Part shown: in pieces, positions 1-64,000 of the stretch | How positions within the stretch are numbered: position 1 is the first letter of the stretch | Layout: each line of letters opens with the position of its first letter | Assembly: GCA_048772705.1 (NCBI GenBank) | Contig: JBLWGC010000205.1 | Coordinates: 103,656 to 167,655 of the forward strand | Source of the DNA: Leidyana gryllorum EB-2025a | Taxonomy: Eukaryota; Protista; Apicomplexa | Length of the DNA stretch: 64,000 nucleotides | Reading direction: 5' to 3' | The notes under the pieces: model-generated | What the model was told of the DNA's origin: nothing | Databases searched by the model: none | Seen by the model: the letters and a program-made list of their open reading frames with translations, nothing else | Translations under genes and position numbers: made by a program

Positions 1-1573
1 TGCGCTGCAAATACGTCGTCTCCTCCTTGATGTTCACACACAGCTCAACAGTGCTACACGGTGCCGAGGTCGCCGCCAGACGCCGCGCCATATTGGCCAG
101 CTGCGCAGAGTCACCCGACATCCACCGCAAACGCAAACTCAGCTCGCAAAACGTACGCCACCGAGGACTGCACGCCACAGAGTATCTGCGCGGGACCACA
201 AAAGGTGTCGCAGCCAACAGGAAACGCAGCACAGCCCATTTGCGGGGCCTCAAACTCTCAGCAAAGTCAACAACGACCTCCGCAATATTACGTCTCTCAC
301 TCAGAATGTACCTAACGTACTCTTGCAGAGCGTCCTGAAAAACAGATATGTGTGTCACCCGTCTCCACCTACCGGAGTTGAGCCCGCCAACTCGCCCAAT
401 TTGTCGCGATGGAGATCCGTTGTGCAGTTACGGGAAAGTTGAGATAAGAACGCGCGGGACGGCATACTCCCGGGGTCGAGCACACGCGTAAATATCTCCC
501 GCAGACTTCGTCGCTCTAACATTGAGTCCCGCTTGGTGTCGTGACTATTGAGCTCAATGGGAGAAACGATACCGTCCGGGTCGAGATCCAGCGCTTTCAG
601 CATCTCCAGCCCCACCCCAGACATATCTATCGGCCACACACAGACCAGATCGCTGGAACTGTACACCGAAGGGAGAGACGCCTGGAGACGTATGATGGTG
701 GATGGATGCCACAACTTTGATAAAGAACCGCTTACAGTAATTAGACGCACGTCCTGGAAATGGTCATCGCTCGTCATCCGATCATTCAAAGTAATCATTG
801 CCTCCTGGGCGCCCAGGACATAGTGCAGAGGTTCGGGGTCGGGTAACTTGACATTGGAGGGGGCTAAGGGGCTGTTATTGTTCGTGTCGTCAGTCGGCGT
901 GTTCTCCGCACTGATGCCCTCAAAGGCACGTAGTACGTCCGTCAGCCACACATCGAGCTCGCCGAGGTGACTGAACTCGTGAGAATCGTCTCCCAGCGCC
1001 GGAGCCACAAAGGACGCCGCACCCAACACATTCAGGCGTCTCAACAATCGTTTGGCAGCAAAATTGAAATACGGATATTTTCGATCTCCCAAGCCGAACA
1101 AACCGTACCTGCCGACAGCAAAGGATAGTTAGGTAGTTAGAGTGTGAACGAAGCGGAGACAGAGAGGGGCGGGCGGGCGAACGGGCGCGCGTTCTCAGCA
1201 ATACAGAACGTTTTATATATAGACGGCCGATAGTGTTGAAAGAAAGGGGACACGCAACATACTCGCGAAGACTAGCAGCCGCACGCGGCTGAAACCGCAT
1301 CAAGTTTGTCCAAAAGGACTTGGCAGTCAGAGGTATCTGTCCCTGACCGGCGGTGCTGACTATAAAGATCACTCGGGTGGTGTCTTGGTCAGAAGTCTTG
1401 AGCAATACCTCCTCCGGGGTAACATCGGCCAAATCCCGCAGCTCAAAGCTCAAATTGTGCTTATAAAGCGCCTGACACACATCCTCAGCGAGCCGTCGGG
1501 CATGAGAAGCCTCCGTCCCATACAGCACTATCACATCAACTCCCGTAACTTTGTGTGAGCACCCACTCCACAT
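1..1573 (-). CDS. NDOR1: NADPH-dependent diflavin oxidoreductase 1 (Tah18/NDOR1-like), spliced; runs off the left edge
   Basis: Flavodoxin motifs VLYGTEASHARRLA, VSTAGQGQIP and FGLGDRKYPYFNFAAKRL. FAD-binding PRRYSVA lies in the exon near 170-200. ORFs 920..1582 and 355..1101 can be joined through GT-AG introns. First in-frame ATG is at 1573. Confidence 0.85.
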
Positions 1574-1585
1574 ACTTCTCAACCT

Positions 1586-2316
1586 TCATTTTTTGGAGCT
1601 TCGTTTCTTTTGGTGCCTGTTGAAGATCGCCCACTATCATTCGAAGAACCTAATTCAGACAACTCACTTCCTGCCAGTCTTCTTCAACTTGGCATCAACC
1701 ATCTTTTCAATCGCCCTTTCAGATGGGATAAAAGCCTTCTTCCCCGTTTTCGCGATCATCTCCGCTTCCCTCTTATTCAACTCGGCTCTCAGCTCACGAG
1801 TAACTGTCGCTCGCTTCTGCCGGTCCTTCTCGGATGCCATACGCTGCAACCTTTTCTCTGCTGCTCGCCTGTCCTCCTCATCTAACAATCGCTTTTTCTT
1901 CACTGCCCTTTTTAGAACCTGCTCTTCCTTTTCCCTCAACTCGTTCAAGAAGCCATATCGCTCAGCCACTTGACGGGCATTCCCTATCGGTCCAGTCGTT
2001 GCCACCAGCCCCCCAAATAAAGAACTCACCTTCCGTCTGAGTCTCAGCATCAAATCGAGGATCCCGTGGCTCGTATTTCGTGGCATAATTTGGCTTTGGC
2101 GGACGCACTGGTGCAGCCGAACTGAACCCCTTCGCCGTCTTCCCCTTCCCAGTAGCACTGGACCTATTGATCGTTACCTATTCACCACCCCAAACCAACT
2201 CACTTTTTCAGCTTTTGTAACTCCTTCAATACATAGTCATCCTCATCTTGATCAGCCAAGCCCTTCTTGGCTTTATCAAGCCTTGACAGGGCTTCAATGG
2301 TGAGTTTGGAAGCCAT
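1586..2316 (-). CDS. RRP36: rRNA biogenesis protein RRP36-like, spliced
   Basis: YGFLNELREKEEQVLK...ELNKREAEMIAKTGKKAFIPSER pattern and a basic C-terminus (RHQKKRSSKK*). ATG at 2316, with short introns. Confidence 0.7.
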
Positions 2317-2354
2317 TCAAGATTAGTGAGGGCTGACCAAAAAAATTGTTATGC

Positions 2355-3256
2355 ATGGATAGCCTTCCACAAGATGTCATTATTACCATCCTGATGTTCC
2401 TGCCAATAGGAACAATCAGGCGAAGCCTCGTAGGCGTTAGTAAAACGATGCAGAAGATTGCGGACGCAAATGTCGTGTGGTAAGATCACCGCCCCATGGG
2501 AGAGCACACGTGTGTGCGACTATTCGCCAGGCATCAACTGTACTTCCGTGATTTCATCGGTGCCCGTCAGCAAATTCGAAAGGCCCCTATCCGTAAACGA
2601 AGAAGAACAGAGAGTCGTAGTGACTCTGGTGGACTGAAGAAATCACGCATGTGTCCCTTGGGTGCTGTCGCATCGCACCCAGTGGATGGGACGTGTTGGA
2701 AATCGTTGTATATGTCACGGCACCACAAGATTAAGGAGAGTAAAGTCTTCGCTGAAGAGTCGAGCGATGTGCAAAGCGCTATAATGGACTTGGAATTGGC
2801 TCAGTCGATGATCATTGAACAGGCGTCTAACCCCGTGTCTGAGACTGACGGTAAAGGGGGCAATGGGGATGCTGTGGCAGCGCTGCCGCCGGCGACCCCA
2901 GTGCCAGTGCACCAGTGTGGGGAAGCTTGTTGCGAAGCGGTACCGAACAAAGACTTTCCTGGCGTGTTTGTGTGTCCGATAACGGGTCAGTTGATTGACG
3001 CGGCCCGCATCAGTCGGTACCGGGGATTGATGCAGTCTTGGGACGACAGGTGGGCTAAAGGGAGGGCGGGAGTGGGAGTAGGTATGATTTTTCCAGAGAT
3101 AGTTACAATCCGTTCGAGGCGGAGGACGTGGCGGAGGAGGCAGTGGACGATTGGTCTAAAGGTTTCTTTGGGCGCTGTTTCGCTGACGGGTACAACTGTC
3201 TGAGTGATCGGGAATTCGAGTGTCGGTTTGGCACAACAGTGAAGGGACGTCGGTGA
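2355..3256 (+). CDS. F-box protein, SKIP31-like (3 exons)
   Basis: Exon 1 MDSLPQDVIITILMFLPIGTIRRSLVGVSKTMQKIADANVVW is an F-box. Intron at 2480-2530 and a second intron at about 3049-3095. HQCGEACC..VFVCPITG and C-terminal FFGRCFADGYNCLSDREFE resemble plant SKIP31 as I recall it. Confidence 0.7.
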
Positions 3257-3281
3257 TCCATGTTACCATAACTTTTCGTGC

Positions 3282-6200
3282 ATGGACTCGCAGCGCAATG
3301 ATCCTCTGGCCGTGTATAAGGAGTACAAACACCGTTTCAGGAGTCGATTAAGGAACCAGAAGGCAGAGCGAGCGTCGCGTCTGCATTTGTTGACAATCAG
3401 TGGGCAAGAGGTATTGATCACATGGGCGGCCATTCAGCTTATATTTCATCTCACGACGGGTCTGAATAGTGGCGTGGCAAACGACGGCGCAGTCAGAGGT
3501 TATGCGTTTCTCGCTCTGACAGCGGTGCAGTTTCTGGTCTCTTTGTTGGGTTTCGCTGGTGCCCACTTACTCGGCCAACCTCGAATCGCCTTCTACCTGC
3601 TGATCGGTCTCATTCTCTTTAATGCGATATTCCTCCCCATAGCCATCTGGTTCCAAGAAGGCGCCTTCGAAGAAGCGACGTGGCTGCACGCATACCAAGT
3701 CTTCGCTCTCTCTGGCTACAATTTCCTCCTCCTGTGCAGCCTCTCCTTCCTCCATTGGATCCTTACTATGATCTGCTTTGCTGTTCGAAAGGATGACCAA
3801 GTACTCCGACGGTATATCGTTGAGGCTGCGCGTCTGGGCGTCGCCCTCAACTCGAATCCTTCCCTTACATCCGCCAAGGTTCTCGCTATCACCGCCATCA
3901 TCCCTTCAATGACCATTGCTCGTTCCCTCGGCCTCGACAGCCATCATCATAACCAACTACACCCTACTCGCAACGCTCAAATTCTCCTACCCCCAATCGC
4001 GCAGCACCTACCCTCACCCCATATCAGAAGAGCTGCCGATGCAACCAATGAGACGCCCTCCTGGAACTCCACCAACAGGGATGAAAGTATTGTACTCATC
4101 ACGCTTGACGAATATGCCAAATTACTGGGCCTCCCATGCGCTTGGGATATGGTGGTCTTCTCTTGTTTTATCGGATATGGACTTCTAATATACCATATCA
4201 CGTACATAGCCGCTTTTCTCGTTCTACAGTGCCGGAGGTATATCAAAAAACTCCATCACAGCCATCCACAGCCATATACTTCCCTCCACACGCCCTTCCA
4301 CCCCTTCACACGCCCCTTCACACACCCCCTATCGGCAGGTCCTTCGTAACGGCACTCGGAGGGAACTTCCCGGCTCTCTTGAATATGGAGGCTGTGGTGA
4401 TGAAGTTTGCTGCACAAGAAATCGTCCAATTCCAACGCGTCGCACTAAAGTACGGCGGATCAACCTCTTCCGCCGAAGTGGCGGACACTCGCCATCCCGA
4501 TCTGGCGCGTCTCGTCAGACGAGCGCCCTCCCCTGTGTCATCTCGCCCATCTTTCCGACGTGAGGCCGTCAGTCGTACTCAAAGATCGATCGTGCTGACA
4601 GATCCTGCAGCTGGCGATGATACCTTCCTACCCTCTCCCGGCAGCACCCGAAGACTTCTCCTACCAATTCGCAGGGTGGAACAAGTCCAAAGACCCTCAA
4701 TCTTCCGTGCAGTCTACCACGGACTATCCGTACAGACTGTCTCACCTCAACAAGCGCGTTTGTCGTCTCCTCATATCCCAATGTAGGTGATCCTCTCTGT
4801 TGGCTTTTGCTTGATCAAAACATCTACCTTGCAGAGGGACTGCAGCTGATGTGCTCCAGTCAGACAGATCAGTGAATCCTTATGCTGCCCTGATGCTGGA
4901 CTCCATAGCGGTGGTTCTGGCGCCTGGAGCGGTAAGCACAACACGCTGATCAAGCCCATTCCTTGAATAATAGCTCGAGTCAGACGAAGATGAGTCCGAC
5001 CACCATGGCTCCGGAGGGCTGGGTGACGCCGTCACCCGCTTCTTCAGTGTTCGGCGACGGATCAGCGACGATGCTCTCCTCTCGGAAACTGGCTCTCAGC
5101 TTCAAAATAACAGAAGACCATTTGAGCTGGCTTTTGGCGATCGGAATGATTCTTTCAGCTCTCAGAGTGATGCAGAGATGTTCCACGCGACGCATCGTTC
5201 GTCTGTTTACCAGAGCAGTGCGCAACGTACTATTCGAACAGATCAACTCACTCCAAGCCGCAAGTTCATGAAAACTCTCCGGGATGTCAGGGTTTTCATG
5301 GCCAATCAGCAGAGTGTTCCGAATACTGCGTCACCACGAGCCGATCTGGAGTCCAATGCCAAAGGTTCGGATCTAGACGCCAGGACGACGTCGCTAGTCA
5401 GTCACGCCCCCTTGCACTCCGTAAGACCAGCAGTGAATGTTGGAGTCGGTATGCCTCCGCATCAGGGTGCCAGTGACGCAGATTCCCGGCCCCGATCCCG
5501 CAGGACCGTGCTCCGGAATCCTATATCTGACACCAGGTATGAATGCTTGTTCCGGCGTCTCCGTGTGGGGGCACACACACGTGTGTGCTTCAGAGTGAGT
5601 GTGTAAACTTCAACATTTACCCCGTTAGCACCCACTACCTTGGCTTACGAGGACGCATGGTCGCTCTGACGCAAAAGTTGCGGAAGCGGGTGAGCCTTTG
5701 GCGGGCGGCGGCGATGGAACGAAACATGTTTTGCAGACATCGTGTAGGCGGAAGGGGAAGAATTTGTCGTCGTTCGCGGACTCAGTTGCTCACTCATTCA
5801 GTAGCCTCCAAGCTCCACCCCCAGTTCCGTCGTCGACGACGGAATTGGGACGAAGCCGTATGTCCCGAAAGACAATGGGAAGTCAGACGGGTCAAAGTCT
5901 GCATTCACGTTTGCCTCCGATGAACTGGTCGTCCGGTCGAACGGCGGAATCGCCGAGTGGATCGGCGTTGGATCAGTTGCAGCATCACCCACACAATCAA
6001 TCCGCCACGAGGATTTTGTCTTCATATCGTTCTGTGGGTCGTTCGCCTGATACAGCGTTGACGAACGTGACGACAACGGACGACCGGTCATTCGATGACT
6101 TTGGCTCGAGCACGAGCGGGGCTGATTATGACCCAGACGTTGACGACATATGGATAGGAGAACAAAGCAGTTCTCGAGGGGGGCAACAATGCGCTCCCTG

Positions 6201-8505
6201 GTTGCAGAATACGTGGTTAGCTAGAGTGATAAGCCGGTGCAACCAGGCGGTAACCCGATTCCTGAAAGCGTTGTTCAACTACATACACTCCGTCTGCCTT
6301 GCTCGCGAGATTACGATATTTCCAAGTTCCCGCCGGACGAATATTGTGAGTGTGAGTGTCCTATTTGATCAGTCGCTCCTCTTTCTGCCTCGCCCTTCCT
6401 CCTCTGTTGCTCCCTGTGTATGTGTGTGTGTGTGTGTGTGTGTGCTGAGCCCTCCCCCACCCCTCGTCTTCCCGAACACCGTGTTTTGAGGCTCGTTGCA
6501 GGTGCTGCCGGAACAGTCGGTATTTGGTAACTTTACGAATCGCAAGTATGAAGGTTGGTACTCGGAATGGTTACAGTCATTCTGTCCGAATCTGATCCAC
6601 TACATGAGCCGTCCACTGCTGATTTGCACGTTGATTCAGGGCGTCAACGTGTTGGCCGAGATAATGGCTTTCATACCCCGCGCCGTCCCGGCCCTGAAGG
6701 TTCAGGAGGCCCAATGGACTCCGACCGAAGAGACGGACTATGAGAGTGTCCTCCGACTGGGGGCCGTCTATGTCTCCAACAGACGCTTGGAAGACTGGAA
6801 TCCCGATATATTGAGGGTAAGGGTGGGATCAAATCAACTGGGCCCCTCTCTCACATTGTTTTCAAAGCACGTCATAGTATCTACTCTGTCACTGCGCTGT
6901 TTCCTGCACATGGCGTTGAACATTGTGATCATTTCGAATATGGATTTCTCCAAGAAGTCGACTCTGGGGAGGAGGCTGCAGACGCGGTCGTTACAGGCAG
7001 TCCTGGTTCAATACGTATTTGCACTGTTCGATGTGGCGTTCCAGGCAGTCATTCTGGGCCCTTACACGAGTGCTGGATTCAGAGGACTCCCCAGTACTGT
7101 CTACGCCGCGTTTGCCTGCACTCCCATCTACGGTTCGACCTTACGACTCGTACCCCTGACCTTTGTGATGTGTATCTTCTTTGCAGCCGTGTGGCTGACC
7201 GAAGGCCTTTCCTTTTGGTTGATGAGCATTCTGCTCACCAATTTGCTCACCAAAATAGCGTTCATGATCGCGGCGCTGGTACTTATCGCCAGGTAAGCCC
7301 TTCAAAGTGCCAAGTGTGTGTGTGTGTGGCTGCGTGCCTGTGTGGCTGTGTGAGTTTGTGAGTGTGTGTGTTACTGATATCGGTGTCGGCACAGAGCATA
7401 CGACCTGAAGCGGCGACAAATATTCGGGAAATGTGTTCTTCCGTATATGATTTATCTCGCGGCGCTCACCGAATGGGTTACGAGCACTGAAGAGAGCCAG
7501 AAGCATGCTGGAGAGGTGAGTAAAAGTCTGGGCGTCACGCTGGCTGATGAGAGTTGGTCGCCGGTTTCTCCCCAATCTTTCCCCTGCCCCCCCAATCGAT
7601 CCCTTACTTCCCATCTGCCACTGCAGAACGGCTTTTTGTTGACTTCGGAGGATGGGGGGAGTGACGCGAATAATGACTTCACGCCCCCCGATGGCATTCC
7701 CCAGAAGTTTATGAATTGGTCTCAAGATCGGAGTAGAAGCTCACGCGGGTCGTCTCCCGCTTTCAGTTCCGGTCTGGATGTATCGGGTCGGGTGGCGAGT
7801 TTGACGGCGGCAAGCGTTCAGCGTCGCAGGTCTTCGACGACTGTCCAGCTGAGCAATCAGAATACCCCGCAGACTCTCCAAGTGATAACCCACAATCCCT
7901 CTGTCGAGGGTGGCTCACTACGTCACGTACTACCGCGAAGAGCTCGACGGTCAACGGCTGGTGAAGACAGTCTCCAGCTACTCGACTTCACTTTTGAGAG
8001 TGGTTTAGCAGCTGCCAGTTTGAGCTCCGCTGACGAGTATGTGGGGGCTGGTGGAGATAACGATGGCAACCTCATCGAAGAATTGAGTATGCCCACAGCC
8101 GAGGACGATCTTCTGTTACCACGAGATCCATCACTCAACTCACTACCCCTCTTGGATGTCGTCTACGAAGCGCAATTAAGCTCGAGGCTTTCTAGCCCAG
8201 CACAAAGGGTGTCGGTTGAACCCCCAGACGGAATCAGCACTCTGGCTCCCGTGGAGACCCCCGTGGCATCGGGCCCTGCGTTGGCCCCGTCTCCTACACC
8301 GTTACCTCCTCTGGAGACAGAGCTGGCGCCGCTGGAGTTGCAGCTTTTCCCAAAAGGGGCCGCTGGCACTCGTAAACAGCTTACTCACCAATTAAGTCTC
8401 AGCGACTCGGAAGTCCATGTGAGAGTCAAACCAATAAGAAGTCCGAGAGCCCGGAAACCCCCCCAGAGGATAAAGGTTCGGATCCCGCTCCATTCGCCCA
8501 GATGA
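3282..8505 (+). CDS. Large multi-exon, multi-pass membrane protein of unknown function
   Basis: ORFs 3282..4349, 4136..4786, 5178..5606, 5698..6489, 6496..7296 and 7447..8505 can be chained through GT-AG introns. Two hydrophobic blocks are separated by Ser/Arg-rich disordered linkers. Confidence 0.55.
6421..6444. repeat. (TG)n microsatellite in intron
   Basis: Perfect TG run. Confidence 0.95.
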
Positions 8506-8965
8506 TCTGAGCGTATCTATGCGCTGGCCCTGCGACAGAGACCTCCTAGATCGAGACCAGGCAAGGCCAGGCGCCTACCCCAAACAAAATGGAGAATGAT
8601 ATCTAATAAGATGATTGAGGATTGTAAGAATTTGACTATACACCACAAGGGAATGCTTTTGAGGACTTGAGGACGGGCGGACGACCAGAGAGAGATTGCT
8701 ACACACGAGACGAGATCGTTGCACACGAGACGAGACGAGATCTTTGGTGATGATTGAACATCAGGCCGACCGGTCGGGTCGTGGGACACCGGTCAGGGAG
8801 CCGAAAGGCCTCTTACAGCCTTACTCAATTGTGAAATATCCGGTAGTGAGTGCATGCGTGGAGTGCGCGGTGCATATTATCTTGTCTCCCCTCTTTAGGT
8901 AACACACACACACACAGTAGAGACGTGAGCTGTTGGAGGTCGAACGTGTTCAAATCGGTATCAAG

Positions 8966-9364
8966 ATGAAACTCGGTGAGATTTAATGTGTTTTGTGATT
9001 GAATTGAGGTCGATTGTGCAGGTCAATATCTCTTCGAGCGGATAAAGCAGGCGGGTGCTGATCACGTGTTTGGGGTCCCGGGTGATTTTAGCATGGCATT
9101 GTTGAATGCCGGGCTTAAGTCTAACCTCGAATACATTGGCACGTGCAATGAATTGAATGCAGCCTACGCCGCTGATGCCTACGCTCGAATTAAGGGTTTG
9201 GGTGCGTGTGTGACCACATATGCAGTGGGAGAACTATCCGCGGTTAACGCTATCGCTGGCGCATTTGCCGAGTCTGTGCCGGTAGTTATGCTTGTGGGGT
9301 CTCCGTTGCGTCAGTACTATGAGCATCCGAAGCTGTTGCATCACACACTGGGTGACTACAAGGT

Positions 9365-9411
<47 letters not shown>

Positions 9412-10905
9412 TGTGAGTGAGAGAATTGAGCAATATATCTTGGTGGTTTGTGGGAGTTGCCCAATATATATATATCTCTTCCGTTTGTGCAGATACCTCA
9501 AAAGATGTACGAGTCTATAACTGTGGCGAGCTGTTTGTTGGATGATGAGAAGACGGCGGTGGCAGAGATAGATCGTGTTTTAGCTGCTTGTTTGCGGGAG
9601 AAGAAACCGGTATACATTTCAGTACCGTCTGATATGGCGATGGTGGATATTGAGCCGCCGAAAGACAAGTTTGAGTTACCTCCATTGGACAAGTCGGACG
9701 AGGATACGTTGAAAGAGGCTGTCGATGAGATCATTAGTCATTTGGCTAAGGCCAAGAAGCCCCTATTGCTTCCCGGAATTGAGTGCATTCGTCGCAACTT
9801 GACTGATGAGTTTGCGCAGTTGGTTGACAAGACGAACATTCCTTTTGCAACGATGATGCTGTGCAAAGGCATCTTGGACGAGGATCACGATCGGTTCATT
9901 GGACTCTACAGCGGCGCTCGCTCCCGCACGGAGGTCCAACAGCGCGTCCAGCAGGCCGATGTGATATTGGTTTTCGGCGAGAAGTACACCGACTTCAACA
10001 CTGGCGGATTCACGGCCGGCCTCACCCACCAAAACTCCATCTACATCGACTGGAACTGTGTTCGAGTCAACAATCACTATTTCCACAACATTTACATCCA
10101 CGATGTGCTGAAAAAGTTGGTCCAGGAGGCGCCCTCGTTCGATCCCAACGATCTACCCGTCTCCAAAGGCAAGGATCACTGCGCCCATCGACCAGAACTC
10201 GTCTTCAAGAAGGAGGGAAATACAAAGCTCACCATGGACCGCTTCTTCAAGCGTATGGCCACTCTTTTCAAGGACAAAGCAATTGTAATGGCCGAGACCG
10301 GCGCCTCCCTATTCTCAGCCGCTGAAACCAAACTGCCCCACAAAGCCACCTTCATGACTCAGACGTTCTACGGATCCATCGGTAAGACACACAGAAAACC
10401 CCAATTCACTCCACTTCGACCTCAGGATATACTGTTGGCGCCTGTTTGGGGGCCTGCATTGCTGTCAAGGACAAACCCGATGTCCCTGTCTATCTATTCG
10501 TCGGAGATGGCTCCTTCCAGGTCACTGGCCAAGATCTCTCTACAATGATTCGCTACGGCTGCAAACCCAACATATTCATCATCAACAACGACGGGTACAC
10601 CATCGAACGTACCATCTACGACAATGTCTACAACGACATTCAAATGTGGAAGTGAGTCCATAGACACCATACTCACACACACACTTACTAACTCCAGATA
10701 TGCCGACCTCCCAGAGATTTTCGGTGGAACAAAGGGGGCCAAATGCCAAACAGAAGAAGAATTGGAACGCGCAATTGAGCGTTTCGAGGCAGATAAAGAA
10801 TCTAGCGCTCGAGTATATGAAATTGTGTTAGACCGCTGGGATTGCAACAAGCTCCTCATTGCTGCTGGGAAGCTCATGGCCAAAAACAACAAACTCGACC
10901 AGTGA
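8966..10905 (+). CDS. PDC: Pyruvate decarboxylase / alpha-keto-acid decarboxylase (TPP-dependent), 5 exons
   Basis: MKLG|[36 protein letters not shown], catalytic HHTLGD, and TPP motif [17 protein letters not shown]...[10 protein letters not shown]. Four GT-AG introns. Confidence 0.93.
9367..9405. repeat. (TG)n microsatellite in PDC intron
   Basis: Perfect TG run directly after the GTAAGT donor. Confidence 0.95.
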
Positions 10906-10941
10906 TGGACAATTTAGAGATTGTGATCAAACAAACAAAGG

Positions 10942-13900
10942 ATGGACGGCGGAGTTGAAAAACCTGGATGCCTACCAGCTGGCGATCCGCACAATGTTAT
11001 GTTGTCACAAGTAGCTTGCCTCACTGCCAGCGACGGGACACCCCTCATGCCTGGCCAGATGTTGCCCATAAATGTCGGCCCACCTGTAATCCGGCCATAT
11101 ATAGGGGGAGGGGGAGCCGCCCCTAATGCTGCCTCCTCACCACAACAACTCCATCTCGCGCCGGAGGACATGCACTCGCCACTCATGCCTTCCCGCTCAA
11201 CCACCGGCGCCCAGATGGAACTCCGTCGCCCACCGCCCCTCGCCGCAGCGTCCCTCGGCCTCTCCGACTTCAAGTCTGTCATCCTCGTCCTCCACAAGCT
11301 CACTGGACTCGATCGCTCTTTCTTGGGCGAGGTAAGACTCCGCCCTGTAATAAGATCGCCCACATCTTTCCTTCAAAGCGACGCTTGCTCTGTATGGTGA
11401 CCTTTGGGTCGAGTCAGGTCCGCACGAGTATGATTTCTGCCCCGTCAGGCGACTCCGACGAGTTGGTCCTGGGCTTCATCATCAGACTGCCGCTGCCTCC
11501 CACACTGGATCAGCCACTAATGTGAGTACCCCTTCATAATAAACTAAATCAATCTATCGTAATCCAATCTAATACAGTATAAGCATGCAAGACTCCATCT
11601 CCAAGGCCATCGTAGCCCAAGGACAGCTCGATCCCGCGACCTTCCCGCTCAAAGCCGACATTGCTATCAGTGACACACACGTAAGAGCGAGCGCGACCAC
11701 ACGCGTGTGCGTCAGGAGACATATGGTCTTTGCAGCTACATCCCCGCGGATGCCTCAAGTATCACTTGCAGCTCATCCATCAACCGACTGGATCTGCATC
11801 AGTCCAGCGGATGGCAAGCATTCCTCACCCGACTGACCAGCCACAACAGTCGCAACATACTCCCGTTATGGCTATTCCGGCAGCTACCACTAATGTGCCC
11901 GGGCTTCGTATGCCACCCATGCGGCAGACCTTGTCCCCAGAGGAGTTTGCACAGGGTCAGACCATGTTGTACCGTCCTCCTGAGGTTTCTCAGCCACCGA
12001 TCTCGTCATTTCAGATGGCCACTCCACTGGCTTCGGGTATCGGAAGCATGAGTAGTGGTGGTTTACCACCATTGAATGCCGGTCCTCCGCCGTCCCTGTT
12101 GAGCTCGAGTGGGCCACCAGTGATGCCTGGATACCGGGTTGAGAACTACGCTGAGTTGGGTAGAGGGGCCATTCCCGCATCCCCTCAGTACGCCTATCCG
12201 CCAAACAGCGCGCGTGTGACACGACATGTGGCGGATTCCACTTTTTCAGAGATATCGTTGGGGCCAACGACACCACCGCGGTATTTGAATCAGGCTTACA
12301 TTAATTCCATGAACACTCGAGGTTCCATAGAGAATAACACGACGAGCAGTTGGGACCGTCGTAGTCACCATCGTGCGGCCTCGGAAGGCGTCACGGTGGG
12401 GGGGCGACGGGTGTTCACCCAGCGAGGAGGGGTGATGGCTGGATCAGGTGGGATGACGGTGACTGGAAGCAGCAGTCGTCCGACGGCATTCTCGTCTACG
12501 TATCTGAAGCGTGAAGACGGGACTCTCCAGGCAATGCCCCACATGCGTACGAGTCCACTGGGGGTATCTGTGATAGAGAGACTGGGCCAACCGAACCGCA
12601 ACAGCGTTGGTTCCATAACCGGCGGCGGTGTGGGAGGAGCGGGTTCTCGGCGTTCAGTGTTACCGGCGCCGATAACAGTGATGAGAGGCGAAGCGAGTGT
12701 GACTTCGACGCTTCCCAAGTTGGGGGACACTCTGCAGATCAGCGAAATACCGCTTCACATGCTTCAGTGTCCTCCTTTGTGTGAGACGGACATTTCGGAG
12801 CTGTTGAGTCGTCTGAGTGTCGGAATGAGTGAAGAAGGAGGGCCTGCGACGGTGGTTCACCCGTTCCGTTCTTTGAGTATTCGATTGGATTCATTGGATG
12901 CGATACTGAGTTCCGGCGGCATTTGTTCATTGATGTTGCGTGAGAATGGGATCGATTCGTCTGACATTGTCAAATTGCGGGCCCGGACGGAGGAGGAGGA
13001 GGTGACAGGCGGCACGATACCCACTTTGATTATCCCTGTTGACTTTCACGGACACAACTTGGAGCTGAGGATCACTTTGTTATTGGGCACAGAGTGTGGG
13101 TCGGTTGATATTCCTCTCCACGGACTCTTACGTCATGGCCAAGTCACCCTCACGGGGGGCGCTGAGCTGACGGGTGGTCTTCTCCGTCATCGTCTGCTCT
13201 TCTCGCTGCGGTTTCTGCCGTTGCCAGTGCACGCGCCGGTGTTGATGAGGCCCGAGTCCAAGTATTTGGTATCGATAATCCCGAGTCTGTCGGCCTCTTC
13301 CACTGGAGGCGGGTTCCAGCATCCCTCCCATCCGGCGTCTCACTCGGCTGCACAGCTGCAGCACATCACACCAACGGTTGTGGAGCACCACGCCGGGATC
13401 GCCACGGGACCGATGGCTCTGCGTAGTGCTCGAAGTGAGAGTGTAATGTCGAATGAGGATCAGGGGAGTGTGACTGGGAAGGGCGGGAACTGGAATCATT
13501 TGGTGGTGACAGTGCGGTCCATTGACGACTCGGCTAACCCCATTCCAATGGAAATCGAAGGTGTGACTACGAAGGATTTGTACTGTAAGGTGTCTCTCGG
13601 TACCACAACAGCCCTAAGGGCCCGATTCGTCAATTGGAGACAGGAGGGCAAGAAACTACCCGACTTTGAGTTTGAACATAAAGGCGAACGAGTGCTCAAA
13701 CTGTCGCTCGTTGGAACCGACCCCAACAGCAAAGTGAACCTCGGAGTGTGCAGAATCGACCTTCACGCTCTCTCGAGGACCGGAAGGGCGTACTTCCGCG
13801 GACGCGTTCCGGTAATAAAGGCAGGGCGGTTGGTGTGACAATAATGTTTTACTCTTGCAGCTGGCGGGCCACGCGTCCTTCCCGAACGCGCCGTTCCTCA

Positions 13901-14616
13901 ATTTGGTGTTCAAGTTTGGCTACAAAGCCACGGACGGGACTGAGGGAGAGACGATTCCCAGAAACCCCAAAAGTGCGACCTCCTGGCGCCACGCGCTGGA
14001 GGGTTGCACACACTTCCAATTCACTATCCATAAGATCTCATCCAAGGATCTGTCCCTGTTGAGATCGGTGAGTGGGGCAATAGTATCAATTATCATTCGT
14101 ATTGGAATTGTTGCGCAGTCCTTTTGCATCAGACTGAGCTGCGGCTCGTTCCGGTACAAGACGACTCGGCTGGAACTGCCGCCTGCCGCCGCTGGAGATA
14201 AAATCAATGAGTTCAATGGTCCAATCACTTTGGAGGCTGAAGTAACTCCGGAGCTGCTGGACACTCTGGAATTGAAACCATTTGTGTAAGTCTCCCTCCC
14301 AAGTGTCTGTCTGGCGGAACCTCACTGTCTTGTCAGGGTGTGTATCTATGTCAAGCTGGACAGCCAGGCTGTTACGTCCGGCTCGCACGTGGCGTATCAA
14401 TTTTTCCGTCTGTCCCCAAGTCACTTTGCCATACCGAGTCCGCCTCCTCGGTCCTACACTGGGGAACAAGAGGTAACGAACGCTGGCTGTGGTATTGTGG
14501 GGAAACACACAATTTTCTCATTGACAGATGACCATTGCTCAGGATATAAGCTCGACGGAGCCCAGGTGTACTATGCAGTACACTATGTTTGCGTCCTCCA
14601 AGCGTTAGAACTGTAG
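10942..14616 (+). CDS. Large Pro/Ser-rich protein with C-terminal C2-like domain(s), spliced
   Basis: HLVVTVRS..KDLYCKVSLG..FEFEHKGERVLKLSLV..NLGVCRIDL fits a C2 beta-sandwich pattern. ORFs can be joined by short introns. Confidence 0.5.
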
Positions 14617-14733
14617 TCCACGAACCTTCGCGCCCCCGCGGGCAGTCAGTCCTCTATTTCTTGTGTGATGAATGAGTCTCAGCGTGTATCGACCCCCCAA
14701 ATGTCGCCACAAATTTTCTCCTCCAGATACAGA

Positions 14734-15699
14734 ATGATGACCTTACCTCCTGCATCCGAGCACCACCAGCCGCAGACTCATACGCACTCCCCCACTCAGA
14801 CTGGAACTTCAGTCATCGGTGTTCGATATAAGGATGGAATCCTTCTGGCCTGTGACACCTTGGGTAAGAATCGAATCCCCCGCCACCGCCGCCACTATCC
14901 TTTTTCAGTCTCCTACGGACACGGCAAACGCTATCAATCCGTCCAGAGATTCTTTCCTATCGGCAACAATATGGTTTTAACGGGTTCTGGTGATCACTCC
15001 GATCTCCAACACATATGTGGCCTCCTCAAAAGTATCAAGTGAGACTCGAAATCTCCTCAAATATCCACACAAACGCCATCAGTCTTCGGGACGTTGTCAT
15101 CAATGACGGCAACAGCATCTCCACGCGGGCGCTCCACAGCTATCTCACACGAGTACTCTACGAGAGGAGGAACAAAATGGATCCTCTCTGGGGCACATTC
15201 GTCCTGGCTGGCAGAGACCGCAATGATTCTTTGTGAGCCAATTGTCGATCCACCAACACATCCTCAACCCACACAGCTTCTTAGGATCAGCCGATATGTG
15301 GGGAACGGCACTTCGCGATGAGCCATATATCGCCACATCTATTTCGTCGTACATGGCTATGCCTCACCTCCGTCTGGAAGCCCGTCCCGATATGACTGAA
15401 GAGTGAGTGACTTCAGTCTCAACTAAGACTCACACTACTCTGCCTTGCAGACAAGCCCGCTCGCTTCTGATGCGGTGTCTGACTATCGGCGCTGGAGTCG
15501 ATATGTCTCAGTCCCAGGAAGTCCAGTTCACCAAAGTTAGCTCCGAGGGCGTTGTTGTGGAGACTCCTATTATTGTAACTCCCAATTGGTACGTTCCATC
15601 CCTCCGTTCCCACTCTACATTACCAATCCTCCTCACAGGGACCGTCAAGACTTTGTCAAGTCGCGCTTAGCTATGCCGCTGTGCTCTTATCCATACTGA
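14734..15699 (+). CDS. PSMB4: 20S proteasome subunit beta-7 (PSMB4/Pre4-like), multi-exon
   Basis: THSPTQTGTSVIGVRYKDGILLACDTLG, GSGDHSDLQHI and HSYLTRVLYERRNKMDPLW. Confidence 0.9.
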
Positions 15700-15816
15700 T
15701 GAATGATGAAATGTGTTTCTAATATGGATCGACACAGACAGATTGACTCATCGCTCGCTCCTGCCTTTCTTGAACTCGCAACAAATGCTAGCTTTTGAAT
15801 AATAGGTGCACTTGGT

Positions 15817-18801
15817 TTAGGATGATGGACTGAGCTGATGAAAAGCGCGACGCAAAAATGACCCTCTCCCAGCCACTCTTTCCGGCGATTGGGCCACTGG
15901 TGCTGGCACCGTCTGTAGAAAATCACAATTTATGCTAAGATCCCACACATTTACACTGACCTGCGGCTCCATCGGTGGCCCGTCATTTTCCGTGTGAATC
16001 GAAGAACTACTCGCTCGACGGATCACCTCAGAGTGTGATAGAGCCCGCGATATCACTCGTCGCGATCGATCGACGTTCAAATGCCGATGCTGCAAACAAC
16101 AAAGAGCCAATATTGCTTTGTTCAACATAAACCACGGACATGGAGACGGAGACACACACTTGCAGCACACACATGTTATCACACATACACTTCAATCACA
16201 CAACTCACTGGGTACTCACCAGGGTATATCGGCGTCTGAACGGTGACCAATAGCGGTGTATTGGCTCCAATGACAATCCCAAGGCCGTCAAGGCAGTGTA
16301 CCTGGAAGGTGGGCTGGGGCTCGGAGGGCAAGAGTCCGCCCGGACACTGTCATCGCTCTCGGGTACATGAAAGCCTCCGTGATCCTCGTCCTGTGCCAGG
16401 GGAGACACCAGTGGGGGCAGATCGTCATCCAGTAGAGAGCGAAGGAGAGCCTCGAGCTCCCGAGTGCGAAGGAGGACATCAAAGAGGACCGCGACCAGGA
16501 GAATCTGGATGCAGTGCCAGAGGCGGATGATGTGTGTGAGTTCCAGGAAGCAGATTTGTACATAGGTGGCGAGAGCGTCGGATTCCATGTCATCAGTGAC
16601 AGCTTCATACCATCCGAAGAGTGACCAGCCAAAGAAGAATGACTCTCCTCCGTTCCAGGTGAGATAGCGGATGAGATCAGTGATCCATCCGATGATTTTG
16701 ACTATGTACCTGATACCATAGACAGAGCTTTGTTCCTTCAAAAAGTCTCGATATGTGTGTCCGGCCTTGACGATTGCCTCTAAGCGTTTGCGTCTGAGGG
16801 GATTTTTGTCACCATAGCGAGGCGACTCCCCGGTGGTATCGGCGGCCATCTTTTGCAGTCGGTTGAGTCGATGTTCAATGGCGACTCCGAAGCCGAGTTC
16901 CCGCACCAAACTCAGCTCGACGATTTTCTCTCGGAGCACTCGGGCGTCGCGAGCGTCAACATCTCTTGGGGGGGAGGGAGTGATGGGCGGAGGAGTGCGG
17001 GAGGTTGACTCACCTCATAGCGGCTGCCAGTGTGCAGACTGCTCGTCGACCATTGCTATTCCCCCACGCGAATTCAGGCAACAAGTGTTGACAGATCACT
17101 CGAAGTGATTTCTGATTATGGGAGAGTGACGCGATTGTGGATTGTGTCTATGGAACTCACAGACAGAACGTGGCTGGCATAGAGACTTTCCCAGGCTTCT
17201 TCGGTGAATAGGTGGCGTTCCAACTGTGTGTCGAGGGGTTTGTGGCAGTCGTTTGGGGCTGCTTACCGCAAAGTCGAGTTCGATGGCTATTTTCTCGGCA
17301 TTTTCAACGGCTCCAGCGATGGTGCTGAGGATCTCTTTGAGCATTGTGAGTCTCCGGAAGGTTCTGCATCGAGAGGGAGTGAGCGTTGGAGAGCGAAGAA
17401 GTATCGGTGGGTCTCACGTTTCTGACTCAGACTTGACTTGGGTTTCGAGATCGCTGATACGGTCTGCGAGTGCCAAGAGAGGGGGTTCTGCTTCTTGACG
17501 ACTGGTGGCGGGTTCGGTTTGTCGAGCTTTGAAGTCCTCTTCCAATTCTTGTTCTAATGACTTCATTCTCTCATTAGTCCGGGCCCAGGGGTCGATGGGG
17601 TTGTTGGACGAAATGGGAGTTATGGGACAGGTTTGGCTGAAGATGACCGTCTCGAGGAGCGCCCGGAGCGGAGAGTTCTTTTCGGAAGCCGCGTCAAAGT
17701 GTGTCTTTTCGTGATCTGACCATCGTGTCAGAACGGCTTCAGTGGCAGTGTGGGCGGGTGTAGACTCGTTGCCGAGGGGCCTCGGAGTGGGGTGGGGGTG
17801 ATCTATCCAGCGTCTTTTGAGATTCTCCAGTTCTCGGGACATTGGGGGATTGGAGGGATTGGTATTGGGGGGAGGGTTGAATCGAAACTTGTCGGTGGAG
17901 TTGAAAGCAGAGAGGAAGGGGTCGGAGGCGTCGGAGGTCTCGACGACCATTGAAGCGTCGGAAGCCGCAGAGGACGAGGAATCGGCATTGTTATTGTCTC
18001 CTTCGGCCCGTTGCTGTTGTTGGGCGGCGGTGGTTTGGTCGGCAGTGCTGCTGCCTCTGACAGATAGACGGGACTCCAATCCCTGCATGAGTGTGGCACC
18101 GAAGGCTCTGAATTGTGTGAGGGTACACAGCGGGGCGTCGGCGACGGGGTAGTACGAGATGAATTGAACCTTGAGATGTGTCACCCAACAGCCCGGAGAC
18201 CGCAGTCGGGAGCAGAATTGTCGAAGGTCAAACATTTCAGTCGCTCGAGAGGGGTCCATGGCCAGAAGGCCCAGGAGACGCCACTCTGAGGTCGGGAAGG
18301 ACGACGCTCCGAACAAAGCCGCCTTTCTATATATTCCAGCCGTAGTTTGGAGGGAGGGATCTTTCCGGACCACTTACCCATAGTACGACGAGAAGAGCTC
18401 AGTAAAGTGCAGTGAGACAAACTCCACAGAGATTTGCTCTGGCAGTGCCACAACAAACCACGAAGTCTGGTCACAGGGACCGATCATATAGTCCTCAGAC
18501 TTGGGGCTCTGCAGGGCGAGTTGAAACGCGGGGCGGAGCTGTGCCTTACGAGAACACTTTTGACTTTGCTGAGACTGAGTGCGGCCTCAACGATCCGAGC
18601 TCCCGAGTCAAAGGACGCAAAGTCATACCGATGTCGGACTTCTGCATAGATATGGGGACTGGAAGAGGTCCAATGATATATGGCCTCGGGTCTTTCTTCG
18701 ACCGCCGCTATCAACGCCCGGCTCGGCGGCTCTGAAGACCCCACCACATCGCCAACTGCTGCCAGAACCCCCAGACACCACACAAGCAGCAGCGAAATCA
18801 T
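15817..18801 (-). CDS. Mid-SUN (Slp1/SUCO-like) SUN-domain protein, spliced; 3' end approximate
   Basis: Signal peptide MISLLLVWCLGVLAAV, RYDFASFDSGARIV and THLKVQFISYY..LCTLTQFRAFG. A coiled coil and C-terminal TM segments follow. Confidence 0.75.
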
Positions 18802-18830
18802 CCAACCATTTGACTCTTCTGCAAAAAACG

Positions 18831-19898
18831 ATGACGGAACCCATTGACGTCAACGAAGACGACCTCCTCTTCCTCGTCGAACAGGGGGTTTCCGAAACCA
18901 AAGCAAATGAAGCCCTCATAGCCGTCGGTGGCTCAGGCAGTAAGCTCAAAACCCCCAGTCGTCGCCTTTACTGTCCCCCCCCCTCAGCCACGGAAGCCCT
19001 CGACTGGATCAGCGCAACAGCCGCCAAAGAGGCCGAGGCTAATGGAGGCGAGGCCGAGGAGACAGGCCCGAAGCTCTCCCCCGAGGAGAGAGCGCTCAAA
19101 GTGGCAGAGCTGCAGAAACGTATCCGTGATAAGCGGGCTGCCGCCGAGAAGAAGGCGGCTCAGGAGGCCGAACGCAACCGCATCGAGTCGACTAAACAGT
19201 TGATGGAGGCCAAACGAAAGTTCGAAGAGGCCGAAGCACAACGCCTCGCAGACCAGATTGCCCGCGAACGAGAGGAAAAGAAACAGGCCGAAGCCAGACA
19301 ACGTGAACTGCTGAAACAAGAGTACCGCGAACGCTTTGGCAAAGAGGTGAGTTCATCACTTCAATCAGACGTTGGTGACACAACTTTGACTAACTCGACG
19401 ACTCAATTCGCAGCTCAGTGACGATGTGTTGGCTGAAGAGGCCTTCAACAAGAAGACTCCGCGGGAAAAGGTGGTCGCGTTGATCGGCATGTTGAAGGCC
19501 GAGCTCAACAAAAGCCCAGAGAATAAGACTAAAGTTATCGACTGCGCTCGGATCTGTCGAATATATTGCGGAAACCTCAAAGACAATCCCACAGACCCAA
19601 AGTTTCAGCAAATCAGGTAATCACACTCAAGGTGTGCCACACCAAATGTGTGTTTGTTCAGATTGGGGAACAAAGCGTTCAGCGAAAAAGTGGCTCCATT
19701 CAGCGATGCCTTACGTCTATTGGACATTCTCGGCTTCAAGAAGACGGGTACGTTCATTCATTACTCAACCCGATCGCTAACACGATGATATGATATCTCA
19801 CAGAGGATGGCGAGTTTCTCAAAATGAACGGAATGCCTGATGGGTTCCTACTGGGCGAGGCTATAAAGTTCTTGGACTTCCTTCTCCGCCAAGCCTGA
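18831..19898 (+). CDS. UBA-like + coiled-coil + PUB domain protein (p97/Cdc48 cofactor-like), spliced
   Basis: UBA-like LVEQGVSETKANEALIAVG..ATEALDWI, an E/K/R coiled coil, and PUB motif RIYCGNLKDNPTDPKFQQIR|LGNKAF..LDILGF. Confidence 0.8.
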
Positions 19899-19991
19899 CC
19901 GACAGACACCGAAGACGCCCTTGAAGGAGGGCGCGCCTACTCCCGTCTGATTGACTGACTGCACGCTGGTGTCTGTGGAGGGGAGTGGAGG

Positions 19992-20045
19992 CGCCTTTGT
20001 TGAGGGAGTCGCCTTTGTTGAGGGAAGCGCCTTTGTTGAGGGAGC
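19992..20045. repeat. 18-bp minisatellite x3 (cgcctttgttgagggagN)
   Basis: Three near-identical tandem units between convergent genes. Confidence 0.9.
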
Positions 20046-20066
20046 CGCTTTTCTCCAGGCCACCGA

Positions 20067-21185
20067 TTAAGCGTCCCAAACACATTTGAGCTCAGAGAGG
20101 CTATGGAGGAATTTCTGCCAGAGGAGAGTCTTAGTGGTGCATTTGGATTGGGGAAGTTGTCCATCTTGTTTGGTCCAGAGGTCATCACAGCACTCATTCC
20201 AGAGGCCGAGGGCCTTTGAAGTGAGGCAGCTGGAGGAGTTGGACTGGGGTCTTAGTTTGTAGAGCCAAAGATTTTTCAAGGACTCCTCGTACTCATTGTA
20301 TGGTTTGGTGCTCTCCAGTATCTCTGCGGCAAAGAGGTGACAGGCCGCTTCTTCGAGCTCTTTGTATTCCGCTCTCGTGGTGCAATAGTCTCTGAACGCT
20401 CCGTCCATCGCCTGGAAGGCCAAGGAGCGGAGAGCGGGCGTATTGCGTATGATGAGTCCCCGATTGATGCTCATGAGTGCGTGTATGAGTTCGTGTGCTA
20501 AGACAACAGTGGTGACTACTCGTGGGAGGCCTCCGAGGATACAGATCTCTTTGATCAATGTGGTTCCAATGTCATCGTTGAGGACATCGAGTGAGCAGAA
20601 CCCAAAGATGGTATGGGACTGATTCCAGTGTCCGCAAGTGGTGACTTTGGGGCCTTTGCCGATGCGTTGGAGTCCCTTTGCTTTCAGTTTGACTGGGATC
20701 CGACTGAGTGCCCTTCGTACATCCTTTTCGATTTTGAGAACGTTTTCCATTTTGCGAAGGATAGTCTCCCGCAAAACGTGTGCTTCTTTGTAATTGCGAA
20801 CGGGAGCGGTTATCGAACACGAATCGCACACGTAGCCCTGTTCCACCACGGATCCGTCGGCCAAATCCTGTTCGTTCATCTTCCTCTCGCAGGCCAAACA
20901 TATCTCGATCTCTGCACTCGCACAACATGGCCCGATTATTTGATCCTCCTTCCAATGGGGGTGGACATAGCACTCATAATATGCTGATCCTTCAGTCCCT
21001 TTTTGCTTTGGGAGCCTCAACCCACAGACATCACACCAACTCTGGCGCTCTCGGGGCAATTTCCGGTCAAGTGGCTGAGCCTCGGGCATGGTTCGTGGCC
21101 GCGCACCTTTGCTGTCCCCACCAGTGCATGCTGCAGAGTTTCTATACGCTTTGAACGACGATGAACTCTTCTTTCGCTTCGACAT
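20067..21185 (-). CDS. DA1-like zinc metallopeptidase with Cys-rich N-terminus, intronless; start may be 21089
   Basis: EICILGGLPRVVTTVVLAHELIHALM (HExxH) plus ELEEAACHLFA match the DA1 peptidase signature. CxxC pairs lie upstream. Confidence 0.75.
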   Translation of the reverse strand: MSKRKKSSSSFKAYRNSAACTGGDSKGARPRTMPEAQPLDRKLPRERQSWCDVCGLRLPKQKGTEGSAYYECYVHPHWKEDQIIGPCCASAEIEICLACERKMNEQDLADGSVVEQGYVCDSCSITAPVRNYKEAHVLRETILRKMENVLKIEKDVRRALSRIPVKLKAKGLQRIGKGPKVTTCGHWNQSHTIFGFCSLDVLNDDIGTTLIKEICILGGLPRVVTTVVLAHELIHALMSINRGLIIRNTPALRSLAFQAMDGAFRDYCTTRAEYKELEEAACHLFAAEILESTKPYNEYEESLKNLWLYKLRPQSNSSSCLTSKALGLWNECCDDLWTKQDGQLPQSKCTTKTLLWQKFLHSLSELKCVWDA

Positions 21186-22685
21186 CGGCCGACTCTGTCC
21201 AGCAGTCAGCTTTACCTAAATCGATCATTCTGAATCCACCAAAACCCGATACAAATTTACTCACAAGTATAAATCACCACAATACCCCAGAACATTGTGT
21301 GATTGAATGCGGGACCGACTTCTCCAGCCTCCAACAGACTGCTCAGAGTACTCAGAACCTGCATCTCATAGATTCGAGGCCCTTTGCAACTCGGACATGA
21401 CGGAGGCTTAGCAATGCCCTTGACCAACAGTCTCAATTGCTGTCGTTCCGGGTCATCGTCCACTCCAGCCGGGGGCGGTGTACCCAACCACAAAGGCTTT
21501 CCTCCCCAGTCGTGACGTATTATCTGTTCCGGCGCCACTCGCATTCTCTTCTCAAACTTTAAGGTCACTTTATCCACTGACGGGTCGCAGTCTGTATCGA
21601 CCCCACCACTACGATCGACTTTGGCCGCATAGACCTGAGCTGACCCGCCGATACCGCTCTCAGACACTTTTTTATACGCCACCTCCAATTCGGTGGCTCT
21701 CAGATCTGAAACAGACAGAATATCGAGAAAAGTGCGTGTGGAGTCGAAATCTTACCCAAATCGTCCAGAAGTCCGTTCTCCAGTCCCTCGGGTTGTTGAT
21801 CCACCTCGAGTGTGTAACACGGTATTTCAGGCACCTCTGAGGGCAGTCTCACAGCTGTCCACGCCCGTCGCTTTGGTTCCTTGACAGTCGAGACGGGGAC
21901 CGGAGCTGTTGTGCCGCTCAGACATAGTCCTTTCAACTGGTCCGCCAACTCAGCTATAGACTCTGTGGGAAAAGAGCTGTCGAAAATGGAGGCGGAAGTC
22001 GAAAAGTCAAACGGTGAAGGGAGTTTCTCTCTCGCTGCATCGGTATCTTCAGCCGCCGTTGCCGCTTTCTCCGTCGGCTTAACCCGTCCGACTCTCACCA
22101 CCTTCCACCCTTTCTGACTCAGATGGCACGGAGCATTTCTTCCCGGCCGCGCTAAACGAGGATCGCCCTCAAACTCCTCCTCCGACGATGACCAATCTGC
22201 CGAAGAGACCTCACTGTCACTTTCCGCCCCCCCAGCGCGATGTTGGGCCTCTCTATCGTCCTCTGCGTCTTCCGATAACGGGACATTGGCCCCACCCTTT
22301 GGCTCCTCGTCCGATAACGGGACATTGGCCCCACTCGTCTTTGGCTCCTCTTCCATTTCCCGGTCCACTTCGGGGGAAGTGGTGGTGGGTTTTCGCCAAC
22401 TGTCACTGAGACAGACGAAAATGTAAATGGTGCGGTTAGACAGAGGCCCGCAGGGCGTATCGATTTGGGCGAGTAGCGTCATAGGGGACCGGCAGCAACC
22501 GCACTTGATGGGTAATAAAGGGTCCAAAACCGTGGTACCATCTGAATTGAGCCAACAAGTCTGTATACCATGGATTGATACCGAAAAGGACACTTCAGAC
22601 GTACCGGTTGACCCCCGACTCGCGAGGTGAGAGGTGAAGCGGTCGGTAGCCTGGGTTCTCCAAGAAACCCAAGCGTTATGGTCAT
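21142..22685 (-). CDS. PDCD2/TSR4-family uS5 chaperone, spliced
   Basis: TITLGF, CGCCRSPMTLLAQIDTP..RTIYIFVC, PEQIIRHDWGGKPLW, CPSCKGPRIYEMQV and WGIVVIYT|CKADC..EEFIVVQSV*. Confidence 0.85.
22272..22350. repeat. In-frame ~39-bp tandem duplication inside the PDCD2 CDS
   Basis: ccgataacgggacattggccccac...tttggctcctc occurs twice and encodes EEPK(TS/G)GANVPLS twice. Confidence 0.9.
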
Positions 22686-22757
22686 GTACGTTTTGGTTCT
22701 TTCAGAAATTTCTACTTCGATGCAGTGGTGGCGTAAGGGTTCCGCCGTCCGCAAGAA

Positions 22758-23925
22758 ATGACCGCCGATCTGAACCACACAGGCCAGGTTCAGACTACTT
22801 ATGGCTATGCCCCACCGTTGCCATCAATGCAACCGGGAACTTACCACCAGAATCGCAATGACTATCTGTTGTGGTCGCAACAACAATTCTGGCAACGAGA
22901 CGTCTCCCCTTCTACATCCAATCTGGCAATGCACAGTACTCCCTCTTCCATGATGTCTACTGCCGCCCCCTATACTGATAGTAGACTAACCACAAACAAC
23001 GACGAGGACAATAAGAAGGATTATGATAATATCCCGTCAGACGCTTACGATACTTCTGATGACCTCAAATGTAAGACCAAATCCCCATCAGACCCGAATC
23101 ATACATTATCATCAGGCCGCAGAACCTTACATAAATATACAACCGCTGGTAAACGCATTGGAAGACCCCGCATAGATCGGACCAACACCAAATGTGAAAA
23201 ATGTGGAGTAAGCCATCAAACACAACAACAACACCAACCTCATCAATCCACAGACCAAATCCACACCACAATGGAGATACCTAGCAGCCTCGAGCGTCCT
23301 CATTGCAGAACAACTCCTAATACGACATAATAAGCCCGATCAGGATAATGACAATCCCGATCGAAGAACCTCCCCCTCAGACAACTCCAGTCACAAAGTG
23401 TGTCTCTGCAACGCTTGCTGGCTTCGGTTCCATAAATGCAAACAGAAGGGGGCAATGCCCAAACAACCACACCACAATCAACCCTCATTCACACTCATAC
23501 CAACACCCACAGATGCTCCAACCACCCAACCGCCGCCTGATAACGTCAGACGACTCGTCCTACCAACCTCCTACCGCCAACCCGATGATGCATCAAGGTT
23601 CGAACAAGAAGCTCTCCAACCGCCACATCATGTAGAGGACCTTCTCGCAACATGCAAAACGCCAACACCTCTCAAACTCGACGCCCACGACGATGCTGAT
23701 GGCTCCGCATCCCACAACACAGTACGCTCTTCCAAATGTACTGGCACCCCTTCCGGAGTTCAATATTGCCAGGATAAGCACCCAAACACACCCGTTGGCA
23801 AAGATAACAGCGATTACCTCTCCTTCCGTAGCGAGTACGACCGCGACTCTACAGCCCCACCTTCCGAGTGCTTTGAACTCAAGATTTTTTCATCACCAGG
23901 GCCCTTATATAACCTCCACTCATGA
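22758..23925 (+). CDS. GATA-type zinc-finger protein with AT-hook-like motif, spliced
   Basis: KRIGRPR, then CEKCG|TKSTPQWR...LCNACWLRFHK after removing the intron at about 23208-23253. Confidence 0.7.
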
Positions 23926-24269
23926 TCATTGACGGCTCGACATCGCCACTCACTCCCAGCTTCTTAAGTGATCACTCAACTGCGTGTCAGCCGATGAACT
24001 CCGCCGCCTCACGCACTGACTCTCACAGCTGCGTCCCAATCGCGATCCAACACTAGCCGGTCGGACCGAAGCGCGCTTCGCAACGCACGCCAGCCAGACA
24101 ATCCATCAGTTCCCATCGGTATTATATGTCTTAAGAGTACTAGTTTCATTCTGCATCTTTTTCTTCATATGCTTCAAGCGCTATAAACATATCCAATTGA
24201 TAAACGTCCGTTCTCCAGTCAGCGGCATCGAGCATATCGCCCATGAATGGACCAATAGAGGTCGAGAGT

Positions 24270-26463
24270 TCATAAGCCGACCGCTCGGGCTTGGGATGCG
24301 ATGTGTCCTCTCGACAACCCGGAACCCCAGATTGCACGCCGGCCGCGGTTGAAACCGAAAACACCCGTGCTGGGGGCATTATTCGATGGAGCCACCACAG
24401 CGTTCAGCGGGGGAGGCTGAGCCCCTATATCCATTGATGACCATGGGGAAGTCTTGGAACTGGCAGTCTCTGTGCTCTCCAACAACACATTTCCACTCGT
24501 TGTAGACTGCAGCTGACTCATAGACAAATGCGAACCATGTGAGCCGACCATAAAAACGTTGACCACCAGTCGTCTCAACTGCTCCAGCCGAGCTTCAAGT
24601 TCCAGGAGCGATGGTCTCACGGAAGGATCGATACGCAGGCATTGGTCCAACAGATTTTGAACATGGTCCGAGACCTCACATAAAAGATGCTGTGGAGTGT
24701 TGGCCAGGCTGGAGCCTGGCGGCGGGTACCAATGCCAAGCGGACAACAAACCTTCTCGGGGATAAGCCTCCTGTCGATAACACTCGAAGAAGCAGTTTGG
24801 CGGTGGTGGAGGAGGATAAGTCATGCTCATCTCACTGTGCCCACAACTATGGCAACTGGTGCAAGTCGTTTCGCAATAATGGTGATCGCCATTCTCTGTT
24901 AAAATCATCAACACCGTGTCGACTCTTACTCACCTGTGGGTACCGTATCCGAATATCGTTTGCCGACTCTTCTATCCGCTACGCAGCACTGCCCGTAGCA
25001 ACAAGTAGCATTCTTTTCGCAAACAGGACCAGGTTCTTGAGAGGGATGAGCACTGCTCCTACCACTTGAACATCGAGTACTTTGAGCAGAGATCAGATCG
25101 GATTTGGGATGATTTATCCTGGGTCGTTGGCGGATTGGGATCAAGGGGTTGTGTGTTTCCCATTCCATCACCATTCGGAATTCAGAGTTGCTCGTCTGTC
25201 CAACAAATAAATCGTGTATGTCATGTAGACGAGTCAGGGCCGTGAGTCCTGTGCGCTTCCCACCAAACAATTCCACCAATATGAGCCCCATTGTGAACAC
25301 AGAAGACTTTTCGGTGATATGAACTATGTCGTTGGCTGTCGGGAGCGCTGGATCAGGAACTGGGGCACAGTGGAGCACCTTCAGCTGTTCGAAGGCTTCT
25401 CGGGTTTCCAAATAGGATATCGCAACGCGCAACTCCGCCGATTCTATATCACGTCTGCTCGCACGTCGATTATTCAGCCAGCCCAATCCCTTCAGAATGT
25501 GATCATTTTCCACCGCTTTCTCAATCAAGTGGCCCGCCAATCCACCTGTAAGGGGTCCAACTTCCGTTTTGGTTCGGAAATAGTGATTGTTCAACCGGCG
25601 TTTCACCAAATCATACTCCGCAATGAGTAGCGCCATCTCTGGCGAGAGATAAGAGCATGTTGTTTCGATCTGGTGGCAACGTAACATAACTGTCTACAAG
25701 TTCCACTTACCAGATATCGATCGCGGAGTGGATGCAACTCGAGCAAAGGCTGTTCGTCATGTCCAATTCGCTTAATGATTGGCTCTCGGGAGATATCTTG
25801 ATACATCACCACTCCACCAATATCCACCAAGCAGGCAGCGAACTGACGCGTGCGTCCTCTGTCATTGGTATGCTCCTCAATCATGATGTTGCGAGGTTTG
25901 AAGTCAGCGAAGAAAGCCATCGAACGCAGCTTGATAAGAGTTCTGATGACAGCTATGGCAACATCGATTCGTGCCAGACCATCCGCCATTCCCAGCACAG
26001 GATGTTCAGTTTTCTGTGAGGTGTACGGGTCTGGCTTGGATCCTCCTAAGTGGGCAGGTTGATGATTGAGCCAATCGCGCAAAGTATGACCACGTATCAG
26101 CTCCATGAGAACGGCGCTGGACCCCTTTCCTTCAGCATTGCTGTATACTTGAAAAGCATAAGGTTGGGGCACCGGTACGCCAGCGGCATGGAGCTTTCTG
26201 AGCTTTTCGAACTCGGCAGCTTCTTGAAAGACCATATTGCATGTTCCAACAGTGCTGACAGGGATGTCAGATAAGGAAAAACGGATAGCTTTCTCCGTCG
26301 ACATCTTCAGGGCGTACGCCTTGCCTTTTTCTGTGAGCGATCGGACCTCCTTGACTTGACCAGAATATCCTTTGCCCAAGACGCACATCTCCTTGTAGGC
26401 CGCATTGCCTATATGGGTATGCGGTCCATCTCCAGATGTTCCAGAAACCGCAGGGGGAGGCAT
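24270..26463 (-). CDS. Divergent Ser/Thr protein kinase with large inserts, 3 exons
   Basis: LGKGYSGQV, YALK, VLMELIRG, FADFKPRNIM, LVDIGG, TCSYLSPEM, VFTMGLILVEL and LDQCLRIDPSVRPS. Confidence 0.85.
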
Positions 26464-27086
26464 AAAACTTAACTTAGGGCACAGGCCGCAGTCCACCGGC
26501 CGTGCGTGCGTGTCTCGGTGAAAGAACACACGTGTGCAATGCGTCTGGTGTGGACTCCATGGTCATTGCTCATCGTGTCCGCGATCAACAAAGACTACAA
26601 TCGCGGTCCAATTCCGGACTTGGAACTGGTGTACGAACCTAGGTAGGCCAAGATTGACACGAACCAACGTCTTTGTAGTCCGGTGGGGTCCGACGCAGAA
26701 CGGTCGTTACGAGTGCCGTTGTTGTGGCGAATCAATCAGGCACAGAGTCTGGAAGACAAGCAAGTAGGAGGACAAGCACAAATCTTAGATCTAGGTTCTA
26801 TTATCAGATGCACATATTCGCAGATCGGGTAAATCGAGGTGTAGAAAATCTGAAGGGAATTTCAGAAAACGCACAAGTATGAGTAAGGGCTGTGAGTTCT
26901 AGCGAAATTCTCATCCATCAGTTTCTGGTGGCATCAATGTCAAAAGCCTACGAAGAGCGTAACGCCCGACCAAAAAACCAAAGTGTCGTGGCCTGAGGTA
27001 CACTTTCAAACAGAGGTGTTCGAATCTGGCGGGGAAGTGTACTCAAAAGTTTACTGAGGACCATTGTATCCCACTCCAAGCGCAGA

Positions 27087-29228
27087 TTACATGAACTCCG
27101 CGTGCAATCCCTCGTTCCCTTGACGCTTTGTGCCGTACAGACCTGCGGGCACTAATCTGGGCCCAAATTTCTCCATGAAGTCCAGCACGGTTCCATTTGT
27201 CCATCCAAAACCTTCTTGGGTGACGTACTCGCCATCAACCCCAGACTTTCCCAGTCGGGCGCAGTCGTATTTCTCACTGCAGACGCCGAAAAACTCGAAC
27301 CGGTCCAGTACAGTGTTGATGAATCTAGAAGCCCAGTTGATAGCTATCGTCATAGCCGGCCCCTTGTCGTCAATCGCTTTCTTGTGCAAATCCCAGAATC
27401 TTCCACCACACATGAATTCCACTGCAACATGGTGGTTGGGAGCCCACACATTCGGGCAATCCCATTGCAGTCCAGCTGTCACGTTGGTGCACACAATGCC
27501 ATATGGTCTGATTAAGCAGCTCAAATTTGAAGCGAGCTGTATTCTTCTCTCATCAGTCATCTTCTCTGGATTGACTCCAGCCCACAAAGGCCAGAAGGAG
27601 GCCGCACTGACCACCTTACTTAACTTCTTATTCTTCATATCATAGTCGAGCCACATTTCATTCTTCTCATCCCACAGATAATGCATCATGGCCTCGCGCC
27701 GGGCCTCCCTGGCGGCCAAATACTGTTCTTCACTCTCCTTCTTCCCTAAGAGAGCAGCAAAGTAGGCCAAATCTTCCTCGTACAGGAACATCAAGGAATT
27801 GAGGCAGCAAGGGATGATGTTGCATGTGTCAATGTCGACCAAACAGACCTTGTGAAGGACTTTTTCGACCCTCAGATCCGGCTTGATACCTTCTCCTTCA
27901 ACCGCTGGACGCAACCACCGACTGCTGAAATCCCATCCACTCTCCGCTGCCGCTCGGATAGCACGGAAGTGCTCGTCCAACGATTCAGCAGCGCCATTGA
28001 ACTCTTTGTACAGTCGACCAGTGATCTGATCGATACGATAAGACTCAGGACGAGGGGTACACTCAACACTGTAGAAGCGGTTCAGATATCCCTTCTTAGT
28101 CTGTCCACCAGTTGTGGGAATATCCAACTCGAGAACATGGCCGCGCTTGGCGTTCATCCACCACTGATGATAGTCCCGCTCCAAAAGCTGCATCGCATTG
28201 CGAACAAATTCAAGATCGTCAGTAGCGTGGTAGTAAGCTCGCAGCATGCAGGAGAGCATGGGAGGCTGACTCCGGTCGAGATAGTACTTTCTCAGGCCAT
28301 TCGGGATGAAACCCAGACGCTCAATGCAGAACAAAAAATTCTCCAACATCTCGCGAGCCTGAGTTAACATTCCACTTGAGAGAAGACCGAGCAAAATCCA
28401 GTAGCTGTCCCAATAGTAGATCTCAATGAATCGGCCGCCGGGTACAATGAAGGGCCGTGGTAAAGGAATCAGCGAGTTTCGATCAGGTGCCCAATGAGGC
28501 GACACGCGGCGGTAGAATTTCGGCCACATCTGGATCAGCTCGAGCCCCAATCGCTTCAGTCTTTGGAAGTATTGAGCTTGAGCTGTACTTTTTGCCTCCT
28601 CACTGATGAGGTTGCCAGCGATGACAACCCCTTTGCCTGATGATCCTTCATCCATCATCTCAGCCACTCGGTCTGCCCATAGGGCCGACGCAGTAGCTCG
28701 TCGTCCTAGGCGACGTTTTGTTACTTCTCCGTCTTTACCATTTGATGTGGTATCGTAGGCGGGCGGACCTCCCCGAGCGGCCATCTGCACCAACTTGCTC
28801 TCGGCCAAAGTCATCCGAGGAGCACTTGGAATAAGATGAGCAGCATTTGTGTTTCGCACTATCTCTGGGCGAAGTGTGAGGAGCTGACGGTCAGGTCCAC
28901 TTTTCAGCAGTTGATCACTGCTAACTCCAATCGTCGCGGTGGACGAGAGCCGGTGTTGTCGTGGCTTGTGGGTCATCGTAGGCGCATCGAATTGCGAAAG
29001 GAAGTTGTTGCGGCCAAGCTTGCAGGGCGGTATCAGCTCATGGCTGATCACATCCAGGTCTGACCCAGGCTGAGCAAGCATCTCCATGATCTCTTTGGGT
29101 TCCAGCTCGCGGCATGCCTTGGTTACTTCAGCCGGGTCTGTCTTCAACGGACAATCGACGATGGCTTTCACATCGCTGAAAAGACTCTCGTCTTTGATGA
29201 AAGCTTCCACCAAGGCGTTGTAGAACAT
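27087..29228 (-). CDS. Alpha,alpha-trehalase (GH37), apparently intronless
   Basis: VPGGRFIEIYYWDSYW, IPNGLRKYYLDRSQPP, PRPESY, AAESGWDFSSRW, QWDCPNVWAP and EKYD..GEYVTQEGFGWTNG. Confidence 0.95.
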   Translation of the reverse strand: MFYNALVEAFIKDESLFSDVKAIVDCPLKTDPAEVTKACRELEPKEIMEMLAQPGSDLDVISHELIPPCKLGRNNFLSQFDAPTMTHKPRQHRLSSTATIGVSSDQLLKSGPDRQLLTLRPEIVRNTNAAHLIPSAPRMTLAESKLVQMAARGGPPAYDTTSNGKDGEVTKRRLGRRATASALWADRVAEMMDEGSSGKGVVIAGNLISEEAKSTAQAQYFQRLKRLGLELIQMWPKFYRRVSPHWAPDRNSLIPLPRPFIVPGGRFIEIYYWDSYWILLGLLSSGMLTQAREMLENFLFCIERLGFIPNGLRKYYLDRSQPPMLSCMLRAYYHATDDLEFVRNAMQLLERDYHQWWMNAKRGHVLELDIPTTGGQTKKGYLNRFYSVECTPRPESYRIDQITGRLYKEFNGAAESLDEHFRAIRAAAESGWDFSSRWLRPAVEGEGIKPDLRVEKVLHKVCLVDIDTCNIIPCCLNSLMFLYEEDLAYFAALLGKKESEEQYLAAREARREAMMHYLWDEKNEMWLDYDMKNKKLSKVVSAASFWPLWAGVNPEKMTDERRIQLASNLSCLIRPYGIVCTNVTAGLQWDCPNVWAPNHHVAVEFMCGGRFWDLHKKAIDDKGPAMTIAINWASRFINTVLDRFEFFGVCSEKYDCARLGKSGVDGEYVTQEGFGWTNGTVLDFMEKFGPRLVPAGLYGTKRQGNEGLHAEFM

Positions 29229-29367
29229 TTTCACGGTCCGAAACCGGCCAGCCAACGCAGCCCAAAAAGAAAATTAATAGGAGGGTTAAATAGCCACACT
29301 TGTTTGGGCTCCAAAATCGGTGTTGAGGGGTGTTGCACGTGTGTTATACGAAAATCGAGGTTGCACA

Positions 29368-31398
29368 TCACTCAGGTTTCTGAGGATTTGTGTACGGCGA
29401 GTCGCCCATAATGCGTCCGCGTGTCTCTTTCACGCACAATGCGACAAACGCTATATACGCCGCTGAACAGACTGCACACACATATTAAGTTTGGTGTTCT
29501 CGCATGCTCCCCGTCGTGCTGATCTGCTATTGTGATGCAGGCTGAATTCTCAGTGCTCTTCACATCCACACCAGATCTCGCCCAACGTGAGGAGGGAGCA
29601 CCTCGTTCACTCACCAAAGAACACTGTGTAAGCGATTTTTGAGTCCAGCAGTCCGGCACCGAAGACCATAAGGATCGAAGCCAGCCAGTTCGTTGCCACA
29701 CAGATACTGGAAGCTTGCGCTTTCATATCCATTGGGAAGATCTCAAATAGGTAGAGCCAGGTGATCGGACCCGCTGCGACAGCGAAGAACACGACAAATA
29801 AACAAGCTCCTACTATAGCAGCAATCGTCAAACCGGTGGAAGGCTCTTCGTTCCATTGAGTCCAGTACATCACTGTGGCCGGAGCGACCGCAACGGTCAT
29901 TCCGATGGATCCGATCAACAACAGGGTGCGTCTGTAAGAGTGATCATCGGCAAGGTGATCAAATGGCCATACCTGCCAAGTCGCTCAATAAGTAACATAG
30001 GAATGAACGTGCACAGTAGGTTAACACAAGAGAGGCCGATGGACGCCACAGTAACCTTCGAGGGTTTCAGACCTGAACAAGGTAAGGTGTGCTTGAATCA
30101 AATGTTATTCTTACCAGCTTCTCCGAACAGCTTGTTGCTACTGGCGATGAAAGCATTGATACCAGTGATTTGCTGGAAAATGGCAATTCCAAGTCCAACC
30201 ATCAAAGCGGCCCTGTACCCTGGTTTCTTCAGCAGTTCTCCTAGAGGTGGTTTGTTTTGTTTAGACATTTCGTCAATGGCATGACCTCTCAGCTCCTGCA
30301 TCTCCAGTGAAACATCATCCTTGTGGTACATGCGTTGGAGCAATTGGGTGGCGTTGTGGTCATCACCGTGGCGAATGTAGTATTGTGGCGTTTCGAATGT
30401 GAAAATGGGTCCGAAGAATACAAGTGCCATGATGACCGGGATTATACCGAATCCAAGCATGATACGCCACCATGTCCTGACGATGAAATACCTCCAAATC
30501 TATCACAATGGAGCCTTACCGATCGAATTTACTAAGTTCCCAGTTCTTGACGACGACTTCATAGTCGCTCTCGGGCATGACTTGGAAAGCAAGACCAAGC
30601 ACGACCGCCAAGAGCTGTCCAATCACCAGGACTAACTGATGGAAGACTCTGAGTGACGGGATCCCGACTGCACCAATATCTGGTGACTTACCCATAGCGA
30701 CCTCGTTTCTCCTTTGGCGTCATTTCGGATATGTAAGCGGGAGTGACAACGGAGGTCACACCTACGCCAAACCCAACAATGAGTCGGGCCCATAGAAGGG
30801 ACGCAAATCCGGATGCGGTGACAGAGCTAACTACACCGACAAAGAACACGAGCAATGTGGTGAGCAAGAGCGTTCGATGCCCAATGACGATGAAGCGACC
30901 CGCTGTCAGAGCGCCCGCGGCCGCTCCCAAGAAGACAGCCGTGGACAAGCTCGATTTGTACCATTTGGCTTTAGAGCAATCTGAACGATAGATTATGTGG
31001 AGGATGCCAAAAATCTCAAACTTACCGACAACGGCTTCCACCCCACACCAGTTGAAATCTGCTGCGATGTAATCCACAGATGTGTTGAGCAGCGCCGTAT
31101 TGAAACCGAATAGGAAAGATCCAGTTGTAGCAATCAGCACCAAAACCAGGACGAAGGGGAAGCAGCTACAGAAAGAAGACACTTTGTCCACCAGGTTCCA
31201 ATTCACAAGAGTTTCAGACAAAGCAGGCAAAGGAATGCTATGAGACTTGCGTACGCTCGACTGGCTCCTTTCACCGTGGAACAGATCAGATGCTGCTTTA
31301 TCGACAGCATGGGGTTCTGACATTGAGGCGCGCAGCTCACGGGACCCATGATTATTATCATTGGGCGCTTTCGGGGGCGGCGGAGGGTCGGCGGACAT
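29368..31398 (-). CDS. MFS sugar porter, apicomplexan hexose transporter HT1/GT1-like, spliced
   Basis: GSFLFGFNTALLN, PAYISEMTPKEKRGRYG, ETPQYY, FQQITGINAF, GPITWLYLFEIFP and C-terminal VKETRGRIMGDSPY (PfHT1-like KETKG..GTSPY). Confidence 0.9.
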
Positions 31399-31428
31399 TT
31401 CCAAGGACTATGCAAACGTGTGTGCAAT

Positions 31429-33225
31429 CTACCGCCGAGGCACTTGTCGCCGGTTTAGGGTGCCATTTGGACTCGAGAACCCTTCATTGGGTGGTACCAG
31501 GGACACAGCATACTGTTTCAACATGTCTCCAACGCGGTCGTACACGAACTGGTTACCTTAAAGATTGGCAGAGGAACCACCGGGCGAAATGCATACATCA
31601 AGCTCATCATGATAAGCAGATCAGCCAGGTAGTCAAATGCGGTCATCAGAAAGACTCCCATCGGATCATCTTCCCCGACTACTGAGAGCTGAGATGAATT
31701 TAAATAAAAGCCGAGATCATGTTCTTGGCCGACTTACACCGAAAACCAGAAGTGCAGACGGCTTGAGGACGTAGAAGATGAATATGGCGCGGAACAGTAG
31801 ATAGGCTGATCGTACACGATAGAGCTTGCCAACCTTGAGTGAGATATTCTGTTGGTTAGCAAGTTCAGTCAAGCTGGCAATCCGGATGTTGGTGGAAGTT
31901 ATAATCCAGATATAGGCCATGGTGGCGAGAAGATACCTCACCGGCTGAAGGAACCGATGATGGATACGGAAGTGATGCGGCCTAACCTGAAAGCCGCCAA
32001 CCGAGATCTCAAAGATTGCCAAATAAGCGATGCCGGTGGCCGTGGCTCCGCTGAGGAACCGTATATCACTTGTTGTGAGACCCTGACGGTACAGAAGCCG
32101 CCCAGACGCTATCATGAGGAGCACGAGAAGTAGATAACAGTCATGTAATCTCGAGAGTGTTCTCGGTATGAATCTGCGATTTAGAGGTCACGGTATTCAG
32201 CCTTGGTCCCAATTGTATACCTTCGGAGGTATCCTATCTCGCCGTTGAGATCGAATGCTCTGTAGTTGAGCCAATCGGAGAATACGTATGCTCCTTTTAG
32301 GAGGCAAACACTTGAAAGGGTTGGGGTACACCATCCCATCGCCTCTACTGATCCCGGCTGGAGAAGGCACAGTAAAGGATAAATTACACCTCTGGTGTGG
32401 ATATAGTGTGAGGCAACGACGATGGCTTACAGGGAGAAGAAAGTGATGGCAGCGTAGTAAGCAGCCTTCATCTCGCTCTGTTGGGGCACAGATAAGTGGG
32501 TCCATTTCTCATCTGCTGGGAAGCTTGGAAGTATGTTTGAAGACCATTGGTGTTGAGAGGGAGATGGTTGGAGGTTTTGGATGGTGATGTTGCCTTCCAT
32601 GTGGCACGCTCGGCCTTGCGGGTTGACGAACATGACAAATATGGGCTGCAGTACGGCTGTCGGTAAGTCGGCTTGAGTCCAACATTTTGAAATGGGCCCG
32701 TTGAGAACAAGTCGCTGGAAAGGCGCGATTGAATGGAAGGTCGGTTGGTTTCCAGAAGATTACCAACAGTGATGGGATGTAGGAGTGTGGCTGATAGGCA
32801 GTGTCACGGCGCTCAACAGCGAGAGGTAATGGGGTGTTGAGTACACGAGCCTGTAATAGAGAATCGCTGATGTGTGTTGCTGGGAGGTCGTTTGTGTGTG
32901 TATGGTGTTGTTTCGCCGTGTAGTGAGGATTAGGGCTTACCCACTGGTGTCTGGTTACAACATTAAGATAGATGTCATCATACAGATGGGTTTGTGGTTT
33001 GGGTTGGAGATTGATACATAGTCTAAAGTATTGATCGGGGACGAAGAACCTTCGGGCTGTGATAGGGATGGTTTGTGGGTCATCGAGTAATCGTGGGACG
33101 TCAAGTAGATGGATGAAGGGTACGTCTGAAGGCAGTTCGTCGAGGTCTGTGTGATTACTTGCCCCGACGGTGACAATGACAGCTTGACTAAGGGACCATA
33201 GGGCCGACCACGCCAGCAGCTTCAT
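31429..33225 (-). CDS. Signal peptide + luminal domain + multi-TM protein (possibly GOST/TMEM87-like), spliced
   Basis: Signal peptide MKLLAWSALWSLSQA. Several hydrophobic helices in ORFs 32427..32633 and 31717..32124. Family assignment rests on topology only. Confidence 0.45.
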
Positions 33226-33256
33226 TTTTGGCACTCACGCATGCACTACTACTACT

Positions 33257-34066
33257 ATGAAATGGCTATTTAGGTGGTTCTACTTCCTCCTGACTGCAGA
33301 ATGCTACGATTTAGCAACAGTGCCAAGGTGGTCGAGCCAGCCAGGATGCACCGTGAAGCAACACAGTGACTCTGACAAACGCTCGGCTTGTGTGTCGATA
33401 GACCACATTATCACCTGCACAGCCGAGAAGTTCAAAGAGCGAATGAGATCACAAACCCGAGCCCAAGCTCTATGTGGTGCTCTTCTTCGATGGCATGCTG
33501 GCCATCAATATGTTTTAGCCGCTGGACAAACACACATCACCAAGCCGGAGGGAAACACACGCTTTGACCCTCACATCCTGGTCGACCTCGATAGTTCTGT
33601 GGAGAAGTGCAAATCAGCCAACCCCCCGGACTCGTTTGACAGGTTAGGGAGGAGGATTCAGAGTCTTGAGTTCTATTGGGATTTGTATGCTTTCGCCGAT
33701 TCCGGGTCGGACACGAACATTCAGGTAGCATCTCAACGGCGGCGCATGAATGAGAAGGTTTACAATTACCTCAAATCTGTGGACGGTTTCTTGGCACATT
33801 TAGCAACGGGCACAGTCTGTCCAGCAGATCCGCTTACCGCGCACACTGGAACCTTTTCGGCACAGAAGGGCGTGCTTTACCACACTCGATATCAGGTCAA
33901 TCAGCTGTATTTTGACGGGGAGGAGACTCCGCCGGCCCCGATTGGCAGTTTTGACTTTAGAGTGTCAGGGAAACTTCCTCTGGACATTTGTGTTTTGCTG
34001 AGCTGTGTGAGTGACAATCCCACCGTGGAGGATCGTACAGATCTGGTGCCGGATGTTTTCGCGTGA
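33257..34066 (+). CDS. Hypothetical protein with possible signal peptide
   Basis: 269-aa ATG ORF filling the gap between neighbours, with a hydrophobic N-terminus. Confidence 0.55.
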   Translation: MKWLFRWFYFLLTAECYDLATVPRWSSQPGCTVKQHSDSDKRSACVSIDHIITCTAEKFKERMRSQTRAQALCGALLRWHAGHQYVLAAGQTHITKPEGNTRFDPHILVDLDSSVEKCKSANPPDSFDRLGRRIQSLEFYWDLYAFADSGSDTNIQVASQRRRMNEKVYNYLKSVDGFLAHLATGTVCPADPLTAHTGTFSAQKGVLYHTRYQVNQLYFDGEETPPAPIGSFDFRVSGKLPLDICVLLSCVSDNPTVEDRTDLVPDVFA

Positions 34067-34082
34067 GATGAGCAACAACTAT

Positions 34083-34090
34083 TGCATGCA
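34083..34090. promoter_or_regulatory. TGCATGCA palindrome, candidate ApiAP2 site
   Basis: 17 nt upstream of ATG 34108. The motif is a known apicomplexan AP2 element. Confidence 0.4.
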
Positions 34091-34107
34091 TAGCGTGCGA
34101 CGGAGGT

Positions 34108-35430
34108 ATGAGACTCCACTTTGTGTTCCTCATACTGGTGGCCACTGTGTTGGCCGTTCGCCGCGGTAACAGTCGAGGCGGGCGCAGACCGCAAAGTCTT
34201 TCAAACATAGCGAAGACCGGGGCGAAGGTGCTGAAGGCTGGAAACAAAGCTCGGGCTTATCTGCAGAAGCAACAGACGGGCTCCGCCCCATCATCTTCGC
34301 AAGCCTCGACGCCACAGCAGAAGGCTCAAGCGCGCCAGGCCGCGGCTCTACTGGCCCGGAAAGAGGCAGAGGTGCAGTCCAAGGCCAGTCAGCTCCTGGA
34401 TACTCAGGGGGCTATGCTCAGTGAGAGCACAGAAGCGGTGACTCAGATGGTGCCAGGACAAGCTGAGACTCGACCTTTCTTGTTCCAGGAGCACGCGAAA
34501 GTGATGTGTCAATTCGAGAAGTGCGAAGCCGCTGGGGAGGCGTTCGAAACGTGTTTCCACGACGTCAGTTGTACAAACTGTCCCCGGCTGTACTTTGACA
34601 AGAAGACTCCGATTCTCGAGCAGGTGAGAAAGCGTCGTTGTGATGTGTCGTGCACATTTTTGTCCACGATTTTCCTTCCAGATGCAACAAAACTGTTTCC
34701 ATACGGGTTGGGCCACACTTCCATACACCGGGTGGGACGGGCAGTATCCGCTGGCGATTGTGGCTTTTGGGAGCGGATTCACGACTGAATCGGGCGGGTT
34801 GGCATTGGAGTGGGAAAACAAAGGCCCGCTTCGGACAGATCTGTGTGATGTTCACCGTGACAGCGAGGGGAACCATTATATCGATTACTATCTGGACATC
34901 AGAATCCAATCAACTCGTGAGCAGAGTATAGATTTCAGTGCGCGTGTGAGTGCGGACCCGGGTGGTGGGTTGCCCCGCCGGTATAATCCGGCTGGAGAGT
35001 GCGAGGAAGAGAGTTACCATAGCGGTATCAGAGCTCTGAAGCCAGAGAACGTGCTGATGGTGCGATTGACGTTACAGGTACAGATAGACGGTGGAGGCGT
35101 CATGATTTGAATTTGATCTGGTAGGTCTATTTGGAGGCGAGAGGCCCGAACGAATCCCAATATCGGTACACCTTGAGACATTTACCCACAGAAAGTGACT
35201 ACAAGCTAACGCTACACTGTTTTGAAAACGGTCGAGGTGGGCAGATCTGTCGTCAAGATGCCTTGATCATCTGCACCCGATTGACTTGTCCGACTGAACT
35301 GGATAGAGAAGTCCTGAATGAGTCGAGAAATACTCTTCAACTAACAACAAAGCAAATCTCGACAACTTCGTTCGCCAACAAACGAACTCAACGGTCGGCA
35401 GCCAGCGAGTTATGGACCAACGCCGAATGA
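34108..35430 (+). CDS. Secreted Cys-rich hypothetical protein, 3 exons
   Basis: Signal peptide MRLHFVFLILVATVLA and multiple Cys. Introns at about 34624-34681 and 35078-35124 join the ORFs. Confidence 0.6.
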
Positions 35431-35451
35431 TGCTGACTTGCACTCTATACG

Positions 35452-37610
35452 TCATAATTCACCTTCTTTGCTTTCATTTGCAGCCACAGTGCGGCGTTTG
35501 GGTTTACCACGGAGATCTTTCAATTTGCCTGCCGGCTGCTGCAGCTCAATGTCGTAGCAGCTGGTAGGGCTCTCAGGTCCCCCGATGACCCACACCGATG
35601 CGGGGGCTCGTTCCAATGTCTTCAAGGCTTTCTGCCCGAACAGCTGGAACCACACGACGCCCAAACAAATACAGACGAACGACTCGACGATGAAGGCATC
35701 CACACTGCCCATTCCAGCTCGGTCCAACAGAGCCAGCGCTGCCATTCCAGGCCACTGACACCAAACATCATCGACCGACGACACCCTCACCTTATTCCCT
35801 AAATTAGCCATTGTATTGAAGAAAGTCATCGAACTCCCTCCGATTGAAGTATCAGATATTTGAGCAAAGAAGGCCATCTGCTCAGAATGGCAATTACCTA
35901 TCAACCGAGACACCACTCACTTGTGAAACGAACATGAACTCAGTGCAGATCTGCTGGGCCGCAACGCACACATATAACAGCGCCCAGTATAGGGCTGCGT
36001 ACGCAGTAATCCCATCGTGCTCTTTTGCGAAAGGCACATACAAATCTCGAGTAATCTTGAACACTCCTGCCAATAAAGACAAAGACACACTCAATAACCA
36101 CCCACCAGCCACAAAACACCGCTCACTCACCCATCCAAAGTAATACCATAACTAAACGAGCCGCCCAACCGGCTCGGAAAATAGCCAATGGTGTGGCTCG
36201 ACCAATTAATCTTCCCGTGAGATACGATGACAGGACTCCCCAAGGCATCACTAATGGAGCCATCAGGACCATATTCTCCTTCTTAATCCCCGCTTCGATC
36301 ATCTGGCGAGAACATGCCACTCTCGCTGCTGCGCTGCCCCCTGAGACTCACCTTCAATATACCCGTGGCGTCAGTTGCGGCGAACCCGATTCGGCTCGTC
36401 AGAAGCACTATGCACGCCAGTTGAACCGGCCGCAAACAGATCAGCTGCCACAACAGAATGTAACTGTCCCGGATCCGAAGCCGTCCCGCCGCGGCGGCCT
36501 CCGTCGCAGGTTCTGGCCGCGTTAGCTGTAGAGCCTCATCCGACCCCTTGTCCTTCAGCGGTGGTTTGGGACGGGAAGCCTCGGGCTGGAACACCATCAC
36601 ATATGCAGTCACTATCAGGAAGACGAATCCCCAGAACCTGCCAACAAGACACACATTAAGACGGAGGAGATCGACGCCAACACACACACACACACACACG
36701 TCTCCGCACACACACACACGTCTCCGTTTCAGCCAGTCGATCTATTGCAGACTCACGTGAAGAAACCGTCAACCGTCACCATCCCGTGCTCCTTGGGTGT
36801 CCAGCGGAAGAAACGGTTGCAAGTGTCTGTACAAAGTGTGAATGACTGCGGGACGGTTCAAGTCTCACCAGGATCATTGAATACCAAAAGCCCAATGTTT
36901 GAAAGATAGAACCCAATGCTCTGTCCAATGGTGTTACAGGTCGAAGCGTGTCTGCTCAAGAAGGAAACAAAGGATTTGATGCAGTCGCGATTCGATGCCC
37001 CGAACACGCAGTTCAGTGCCAAGAAGTCCCCTCGGATGACTTACTTTTTCTTGTGGGGGGGTAACAACTCGAGCGCCCATCCGTCCACTGCGATATCCTG
37101 GGGACAGATAGATAGCACGCAGTCTCTCCGGGGGGGGGGATCCGTGCAGAGAGTGAGAGGAGGCATCACTGTCATTGTGAGTCAGCACAAGGGGACACAG
37201 TTTTATGGTTCGCTTGGTCGTACCTGGGTGGCCATCATGAGGTAAAGACTGAAGAAAGTGATGGTGAGGGGCAGGACGCGGGGCGTTGCATTGTTTTCTC
37301 CAATCCAAGCAGCAACAATACCGGTTTGGCCTAATATGATCATAAGGGCTCCGCATAAGAGTTGCGTCGGCATAAGCCAGGATTTGCGGCGGCCAAGCCG
37401 AGGGAGACGGGTGGAGTCGACAATGGGCGCCCATAGGAGCTTGAGACTGAAAGGCAGTGAAGCGATACTATATATGGCGAGTTCTGAGTAGGGAACATGC
37501 CGTGCCTGGAGCAGTAGGGGTACTGCCGAGCTCAACCCGAGGGGGACGGCTTGGATAATGTAGAGAACTAGAAGAAGTGTGAGCTGGGGAGCCTCCCGGG
37601 AGAAGGCCAT
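35452..37610 (-). CDS. SLC33A1: Acetyl-CoA transporter 1 (AT-1/SLC33A1, MFS), multi-exon
   Basis: LLLVLYIIQAVPLGL, LPFSLKLLWAPIVDS, GRRKSWLMPTQ, ATQ|DIAVDGWAL and MAFFAQISDTSIGGSSMTFFNTMANLG. Confidence 0.92.
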
Positions 37611-39362
37611 TTTTTTGCTCCCCTATTCCAACTCAGCCTTCCATTCTCTCCCGCTCGCTCTCTCTCTTTCTGGCCAGTGAGGGCGGGGTGGGAGACAGAG
37701 AAACTCAATGTGGGGGGGGCGAGGAATGGGTGTGGGATCGTCGGTGTGCGGGATGGCGGTGGCTGTTTCAGATGACACTGTGGCGGATGGCTCATTTTTC
37801 TCAGTGTTTGTTCTACGAGCAAAGGCATAATGAAGGGAGGAGGTAAGGGGTTCGCAGAGGCGATGATTTCATGAGGCCGGTCGACCCTGAACTACGACCC
37901 AAACACTATTATTGTACATATTTGCCCAATTCTCCAGCTCAATGCGGCTGGAAAGAGGCAAACAATTGTTGTCCTCTGATTACTAACGTCGCTCAGATCT
38001 GGTGTGAGCGGTGTGTGGGAGTCGGTTTCTCGACCATAGCTTACCGCGGCAAAGTTGGAGAGGTGTGGAGCGACCAGATGTCTACCACTTCTCTTCTCAC
38101 TTGGAGCGGTCTGGTGCCGCGTAGAGTTGTGATCAAAGGGTAAATGTCGATTCGGATGCGATTAAATGGTCGCACAGACCGGAAGTTTAATTTACTACGG
38201 TGAGAGTTTGCGATATCGGTAAAGTGTCGTCCAAATGGGAGACTTCGTCCGGTGCCAGAGACATTCGAGACACGAACGAGCAGAGTAAGAGGTAGCGGGA
38301 TTTCGTGGTCTCGAAGGCCCACTGGCGAATGAGCCCAAGTCGCAATGCACAGCACTCCTCTGACTCCTATGAACGACACAAAGCGTTAGATGATAGACTC
38401 TGTCTGTCATAACGGGTCGGACTAATGCATATTTATAGAACATATGAGAGAGAGGAGGGTGGCAATGCCCAACACCCCGTCTCGCGTCTCACTTCTCAGT
38501 TTTGTTGTCTGACTCATTTGCATTCGCAAATGGCTCGCGATGTCAATTCGAAGGTTAGTTATCATACGATCTCTCTCGTCCTTGGAAATGAACGTTCTGT
38601 GTGTTTGCGTATAATACACTTGAGATAGCCTTTGAGGCATCAACACTTTATAGTCCACTCTCTCACACAACACAGCCACATACGAGGAGTGTTCTCGTCG
38701 TGCGTCTTTTGAGAGCGAAGCGTTGACTCAGGGGGCACTATCAGTGACCCTTCAGTCGCATATCTCGGGATGCGTGTGTGCGCGCGCGGCAGCCAGCGAA
38801 TGGTGTACTGTGTTCAATAGCCCTTGTTGCTGTTGTCGTTCGTGCTGTCATTATTATTGGGCAGTGGTGACGGGTGCTTTTGTGTCAGGAGGGGAGGAAG
38901 TCCGACCCCTTCGGAAGGAACGAGCCGAAATATGAGCGTTGTATCCCGCCAGGACGGTCGGCGTTTGGAAAGAAAATGACTTGTTATGATACATTAGTCA
39001 CCCCAAAACTATACGGGGTGGAAGGAAAAAATTCCTCTCGACATGGATTCCTCACCACGGCAGGCGGCTGAGTGAGTACCTGGTCTCCATTCTTCTCGAT
39101 CGAAGCGGCAGCCCCACATATACAACGCCTTCAGTCTTTCATAGTCGTCGGATGAGGCGTCGTGGTGAAGATGAGATAGCGGTGCGTGAGGAAAAAAAGT
39201 AGTAATAGATCACTCTATCCGTGACCTCGGTGAGTGATTGCATGAAAGAATGTCAGTAAGGGGATATGTAAATGAACGAATGATCATCAATATCTTTCTC
39301 CATCCATCCCGAATGCCACACGAGAACTGTTTCTTCTCCTTCCCGTTGTTCTCGAGAACCTC

Positions 39363-40819
39363 TCAGGAAGAATATTGGTTCAGGAAGGCAATGTGGAATT
39401 GACGGAAACGCTCCAACCCGCTTGTCAATACTTCAATGCTTGGCAGTATGGCCAGACGAATATGATGGGTTCCTGGTCGCTGCCCGAAACCATCTCCGTT
39501 CGATGTGACAAACCCTGTCAGCCAATAATATGTGCCACACACGCACACACACACACTCACCAGTCGCTTCCAGAAGTTCCATGCAATACATCATTTCAAT
39601 GGATTGATTGCGTCGTTTGGCCTCCTCGATAGCAGCCTGCGGGAACTCGATGCGAGGGAAAGCGTACATTGCGCCTAAAATCGGCTGGCATGACACGCCA
39701 GGCAGAGAGTTAAAGAAATCCGCCACAATTATAGCTTTCTCCTTCAACTCCTGGAACGTCTTGGTCCTGCAACACACAAATTTGTCACAATCATCCAACC
39801 ACGGTATATCGATCAGTAGAAACACCCATCATCCCAGCGCAGCTCCGTCATTTCCACACGGGCGTGCCACTGGCGACGCCCCCACACGAACTGAATTGTG
39901 TGCTTACTTTTCTGCCAAATAGCCATCATACGATTCATCCCCGGGGACGGGGGGGTTGGTGATGCAGGCGATAGTAGTTTGGCCAATGGTGTTCGAGCAG
40001 AGATCCACTGAGCGCATTTTTACTATCACAGCGCGGCAATCCTCGGGTATATTCTCCAAATGGCAGAACCCTCCTCTGAAGCCACACTCCCCGTAGAAGC
40101 CTTTGGAGCTGCTGTGGAGACTCGCCAATTGGGTGTGGAGCTGATATTTATGAAGGATTCGTCTGAACGGGTGGAAAGGTTTTTCCTCGTAATAGCAATT
40201 TTCCTGATAGACCTCGTCAGCGATAACAAGAAGGTCTCTCTCTTCAGCGAATTTGAGAACCGCTGCAACCTGTTCCTCAGTCAGGAAGCAGGGAGCAGGG
40301 TTGCCAGGACATATTACGACGAGGGCTTTCACCGTGATACCATTATCCATCGCTCTATCGAAGGCAGTTCTGAGAGTCTCCAAGTTGAGACTCCAATTAT
40401 TGTCCTCGTCCAACTCGTAGCCAACCACTTGGCCTCCCAATTTCGTTATCGCGGCGCTGTACAGGGGGTATTGAGGAATGGGAGTGAGTATGCCGTCGTG
40501 TTGACCTCCTATTAAGCAAGTCAAGAGCGTGTTAATAGCCTCAGACGCTCCATTCGTGATCATGATATTATTGATGTCGGGCCGGACCCCGTCCCGTCGT
40601 TCCAGAAAGTTGGCCAGCTCGCCACGTAGGCCAGCGGCCCCCAGAGACTCCGTGTAGGCACCGGCATTCTTCAAGAAACCGACATACTTTCGGGCTCGTT
40701 GAATACTATCTAGGGCAAAGTGTTTGCGTAATTCATTCTCGTCTGCAGCCAAAAGTTGCGGACAAGCAACCAATGCGATGGTCTGCAAAACAACAGATAT
40801 TATCCTGTGAACGCCCTCG

Positions 40820-40855
<36 letters not shown>

Positions 40856-41591
40856 CGTGTGTGCGTGTACTACTCATACACACGTGTGTGCGTGTACTAC
40901 TCATACACACTTCTCCCGCAGTAAGGGAGTTTTGTTGATAATAGATAGTTTGACTGCTCACCTCTCGCACATAGGAAAGGGGTTTCATTCCGAGCGCCAT
41001 TGGGTTTCCAATATTGCATGGAATAATTCGATCAAAAGCTGTTTTGAGAAATAGATCACATAGATCTCGCATGTTGAGATTCAAACTCACGTTGATTTTC
41101 GATGTCTCGAGCCAATTCATTGGATCGCGCCAAGATGGGACCTCTCACCGCATACTGCGTAGGCCGACATTACACTTTCACTCAAAAGAATGTCCTCTCA
41201 CCTCGACCGCTTTGATTTTATCGGGAATGCCATCCATGGAGAAACCAGCTGAACGATTTCCAATAGAGGGAAAGCGAGCAGAGTTGGGGGAGGGAGTGGA
41301 GGTCGTGGAGGCACTTTCGCGAGGTGAATGTGCCAAGATGTGCGGTGCAGACTTGGGCTCGGTTATGAGCAGTGAGTTTCTAATACTGTTGTCTGATGTC
41401 GGTGACTTCATGGTGCCAGAAGAAGCTGCTGTATTCAGTGATTCGAAGACAATATTACGTCCCAAAAAAGGGTGCTTTTGCAGTCTCCTTTTGTAAACGA
41501 TTTTGCCGTCCCAGTCAGAGTCTTTTCCGCCCCAACCGACCCAATCTGAACCCATAAACTCCTCTATATCACTGTCTGTCATCTCGTCCAT
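39363..41591 (-). CDS. Alanine aminotransferase (PLP fold I) with N-terminal extension, multi-exon
   Basis: VE|YAVRG, CNIGNPMALG, GAYTESLG, PIPQYPLYSA, ADEVYQENCY, PLP-Lys SLHSSSKGFYGECGFRGG, GAMYAFPRI and GFGQRPGTHHIRLAILP. Confidence 0.93.
40821..40910. repeat. (CA)n microsatellite followed by a 27-bp tandem duplication, intronic
   Basis: CA run, then cacgtgtgtgcgtgtactactcataca twice. Confidence 0.9.
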
Positions 41592-41643
41592 AACTCTTTT
41601 TTCGCCACTGAGCCCTCAAAACTTTAACTCTTAGTCAATTTTT

Positions 41644-43378
41644 ATGCCACCACGGTCACAGATAAGCCGTGTGAAACCCACACGCAAGCTACCAGCCACC
41701 GCACAACTCGTTGATACACTCCCAAGCACCACACAGCCCCCCCCAGCCGCTGTTCAACCAGTCAGTAATGGGTCGGGCATCCACCGAAACCTCAGAAAAG
41801 GCCTCCTCTCAGCATCCGAGGTCGTCCTGGAAGAACTTGTGAATGAGAATGAAGATCCATTCGATTTAATATCCGTCATCCGCTTCCCTCCTCCAGTTGC
41901 CGCCATCCTCAGGGCCAGACTATCCGAAGCCTTCCGCCAATCGCTCGAAGCCTGGCGCGAAGGTGTCTTACCCAATGTCAGCGCCAGAGGACACCTCGGC
42001 CTTACAGTAACACCCACACCCAAAGAAGATTACCGCCTCTTCGAAGTCCATGTGGACCTAATGGAAGAAGCAGAAATCGCTCTCATGAAACGCTGGAGAC
42101 CAGACTTTGATCCAACACAGCACCCTCCACTCCTACCAAAGAACGCCCCCAAAACTGCTCAGGGACAGGGTAACAAACAAACTGGCCAGTCTAAAGCCAA
42201 AGCCAAGGGTAAAGCTCGCTCAGGTTCAGCTGCCAGCAGTGTGATCGTCGACGTCTCCCAACCAATCAGCAGCAATGAGCTGAAAGACGATTCGGCGCCC
42301 ACTCCGACACCACTCGCCACGCTACAAATGTGGGGACTCTTAACAGAGCTCCCCACGCTTATAGAAGCATATAAATCGCTTGACATGGAGACCATGATCA
42401 AGTCGGCGAATATCAGCCAAATGATGCTGGTATACTTCCCCGAAGACGAAAATCGAACTCTACCAGCTTGCGTTACTAACGTCAATGGGGAGTTGCATCA
42501 TTGTTGTGAAAAAGTGCAAGCTCAGTTGGAGGGGATGGAAGATCCAGAGTCCCTACTACTCAATGACTTGTCCAAACTACGGGCCCCCAAATGCCCTTGG
42601 CTGTACCCTTCGGGTATAACAGCTCCCACAGCAATGCACATAGAGCGTCGGAAACGCGATCTGGACCTCTTTACGAAAGCAGAAATCCAAACTGCGGAGC
42701 TTGAAATGCTGTCGGTAAGTGTGTGCACACATCTTTCAATGGGATATTTCCCGTTAGGTACTACGGCAAGGGCGTCATGAAAGCGCCCACGTTGAAGTGG
42801 CGTCTTCTTTGGAAGGTTTTATGCAGCAAGAAGCGCTGCAGAAGTCCAGCACTATTCACCCGCAGCAAGCTATAGTCCATCCTGCACCGGATATCAAGCT
42901 AACCTACGTTGTGCCAGAAAATCCGACTGATCTGTTTGATAATCCAGCATCAGATCTTTCCGACGAAATGTTCGAAGATGAGCCGACCAAAGATGAGAGG
43001 CAGCTGTTCGAGGGCGACTCAGCGGCAGTGGCTCGACGAAGACGTGAGAGGCGGCAAGGACCGACTGCAATTGCCACCAAGGGACCGATGACTGGTCAAC
43101 AGGCGATGCATACGAGTTTGGAGGAGGAGTTCAACGAGTTGGCGCAGATGCAAGCGCGTCAAGCGGTTCAAGATCTGGAGGCTGACTTTGAAGCAGAGTT
43201 TAGCTACGGAACGGGCATGATGGTGGAGAACACCACGATGGGAATGGATGAAGATGTGAGTGATCACATCACATCGATGAAGAAGATCGATCCGGAGCTA
43301 ATTAAGAAAGCTAAGCGGAAGAAGAAGAAAGGAGGAGATGAGAGCGTTGTGGGGGCGTCAGAATCAGCAGCTGGCTGA
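41644..43378 (+). CDS. TAF7: TFIID subunit TAF7-like (TAFII55 N-terminal domain), 2 exons
   Basis: VIRFPP, LTELPTLIEAYKSLD..IKSANISQMMLV and YPSGITAPT..IERRK. Confidence 0.85.
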
Positions 43379-43455
43379 TACACTGGTGGAGAAGTGAAAG
43401 GTCGTTGCCTTGTCATTCATTAAACAATAATGGGGGCGAAGTGTTAATTATTCAA

Positions 43456-44621
43456 TCACATCTGAATGGGAACACGCTTGGTGACGAAAGAAGGACGCTG
43501 ATGCATGACTCGAGGGTGAATATCGGAAATTTCCATCACCCGTCCTTTGGGAGGCTGAGGCTTCTCTACCTGTTGTTGGACGACCTCGGGGATCATGGCA
43601 AGAGCACCATCAGGCGTGATGGTCTCGTGGGTGTCTAGGAGATGAGGAGTGGCGGGGATTTGCTGCTGTTGTGGTTGTTGCTGCTGGCGAGAGGAAGGAG
43701 GGATTGCCGAGGGGGGTGCCGCGATGATGGTGGACTCGCGGTGGAGGAGTTTCTGGAGGGCTTCGAAAAAGCCGCAACAGGCCTGAACAGGATGTTGTTG
43801 GAACTCCTCCTGCTCGGTAGCGGAAGAGTCTGTGTAGGAGATCGAGCATTGCGAGAAGGTCTCAATTTGCTGCGAGGGCTCCTGTTGGTACTGAAGTGAT
43901 TGCTGCTCGATTGAGCGAGGACTGCGGGGAGCGATAGCCGAGGGACGGTATCCACGGAGGAAGTTGTTTTCGACTACAGGTCCGTTTCTGGGGCGGGGAG
44001 TGGGGCGACCATTGCTGCTGGTGCTGTTTGCACTGGAGCCACCGGTTTGGCCGCCGACGCTGGCGAGCTTTTTCTTGATGTCAGCGACGAGCTCCTGATC
44101 CTCGGGGGCCGAGAGAGTGAGGCCGTCCAGGAGAGAGACGACAGGGCTCAGCACAGACATGACTTTCTGCACGGCAGATTGTGGACTGGAAGCGTTTGGT
44201 GTGCAACACTCACCTTTCTATCGCAATCGGCGATTTCCCTGAGCTTTTCAATTTTGATCTGATCGATCTCGCTTTGCGTGAAGTAATGTTTGGCCATCGA
44301 TTCGTCATCGAGACACTTTTTGGCGGTTCTGGGAGTGATCTGGAGAGTTTGATGTTCGGCTCCAGGGCCACTCAGTTCGCGGCTGCATACGCCGCCATTG
44401 CATCCAGAGTTGAGGCTCCGAGCAGATCTCAGGTTGTGGGGAGCACCGACTTCCCTGACGCGAGGAGTCACTCTTGGAGTTGTAACTGCAGAGGGCATCG
44501 GAGCCCCTTGATCTTCAGCCTCGACTTCGGCTCTAATTTTGGCCTTGACCGGGTCGGGTAGGCCATGTGACATTCCGGCTCTTTGAGCCGCCTTGTAGAA
44601 GTTTTGGATATCTGCGTCCAT
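43456..44621 (-). CDS. Hypothetical low-complexity protein, 2 exons
   Basis: ORFs 44148..44621 and 43456..44172 can be joined by a GTGAGT..CAG intron. Confidence 0.55.
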
Positions 44622-44722
44622 TTCTACACCTGTGAATTGTGGGAATGTGGCTCAGCGAGGCAAAGCAACTCACTTCGTAACGCTGAAATATAAACTTATT
44701 ATATAAAGCTTAGGCTGGACTG

Positions 44723-44730
44723 TGCATGCA
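44723..44730. promoter_or_regulatory. TGCATGCA palindrome in divergent intergenic region
   Basis: Lies between ATG 44621(-) and ATG 44792(+). Confidence 0.4.
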
Positions 44731-44791
44731 CAACTGTGGGGCCCGTCATAGGATATCCCTATATCGAACAGAGCAGACAACTGTGTGAACA

Positions 44792-45411
44792 ATGGACCCA
44801 AACTCAGGTATATAAGCGGGCTCAAGGCTTCTCAGACTCACACATTTGCAGCACCCCAACCCCCTCCCCCCCCTCCTCCACAAACCTTCAACCGAGCCAA
44901 CACTCGGGTGAGTGAAACAATTTGACGGTGGCCAAATCGATGTTGTCTCGTTCAGGAACTGGAAGGTTTGAAATCCTTCGAGGAGATCAAACAGATGGCT
45001 GCGGAGGGGAGAGCGGACATGGCCACTCGAGGCCTTTCGCGATCCCTGTCACACGCACTCCGCAGAGGAGAGTCTCTGGCTGAGAAGAAGGCGGCCTGGC
45101 CGTTCGATCTGTACCAATGCACCAATATGTATCCCGTGGACTATACCTATTGGGAGCGACCCATTACGACTTCTACTGGCCAGTCGAAGCTCATCACCAT
45201 GCACGCCCATGCGTACACTTCCGAAGGCGAGGAGTTTGCCGCCGACCAAGTGTACCACAGATCTGCGATGAAGGGCGCGCACACCCGCGCGATCAAGAAA
45301 TTCTTAGACATGCAGGAGCAAAAGGGTGAATTAGCCAAGTTTGCCAAGAAGAAGGACAAGTGGGGAGCTCTACAACTCCAATTGTTCAACAAGAAGGCAC
45401 CAATTGCATAG
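44792..45411 (+). CDS. Hypothetical small basic protein, 3 exons
   Basis: MDPNS|APQPPPPPPPQTFNRANTR|ELEGLKSFEEIK.. joined in frame through two GT-AG introns. Confidence 0.55.
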
Positions 45412-45484
45412 AATTTCGTCGGAGCAAACTCGTTGACAGACGATCTTATTACACCTTCTTCTTCGTACATAACTGGGTGAACTC

Positions 45485-47558
45485 TCATAATACGTCTTGT
45501 AATGAGTCTCGATACCGAGTCAACATTGCCCAATACATTTCCTGATAAAGGCAACCGAAAATGAACGCGGAACGCAGCATATAAAGGGGAGGAATGCACC
45601 CCTCAAGCACCAATGTCCACAATTTCACCCCGTCACGACACCAAAAGAGTGTCAGTCAACTCACCCCGCCCATATCATTCATATGCTTCTCAACCTCAGC
45701 TTCAGTGGTACACGTAATCATTTTCCACGACTTGAACACCCGATCTTTGATCGAGCCTTCCCAAACCAATTTACAATGTTTGTCAAGACTCAATGTTTGG
45801 TCTTCGTCGTCCTCGTCGTCACCGTTGATGTCGTCGGGACTCCATTTTATTCTTCGCAACATTAATGCTTTATACTTTTTGATTGCTCGAGGACCCCCTG
45901 CGAGCGAGAGATAGACGAACATCAGGTACAGCAGGTCGCGAGCTCACCTTCAATGGCCACCATGTTCCCGACCCCCGGACAGAGGACGCAGACTCCGGTG
46001 ACATGGAGTTGTTTGGCATTCGTGTGGATCTGCAAGGGAGCTTGTCGGAGAAAGACAAAGAGAGAGAGAGAGAGAGAGTCACCTTATATAACTGTTTGGT
46101 GTCTGTGACATTCTTTAGCGCAAATACGGCACATTGCACCGCCACATTGGTTTCGTCCTTTTGCATCCACTTCGCTGCGACCTTTTCCGCTCTTCGCTCC
46201 TTGGACAATTTCTTGCTGGCGTTGCGAGCTTCGTGGGTGGCCAAGCGGTCTCGAACTTGCTTTCGCACTTTCTGCTCCGTGGCAGTGGGCCCGGCAACCG
46301 CCTCCTCGCCCAACACCCGCATGAGGTTCGACAGTTTGGTTTTCGGAGGGTCAGGCGGAATCAGACCCATCCGTATTTTATCTTGTTTCTCCTGCTCGCG
46401 GATCTTCCGCTTCCGTCGACGCATCTTTTTCCGCTCCCTCTCAGTCAGATAGATAACAGCCGCCGTCTGCGTCAAGTCCTTCTCGGCAATGGGCTCGATG
46501 GGCACTGGATGCTCCACCAAATGCGTTATTTGCTTCTCCACTATCCGATAGGGGAAAGTATCATCAGACACATCGGGAGGCGGAACCAGGACCACACTTC
46601 CGCTGATCTCTCCTTCACAAGGCGCCGGCTGGGCTTCAGACCAACCCGTCCCTCTCTCACCCTTCTTCCGAGCTTTGGCTGCCTTTCTTGCCGCGATCTC
46701 GGCTGCAGGCAACCGCTCCACCAGTGCAATATCCCAAGACTCGAGTTCAGGAAATGCGTCTTGACGCTTTCTCTGGAGGGGAACCATTTGACGATTGTGG
46801 ACCACAGGCTCGCGCCGGTCTTCGGGACCCTCGGCAGCATCCGCCGCATCACGCGCAACAGCACTCAGGAATATCCCCTGGGCGTTCCGTCCACCCTTAC
46901 CCGACCAGCCTTCGCTGCGACGCAAGAAATGGTCAGCTGCAGCTCGGGCCTTGATCGTACTGTCGTCTATCACTGGCAGAGCACCAGCGGCGCCACTCAA
47001 CTTGAGGCTGTCGATTCCGCCCTTTCCATTGTTGGCCTTCCGCTCGAGATTCTGTTGACGACGCAGATAGAAACCAGACTCAACAAAGCGTAACCCTTGC
47101 TTCTTGAGCTGAATATAAAAGTACAAGTCAGACAGAACACGTCATTCAAACACTCTCACCTTGTTGCCTCCACTCTTCAGCGAAGGATCGAACCAAGGAT
47201 TCTGAGCGGGGTCACTGAACGCCTTGAGGTTGATCTTGCTGACTTTATACACTTGCTTTATCTTGGCCTCTTTCTCAAGGTTCTTGTTGATCTTCAGTGT
47301 GGCATATTTCGGCCTGAAACCATCCAAAAGACTGCTGGCACCGCCCGCCGGACGCTGGGGGGGCGCCGCTGACGAAAAGCGGGAATTTGCCAGCGCCTCA
47401 CGAGCTGCAGCTGCCCGTGCTAGAACGGCTTCCTTATTGAAGGCCAGTGGAACGGCACTGGGAGCTCCCGCAGTCGCGGTTTGTGGTTGTGCGGCCGGAA
47501 CTTCCCCCCATCGCGTCCTACGCTTTTTGGGCTCGGGTTCGCGGCTCTCGCCTTCCAT
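45485..47558 (-). CDS. PRPF3: U4/U6 snRNP protein PRP3, multi-exon
   Basis: ITHLVEHPVPI, YLTERERKKMRRRKR..EKQDKIRMGLIPPDPPKTKLSNLMRVLG, GPRAIKKYKALMLRRIKW and CKLVWEG. Confidence 0.95.
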
Positions 47559-47894
47559 AGTGTGCGAAAAAAAGTGGTCTACTGGTGTGGGTCGATGTGG
47601 GTGTCAAGTGGTGTGGACCTCAAGTGAGCCCCTTGCCCCGACGTTGGCTTTTGGGACTGTTCTGCAATAGTCACATTGGCTGCCCGTTTGTGGTATGGGC
47701 AGCCCCAATCTTGACAGCACACACGTGTGTATGTAGCATCTTGGAGCCGGTTTTGTTGGTTTTGATGCGCTGTGTCCGTCGGCCGAGTTTGTTTCGTGTT
47801 GAGTGATGCTGGCATTGCCAAGCGGTGGTTGATTGACTGATTAGCTGGAGATGTGAGTGGTGAGCTTTTGTTGGTCGTGTTTTTTGGGTGTCCT

Positions 47895-49445
47895 ATGTCA
47901 ATCGAAACGATCGGAAAGGCGGGTTTGTTCCTGATCGAGTTGCTGGTGTTGTTAGTATGTGTGGCTCTCGGAGCCCGTATAGGTGGGTTGGCGATCGGAT
48001 TCTATGGAGGACTGGGTATGGCCCTCTATTGTTTCTTCTTCCAAATGGATGCGGGAATGATTCCGTACGATGTGATGATGATCATTATGGCGTGCGTTAG
48101 CGCTGTTGGTGCGATGCAGGCTGCTGGTGGATTGGACTATGCAGTATATTTATGTGAGAGGTTACTTCGTTCACGTCCCAGTTGGATAATATTTCTGGCG
48201 CCTTTGACGACTTTCTTGCTTACAGTGTTGGCGGGAACTGGGCACACGACTTACAGTGCTCTGCCGGTGATAATAGAAGTGTCCAAGGACAGCGGTATCA
48301 AGCCGTGTCGGCCGTTGTCGATAGCGGTTGTAGCTAGTCAGCTGGCGATTTGCGCAAGTCCAATAAGCGCGGCAATAACATGGTTGGATGAGTCTGTGAA
48401 GAGCGAAGAGCAGTACGATTTTGGATATCTTCATTTACTGGGAGTGCTGATTCCCTCTTGTTTCATCGCCACATTCATTGGAGCAGTGGTGGTGAATTTG
48501 CGCAAAGGAAAGTATCTGTACGACGATCCTGTGTTTATCAAACGGTTAGCTCGAGGGGATTGCAAGATGCGTACGACTCTTCCAGACGAGACGATAGAGA
48601 AGGTTCGAGCTTTACGGTTAGAAATGGCCGAAGCCTCAAGAGCGAAGCGCAATGACGATAGGCTGACGCCATATCAATTGATGGTCAATAGCGCCAATGC
48701 TGACGGGGATGGCGCTTCTGCGGTTGGAGTCGAAGATAATCTGTCTTTCCTGATGCTCCCATCCGCGCTGGGTGCAAATCGCTCCGTTATACTGCCGGGT
48801 GCCCGACGAAGTTGTTTGATCTTCTTGCTGGGAGTGGGCTGCATAGTGGGATACTCTATATGCATAAGCCCTACCGTGGTACCCAGATGGCGGTCGGAAG
48901 ACAAGCATATCCGCAGCTCAGACGCCGTAGTTGTCATATTCCTTACGGTGGCAGCTCTGATCATCCATTTCACTCACATTGATCCCGCCTCCATCACCCT
49001 CACTTCAACTTTCCGTTCGGGCCTCAATGGCTGTGTTTGCGTACTCGGTGTCGCCTGGATGGGCAATACTTTTGTCACGAATCAATTAGACCACATACGC
49101 AGCATTTCTGGAAACTTATTCGAAGTCGCGTCATGGCTCTTCCCTCTGATTGCCTTTGTGGCCGCTATCTTACTCTACAGTCAGGCGTCTACTCTCATGG
49201 CATTATGGCCGCTTGCGTTCGATCTCCACGTCAACGGACTCACTATGGTGGCCTCGGTGCCCGCCACCGGTGCTCTTTTCATTCTGCCCACCTATCCCAC
49301 ACTTCTCACGGCCGCGGAGATGGACGACACTGGATCTACCAAACTTGGCCGATACGTCTTTGATCATTCTTTCATTCTTCCCGGACTCCTCTCAATCGTT
49401 CTCGCGGTTGTACTCGCTTATGGATTCGGGGCCATCATACTGTGA
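47895..49445 (+). CDS. Anaerobic C4-dicarboxylate transporter, DcuA/DcuB family (bacterial type), intronless, 516 aa
   Basis: LGARIGGLAIGFYGGLG, AMQAAGGLDY, LAGTGHTTYSALPVI, PCRPLSIAVVASQLAICASPISAA, VLGVAWMGNTF, LLYSQAST, LFILPTYPT..AAEMDDTGSTKLGRYVFDHSF. Confidence 0.93.
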   Translation: MSIETIGKAGLFLIELLVLLVCVALGARIGGLAIGFYGGLGMALYCFFFQMDAGMIPYDVMMIIMACVSAVGAMQAAGGLDYAVYLCERLLRSRPSWIIFLAPLTTFLLTVLAGTGHTTYSALPVIIEVSKDSGIKPCRPLSIAVVASQLAICASPISAAITWLDESVKSEEQYDFGYLHLLGVLIPSCFIATFIGAVVVNLRKGKYLYDDPVFIKRLARGDCKMRTTLPDETIEKVRALRLEMAEASRAKRNDDRLTPYQLMVNSANADGDGASAVGVEDNLSFLMLPSALGANRSVILPGARRSCLIFLLGVGCIVGYSICISPTVVPRWRSEDKHIRSSDAVVVIFLTVAALIIHFTHIDPASITLTSTFRSGLNGCVCVLGVAWMGNTFVTNQLDHIRSISGNLFEVASWLFPLIAFVAAILLYSQASTLMALWPLAFDLHVNGLTMVASVPATGALFILPTYPTLLTAAEMDDTGSTKLGRYVFDHSFILPGLLSIVLAVVLAYGFGAIIL

Positions 49446-49787
49446 CCTCCGCTGCCTGCGAAGACGGAGACGGAGACATCACAATCACAAACACACGCAC
49501 GCTGCCCTTATACCCTCTTCTCTATCTGATAGCTTATCGAAGGACTGCGTTTGCTCTGCTGATCGAATACCACTCACATCTGGACACCGGGTGCATGTGT
49601 TTTTTGCGAAGATTGTGATCTATAGAAATATGGCTGGGAAAAGTGCAGCATTTCGGCCCTTTATCGGGGAAGACTTCTTTTTTGAGGGCGTGTTGGTGGA
49701 TTGGGATGATGCGTACATAGAAATCACTCTGTATATGACCTCCTTCTTTAAGAGAAGGAGGCAGCGAAACCCTTTCTCGGCAAGTTG

Positions 49788-51741
49788 CTACCCATCCATG
49801 GCATACTCGTGGTGGTCATCCTCTGGCGGGTTGGGAGGGGGCACTGACGGGCTTTGCAGAGGTAATTGCCATCGGCTTAGTGTTCTGCAATGGTTGCTGG
49901 TGAACTGGCGTCTCATCCAGTCGGATTTAAAGTCGATCAGTCCGATATTGAATGGCGTTCGGCCTTTGACGGAGTATCCTGTGGGGTCTGTCGCTGCCAA
50001 TACTTGGTGGTACCAGTTGTTGAATGTGTGGGATCGGAGTGCGTCTCGCTCCCATCCCTCGCTAACGGCCGAGTCCCTCTTGTGCATGAGACAGATGAGT
50101 GCGGAGAAGGACTGCCAATAGAGTTCGAGTCTGTCATAGTGCTGTATTTCGGCGGCGTAGAGCTCGAAGAGGCTCTCAACACCGATTCTTGAGAATATCT
50201 GGCGGAGTGTTTCGTCCCGATAGTCCCCGCTGACCATCTCCAATATAACCTGAGACCAAAACGGCTGATAGCACTGAACCCCTCCAACACACAACCTGAT
50301 TGGTCGGTCCGTCCGTCTCCGCACAGCGTCGAGTATCAAATACCAGTAAATAATCAATTCAGAACTACTCAGATAATCTGGAATGGCTAAGTGCTGTACT
50401 CTGTACGTCTCCAGGACATCGAGGATAAATACCGCGACCCTATGGGCCTCGGTATCGTCTTCGTCCAATTCCCCTACCCATTCTGCCACAACTTGACACC
50501 CATCTGACACTCGTAGCGGAGGCAAATCGTCCTCCAATTGCTCTTCGTCGTAGTTGAGCTCAATCTCCACTCTCCGGGCGATCTCCAACCGTCGATTGAG
50601 GGTCCGAGACTCTTCACGTAACCTGTCCAATGTCACACGCTGGATGTGTTTGGTGAGCATCGGCCCTCTGTTCGACCTTGCCTCGTCGACGGCGGCCCCC
50701 TGTTTCTTTCTCACGGCCTCTGGGTGGATTGGAATGGCCCAAATACCCTCAGGGGTATCTTCTAACCCGTCCATTGGCACCACACATTCGGTGGAGGACA
50801 CACAAATGGGTTCGGTGACGTCCCATAAGGCCCGATGCAGGGTCGACTCTCTGTTCTTCATGTGACGCCAGTAGTTTGTGAACCCGTTGTACACGCCGTC
50901 AGCCTCTCTAAGCAACGGGATGTCGAAATAGTGCCAAAACTCACTTGGGATCTCCCGGCCATCGCGGCCTTTCACCGTCCGTTTCCGGGATGTCATGAAT
51001 AAACCACACATGCATCCCATCAATCTCATACTCGGCCTCGGGACGGATGACGGTGATTCCGGGTTGCTGCTCAGCGGACAGAGTCTCTCCTGCGTCGCTG
51101 TTAGTGATTAAAGGCTCACTCCCTGGCACCGCGGGCGAGTTGGTGATCGGTTGATACCCTCTGGGATACTGCGTGTCAATGATGACATGCGAATGAGATG
51201 TCTTCAAAAGATCTCGAATCCGTGACTCCCGACTGTTCAATATATCACACTTCAAGTACGGCAAACTGTCCCGATGGATTGCCAGAGTCCGCATCCTTTC
51301 GGCCTCGACAGTCACCGGGGCGGTAAGGGAACCGCGAACATAGAGATAACGAAGATTGGGAAATGTCAACACTGCTCGATCGTGACTGGTCTCCGTGGCA
51401 CATAGTGTCAGGTTTTGCACACTCGCCGATCCAATAGACGAAAAGGCTTCTGCGACCTCCCAACAAGAGTCTCCATAGATTGTCAAAGTGGTGACATTCC
51501 TCCCAAGATACTTCAAACCAGCGCGACCCCCCTTCTCTACGATGTCAATTCCCTGAACAAATTCTTCCCACACCACGTCATCAAACCATGCATGGGCTCT
51601 CTCAAGATAATTCCCAACCCACTGCCTACACCGACGTGATACCATACCTAAGCAGACCAGGTCTTTCAGTGATAGAAACTGGAATAGAGTTGGTGCAAAC
51701 ATTCGGATCGAACGCCCGTATAAGAAGTCATTTAACTTCAT
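49788..51741 (-). CDS. F-box/LRR-like protein (638 aa, one intron), divergent paralog of the tandem-array genes
   Basis: F-box-like PTLFQFLSLKDLVCLGMVSRRCRQWV. The 37-nt GTGAGT..TTAG intron at 50944-50908 joins ORFs 50941..51753 and 49788..51029 in frame. Motifs are shared with the array proteins. Confidence 0.75.
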
Positions 51742-52096
51742 CCTCAAATTCAAACTATAAAGTGCACGTGATGAAGACTAAATCGATCCGTCGTGCGCTC
51801 ACAACTCAGTTGCTGTCGAATTACCAAAAGCGTACAGCCTCTCCGTCCGACACCACTACACTCGAATTTCCTGCCTCAGATCGAGCCACACTCATATGAC
51901 CCCAGACCAGCTGCATGTTAACTTAAAACACGAGTTCCAACATGCCCAAAAAATTGGGTCTGGTCACCCAAACCACAGCCACCTTGGTTCGAAAGCCAGA
52001 TAGCCGACACACGTGTCTCCATCTGCACACACCCCTTCATTATGCACTCCGGAAGAAGGCCGTTGAAATGCTGGAAAAAATACTCATCAATCCATT

Positions 52097-52729
52097 ATGA
52101 CGGAGGCTAATAAGTTGTGCATCTTCGAACGCCTGCGCAAGGGCGAACTCATATCGCCTGAGGATCCAGACGAGCACTTGCTGCTCGAAGCCTCCTATGC
52201 CACGAGGAAATTGCTGATTCAGATGAACAACGCCCCCGACCCCATCCAAGTGAGACATCTACTGAGTCAAATCACCAACACTGACATCGATCCCACTGTT
52301 AACGTCTTCACCCCCTTACACATCAATTATGGGAAGAATATAAAACTTGGGAAAAATGTTTTCATTAACTTCAACTGCACAATGCTGGATCTCGGCGGCA
52401 TCACCGTTGAAGACGACGTACTCATAGGACCTAATGTCAGCATACTGTCGGAAGGACACCCGATTTCCTTGCAAGACCGCCACGCACTCGCCACTGGAGC
52501 TATTCTAATAAAAAGACATGCCTGGATCGGCGCAGGAGCCGTCATAATGAAAGGCGTGACCATCGGCGAAAACTCCATTGTCGCCGCAGGCGCCATAGTC
52601 TCAAAAGATGTTCCTAGCAACACCATCGTTGGTGGCATTCCTGCCAGAACTCTTAGGGATATCGATGTGCCTGCTGCTAAGACTACGGCTCAAGTCCTCA
52701 GTGGTGGCGATTTAGACAAGCACTCTTGA
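52097..52729 (+). CDS. Sugar O-acetyltransferase (maltose/galactoside acetyltransferase-like, hexapeptide repeat), bacterial type, intronless
   Basis: PLHINYGKNIKLGKNVFINFNCTMLDLGGITVEDDVLIGPNV..GHP and AWIGAGAVIMKGVTIGENSIVAAGAIVSKDVPSNTIVGGIPAR. Confidence 0.93.
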   Translation: MTEANKLCIFERLRKGELISPEDPDEHLLLEASYATRKLLIQMNNAPDPIQVRHLLSQITNTDIDPTVNVFTPLHINYGKNIKLGKNVFINFNCTMLDLGGITVEDDVLIGPNVSILSEGHPISLQDRHALATGAILIKRHAWIGAGAVIMKGVTIGENSIVAAGAIVSKDVPSNTIVGGIPARTLRDIDVPAAKTTAQVLSGGDLDKHS

Positions 52730-52920
52730 TCAGATCAGGACAACAAGCAAGACGATTGCCGGCGGTCGCGATCAATCACCGAGCGAAAGGCACATTCGTG
52801 TTTTTCCGGGGGACCAATACTGCACTAAACATTGTTAGCGCTCTATTCGCTCAAATTTCAATTCTCAGACCTTCACCCGACTCGTGATGAGACATGGGGA
52901 TACAGGCGGTATAGAGAGTG

Positions 52921-53052
52921 TGCGGACGTATTTTGACAGTCGGGCCTATCAGTTTCTTAGAGCTGAGCCAGCGAGTGTCTGTGTAAGCTCACATTCCGGA
53001 AGAAAATGGAGGATCTGAGTCCATATGATTCCACTGAAGCCGATTTGCCTCA
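52921..53052 (-). pseudogene. 5' remnant of an array F-box gene
   Basis: MRQIGFSGIIWTQILHFLP is intact, then a ~34-bp foreign insertion with an early stop. Homology is lost below about 52920. Confidence 0.8.
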
Positions 53053-53344
53053 TTTAACGGTCGACACCTTAACCGGAAACACACACTGCACACACACCGA
53101 ACACCGATCGACGGAGCCGCCGTGAGGCCCGATAATTGAAATGGAATCGTTCGAGCGCTTCCCAGAGCATGTCTGTCATCTTAGCGTTGCATCATTAATA
53201 ATAGTGTGCACAACAGTACCGGTACAATCGTATCAGTCAACAGTATTGCATTTTACATTTTGATCGGTTGCAAAATCGACATCTATTAAATTCATAATGT
53301 GTCATCATTGTGGTGCACAACACAAACTTATTACCGCTCAAATC

Positions 53345-55296
53345 TCAGTATCTCCCCGACTCGCCGAATGCTGGCCACAGAGCCTTTCTGATTCCCCAAT
53401 CGTGAAGTTCTGAGAATCTTCCTGACCACAGTCGATCAATGAGCCATTTGTGATCAGATGGCAAACGTCCTATTTTCATTTGAGACAGTCCCCACTTCGG
53501 CTGTGCCGCTTCTGACACCTCAGTGAGCAGTCCCCGATACCATAGCTGGATATGTATCAGCGGGAGTCTGCCGAAGCCTGAATGAATACCCCGCCAATAC
53601 TTTATCTGCCCATTCAGCCGTCGCCAAGCCGCCGACTTGTCGGTGAACGAGGAAAGCAAATAGTCATTTATCTCGCGCTTTTCAACTCCTAAACTTTCCA
53701 GAACGAGGGCCGCAGTCTCATCTGTGTAGCGGCCGGATATCATCTCGCTGATCGCTCGAGATAGAGGGCGCGTGAAAATCACAACACTCTGGAACCCGTG
53801 CCGCAGTCGCTTCCCAGAGGACTTCCAGATTGTGTGAGCGATCAAATAAAGCCACACGAGGTTCTCGAAGTATCCGTCCCAATCACTTATTGCCACACTG
53901 TCAATATCGAATCGCTCCAGAGCCTCTCTATATTCCGGGGCGTTCAGCCCATCCACAACCGGGGAGACACCACGGAGACCAAAGCTGAGGACGCGATGGC
54001 TCCCAGAGGGCCGTGGACAGTGTTCTGGTCGCCACGTTAGCCTTAGCTGCTGCCAAACGCTCAGCGTCAGTTCAACTCGCTCCAATGAGGCTAAGTCAGA
54101 GAAGTCTAAGGTGTCCACTCTCACTGTCGGGTCGGCAGTATTCACATAAACGAGACTCTTAGCCGTCGACCACTCCAACGAGTCAATTTTGAATCCGTCA
54201 GGCCATAAATAAATAACCCCATCCGATTCCGGAACAAATCCGGGGTCCTCTCGGAGTAGTGGTAGTCGCCAGATCCAATCAGGGAGGGTGGAGAGATCTC
54301 CGTTCTCAGCCAACTTCAGCCACGAAGGACACAGTATCTCACCAGGAGGCCCTTCACGCCGCAAGAACACAGAAAGCCACAGACACATACGCACCAATCC
54401 TTCCACACATTCTTTCGGAAAGAATTCACGTCGGCATCTCCACTGCTCTCTCAGGAAATCCCGAACGATTCCACATTCACTGTAGCATTACATCACAATA
54501 TTTCCAACAAACTGATCGCTTACCGCTCAGTCGTCGGACATCCGTCCTCGAGATGGACACTCCCTGGTGCCGTGGGATTATTGTGTGTCCACGCCGACGG
54601 CTGTGGCAATAGCAGGTGACACACACCTGTCTTCTTCCATCTATCATCGTGGGCGGAATCGTCTCCAAAATCGAGATTCCTCACTCCCCGCCACGCGTAC
54701 TCCATCCTCGTGTCGGCTACGTATATCACTGGAAACGGCGTCGAGGGAAGGGCGGCTGTGAAAGGTATCACAACCCATTCGGCTAATGAATGGGCTATGC
54801 GATCCCGACATGCTGCCGGCGCAATCAGTGTGCGTAGCTGTGGAGCAATCAACCGCAGACGAGTGAAGGGTGGTATGTCGACATCCACAGAAAATATTTC
54901 CAAAAGCGGAAGGGTCCACGTAATCTGGAGGAGATCCCTGGATAGGGTCCGACCCACCAAGTGCAACAATCTGAGTACGGGGAGACCCTTGACCATCAAA
55001 CGTTTCAGAAACTCAGCGGGTGCGTCATTCTGGTCCGCGGTTCCGTCTATTTCCACATACAAAAAGGTCAGCGATTCCCGAGAGCGATCCACCCAGCTCC
55101 AGAACCAAGAAGTGTGATATATCTGTCGTAGCAATACATCACAGAGGTACAGGTGTGTGGATCGGAATGGGGATGAAGGCGATTCAATGAGTGCGCGGAA
55201 GTATTTTGACAGTCGGGCTATCCGTGAAAGCTCGCATGTCGGAAGAAAATGGAGGATCTGAGTCCATATGATTCCACTGAAGCCGATTTGCCTCAT
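53345..55296 (-). CDS. F-box/LRR-like protein copy A (635 aa; intron 54523-54480)
   Basis: F-box-like IWTQILHFLPTCELSRIARLSKYFRALIESP and LxxLxL repeats. A 44-nt GTAAGC..CTACAG intron joins the 258-aa and 353-aa ORFs in frame (773+1135 nt). Confidence 0.8.
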
Positions 55297-55581
55297 TTAA
55301 CGGTCGACACCTTAACCGGAAACACACACTGCACACACATCGAACACCGATCAGCGGCCGCCGTGAGGCCCGATAGTTGGAATGGAATCGTTCGAGCGCT
55401 CCCCAGAGCGTTTCTGTCATCTTAGCGTTGCATCATTAATAAAAGTGATGCACAACTGTACCGGTACAATCGTATCAGTCGACAGTATGGCACATTTTGA
55501 TCGGTTGCAAAATCGACATCCAGCAAATTCATAATGTGTCATGATTGTGGTGCACAACACAAACTTATTACCGCTCAAATC

Positions 55582-57530
55582 TCAGTATCTCCCCGCCTCG
55601 CGGAATGCTGGCCACAGAGCCTTTCTGATTCCCCAATCGTGAAGCTCTGAGAATCTTCCGGACCACAGTCGATCAATGAGCCATTTGTGATCAGATGGCA
55701 AACGTCCTATTTCCAGTTGAGACAATCCCCACTTCGGCTGTGCCGCTTCTGACACCTCAGTGAGCAGTCCCCGATACCACAGCTGGATATGTATCAGCGG
55801 GAGTCTGCTGAAGCCTAAATGAACAACCGGCCAACACTTTATCTGCCCATTCAGCCGTCGCCAAGCCGCCGACTTGTCGGTGAACGAGGAAAGCAAATAG
55901 TCATTTATCTCGCGCTTCTCAACGCCGAAACCTTCCAGAACGAGAGTCACAGTCCCATCTGTGTAGCGGCCGGATATCATCTCGCTGATCGATCGAGATA
56001 GAGGGCGCGTGAAAATCACAACACTCTGGAACCCGTGCCGCAGTCGCTTCCCAGAGGACTTCCAGATTGTGTGAGCGATCAAATAAAGCCACACGAGGTT
56101 CACGAAGTTTCCGCCCGAATCACATATTGCCACACTGTCAATGTCGAACCGCTCCAGAGCCTCTCTATATTCCGGGGCGTTCAGTCCATCCACAACCGGG
56201 GAGACACCACGGAGACCAAAGCTGAGGACGCGATGGCTCCCAGAGGGCCGTGGACAGTGGTCTGGTCGCCACGTTAGCCTTAGCTGCTGCCAAACGCTCA
56301 GCGGAAGTTCAACTCGCTCCAGTGAGGCTAAGTCAGAGAAGTCTAAGGTGTCCACTCTCACTGACGGGTCGGCAGTATTCACATAAATGAGACTCTTAGC
56401 CGTCGACCACTCCAACGAGTCAATTTTGAATCCGTCAGGCCATAAATAAATAACGCCTTCCGATTCCGGAACAAATCCGGGGTCCTCTCGGAGTAGTGGT
56501 AGTCGCCAGATCCAAGTAGGGAGGGTGGAGAGATCTCCGTTCTCAGCCAACTTCAGCCACGAAGGACACAGTATCTCACCAGGAGGCCCTTCACGCCGCA
56601 AAAACACAGAAAGGCACAGACACATACGCACCAATCCTTCCACACATTCTTTCGGAAAGAATTCACGTCGGCACCTCCACTGCTCTCTCAGGAAATCCCG
56701 AACGATTCCACATTCACTGTAATATTATATCACAATATTTCCAACAAAGTGATCCCTTACCGCTCAGTCGTCGGACATCCGTCCTCGAGATGGACACTCC
56801 CTGGTGCCGTGGAATTATTGTGTGTCCAAGCCGACGGCTGTGGCAATAGCAGGTGACACACACCTGTCTTCTTCCATCTATCATCGTGGGCGGAATCGTC
56901 TCCGAAGGCGCTATCCCTGACTCCCCGCCACGCGTACTCCATCCTCGTGTCGGCTACGTATATCACTGGAAACGGCGTCGAAGGAAAGGCTGTGAAAGGT
57001 ATCACAACCCGTCTGGCTAATGAATGGGATATGCGATCCCGACATGCTGCCGGCGCAATCAGTGTGCGTAGCTGTGGAGCAATCAACCGCAGACGAGTGA
57101 AGGGTGGTATGTCGACATCCACAGAAAATATTTCCAAAAGCGGAAGGGTCCACGTAATCTGGAGGAGATCCCGGGATAGGGTCCGACCCACCAAGTGCAA
57201 CAATCTGAGTACGGGGAGACCCTTGACCATCAAACGTTTCAGAAACTCAGCGGATGCGTCATTCTGGTCCGCGCTTGCAAATATTTCCACAAACAGAAAG
57301 GTCAGCGATTCCCGAGAGCGATCCACCCAGCTCCAGAACCAAGAAGTGTGATGTATTTGTCGTAGCAATACATCACAGAGGTACAGGTGTGTGGATCGGA
57401 ATGGGGATGAAGGCGATTCAATGAGTGCGCGGAAGTATTTTGACAGTCGGGCTATCCGTGAAAGCTCGCATGTCGGAAGAAAATGGAGGATCTGAGTCCA
57501 TATGATTCCGCTGAAGCCGATTTGCTTCAT
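55582..57530 (-). CDS. F-box/LRR-like protein copy B (intron 56760-56717)
   Basis: Same structure as copy A, with a GTAAGG..TACAG intron. Confidence 0.8.
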
Positions 57531-57815
57531 TTAACGGTCGACACCTTAACCGGAAACACACACTGCACACACACCGAACACCGATCGGCGGCCGCCGTGA
57601 GGCCCGATAGTTGGAATGGAATCTTTCGAGCGCTCCCCAGAGCGTTTCTGTCATCTTAGCGTTGCATCATTAATAAAAGTGATGCACAACTGTACCGGTA
57701 CAATCGTATCAGTCGACAGTATGGCACAATTTGATCGGTTGCAAAATCGACATCTATTAAATTCATAATGTGTCATCATTGTGGTGCACAACACAAACTT
57801 ATTACCGCTCAAATC

Positions 57816-59764
57816 TCAGTATCTCCCCACCTCGACGAATGCTGGCCACAGAGCCTTTCTGATTCCCCAATCGTGAACCTCTGAGAATCTTCCCGACCAC
57901 AGTCGATCAATGAGCCATTTGTGATCAGATGGCAAACGTCCTATTTTCATTTGAGACAATCCCCACTTCGGCTGTGCCGCTTCTGACACCTCAGTGAGCA
58001 GTCCCCGATACCACAGCTGGATATGTATCAGCGGGAGTCTCCCGGAGCCTGAATGAACACCCGGCCAACACTTTATCTGCCCATTCAGCCTTCGCCAAGC
58101 CGCCGACTTGTCGGTGAACGAGGAAAGCAAATAGTCATTTATCTCGCGCTTCTCAACGCCGAAACCTTCCAGAACGAGGGCCACAGTCCCATCTGTGTAG
58201 CGGCCGGATATCATCTCGCTGATCGATCGAGATACAGGGCGCGTGAAAATCGGAACACTCTGGAACCCGTGCCGCAGTCGCTTCCCAGAGGACTTCCAGA
58301 TTGTGTGAGCGATCAAATAAAGCCACACGAGGTTCACGAAGTGTCCGTCCCAATCACTTATTGCCACACTGTCAATATCGAATCGCTCCAGAGCCTCTCT
58401 ATATTCCGGGGCGTTCAGTCCATCCACAACCGGGGAGACACCACGGTGACCAAAGCTGAGGACGCGATGGCTCCCAGAGGGCCGTGGACAGTGTTCTGGT
58501 CGCCACGTTAGTCTCAGCTGCTGCCAAACGCTCAGCGGCAGTTCAACTCGCTCCAATGAGGCTAAGTCAGAGAAATCTAAGGTGTCCACTCTCACAGTCG
58601 GGTCGGCAGTATTCACATAAACGAGACTCTTAGTCGTCGACCACTCCAATGGGTCAGTTTTGAATCCGTCAGGCCATAAATAAATAACCCCACCCGATGC
58701 CGGAACAAATCCGGGGTCCTCTCGGAGTAGTGGTAGTCGCCAGATCCAAGTAGGGAGGGTGGAGAGATCTCCGTTCTCAGCCAACTTCAGCCACGAAGGA
58801 CACAGTATCTCACCAGGAGGCCCTTCACGCCGCAAGAACACAGAAAGCCACAGACACATACGCGCCAATCCTTCCACACATTCTTTCGGAAAGAATTCAC
58901 GTCGGCATCTCCACTGCTCTCTCAGGAAATCCCGAACGATTCCACATTCACTGTAGCATTACATCACAATATTTCCAACAAACTGATCGCTCACCGCTCA
59001 GTCGTCGGACATCCGTCCTCGAGATGGACACTCCCTGGTGCCGTGGGATTATTGTGTGTCCACGCCGACGGCTGTGGCAACAGCAGGTGACACACACCTG
59101 TCTTCTTCCATCTATCATCGTGGGCGGAATCGTCTCCGAACTCGAGATTCCTCACTCCCCGCCACGCGTACTCCATCCTCGTGTCGGCTACGTACATCAC
59201 TGAAAACGGCGTCGAAGGAAAGGCTGTGAAAGGTATCACAACCCATTCGGCTAATGAATGTGATATGCGAGCCCGACATGCTTCCCGCGCAATCAGTGTG
59301 CGTAGCTGTGGAGCAATCAACCGCAGACGAGTGGAGGGTGGTATGTCGACATCCACAGAAAATATTTCCAAAAGCGGAAGGGTCCACGTAATCTGGAGGA
59401 GATCCCTGGATAGGGTCCAACCCACCAAGTGCAACAATCTGAGTACGGGGAGACCCTTGACCATCAAACGTTTCAGAAACTCAGTGGACGCGTCATTCTG
59501 GTCCGCGCTTGCAAATATTTCCACACACAGAAAGGTCAGCGATTCCCGAGAGCGATCCACCCAGCTCCAGAACCAAGAAGTGTGATATATCTGTCGTAGC
59601 AATACATCACAGAGGTACAGGTGTGTAGATCGGAATGGGGATGAAGGCGATTCAATGAGTGCGCGGAAGTATTTTGACAGACGGGCTATCCGCGAAAGCT
59701 CACGTGTCGGAAGAAAATGGAGGATCTGAGTCCATATGATTCCACTGAAGCCGATTTGCCTCAT
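57816..59764 (-). CDS. F-box/LRR-like protein copy C
   Basis: Same structure; the donor variant GTGAGC retains GT. Confidence 0.8.
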
Positions 59765-60056
59765 TTAACGGTCGACACCTTAACCGGAAACACACACTGC
59801 ACACACACCGAACACCGATCGACGGAGCCGCCGTGAGGCCCGATAATTGAAATGGAATCGTTCGAGCGCTTCCCAGAGCATGTCTGTCATCTTAGCGTTG
59901 CATCATTAAAAATAGTGATGCACAACAGTACCGGTACAATCGTATCAGTCAACAGTATTGCATTTTACATTTTGATCGGTTGCAAAATCGACATCTATTA
60001 AATTCATAATGTGTCATCATTGTGGTGCACAACACAAACTTATTACCGCTCAAATC

Positions 60057-62008
60057 TCAGTATCTCCCCGACTCGCCGAATGCTGGCCACAGAGCCTTTC
60101 TGATTCCCCAATCGTGAAGTTCTGAGAATCTTCCTGACCACAGTCGATCAATGAGCCATTTGTGATCAGATGGCAAACGTCCTATTTTCATTTGAGACAG
60201 TCCCCACTTCGGCTGTGCCGCTTCTGACACCTCAGTGAGCAGTCCCCGATACCATAGCTGGATATGTATCAGCGGGAGTCTGCCGAAGCCTGAATGAATA
60301 CCCCGCCAATACTTTATCTGCCCATTCAGCCGTCGCCAAGCCGCCGACTTGTCGGTGAACGAGGAAAGCAAATAGTCATTTATCTCGCGCTTTTCAACTC
60401 CTAAACTTTCCAGAACGAGGGCCGCAGTCTCATCTGTGTAGCGGCCGGATATCATCTCGCTGATCGCTCGAGATAGAGGGCGCGTGAAAATCACAACACT
60501 CTGGAACCCGTGCCGCAGTCGCTTCCCAGAGGACTTCCAGATTGTGTGAGCGATCAAATAAAGCCACACGAGGTTCTCGAAGTATCCGTCCCAATCACTT
60601 ATTGCCACACTGTCAATGTCGAACCGCTCCAGAGCCTCTCTATATTCCGGGGCGTTCAGTCCATCCACAACCGGGGAGACACCACGGAGACCAAAGCTGA
60701 GGACGCGATGGCTCCCAGAGGGCCGTGGACAGTGTTCTGGTCGCCACGTTAGCCTCAGCTGCTGCCAAACGCTCAGCGGCAGTTCAACTCGCTCCAGTGA
60801 GGCTAAGTCAGAGAAGTCTAAGGTGTCCACTCTCACTGTCGGGTCGGCAGTATTCACATAAACGAGACTCTTAGCCGTCGACCACTCCAATGGGTCAGTT
60901 TTGAATCCGTCAGGCCATAAATAAATAACGCCTTCCGATTCCGGAACAAATCCGGGGTCCTCTCGGAGTAGTGGTAGTCGCCAGATCCAATCAGGGAGGG
61001 TGGAGAGATCTCCGTTCTCAGCCAACTTCAGCCACGAAGGACACAGTATCTCACCAGGAGGCCCTTCACGCCGCAAGAACACAGAAAGCCACAGACACAT
61101 ACGCACCAATCCTTCCACACATTCTTTCGGAAAGAATTCACGTCGGCATCTCCACTGCTCTCTCAGGAAATCCCGAACGATTCCACATTCACTGTAGCAT
61201 TACATCACAATATTTCCAACAAACTGATCGCTTACCGCTCAGTCGTCGGACATCCGTCCTCGAGATGGACACTCCCTGGTGCCGTGGGATTATTGTGTGT
61301 CCACGCCGACGGCTGTGGCAATAGCAGGTGACACACACCTGTCTTCTTCCATCTATCATCGTGGGCGGAATCGTCTCCAAAATCGAGATTCCTCACTCCC
61401 CGCCACGCGTACTCCATCCTCGTGTCGGCTACGTATATCACTGGAAACGGCGTCGAGGGAAGGGCGGCTGTGAAAGGTATCACAACCCATTCGGCTAATG
61501 AATGGGCTATGCGATCCCGACATGCTGCCGGCGCAATCAGTGTGCGTAGCTGTGGAGCAATCAACCGCAGACGAGTGAAGGGTGGTATGTCGACATCCAC
61601 AGAAAATATTTCCAAAAGCGGAAGGGTCCACGTAATCTGGAGGAGATCCCTGGATAGGGTCCGACCCACCAAGTGCAACAATCTGAGTACGGGGAGACCC
61701 TTGACCATCAAACGTTTCAGAAACTCAGCGGGTGCGTCATTCTGGTCCGCGGTTCCGTCTATTTCCACAAACAGAAAGGTCAGCGATTCCCGAGAGCGAT
61801 CCACCCAGCTCCAGAACCAAGAAGTGTGATATATCTGTCGTAGCAATACATCACAGAGGTACAGGTGTGTAGATCGGAATGGGGATGAAGGCGATTCAAT
61901 GAGTGCGCGGAAGTATTTTGACAGACGGGCTATCCGCGAAAGCTCACGTGTCGGAAGAAAATGGAGGATCTGAGTCCATATGATTCCACTGAAGCCGATT
62001 TGCCTCAT
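60057..62008 (-). CDS. F-box/LRR-like protein copy D
   Basis: Same structure as copy A. Confidence 0.8.
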
Positions 62009-62300
62009 TTAACGGTCGACACCTTAACCGGAAACACACACTGCACACACACCGAACACCGATCGACGGAGCCGCCGTGAGGCCCGATAATTGAAATGGA
62101 ATCGTTCGAGCGCTTCCCAGAGCATGTCTGTCATCTTAGCGTTGCATCATTAAAAATAGTGATGCACAACAGTACCGGTACAATCGTATCAGTCAACAGT
62201 ATTGCATTTTACATTTTGATCGGTTGCAAAATCGACATCTATTAAATTCATAATGTGTCATCATTGTGGTGCACAACACAAACTTATTACCGCTCAAATC

Positions 62301-64000
62301 TCAGTATCTCCCCGACTCGCCGAATGCTGGCCACAGAGCCTTTCTGATTCCCCAATCGTGAAGTTCTGAGAATCTTCCTGACCACAGTCGATCAATGAGC
62401 CATTTGTGATCAGATGGCAAACGTCCTATTTTCATTTGAGACAGTCCCCACTTCGGCTGTGCCGCTTCTGACACCTCAGTGAGCAGTCCCCGATACCATA
62501 GCTGGATATGTATCAGCGGGAGTCTGCCGAAGCCTGAATGAATACCCCGCCCATACTTTATCTGCCCATTCAGCCGTCGCCAAGCCGCCGACTTGTCGGT
62601 GAACGAGGAAAGCAAATAGTCATTTATCTCGCGCTTTTCAACTCCTAAACTTTCCAGAACGAGGGCCGCAGTCTCATCTGTGTAGCGGCCGGATATCATC
62701 TCGCTGATCGCTCGAGATAGAGGGCGCGTGAAAATCACAACACTCTGGAACCCGTGCCGCAGTCGCTTCCCAGAGGACTTCCAGATTGTGTGAGCGATCA
62801 AATAAAGCCACACGAGGTTCTCGAAGTATCCGTCCCAATCACTTATTGCCACACTGTCAATGTCGAACCGCTCCAGAGCCTCTCTATATTCCGGGGCGTT
62901 CAGTCCATCCACAACCGGGGAGACACCACGGAGACCAAAGCTGAGGACGCGATGGCTCCCAGAGGGCCGTGGACAGTGTTCTGGTCGCCACGTTAGCCTC
63001 AGCTGCTGCCAAACGCTCAGCGGCAGTTCAACTCGCTCCAGTGAGGCTAAGTCAGAGAAGTCTAAGGTGTCCACTCTCACTGTCGGGTCGGCAGTATTCA
63101 CATAAACGAGACTCTTAGCCGTCGACCACTCCAACGAGTCAATTTTGAATCCGTCAGGCCATAAATAAATAACCCCACCCGATGCCGGAACAAATCCGGG
63201 GTCCTCTCGGAGTAGTGGTAGTCGCCAGATCCAATCAGGGAGGGTGGAGAGATCTCCGTTCTCAGCCAACTTCAGCCACGAAGGACACAGTATCTCACCA
63301 GGAGGCCCTTCACGCCGCAAGAACACAGAAAGCCACAGACACATACGCACCAATCCTTCCACACATTCTTTCGGAAAGAATTCACGTCGGCATCTCCACT
63401 GCTCTCTCAGGAAATCCCGAACGATTCCACATTCACTGTAGCATTACATCACAATATTTCCAACAAACTGATCGCTTACCGCTCAGTCGTCGGACATCCG
63501 TCCTCGAGATGGACACTCCCTGGTGCCGTGGGATTATTGTGTGTCCACGCCGACGGCTGTGGCAATAGCAGGTGACACACACCTGTCTTCTTCCATCTAT
63601 CATCGTGGGCGGAATCGTCTCCAAAATCGAGATTCCTCACTCCCCGCCACGCGTACTCCATCCTCGTGTCGGCTACGTATATCACTGGAAACGGCGTCGA
63701 GGGAAGGGCGGCTGTGAAAGGTATCACAACCCATTCGGCTAATGAATGGGCTATGCGATCCCGACATGCTGCCGGCGCAATCAGTGTGCGTAGCTGTGGA
63801 GCAATCAACCGCAGACGAGTGAAGGGTGGTATGTCGACATCCACAGAAAATATTTCCAAAAGCGGAAGGGTCCACGTAATCTGGAGGAGATCCCTGGATA
63901 GGGTCCGACCCACCAAGTGCAACAATCTGAGTACGGGGAGACCCTTGACCATCAAACGTTTCAGAAACTCAGTGGACGCGTCATTCTGGTCCGCGCTTGC
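62301..64000 (-). CDS. F-box/LRR-like protein copy E (5' end outside window)
   Basis: Same structure, truncated by the window edge. Confidence 0.78.

Follow-up and report, generated by a model that had tools for sequence, protein, structure and literature searches.

The locus described here raises the question of how a reading frame with the hallmarks of a bacterial anaerobic C4-dicarboxylate carrier came to lie in the genome of Leidyana gryllorum, and what its product may do there. Gregarines are early-branching relatives of Cryptosporidium and the malaria parasites and are poorly studied. The gene was found in a 64,000-nucleotide stretch of contig JBLWGC010000205.1 (the window), and a preliminary description, made from the letters of that stretch, had proposed that it is a horizontally transferred and domesticated DcuA/DcuB gene. 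Our analyses make it quite likely that the gene, one of four paralogs in the genome, is functional, encodes a C4-dicarboxylate/aspartate exchanger of the DcuA type, and came from a bacterium to become a nuclear gregarine gene.

The Dcu gene and its neighbors

The open reading frame (47853..49445, + strand) gives 516 amino acids from its first ATG at 47895, with no internal stop codon, in agreement with the intronless 516-amino-acid gene of the preliminary description. By sequence, the gene is a member of the Dcu family (PF03605/TIGR00770), with matches far beyond chance. The protein scored 384 bits against PF03605 (cutoff 27; E=7e-115) in two stretches that correspond to profile positions 1-210 and about 224-367, 463 bits against NCBIfam TIGR00770 (cutoff 331), and 487 bits against NF006927 (cutoff 369). 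The alignment showed the Dcu motifs AGTGH, SPISAA, GVAWMG, YSQAST, LPTYPT, and DDTGST to be present. Furthermore, 26 of the 27 residues that are near-invariant in bacteria, meaning alignment columns at least 90% identical among 65 bacterial homologs, were retained, with M to F as the sole change, a sign that the transport core of this copy is conserved. The full set of Dcu motifs that had been noted earlier is borne out; of the initial DcuA/DcuB identity, the family assignment stands, but the tree described below narrows it to the DcuA type. The protein shares no more than about 50% identity with any bacterial protein.

The gene lies on a contig longer than 167 kb in the assembly, and at the assembly level it is integrated among genuine eukaryotic genes (Table 1). 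The PRP3 gene upstream contains at least three GT-AG introns of approximately 50 nucleotides with changes of frame between exons, as determined by exon-wise tblastn. When its single largest exon was used as the query, the best named relative was PRP3 of the gregarine Blabericola migrator (44%), followed by other Apicomplexa. The start codons of PRP3 and Dcu are divergent and 336 nucleotides apart, and the spacer between them presumably holds both promoters. Thus, the initial picture of a Dcu gene divergent from an intron-rich PRP3 at this distance was accurate. On the other side, the stop codons of Dcu and of a convergent pair of open reading frames are 342 nucleotides apart. This pair had been described as a spliced F-box gene; its convergent arrangement was verified, but its assignment as an F-box gene is weak, at 18.1 bits against a cutoff of 20.5. 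The genome contains at least 16 alveolin matches and therefore belongs to an alveolate host. The local GC content at the Dcu gene is 0.50-0.52, which is the same as that of the flanks and is flat across the junctions. Codon usage and base composition were considered as signs of foreign origin and were found to be uninformative for this gene (RSCU correlations of 0.34 vs 0.20), because the GC content of the host is close to that of enterobacteria.

Table 1. Positions of the Dcu gene, its insertion, and its neighbors in the window
Feature	Position	Strand	Basis
PRP3 (pre-mRNA processing factor), divergent flank; ATG at 47558	45488..47558	-	PF08572 E=4e-46, exon-wise tblastn
Spacer between the PRP3 and Dcu start codons, 336 nt	47559..47894	.	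sequence and ORF coordinates
DcuA-type Dcu-family carrier CDS, intronless, 516 aa plus stop	47895..49445	+	ORF, profile matches, AF2 model
Eukaryote-specific, hydrophilic central-loop insertion, aa 227-289 (63 aa)	48573..48761	+	alignment columns
F-box-like gene (ORF pair), convergent with Dcu	49788..51753	-	weak F-box match

The central-loop insertion and the predicted fold

A hydrophilic insertion of roughly 70 amino acids in the central loop had been suspected from the beginning, and it is real, measuring 63 amino acids when delimited by alignment columns that are filled in fewer than 10% of the 65 bacterial homologs. All nine gregarine-type Dcu homologs carry an insertion at the same loop site, with a weak common start (G-x-C...LP) and a size that varies from about 60 to 150 amino acids. 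In the pLDDT profile of the AF2 model, amino acids 231-253 form a confidently predicted helix, and the rest of the insertion after this helix has low pLDDT and is probably flexible.

Two long bacterial homologs, P0123 (576 aa) and P0125 (488 aa), were considered as a source of the insertion and were rejected, since their insertions are located in another loop. The contig of P0123 is bacterial and also carries ribosomal genes and rpoBC in fused form. The top match, a protein of 512 aa labeled as 'Serratia entomophila' (P0001), is not a mislabeled eukaryotic sequence, as ruled out by its aspA-dcuA-cutA-dsbD context, nor does it share the insertion, because a stretch of about 79 amino acids duplicated in tandem within the protein accounts for its extra length and also inflated its score.

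The AF2 model of the window protein (pLDDT 91.5, pTM 0.90) has low confidence only at amino acids ~260-300, in the insertion, and predicts a complete polytopic fold of the ion-transporter-superfamily type. The best Foldseek matches to this model were INDY/NaDC/NaS1, TRAP SiaQM, ArsB, and AbgT (YdaH), with TM scores of 0.4-0.56 and a probability of 1.0, at sequence identities of only 11-15%. These matches support an elevator-type mechanism with two re-entrant hairpins. A search of solved structures by sequence with the window protein returned zero matches, and neither a Dcu structure nor a map of the binding site is known against which its residues could be compared.

Distribution and origin

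The genome contains four Dcu paralogs on four large contigs, each as a single open frame, and none of the four has an N-terminal extension in the alignment. The paralogs are 33-50% identical, except for one at about 23%. The sister of the window copy is the copy on contig C230, and the highly divergent copy on contig C51 is located directly behind a bacterial-type mscL gene. Homologs were also found in the transcripts of two hand-picked cockroach gregarines, Gregarina sp. Poly and Protomagalhaensia sp. Gyna, and on three metagenomic contigs, one of which has the gregarine-type Dcu gene beside an alveolin gene and another (L013) beside a PRP3 gene that is 49% identical in the core domain to PRP3 in the window. 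No counterparts of the WD40 and alveolin neighbors of the metagenomic homologs were found near any of the four paralogs. On the three host contigs that were compared, the GC3 of each Dcu homolog follows that of its own host neighbors. An exhaustive search over representative sequences and a profile search against a collection with EukProt among its contents gave the same picture: among the best 120-150 matches listed, the eukaryotic sequences were only gregarine or gregarine-like. The preliminary description had regarded orthologs that are vertically inherited and widespread across alveolates as evidence against a transfer; such a distribution was not seen among the matches listed, while absence elsewhere is unproven.

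The maximum likelihood phylogeny of PF03605 that had been suggested at the outset placed the eukaryotic sequences inside bacterial DcuA. Eight of them, namely the genome paralogs without the divergent fourth, the two cockroach-gregarine transcripts, and the three metagenomic contigs, formed one clade with UFBoot 94 and SH-aLRT 99, the former just below the usual threshold of 95. This clade nests in a DcuA-type group of 34 rows (98/90) together with E. coli DcuA, and E. coli DcuB is set apart from it by branches at 100/99-100. The neighbors of the clade are DcuA proteins of Enterobacterales, Desulfobacterota-like, and Campylobacterota-like bacteria, and the closest non-eukaryotic relatives of the window protein are DcuA proteins of insect-associated Enterobacterales. 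The bacterial sister group is a polytomy, and therefore no donor can be named. Within the clade, Gregarina and Protomagalhaensia form a subclade that is separate from all copies in this genome. The tree position of the PRP3-linked homolog does not match simple positional orthology, which the AU test does not reject (p=0.26).

A single gregarine clade within bacterial DcuA, the common insertion site, and the presence of homologs in other gregarines indicate an old transfer from a bacterium to gregarines followed by duplication, and they speak against contamination as well as against a recent single event. The domesticated horizontal transfer proposed initially is therefore upheld by the spliced PRP3 flank, by the nesting in bacterial DcuA, and by the conserved residues and fold.

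Metabolic setting and proposed role

The genome encodes an aminotransferase of the AspC/TyrB type, malate dehydrogenase, a fumC-type (class II) fumarase, and SdhA, as well as a soluble fumarate reductase of the flavocytochrome-c type that scored above the cutoff. The fumarate reductase that the preliminary description had proposed to look for is thus present, and the aspartase is not: a six-frame PF00206 search of the genome returned one full gene, which matches class II fumarase (653 bits) over aspA (427 bits). The third gene named there, rquA, was reported to be absent from apicomplexans (Salomaki et al. 2021, PMC8051059), and gut eugregarines were reported to be without respiratory complexes III-V (PMC8051059). 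DcuA is an antiporter for L-aspartate and C4-dicarboxylates that exchanges L-aspartate for succinate or fumarate (PMC10634366). The presence of the aminotransferase, malate dehydrogenase, fumarase, and soluble fumarate reductase fits an exchange of aspartate or malate for succinate, and the window protein probably catalyzes such an exchange in low-oxygen metabolism; the absence of aspartase, which usually partners bacterial DcuA, counts against this role. We infer its substrate, transport direction, and membrane location from bacterial relatives at about 50% identity.

On this basis, the Dcu gene would have passed from a bacterium into a common ancestor of, at a minimum, the eugregarines of insect guts, where it would have become a normal nuclear gene and gained the hydrophilic central-loop insertion of about 60-150 amino acids; in this genome, duplication would have produced the four paralogs. 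Its product would work as an antiporter of the elevator type, releasing succinate in return for L-aspartate, malate, or fumarate taken in from the gut lumen or through the membrane of an organelle. In the cell, aspartate could pass through the aminotransferase, malate dehydrogenase, the class II fumarase, and the soluble fumarate reductase to become succinate, a route that would re-oxidize NADH. The plasma membrane, reached via the secretory pathway, would be the most likely location, because all four copies lack an N-terminal extension. The loop insertion would probably face the cytosol and may have a role in regulation or sorting. A broader proposal can be offered only tentatively, and we consider it possible but rather doubtful: the four paralogs may represent the first eukaryotic branch of the Dcu family, with a eukaryote-specific regulatory or sorting loop, and may be divided between the plasma membrane and a reduced mitochondrion; their aspartate/malate import and succinate export would together serve a fumarate-reducing redox balance that replaces the lost complexes III-V in apicomplexans of the gut.

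Alternative explanations

It could be argued that a Dcu reading frame of a gut bacterium was wrongly joined to gregarine DNA, by contamination or in a chimeric assembly, given that the nearest non-eukaryotic relatives come from insect-associated Enterobacterales. However, four paralogs on four large contigs, spliced eukaryotic genes within about 340 nucleotides on either side, an identity to bacteria that does not exceed about 50%, a clade composed only of eukaryotes with a common insertion, homologs that adjoin alveolin and PRP3 genes in independent assemblies, and a GC content that is flat at the junctions all speak against this explanation, and it is close to refuted already. Ancient vertical inheritance, whether from the endosymbiont behind mitochondria or plastids or from an early eukaryote, would require that almost every other eukaryotic lineage lost the gene; it would agree with the clear age of Dcu in gregarines, as seen from the deep paralogs and from base compositions adapted to each host. 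Against such an inheritance, the DcuA sequences among which the clade nests come from Enterobacterales and from Desulfobacterota-like and Campylobacterota-like bacteria, the nearest relatives include no named sequence from alphaproteobacteria or cyanobacteria in a tree whose bacterial rows are mostly unnamed, and the eukaryotic matches listed by the representative search and the EukProt-including profile search are only of the gregarine type, making this explanation very improbable.

Several independent transfers, by which the four paralogs or the two gregarine subclades would have come from different bacteria, are suggested by the C51 copy, which falls outside the eukaryotic clade in free tree searches and, with the mscL gene in front of it, could be part of a separate co-transferred block, and by the distinct Gregarina/Protomagalhaensia subclade. 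However, the eight sequences are monophyletic (94/99), forcing all nine together by adding C51 gives a tree that is better by 14 lnL (p-AU 0.69), and the insertion is at the same loop position in nine of nine homologs while those of the long bacterial homologs are elsewhere; multiple transfers are therefore improbable. It is also conceivable, though unlikely, that the gene was acquired laterally and its function has since shifted, so that the protein carries another anion, acts only as a uniporter or exporter, resides in the membrane of a mitochondrion-related organelle, or serves as a sensor-like 'transceptor' through its new loop. The deep divergence of the paralogs suggests subfunctionalization, the eukaryote-only insertion contains a confidently predicted helix, the usual DcuA partner aspartase is missing from the genome, and DcuB of E. 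coli has a second role as co-sensor of DcuS, all of which would favor such a shift. In contrast, the near-complete retention of the near-invariant bacterial residues in the window copy, the lack of a visible N-terminal targeting extension, and the genes for the succinate-producing enzymes favor the DcuA-type exchanger.

The acquisition of a bacterial transporter by an anaerobic gut protist is expected as a phenomenon and is not surprising in itself. As a DcuA-type exchanger of gregarines, however, the protein would add a concrete transport step to a still sketchy picture of redox balance in gut-dwelling gregarines, and of their metabolite exchange with the insect gut, once most of the respiratory chain had been lost. 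It also extends into eukaryotes a carrier family that has been regarded as bacterial, and its lineage-specific loop insertion could reveal the changes by which a membrane protein from bacteria comes to fit the sorting or regulation of a eukaryotic cell.

Comparison with known systems

The closest counterparts of the window protein are DcuA of E. coli (b4138) and of Erwiniaceae and other Enterobacterales, which belong to the same Pfam and TIGR family and to the same DcuA-side clade, and which are about 50% identical to it outside the insertion, with the motifs retained. Unlike these proteins, the window protein has a eukaryotic host and the 63-amino-acid central-loop insertion and is one of four diverged paralogs, and its gene has no aspA partner and no operon but spliced eukaryotic neighbors instead. 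The aspA-dcuA pairing is typical of the DcuA subtype, although it does not strictly define it. DcuB of E. coli (b4123), a malate/fumarate:succinate antiporter, is of the same family and the same predicted fold, but the gregarine clade is separated from it at 100/99-100. In structure, the DASS/INDY, TRAP-M, ArsB, and AbgT carriers, for which solved structures exist, are closest to the model, yet they constitute different families.

As a physiological model for the gregarine protein, we propose the characterized DcuA(As) (Asuc_0142) of Actinobacillus succinogenes, a rumen anaerobe that takes up aspartate and excretes succinate during fumarate reduction (PMC10634366). The two systems differ in that A. 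succinogenes uses membrane-bound fumarate respiration via aspartase, whereas the gregarine genome encodes a soluble fumarate reductase and no aspartase, and thus aspartate would have to enter by transamination.

Comparable captures of bacterial genes are known in Blastocystis and Entamoeba. A search of the literature for a link between Dcu or dicarboxylate carriers and gregarines, Apicomplexa, Blastocystis, or eukaryotic lateral gene transfer returned nothing relevant, and the searchable literature yielded no case in which such a transfer involved a carrier of the Dcu family. In eugregarines, the ADP-forming acetyl-CoA synthetase is a laterally acquired bacterial gene (PMC8051059). The Dcu gene follows the same pattern as this synthetase and the other captures, in which a bacterial gene enters a eukaryote of a low-oxygen gut and is then vertically inherited.

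The Dcu gene in its genomic setting

The window gene is a real, intact and domesticated DcuA-type transporter gene, which goes back to an old bacterial transfer common to gregarines. The preliminary description had placed here an intronless Dcu gene, divergent from an intron-bearing PRP3 (pre-mRNA processing factor) gene and convergent with an F-box gene. In the ORF list of the window, a single frame runs through the Dcu gene, and the 516-aa protein starting at its first ATG matched the Pfam profile PF03605 (DcuA_DcuB) at E=7e-115, in two stretches jointly spanning the full profile, and, for three NCBIfam Dcu models, scored above the curated threshold (TIGR00770, 463 bits; cut-off 331). The start codons of PRP3 and the Dcu gene are 336 nt apart, and exon-wise tblastn with gregarine and Toxoplasma PRP3 showed that the PRP3 frame shifts from exon to exon, with three introns of ~50 nt with GT...AG ends. 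The F-box-like ORFs are present, with a weak F-box match, and GC content is even (0.50-0.53) over the gene and its flanks. Therefore, the first description of the locus was accurate.

An intronless, bacterial-looking ORF of 210 aa, of the maltose/galactoside O-acetyltransferase (hexapeptide) type, lies 2.6 kb downstream of the Dcu gene, beyond the F-box-like gene; its best NCBIfam models reached 110-112 bits, under the equivalog cut-offs. About 7 kb upstream is a generic class I/II PLP aminotransferase ORF, whose best models are of the alanine/tyrosine type (about 90-98 bits).

Coordinates of the features discussed
Feature	Location	Strand	Remark
Uninterrupted Dcu frame	window 47853..49445	+	
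Dcu gene	window 47895-49445	+	
PRP3, upstream ORFs	window, start codon at 47558	-	PF08572, E=4e-46
F-box-like ORFs	window 49788-51753		convergent with Dcu
O-acetyltransferase-type ORF	window 52097-52729	+	
Aminotransferase ORF	window 39907-40848	-	
Dcu-PRP3 pair	window 45488-49445		head-to-head
Dcu-PRP3 pair, metagenomic contig L013	L013:4830-8243		tail-to-tail
Divergent Dcu paralog	G000:C51:204754-205995	+	
MscL match	G000:C51:204093-204374	+	103 bits
Soluble fumarate reductase	G000:C194:53242-54636; L018:1303-3165	+	620 aa
'Serratia entomophila' DcuA	L009:8001-9539 (GCA_946226865.1)		512 aa
Bacterial homolog P0123	L011:6001-7731		576 aa

The host assembly has 237 contigs and a total length of 15.5 Mb; the window covers 103.7-167.7 kb of contig C205. 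The alveolin/IMCp family, a marker of alveolates, was matched at least 16 times in a six-frame search, and the largest exon of the window PRP3 (exons unjoined) was closest to the gregarine Blabericola migrator (44%), followed by Toxoplasma, Porospora, Cystoisospora, Cardiosporidium and Cyclospora. Dcu-family genes occur at four loci, one each on contigs C205, C230, C208 and C51, and all are open frames of about 505-522 aa free of interruptions; the C51 copy is extremely divergent, at ~23% identity to any other sequence. The sole match in the genome to the large-conductance mechanosensitive channel MscL is located ~380 nt upstream of this copy, on the same strand.

Homologs and origin

A word-index search returned mostly DcuA of Enterobacterales (Pantoea, Erwinia, Mangrovibacter, Pectobacterium), with ~50% identity over the conserved parts. 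Its top match, labelled 'Serratia entomophila', is bacterial, as judged from its aspA-dcuA-cutA-dsbD context, and scored so high because ~79 aa (TIFAGTGN...LPSTF) are present twice, in tandem and in frame, in an otherwise E. coli-like protein; the repeat may be genuine or may have arisen in assembly. An exhaustive representative search gave 1594 matches at E<=1e-3, the first of which, a 522-aa Gregarina sp. Poly transcript (EukProt), aligned end to end at 43%, and a profile from the eukaryote-type sequences added Protomagalhaensia sp. Gyna (EukProt) and another Logan contig. Both transcriptomes were made from cockroach gregarines, with trophozoites picked by hand (Salomaki et al. 2021, PMC8051059). 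The metagenomic homolog P0002 adjoins an alveolin gene (PF12314, E=2e-15). The best matches of the representative and profile searches suggest that Dcu may be missing from other alveolates. On a further contig (L014, 27.9 kb, GCA_037975565.1), a Dcu gene of 518 aa occurs together with an IS-type transposase and the pieces of a split aspartase, and the contig ends in an animal-haem-peroxidase-like gene; it may be a symbiont/host chimera, or the assembly may be that of an animal with inserted bacterial DNA.

The proposed horizontal transfer from bacteria was borne out by the maximum-likelihood tree (50 rows, 440 columns, LG+C20+F+G4 PMSF), in which one clade (UFBoot 94 / SH-aLRT 99) brought together the three alignable paralogs, both gregarine transcripts and the three metagenomic sequences, inside a DcuA-type group (98/90). 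This group includes E. coli DcuA, the Erwiniaceae and further Enterobacterales, along with two clades, one with Desulfogranum DcuA and one with the Campylobacterota-like P0123. The position of E. coli DcuB is distant, beyond branches supported at 100/99-100, so that of the original DcuA/DcuB assignment the family and the DcuA type stand, but not a DcuB placement. As the bacterial sister group is a polytomy, the donor cannot be assigned. The C230 copy and the window copy pair as sisters in the gregarine-type clade (90/70), and the Gregarina and Protomagalhaensia sequences form a separate subclade (100/100). When the long-branch C51 copy was added and all nine were forced together, the likelihood was better than that of a free quick search (p-AU 0.69). 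The simplest reading is one transfer followed by duplication.

Like the window copy, the metagenomic homolog P0122 adjoins a PRP3 gene, 49% identical in its core to the window PRP3, and an AU test did not reject P0122 and the window copy as sisters (p=0.26). If the genome has several thousand genes, as a rough assumption, and about four of them are Dcu copies, such adjacency would arise by chance roughly once in a thousand cases, and therefore the linkage is probably ancestral; the adjacency is kept in two species but the order has changed, which implies a small rearrangement at the locus. The GC3 of the window gene (0.55) is within the 0.54-0.64 of its neighbours, which says little because host GC resembles that of enterobacteria. 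On the other two contigs, the homologs have GC3 of 0.44 and 0.77, close to their own eukaryotic neighbours (0.41/0.43 and 0.66/0.69, respectively), indicating that the gene drifted with the composition of each host.

Protein features

Of the 27 positions with 90% or higher conservation in bacteria, the window protein keeps 26. The AlphaFold2 model (73-sequence alignment) had a pLDDT of 91.5 and a pTM of 0.90, and Foldseek matched it to the elevator-type ion-transporter superfamily (INDY/NaDC/NaS1, Pho90, TRAP SiaQM, ArsB, YdaH/MtrF) at TM 0.4-0.56; no Dcu structure was found in a search of solved structures, nor does one exist according to PMC10634366. Alignment of the four copies with bacterial proteins revealed no N-terminal extension in any of them, and therefore a mitochondrial presequence is unlikely.

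The central-loop insertion, put at ~70 aa initially, is present and measures 63 aa (aa 227-289) against 65 bacterial homologs. All nine gregarine-type sequences carry an insertion at the same point, past a conserved segment, DDPxFxxRLxxG, and a weak G-x-C...LP pattern is common to the start of several of them. In the window protein, the first part of the insertion (aa 231-253) was modelled as a confident helix, and aa ~260-300 are the sole uncertain part of the model. Published topology work places the central loop of E. coli DcuA in the cytoplasm, and a cytosolic location would fit the richness of the insertion in Lys and Arg. In the long bacterial homologs P0123 and P0125, the insertion is in another loop, and that of P0123 measures ~130 aa; thus large loop insertions arose independently in the Dcu family. 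P0123, probably from Campylobacterota, is on an ENA scaffold with an rpoBC fusion, S12/S7/EF-G and IF2 as neighbours.

Metabolic setting and significance

Six-frame family searches of the genome, for which fumarate reductase and aspartase had been proposed as targets, detected a soluble fumarate reductase of the flavocytochrome-c type, encoded by an intronless gene (TIGR01813, 317 bits against a cut-off of 285). This enzyme is a candidate source of succinate, and it may be of bacterial origin. The single full Lyase_1 gene scored higher with the fumC model (653 bits) than with the aspA model (427 bits), which makes it a class II fumarase, and therefore aspartase is absent from the genome as searched. 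A spliced SdhA, an AspC/TyrB-type aminotransferase and malate dehydrogenase are also encoded. Gut eugregarines are reported to be without complexes III-V and rquA and are seemingly adapted to hypoxia (Salomaki et al., PMC8051059), and DcuA is described as an L-aspartate/succinate (or fumarate) antiporter and DcuB as a malate/succinate antiporter (Cho et al. 2023, PMC10634366). Taken together, these enzymes and reports make the exchange of incoming aspartate or malate for succinate the most likely role of the window protein: aspartate or malate would enter through the Dcu carrier and be converted via the aminotransferase, malate dehydrogenase, fumarase and soluble fumarate reductase to succinate, which would leave by the same carrier.

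Full-text searches of the literature returned no text on gregarines, Apicomplexa or Blastocystis that brings in Dcu or dicarboxylate carriers, and the Dcu gene is unmentioned in the gregarine-transcriptome paper (PMC8051059). The gene offers a testable link in gregarine anaerobic metabolism; the general pattern of such transfer is familiar, and for the Dcu carrier family this is a first eukaryotic lineage.

Follow-up and report, generated by a model that had tools for sequence, protein, structure and literature searches.

In the FBXL adaptors of SCF ubiquitin ligases (FBXL2, FBXL3, FBXL5, Skp2, and TgFBXL2), an N-terminal F-box is followed by LRR strands, and an order of F-box, LRR, and C-terminal domain like that of the family analyzed here occurs in the plant F-box/LRR/FBD and S-locus F-box proteins. 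Clustered, recombining, and diversifying paralogs are also familiar from the apicomplexan var, vir, Tpr, and SAG/SRS families, the products of which are secreted or displayed at the surface. In Toxoplasma, 18 F-box genes are predicted, four of them common to Plasmodium (PMC6685633), and L-type F-box genes number two (PMC11166348). For the Caenorhabditis families FBXA/FTH and FBXB/FBA_2, PMC8120010 describes tandem clusters, birth-and-death evolution, and a conserved F-box combined with a selected binding region, features that recur in the family analyzed here.

The array considered in this analysis lies in the window, the whole stretch of 64,000 nucleotides of Leidyana gryllorum DNA that was analyzed, and consists of five head-to-tail units of 2234–2244 nt (53345–64000). 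The spacings of 2237, 2234, 2241, and 2244 nt bear out the initial description of at least five units of ~2.24 kb. Each unit holds two minus-strand ORFs of 257–258 and 353 aa, which in copies A–D are joined by a 44-nt phase-2 intron into a single open frame of 634–635 aa. The array extends to the end of contig C205 (15.5-Mb assembly, 237 contigs), where the window also ends, and copy E is therefore incomplete in its 5′ part. Our best reading, to which we give about even chances, is that such genes encode cytosolic proteins, variable in sequence, that bring substrates to the SCF ligase of the parasite itself and are caught in an arms race. The finding is the family as a whole and not this single cluster. 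The features of the locus are as follows:

54524–55296, minus strand: copy A exon 1, with the F-box (aa ~5–42), about 4–5 short LRR-type repeats, and a linker
54480–54523, minus strand: copy A intron, 44 nt, phase 2, GTAAG...CTACAG, 36% GC
53345–54479, minus strand: copy A exon 2, a predicted ~377-aa alpha/beta C-terminal domain without a known family or fold match
55582–57530, minus strand: copy B (exon 1 57530–56761, intron 56760–56717, exon 2 56716–55582)
57816–59764, minus strand: copy C (exon 1 59764–58995, intron 58994–58951, exon 2 58950–57816)
60057–62008, minus strand: copy D (exon 1 62008–61236, intron 61235–61192, exon 2 61191–60057)
62301–64000, minus strand: copy E, its 5′ part lost at the contig end (intron 63479–63436, exon 2 63435–62301)
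52894–53053, minus strand: truncated sixth copy, an F-box start with stop codons after 34 codons
55297–55581, no strand: inter-unit spacer, 285–292 nt between all units, likewise 53054–53344
49788–51741, minus strand: old paralog, ~24% identity, same architecture, 37-nt phase-2 intron 50944–50908

The truncated sixth copy is a pseudogene stub that closes the array, and the inter-unit spacers are presumed to hold promoter and UTRs. The gaps around the array measure 285–345 nt and not the ~30 nt first reported. Elsewhere in the window, an intronless gene for a DcuA/DcuB anaerobic C4-dicarboxylate transporter (47853–49445, plus strand; Pfam E 8e-115), a mainly bacterial family, is a candidate for horizontal transfer. 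So is, from bacteria, an intronless hexapeptide-repeat acetyltransferase of the maltose/galactoside type (52097–52729, plus strand), located in the interval that separates the array from the old paralog. A TPP enzyme resembling pyruvate or indolepyruvate decarboxylase (9448–10548, plus strand) fits a fermentative metabolism. A trehalase gene (27087–31404, minus strand) adjoins genes for a sugar transporter and a kinase-like protein, in an order kept in another gregarine contig (L056). The trehalase marks the organism as a gregarine apicomplexan, a relative of malaria parasites: identity is 60–61% with the trehalases of Gregarina sp. Poly1 and Blabericola migrator, and 56% with that of G. niphandrodes. 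In comparisons with this protein, lepidopteran trehalase-like proteins of 1150–1190 aa outscore ordinary insect trehalases by far.

Even without reads, support for the predicted 44-nt phase-2 intron is strong, because paralogs and a related organism keep the GT(A/G)AG donor in place and intronless paralogs read through the junction. Of 33 paralogous ORF pairs (not all of them independent), 27 have the stop codon of the first ORF inside this donor, versus 6.8% of the stop triplets in the window; in a second, related organism, five of five ORF pairs carry the same donor. Paralog introns span 37–62 nt and all three lengths modulo 3, with the frame restored at the same place. Both halves lie in one ORF in the intronless paralogs L034, L044, and P0007, reading through the same W-P-x-x-x junction, and two more continuous ORFs, which may be transcripts, span short contigs of run SRR28734874. 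An alternative 74-nt intron was ruled out by the paralog alignment. The sequence-only reading had treated each ORF pair as one gene with intact frames and splice sites; both points hold, with GT..AG borders and an open frame in copies A–D and the same intron in copy E.

Searches and folding were done exon by exon, with the model of a naturally intronless paralog standing in for the joined protein. The F-box-like motif proposed at the N-terminus exceeds the Pfam cut-off (24.2 bits against 20.5, residues 10–42), and 22 of 31 family members match the Pfam F-box at E ≤ 0.1. The LRR-like segments are likewise corroborated: against PDB, a profile of the 31 first exons matches FBXL2 best (E 7e-6), then FBXL3, FBXL5, Skp2, and many LRR chains. 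The language-model neighbours of exon 1 are F-box clusters, and two family members weakly match LRR_At5g56370. The model of the intronless paralog contains three F-box helices (6–14, 18–24, and 29–37; pLDDT 83–95) followed by LRR strands. FBXL5, FBXL17, FBXL2, and FBXL3 are among its top structural matches, at weak Z scores of 5.5–6.5, in a list full of LRR proteins (Z ≤ 6.5); the LRR arc is short. One member (L054:70–4440, P0011, run SRR28734874) carries a 540-aa N-terminal extension ahead of the F-box, without a Pfam match.

By motif and predicted fold, the array proteins qualify as F-box/LRR proteins, with putative SCF membership. The LP-motif proline is common in F-box proteins and not universal. 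Here it is found in only two of 31 F-boxes, which counts against the SCF adaptor reading; it is missing in the other 29, often replaced by Ser, and the acidic residue two positions later is mostly lost too. This proline has been reported as a condition for Cul1 binding and assembly, and the point is disputed (PMC3098594). These losses, together with the low structural Z scores to FBXL proteins, would fit Skp1 partners outside SCF, or binders derived from F-box proteins, that keep the F-box-like fold without recruiting Cul1 and bind or sequester their targets. We consider this unlikely, as constraint along the protein is strongest in the F-box and the proline-less FBXL14 and FBXL18 co-purify with Cul1 (PMC3098594).

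The second exon sets these proteins further apart from the FBXL adaptors, since about 4–5 short LRRs are followed here by a ~370-aa domain without a match. As modeled, exon 2 appears to be a lineage-specific alpha/beta domain, in which strands alternate with helices and the end is helical (copy A, mean pLDDT 84.2, pTM 0.87). The C-terminal domain, which the sequence-only reading did not recognize, has no Pfam match among 36 exon-2 sequences, no PHROG or PDB sequence match, and no match among viral or metagenome contigs. Fold comparison was likewise negative, with Foldseek E > 0.02, a best Z of 5.0, an Atlas TM of 0.37, and viral E > 0.03. In a word-indexed protein search the exon-2 alignment retrieved nothing and a full-length homolog matched only itself. 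TIM-barrel matches (Z ≤ 5.0, Foldseek E > 0.02, Atlas TM ≤ 0.37) were dismissed as a generic beta/alpha arrangement. The C-terminal domains FTH, FBA_2, FBD, and FBA matched none of the 36 exon-2 sequences in Pfam, nor the fold. Comparison of the tail with the N-terminal LRR gave no detectable duplication; a degenerate second LRR-like arc is possible.

The family comprises ~90 paired loci (about 93 by hand) on 26 contigs, some broken and many in arrays, in contrast to the two L-type genes of Toxoplasma (PMC11166348). Across the genome the tail profile has at least 111 matches and the exon-1 profile at least 118, both lower bounds. One set of family genes and pseudogenes is present in two copies of opposite orientation on a single contig (C202:298708–303160 and 320852–325309), and a telomere-pattern search gave one stray match. 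Among 1.84 billion protein representatives only 14 match the tail. The ten that were looked up are Logan proteins (25–46% identity), those traced came from three runs, and no named gregarine protein was matched in this search. At least one Logan source is a related organism, because the gene adjoining its family member is 83% identical and syntenic. The family evolves by birth-and-death, with old orthologs and recent bursts: in a tree built by a quick method, six pairs with one member from each organism are supported, and several recent bursts, of which this array is one, are confined to a single species. The proposal of a lineage-specific family is supported as to its restriction, with a size far beyond the array first seen, and our literature search found no report of such an F-box family in gregarines.

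Selection was assessed in the array and in a 19-member sister subfamily. In the latter, dN/dS is 0.11 in the F-box, 0.6 in the LRR and linker, and 1.26 in one patch of the tail. Model M2a beats M1a in exon 1 and exon 2 (p 2e-7 and 5e-14), the site classes having omega of about 3 (6% of sites) and about 5.7 (2% of sites), in tests that are in-house implementations and that gene conversion, only partly controlled, can inflate. When segments were tested with their own trees, M2a was kept in four of seven, with omega classes of 3–5.7, and not in the F-box. These site models suggest that the sister subfamily combines an F-box under purifying selection with positively selected sites in the LRR and tail. 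Within the array, copies differ by 0.7–4%, dN/dS is 0.5–0.6 with clustered replacements, and the differences among copies A–D are biased to synonymous ones (12/18, p 2e-4). Gene conversion is evident, since 326 of 595 informative site pairs are incompatible and the copies are mosaic. The array and the sister subfamily are only ~28% identical, and the codons that vary in the array fall on the high-omega sites of the sister subfamily (mean 1.17 versus 0.50 and 1.04 versus 0.57; shift p 0.004 and 0.019), while synonymous-only changes give a null result. The sites singled out in the codon analysis are residues 50–54, 80–86, and 206–209 of exon 1 and residues 34–36, 198–205, 294–303, and 334–338 of exon 2. 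The M1a/M2a comparison and this overlap support diversifying selection outside the F-box, in agreement with the earlier suggestion of a selected, variable family.

The same data bear on whether these are SCF adaptors for ordinary parasite proteins, in stage turnover or development, amplified for dosage or by drift, with relaxed constraint and gene conversion mimicking positive selection. An array-wide dN/dS that does not exceed 1, the mosaic copies, several broken members, and the stable orthologs are in keeping with this, as is the control of stage-specific genes by Toxoplasma FBXL2 (PMC11166348). It nevertheless seems improbable, given that the omega classes of 3–5.7 persist segment by segment, that the same positions change in two such distant subfamilies, and that ~90 loci here compare with 18 F-box genes in Toxoplasma (PMC6685633).

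Under the reading of variable SCF adaptors, the conserved F-box would dock on the parasite's single Skp1 and hence on Cul1-Rbx1; the genome holds one Skp1, two clear cullins, and Rbx1. Caenorhabditis has expanded Skp1 too, and the presence of one Skp1 here is counted against this reading. The variable LRR and C-terminal patches would bind substrates, which would then be ubiquitinated and degraded. Old single-copy members may serve stable targets, and young arrays such as this one would grow through unequal crossing-over, be reshuffled by gene conversion, and be under selection to keep pace with rapidly changing proteins within the parasite cell itself. The class of target is a guess, most plausibly selfish or foreign: the many intact Ty3/Gypsy retroelements of the genome, viruses, or toxin-antidote elements. 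The further proposal, that this repertoire evolved independently, in the manner of nematodes and plants, on a new substrate-binding fold and serves as the parasite's own intracellular immunity against retroelements or viruses, is tentative and on balance doubtful.

The genome had been taken to be minimal and is not: it measures 15.5 Mb and contains at least 150 matches to reverse transcriptase, many of them in frames >1100 aa. These loci lie on many small contigs and often have identical scores. For an apicomplexan this is a heavy load of recent retroelements; transposable elements make up 3.09% of the G. niphandrodes genome (PMC9141347). An intact-looking Ty3/Gypsy-type polyprotein (protease, RT, RNase H, and integrase; L032:5367–9899, contig C35) lies within an intronless F-box array, where it apparently splits one family member. 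Two Piwi/Argonaute genes could handle retroelements instead, which counts against the adaptor reading. Their Piwi domains are at C121:41751–42719 and C121:208175–209125, and one is ~1.5 kb from a family member (C121:38111–40230).

The same selection signature would be expected from genetic conflict within the species, in which the proteins act as antidotes of toxin-antidote pairs or as compatibility factors at syzygy and gamete fusion. Plant S-locus F-box proteins, with their role in self/non-self recognition, offer a parallel. Nematode F-box genes of hybrid incompatibility act in this way (PMC11573670). We hold this to be quite improbable, since the family is spread over 26 contigs and not confined to one locus, and no linked toxin-like partner was seen beside this array.

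Apicomplexan effectors normally enter the secretory path. The array products are predicted from their sequences to be cytosolic proteins of ~635 aa: the ATG directly follows an in-frame stop, and no more than about ten residues separate Met from the start of the F-box. No signal-peptide-like hydrophobic stretch was found, as the sequence-only reading had stated. In a crude screen of hydropathy and start context, a hydrophobic leader was absent in 30 of 31 members, and the ortholog of the exception lacks it; that member would gain a hydrophobic N-terminal extension if an upstream ATG is used (L044:2288–2350). The sequences leave no room for a secretion signal, which makes host manipulation, raised as a possibility at first, unlikely and unsupported. 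Secreted effectors that hijack the SCF of the insect host are accordingly a very remote prospect, although diversifying selection fits host conflict and F-box effectors and expansions exist in pathogens, as in Chlamydiae (PMC4209131).

Mis-assembly of a single locus, or the merging of haplotypes, is scarcely credible as the source of the array: the array reaches a contig end, copies A, D, and E are ~99% identical to each other, and the C–D spacer is identical, but copies B and C lie ~4% away from the others with an in-frame 3-nt indel, the A–D differences are biased to synonymous ones, arrays of this kind are present on many contigs as well as in the second organism, and the location of the array-variable codons at high-omega sites of the sister subfamily argues against assembly error. 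Doubt is limited to the exact number of A/D/E-like copies.

With respect to the systems described above, the family of putative SCF adaptors may work like the nematode and plant F-box expansions (PMC8120010), outside the FBXA, FBXB, FBD, and FBA classes. It differs from the Caenorhabditis families in having no Pfam FTH or FBA_2 match, a single Skp1, and an independent origin, in a unicellular parasite, and from the plant FBD and FBA families in a C-terminal domain that matches neither. Unlike var, vir, Tpr, and SAG/SRS, it lacks a signal peptide and includes an adaptor domain of ubiquitin ligases. Exon 2 adds a confidently predicted domain without structural match. Apicomplexans are thought to be poor in F-box genes, and their big variable families face the host. 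Should the adaptor reading be true, plants and nematodes would be joined by a third, independent example of an arms race involving ubiquitin adaptors, here in a single-celled parasite, and a positively selected, non-secreted F-box family of ~90 members would point to an enemy inside the parasite's own cell.

Follow-up and report, generated by a model that had tools for sequence, protein, structure and literature searches.

The window analyzed here is a stretch of 64,000 nt from the Leidyana gryllorum EB-2025a assembly. Its last part (53345..64000, on the minus strand like all features described below) is occupied by a tandem array of 4.76 units of 2234-2244 bp each. The window ends together with the contig at position 64000, inside unit E. 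The first-pass annotation had proposed an array of copies at this position, and five copies, A to E, were found. Their pairwise nucleotide identities are 95.6-99.2%, and their start-to-start spacing is 2237, 2234, 2241, and 2244 bp. The same genome was searched at the protein level and with 544 bases of DNA, and neither search revealed near-identical copies on other contigs.

Each unit represents a two-exon gene for an F-box protein of about 621 aa. Gene A (53345..55296) consists of exon 1 (54524-55296), a putative GT-AG intron of 86 nt (54438-54523), for which the putative acceptor site was deduced from the frame, and exon 2 (53345-54437) with the stop codon at 53345-53347. Genes B (55582..57530, intron 56675-56760) and C (57816..59764, intron 58909-58994) are of an older, divergent type. 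Gene D (60057..62008, intron 61150-61235) has a body of the young type, to which A and E also belong, and its 5' 530 bp and the upstream spacer are of the C type. Gene E (62301..64000, intron 63394-63479) is again of the young type, and the contig end cuts off part of its exon 1. The joined exon frame is open and the splice signals are identical in all five copies, each of which is a full-length open gene with its own upstream region. The sole fragment is the terminal remnant of a further unit (52985..53344), which comprises spacer and the first ~69 nt of exon 1 and has 99% identity to the C/D-type upstream region.

Exon 1 and exon 2 were searched and folded separately and not as a joined protein. 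The F-box motif of copy A (55171..55269, residues 10-42) matched Pfam family PF00646 with an E value of 3e-5 and 24.2 bits (cut-off 20.5), and the match to PF12937 was under its cut-off. A three-helix F-box fold (helices 8-15, 20-29, and 31-38; pLDDT 82-89) is predicted in the AlphaFold model of exon 1. The same genome harbors genes for SCF partners, namely one Skp1 (PF01466, 92 bits) and at least two cullin loci (PF00888). The array genes probably encode substrate adaptors of an SCF ubiquitin ligase. For the domain encoded by exon 2, searches of Pfam, PDB sequences, Foldseek, VIA-align wide, and Atlas gave nothing more specific than generic beta/alpha arrangements. The Foldseek matches to leucine-rich repeats (LRR) of FBXL and NLR proteins were weak (E 0.04-0.5, TM ≤ 0.31), with FBXL3, KDM2A-SKP1, FBXL5, Skp2, and TIR1 at the top, and Atlas feature matches to LRR_4 clusters scored 0.81-0.82, under the 0.9 level. 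The model resembles the FBXL-type adaptors Skp2, FBXL3, FBXL5, and TIR1 in that strands and helices alternate in repeats behind an N-terminal F-box. The array proteins differ from these adaptors in that neither exon 1 nor exon 2 gave an LRR Pfam match at E ≤ 1, all fold matches had E ≥ 0.04, and the helical region at the end of the exon-2 half matched nothing.

The array is one of at least 20 tandem arrays of a lineage-restricted F-box family. Matches to exon 2 in the genome gave a family size of at least 83, and the total is roughly 100 genes. Within arrays the nucleotide identity is 92-99%, compared to an amino acid identity of about 30% between arrays. When exon 2 and a 27-sequence profile were used as queries in a word-based protein search, no matches were obtained within a length window that left out full-length relatives of about 620 aa or more. 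An exhaustive profile search returned 16 relatives, all of them singletons from Logan assemblies. The two relatives that were inspected (runs ERR10900103 and ERR10900105) show a similar tandem arrangement, and one Logan relative is 48% identical to the family member on contig C177.

Amino acid markers with distributions that conflict with any single tree had been listed for the copies. In a codon table of the copies in the assembled sequence, we found every one of these markers with the distribution given. In copies A-E, codon 311 reads D/T/T/D/D, codons 328 and 330 read E/E/A/E/A and D/E/G/E/G, and codons 342 and 344 read I/I/T/T/I and S/S/P/P/S. Codon 183 (L/F/F/L/L) is accompanied by a 3-bp indel, codons 85 and 86 read G/A/A/G/A and T/S/S/T/S, and codon 21 reads C/C/R/R in copies A-D. 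All four combinations at codons 311 and 328 are present as claimed, over a distance of 51 nt rather than about 45 nt. The sequences of the three variable patches that had been quoted (the FLYVEIDGT, SDWDGYFEN, and KYWRGIHSGF sets) match as well. The marker conflicts and the mosaic are confirmed for the assembled sequence, and all these results describe one assembly.

The recombination tests suggested by the first-pass annotation were positive. A PHI-like permutation test gave p = 0.02 for the five copies (alignment columns 545-2244) and p = 1e-4 for the four full units, and the Hudson-Kaplan Rmin was 7. The longest common tracts were shared by C and D (columns 39-527) and by A and D (columns 542-1367; p = 2e-4 each), and long blocks were coherent across 29 and 47 consecutive polymorphic sites. 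None of the short patches was individually significant in the tract test. Among the near-identical copies A, D, and E, 16 of the 19 differences carry the state of B or C, when about 2% would be expected for new mutations (p = 4e-25). Four conflicting columns (1504, 1545, 1677, and 1683) are isolated transitions, which recurrent mutation could explain. The PHI test also gave p = 2e-4 in each of two other arrays of the family, C36 and the mid-contig C230.

A register shift from unequal crossover accounts for much of the long-range conflict, which largely vanishes when the repeat register is shifted by ~540 bp. With a shift of 544 columns, three units were 98.5-99.2% identical and two units 95.3-96.4%, and a single split fitted 32 of the 52 informative sites; the PHI test still gave p = 5e-4. 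In copy D, C-type 5' sequence meets the A-type body at a junction (61759..61774) that marks the register boundary of the young module. Copy D also harbors two short foreign patches (60891..60933), with the B state at 60930-60933 and the C state at 60891-60898. In copy E, a short C-state patch (63178..63184) corresponds to the PASGG marker. The C-like tract of copy E (63973..63999), which includes its ASADQ marker, is unreliable, as it lies in the final 30 bases of the contig, where the consensus is least reliable.

Exchange between the copies by unequal crossover and short-tract gene conversion, as had been claimed, is the best account of the marker conflicts in view of the PHI results, the tracts, and the donor-matched differences. 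We assign a probability of about 0.6 to the reading that the mosaic F-box array results from such ordinary recombination (unequal crossover and interlocus gene conversion) together with a few fast-changing segments. Since the copies are 95-99% identical, they could be mispaired by the ordinary homologous-recombination machinery of the cell. Unequal crossover would have made and spread the young repeat module, with module boundaries inside exon 1, and interlocus gene conversion may later have transferred short tracts, from a few bp to ~100 bp long, between young and old copies. The outcome would be a mosaic and concerted evolution affecting spacer, intron, and exons alike; the density of variable sites was 6.5% upstream, 7.0% in the intron, and 5.6-6.0% in the exons. 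Published interlocus conversion tracts, including those of the Caenorhabditis elegans F-box paralogues fog-2/ftr-1, cluster at 50-200 nt (PMC3966223), and the tract sizes in the array A-E fit these.

The true array could instead be longer, or polymorphic in the population that was sampled, and the short foreign patches, perhaps also the placement of the young units, could be chimeras of near-identical repeats made by consensus building or polishing. The contig stops inside unit E, and the missing part is absent from other contigs. At least 12 arrays of the family likewise reach contig ends without telomere repeats (three copies of TTTAGGG occurred neither in the assembly nor at the array-bearing contig ends), so these repeats are hard to assemble, and one foreign tract of copy E falls into the last 30 bases. 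An artefact is at odds with the open frames and identical splice signals retained by the five copies and with the coherence of the long blocks. The mosaic signal extends to another array, whose copies have diverged further (79-93% identity) and which lies in the interior of a 1.7-Mb contig; cross-mapping is a lesser risk there. We consider an assembly artefact unlikely, but a possibility to be reckoned with.

Amino acid changes had also been claimed to fall into short patches, and clustering of non-synonymous codons was indeed found. The dispersion of non-synonymous variable codons was 1.49 in 10-codon windows (p = 4e-4), and 45% of the gaps between them were ≤3 codons, compared to 28% expected (p = 6e-4). 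Synonymous variable codons were not clustered (p = 0.5-0.8). Dense clusters of variable codons comprised 23 non-synonymous and 4 synonymous changes versus 40 and 27 elsewhere (p = 0.014). FLYVEIDGT and KYWRGIHSGF, two of the three patches that had been quoted, turned out to be recurrently hypervariable when ten further arrays of the family were compared, but the third, SDWDGYFEN (exon-2 residues 172-183), did not. Exon-2 residues 209-218 and 230-239 and exon-1 residues 160-174 were not hypervariable in other arrays either.

The FLYVEIDGT patch is part of a hypervariable segment in exon 1 (55015..55065, residues 78-94), with five substitutions within 8 nt at 55040-55047. In 11 other arrays, the non-synonymous density of this segment was 2.75-fold that of the rest (p = 3e-6). 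The KYWRGIHSGF patch belongs to a hypervariable loop in exon 2 (53561..53611, residues 266-282 of the exon-2 ORF), which comprises the end of a predicted helix (254-274) and a loop with low pLDDT. In this array, the loop has eight non-synonymous and no synonymous changes, and the alignment showed no shuffled combinations within it. In ten other arrays, 36 non-synonymous and 7 synonymous changes were present in 201 codon cells, compared to 133 and 94 in 2954. The non-synonymous density of the loop was thereby 4-fold that of the rest (p = 2e-11), and the synonymous density was equal. The pN of the loop was 1.9-fold the exon-wide pS (p = 4e-4; p = 6e-4 without this array); within the loop, pooled over 11 arrays, pN/pS was 1.41 (p = 0.22 against 1). 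The gene-wide dN/dS was 0.56-0.69. By a hand count on the predicted secondary structure, 18 of the 39 variable exon-2 residues fall on helices or strands and the other 21 on coil, with no enrichment. Across the family, the sites that vary in this array had a weakly higher entropy (1.91 versus 1.69, p = 0.08).

The 4-fold non-synonymous density of loop 266-282, together with a pN 1.9-fold the exon-wide pS, suggests diversifying selection on a few short segments. We infer that selection rather than a lack of constraint acts on the hypervariable segments; selection above neutrality is only suggestive. In many arrays, a few segments, mainly exon-1 residues 78-94 and exon-2 residues 266-282, would take up amino acid changes at least as fast as under neutrality, the likely cause being diversifying selection on target recognition. 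Together with exon-2 residues 310-311, which are likewise hypervariable in many independent arrays, these residues are the best candidates for the parts that contact targets in an otherwise unrecognizable domain.

The first-pass annotation had gone further and postulated a combinatorial diversification system that shuffles variant cassettes at a substrate-binding surface. This surface is putative, the exon-2 domain having matched no Pfam family, PDB sequence, or fold. As evaluated here, selected, quasi-programmed conversion would recombine cassettes of the recognition surface and so create a combinatorial repertoire of adaptors. Such a system would be in line with the enrichment of non-synonymous changes in the dense clusters, with the two patches that are hypervariable across arrays at a pN of ~1.9-fold pS, and with the position of both the junction in D and the terminal tract of E within the exon-1 hypervariable segment. 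It is difficult to reconcile with equal exchange and variation in spacer and intron, since variation is not confined to cassettes with invariant flanks, or with a gene-wide dN/dS of ~0.6. Loop 266-282, moreover, is without shuffled combinations in this array. We found neither silent donor cassettes feeding an expressed copy in the array A-E, all members of which are complete genes, nor conserved recombination signals in the flanks, and other arrays are mosaic too. A dedicated shuffling mechanism is not supported, and we regard the postulated system as improbable. We give similarly little credence to the idea that selection favors conversion among array members for recombining variants of two or three recognition loops. 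If it were true, the arrays would provide a combinatorial, fast-turning repertoire of ubiquitin-ligase adaptors against changing targets (e.g., host or symbiont proteins or selfish elements) and would be comparable in function to the contingency gene families that recombine in other parasites. Under ordinary recombination, the recombining of selected variants would be an occasional by-product of conversion and not the work of a dedicated mechanism. Recurrent or parallel mutation at hypermutable sites without any exchange is already disfavored and deserves hardly any weight: it could produce the four isolated transitions, but conflicting sites form runs of 2-5 adjacent linked changes with transversions (columns 546-572, 1361-1371, and 1403-1410), 16 of 19 differences match pre-existing states, and the PHI test is significant.

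That tandem repeats become mosaic is in itself to be expected. For annotation and evolution, it means that independent evolution cannot be assumed for the members of a ~100-gene F-box family, and that exchange will distort trees and dN/dS site tests when these are applied to array copies. The copy number and the haplotypes of the family are probably under-assembled. From a biological point of view, what is useful here is the set of short segments with hypervariability across many independent arrays. The relatives of this parasite group have few F-box proteins; one report gives eighteen for Toxoplasma (PMC6685633).

Families shaped by interlocus conversion or unequal crossover, such as fog-2/ftr-1 (PMC3966223), share with the array high identity within and low identity between arrays, mosaic copies, tracts of a few to a few hundred nt that involve introns and spacers besides exons, and even the F-box gene class. 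The array differs by its at least five tandem copies in an apicomplexan-type parasite, with events inferred from one assembly only. Programmed diversification by gene conversion operates in trypanosome VSG genes, Borrelia vlsE, and the pseudogene conversion of chicken immunoglobulin genes. These systems resemble the array in the segmental copying between similar sequences that leads to new combinations of variable patches. Unlike them, the array lacks the layout of an expression site with silent cassettes, all its copies being complete genes, and its variation extends beyond cassettes, with flanks, intron, and spacer equally variable. Lineage-specific expanded families of F-box adaptors in nematodes and plants were reportedly described by Thomas in 2006 in Genome Research as being under positive selection. 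The family described here differs from these in its C-terminal domain, which is not FBA, FTH, Kelch, or a recognizable LRR, in its occurrence in a relative of Toxoplasma, and in that selection above neutrality has the strength of a suggestion here. Its resemblance to the expanded families of nematodes and plants lies in the large tandem arrays (here at least 83 exon-2 matches), in the conserved F-box beside a fast-evolving C-terminal part, and in the focus of non-synonymous change on few positions.

Five repeat units lie head-to-tail at 53345-64000 of the window, with start-to-start spacings of 2237, 2234, 2241, and 2244 bp. The F-box gene copies in these units are designated A to E by increasing coordinate, and copy E is cut off where both the window and contig C205 (167,655 bp) end. 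On the minus strand, every unit contains two long ORFs, one of 257/258 aa and one of 353 aa. The first ORF starts with ATG and its stop overlaps a GTAAG donor; an AG located 86 nt downstream, as read from the sequence, brings the second ORF back in frame. With the predicted intron all copies have an open frame of 621/622 codons. These features suggest a two-exon gene with an 86-nt intron, the acceptor site of which was assigned from the frame. A Pfam F-box match above threshold was found at residues 10-42, and pairwise nucleotide identity among the copies was 95.6-99.2%.

A divergent family member is located just outside the array on the minus strand (49788-51753). It has a weak F-box in a 270-aa ORF (E 0.0025, below the cut-off), and its second ORF matched exon 2 of the array in an own-genome search (E 6.9e-5). 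Between this paralogue and the array lies an intronless 210-aa ORF on the plus strand (52097-52729) whose motifs are those of hexapeptide-repeat acyltransferases (Pfam Hexapep, E 2.6e-14). The window also contains, at 40821-40910, an (AC)18 microsatellite with a perfect duplication of 27 bp after it.

The first-pass annotation had described marker distributions in conflict with any single tree, and each of them was found in the assembled copies. All four marker combinations within a short distance, as also described, were seen for codons 311 and 328, which are 51 nt apart. A single tree of five sequences can hold two 2|3 splits that are compatible; the five-copy region showed seven different splits, counting 2|3 and 1|4 together. 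The Hudson-Kaplan minimum was 7 recombination events. A PHI-like test, which measured incompatibility across the ten nearest informative sites and permuted site order 10,000 times, was significant both for the four full units (p 1e-4) and for the five-copy region (p 0.02). A GENECONV-like test revealed two long tracts (each p 2e-4), one with 29 consecutive polymorphic sites alike in C and D (alignment columns 39-527) and one with 47 alike in A and D (columns 542-1367). The PHI-like and GENECONV-like checks suggested by the annotation were both significant in the assembly; all tests in this analysis use simple counting and assume independence of sites.

With the start of the repeat moved to column 545, which lies in exon 1, so that each module ends at column 544 of the following unit, modules E', D', and A' were 98.5-99.2% identical, and C' and B' were 95.3-96.4% identical to all other modules. 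A single split (E'/D'/A' versus C'/B') was backed by 32 of the 52 informative sites in this shifted register. The long-range marker conflict is mostly an effect of the repeat register. Below gene A, a remnant (52985-53344) consists of C/D-type spacer, consistent with the shifted register. This remnant and the fit of the shifted register together point to amplification of a young module through unequal crossover, with junctions that would lie near columns 527-542 (61759-61774 in D).

After the shift the PHI-like test was still significant (p 5e-4), and short patches remained. E shows the state of C at 63178-63184 and resembles C across the final 30 bases of the contig, D shows the state of B at 60930-60933 and of C at 60891-60898, and at four places between 54085 and 53906, each a single site or a pair, A agrees with C or B. 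Among the differences between A, D, and E, 16 of 19 show a state already found in B or C, while new mutation would predict about 2% (p 4e-25). Since the mosaic is known from the assembly, in which the array is incomplete, the short patches could be consensus chimeras or mixed population haplotypes, to which we give a small but real chance. Recurrent mutation fails to account for the linked runs of two to five changes. Gene conversion and unequal crossover, the mechanism proposed at first, are supported by the tracts, the PHI-like results, and the matches to donor states.

The proposal that this exchange forms, at a binding surface, a system for combinatorial diversification was not supported. 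The density of variable sites was even across coding and non-coding parts (6.5% in the upstream spacer, 7.0% in the intron, 5.6-6.0% in the exons). Nei-Gojobori dN/dS was 0.56-0.69 for divergent pairs, with dS of 0.05-0.065 near the non-coding divergence of 0.035-0.05. Every copy is a complete gene, and no donor archive was found among the array copies. The recombination signal was likewise present in two further arrays, one of them mid-contig (1.7 Mb), with PHI p 2e-4 in both. Because of these results, the exchange looks like a generic fate for near-identical tandem repeats.

The grouping of changes in short patches was borne out for non-synonymous variable codons, which were clustered; synonymous ones were not. 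Dense clusters held 23 non-synonymous versus 4 synonymous codons, compared to 40 versus 27 elsewhere (p 0.014). Patches were defined from this array alone and then tested in ten or eleven other arrays. There, non-synonymous density exceeded the rest 4-fold at exon-2 residues 266-282 (p 2e-11; synonymous 1.1-fold), 2.75-fold at exon-1 residues 78-94 (p 3e-6; synonymous 1.67-fold), 4.8-fold at exon-1 residues 205-210 (p 3e-5; synonymous 1.46-fold), and 6.4-fold at exon-2 residues 310-311 (p 2e-4; no synonymous change). Hypervariability of the SDWDGYFEN patch (exon-2 residues 172-183) and three more was confined to this array and not found in the others tested. For loop 266-282, with arrays pooled, pN/pS was 1.41 versus 0.47 in the remaining exon 2, a value that alone is not significantly above 1 (p 0.22). 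Since pN of the loop exceeded the exon-wide pS 1.9-fold (p 6e-4, this array left out), the hypervariable segments are at least unconstrained and probably under diversifying selection. At 55040-55047 (copy A, and the equivalent place in other copies), the A/D and B/C types differ by five substitutions in 8 nt, all non-synonymous (D-G-T versus F-A-S).

The exons were searched and folded separately, not as joined protein. In the exon-1 model, the F-box helices are followed by strand-helix repeats and these by a disordered tail. The top Foldseek rows for this model, all weak, were FBXL3, KDM2A-SKP1, FBXL5, Skp2, and TIR1. The exon-2 model was confident (pLDDT 76.7, pTM 0.82); a search for its structural relatives returned none that was convincing, and Pfam and PDB-sequence searches gave no match. 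Loop 266-282 follows helix 254-274 in this model, with low confidence there.

The exon-2 product had at least 83 matching places in the own 15.5-Mb assembly, which make up at least 20 tandem arrays with a common two-exon layout. DNA identity was 92-98% within arrays, and about 30% of residues were shared between arrays. Arrays lay at a contig end, or no more than a few kb from one, far above random expectation (C36, C133, C2, C204, C186, C47, C9, C213, C173, C177, C92, C102, C205), and TTTAGGG telomere repeats were absent at these ends. The arrays either break the assembly or sit near chromosome ends. This eukaryotic genome has one Skp1 gene and at least two for cullins. An exhaustive profile search outside the own genome, among 1.84 billion representatives, found only 16 relatives, all singletons from Logan assemblies. 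The two looked up, from ERR10900105 (L027) and ERR10900103 (L028), had similar tandem arrangements. One Logan relative is from a related but different organism, since it is 48% identical to a family member on C177. The recurrent hypervariable segments likely mark recognition parts of this lineage-restricted F-box family, which adds modest interest.

The array is a case of ordinary concerted evolution of tandem genes. The short patches allow tract lengths of 7 to about 90 bp, and the long tract could span about 530 bp or more. These lengths fall in the range reported for interlocus conversion, including that between fog-2 and ftr-1 of C. elegans, which are F-box paralogues too (PMC3966223).
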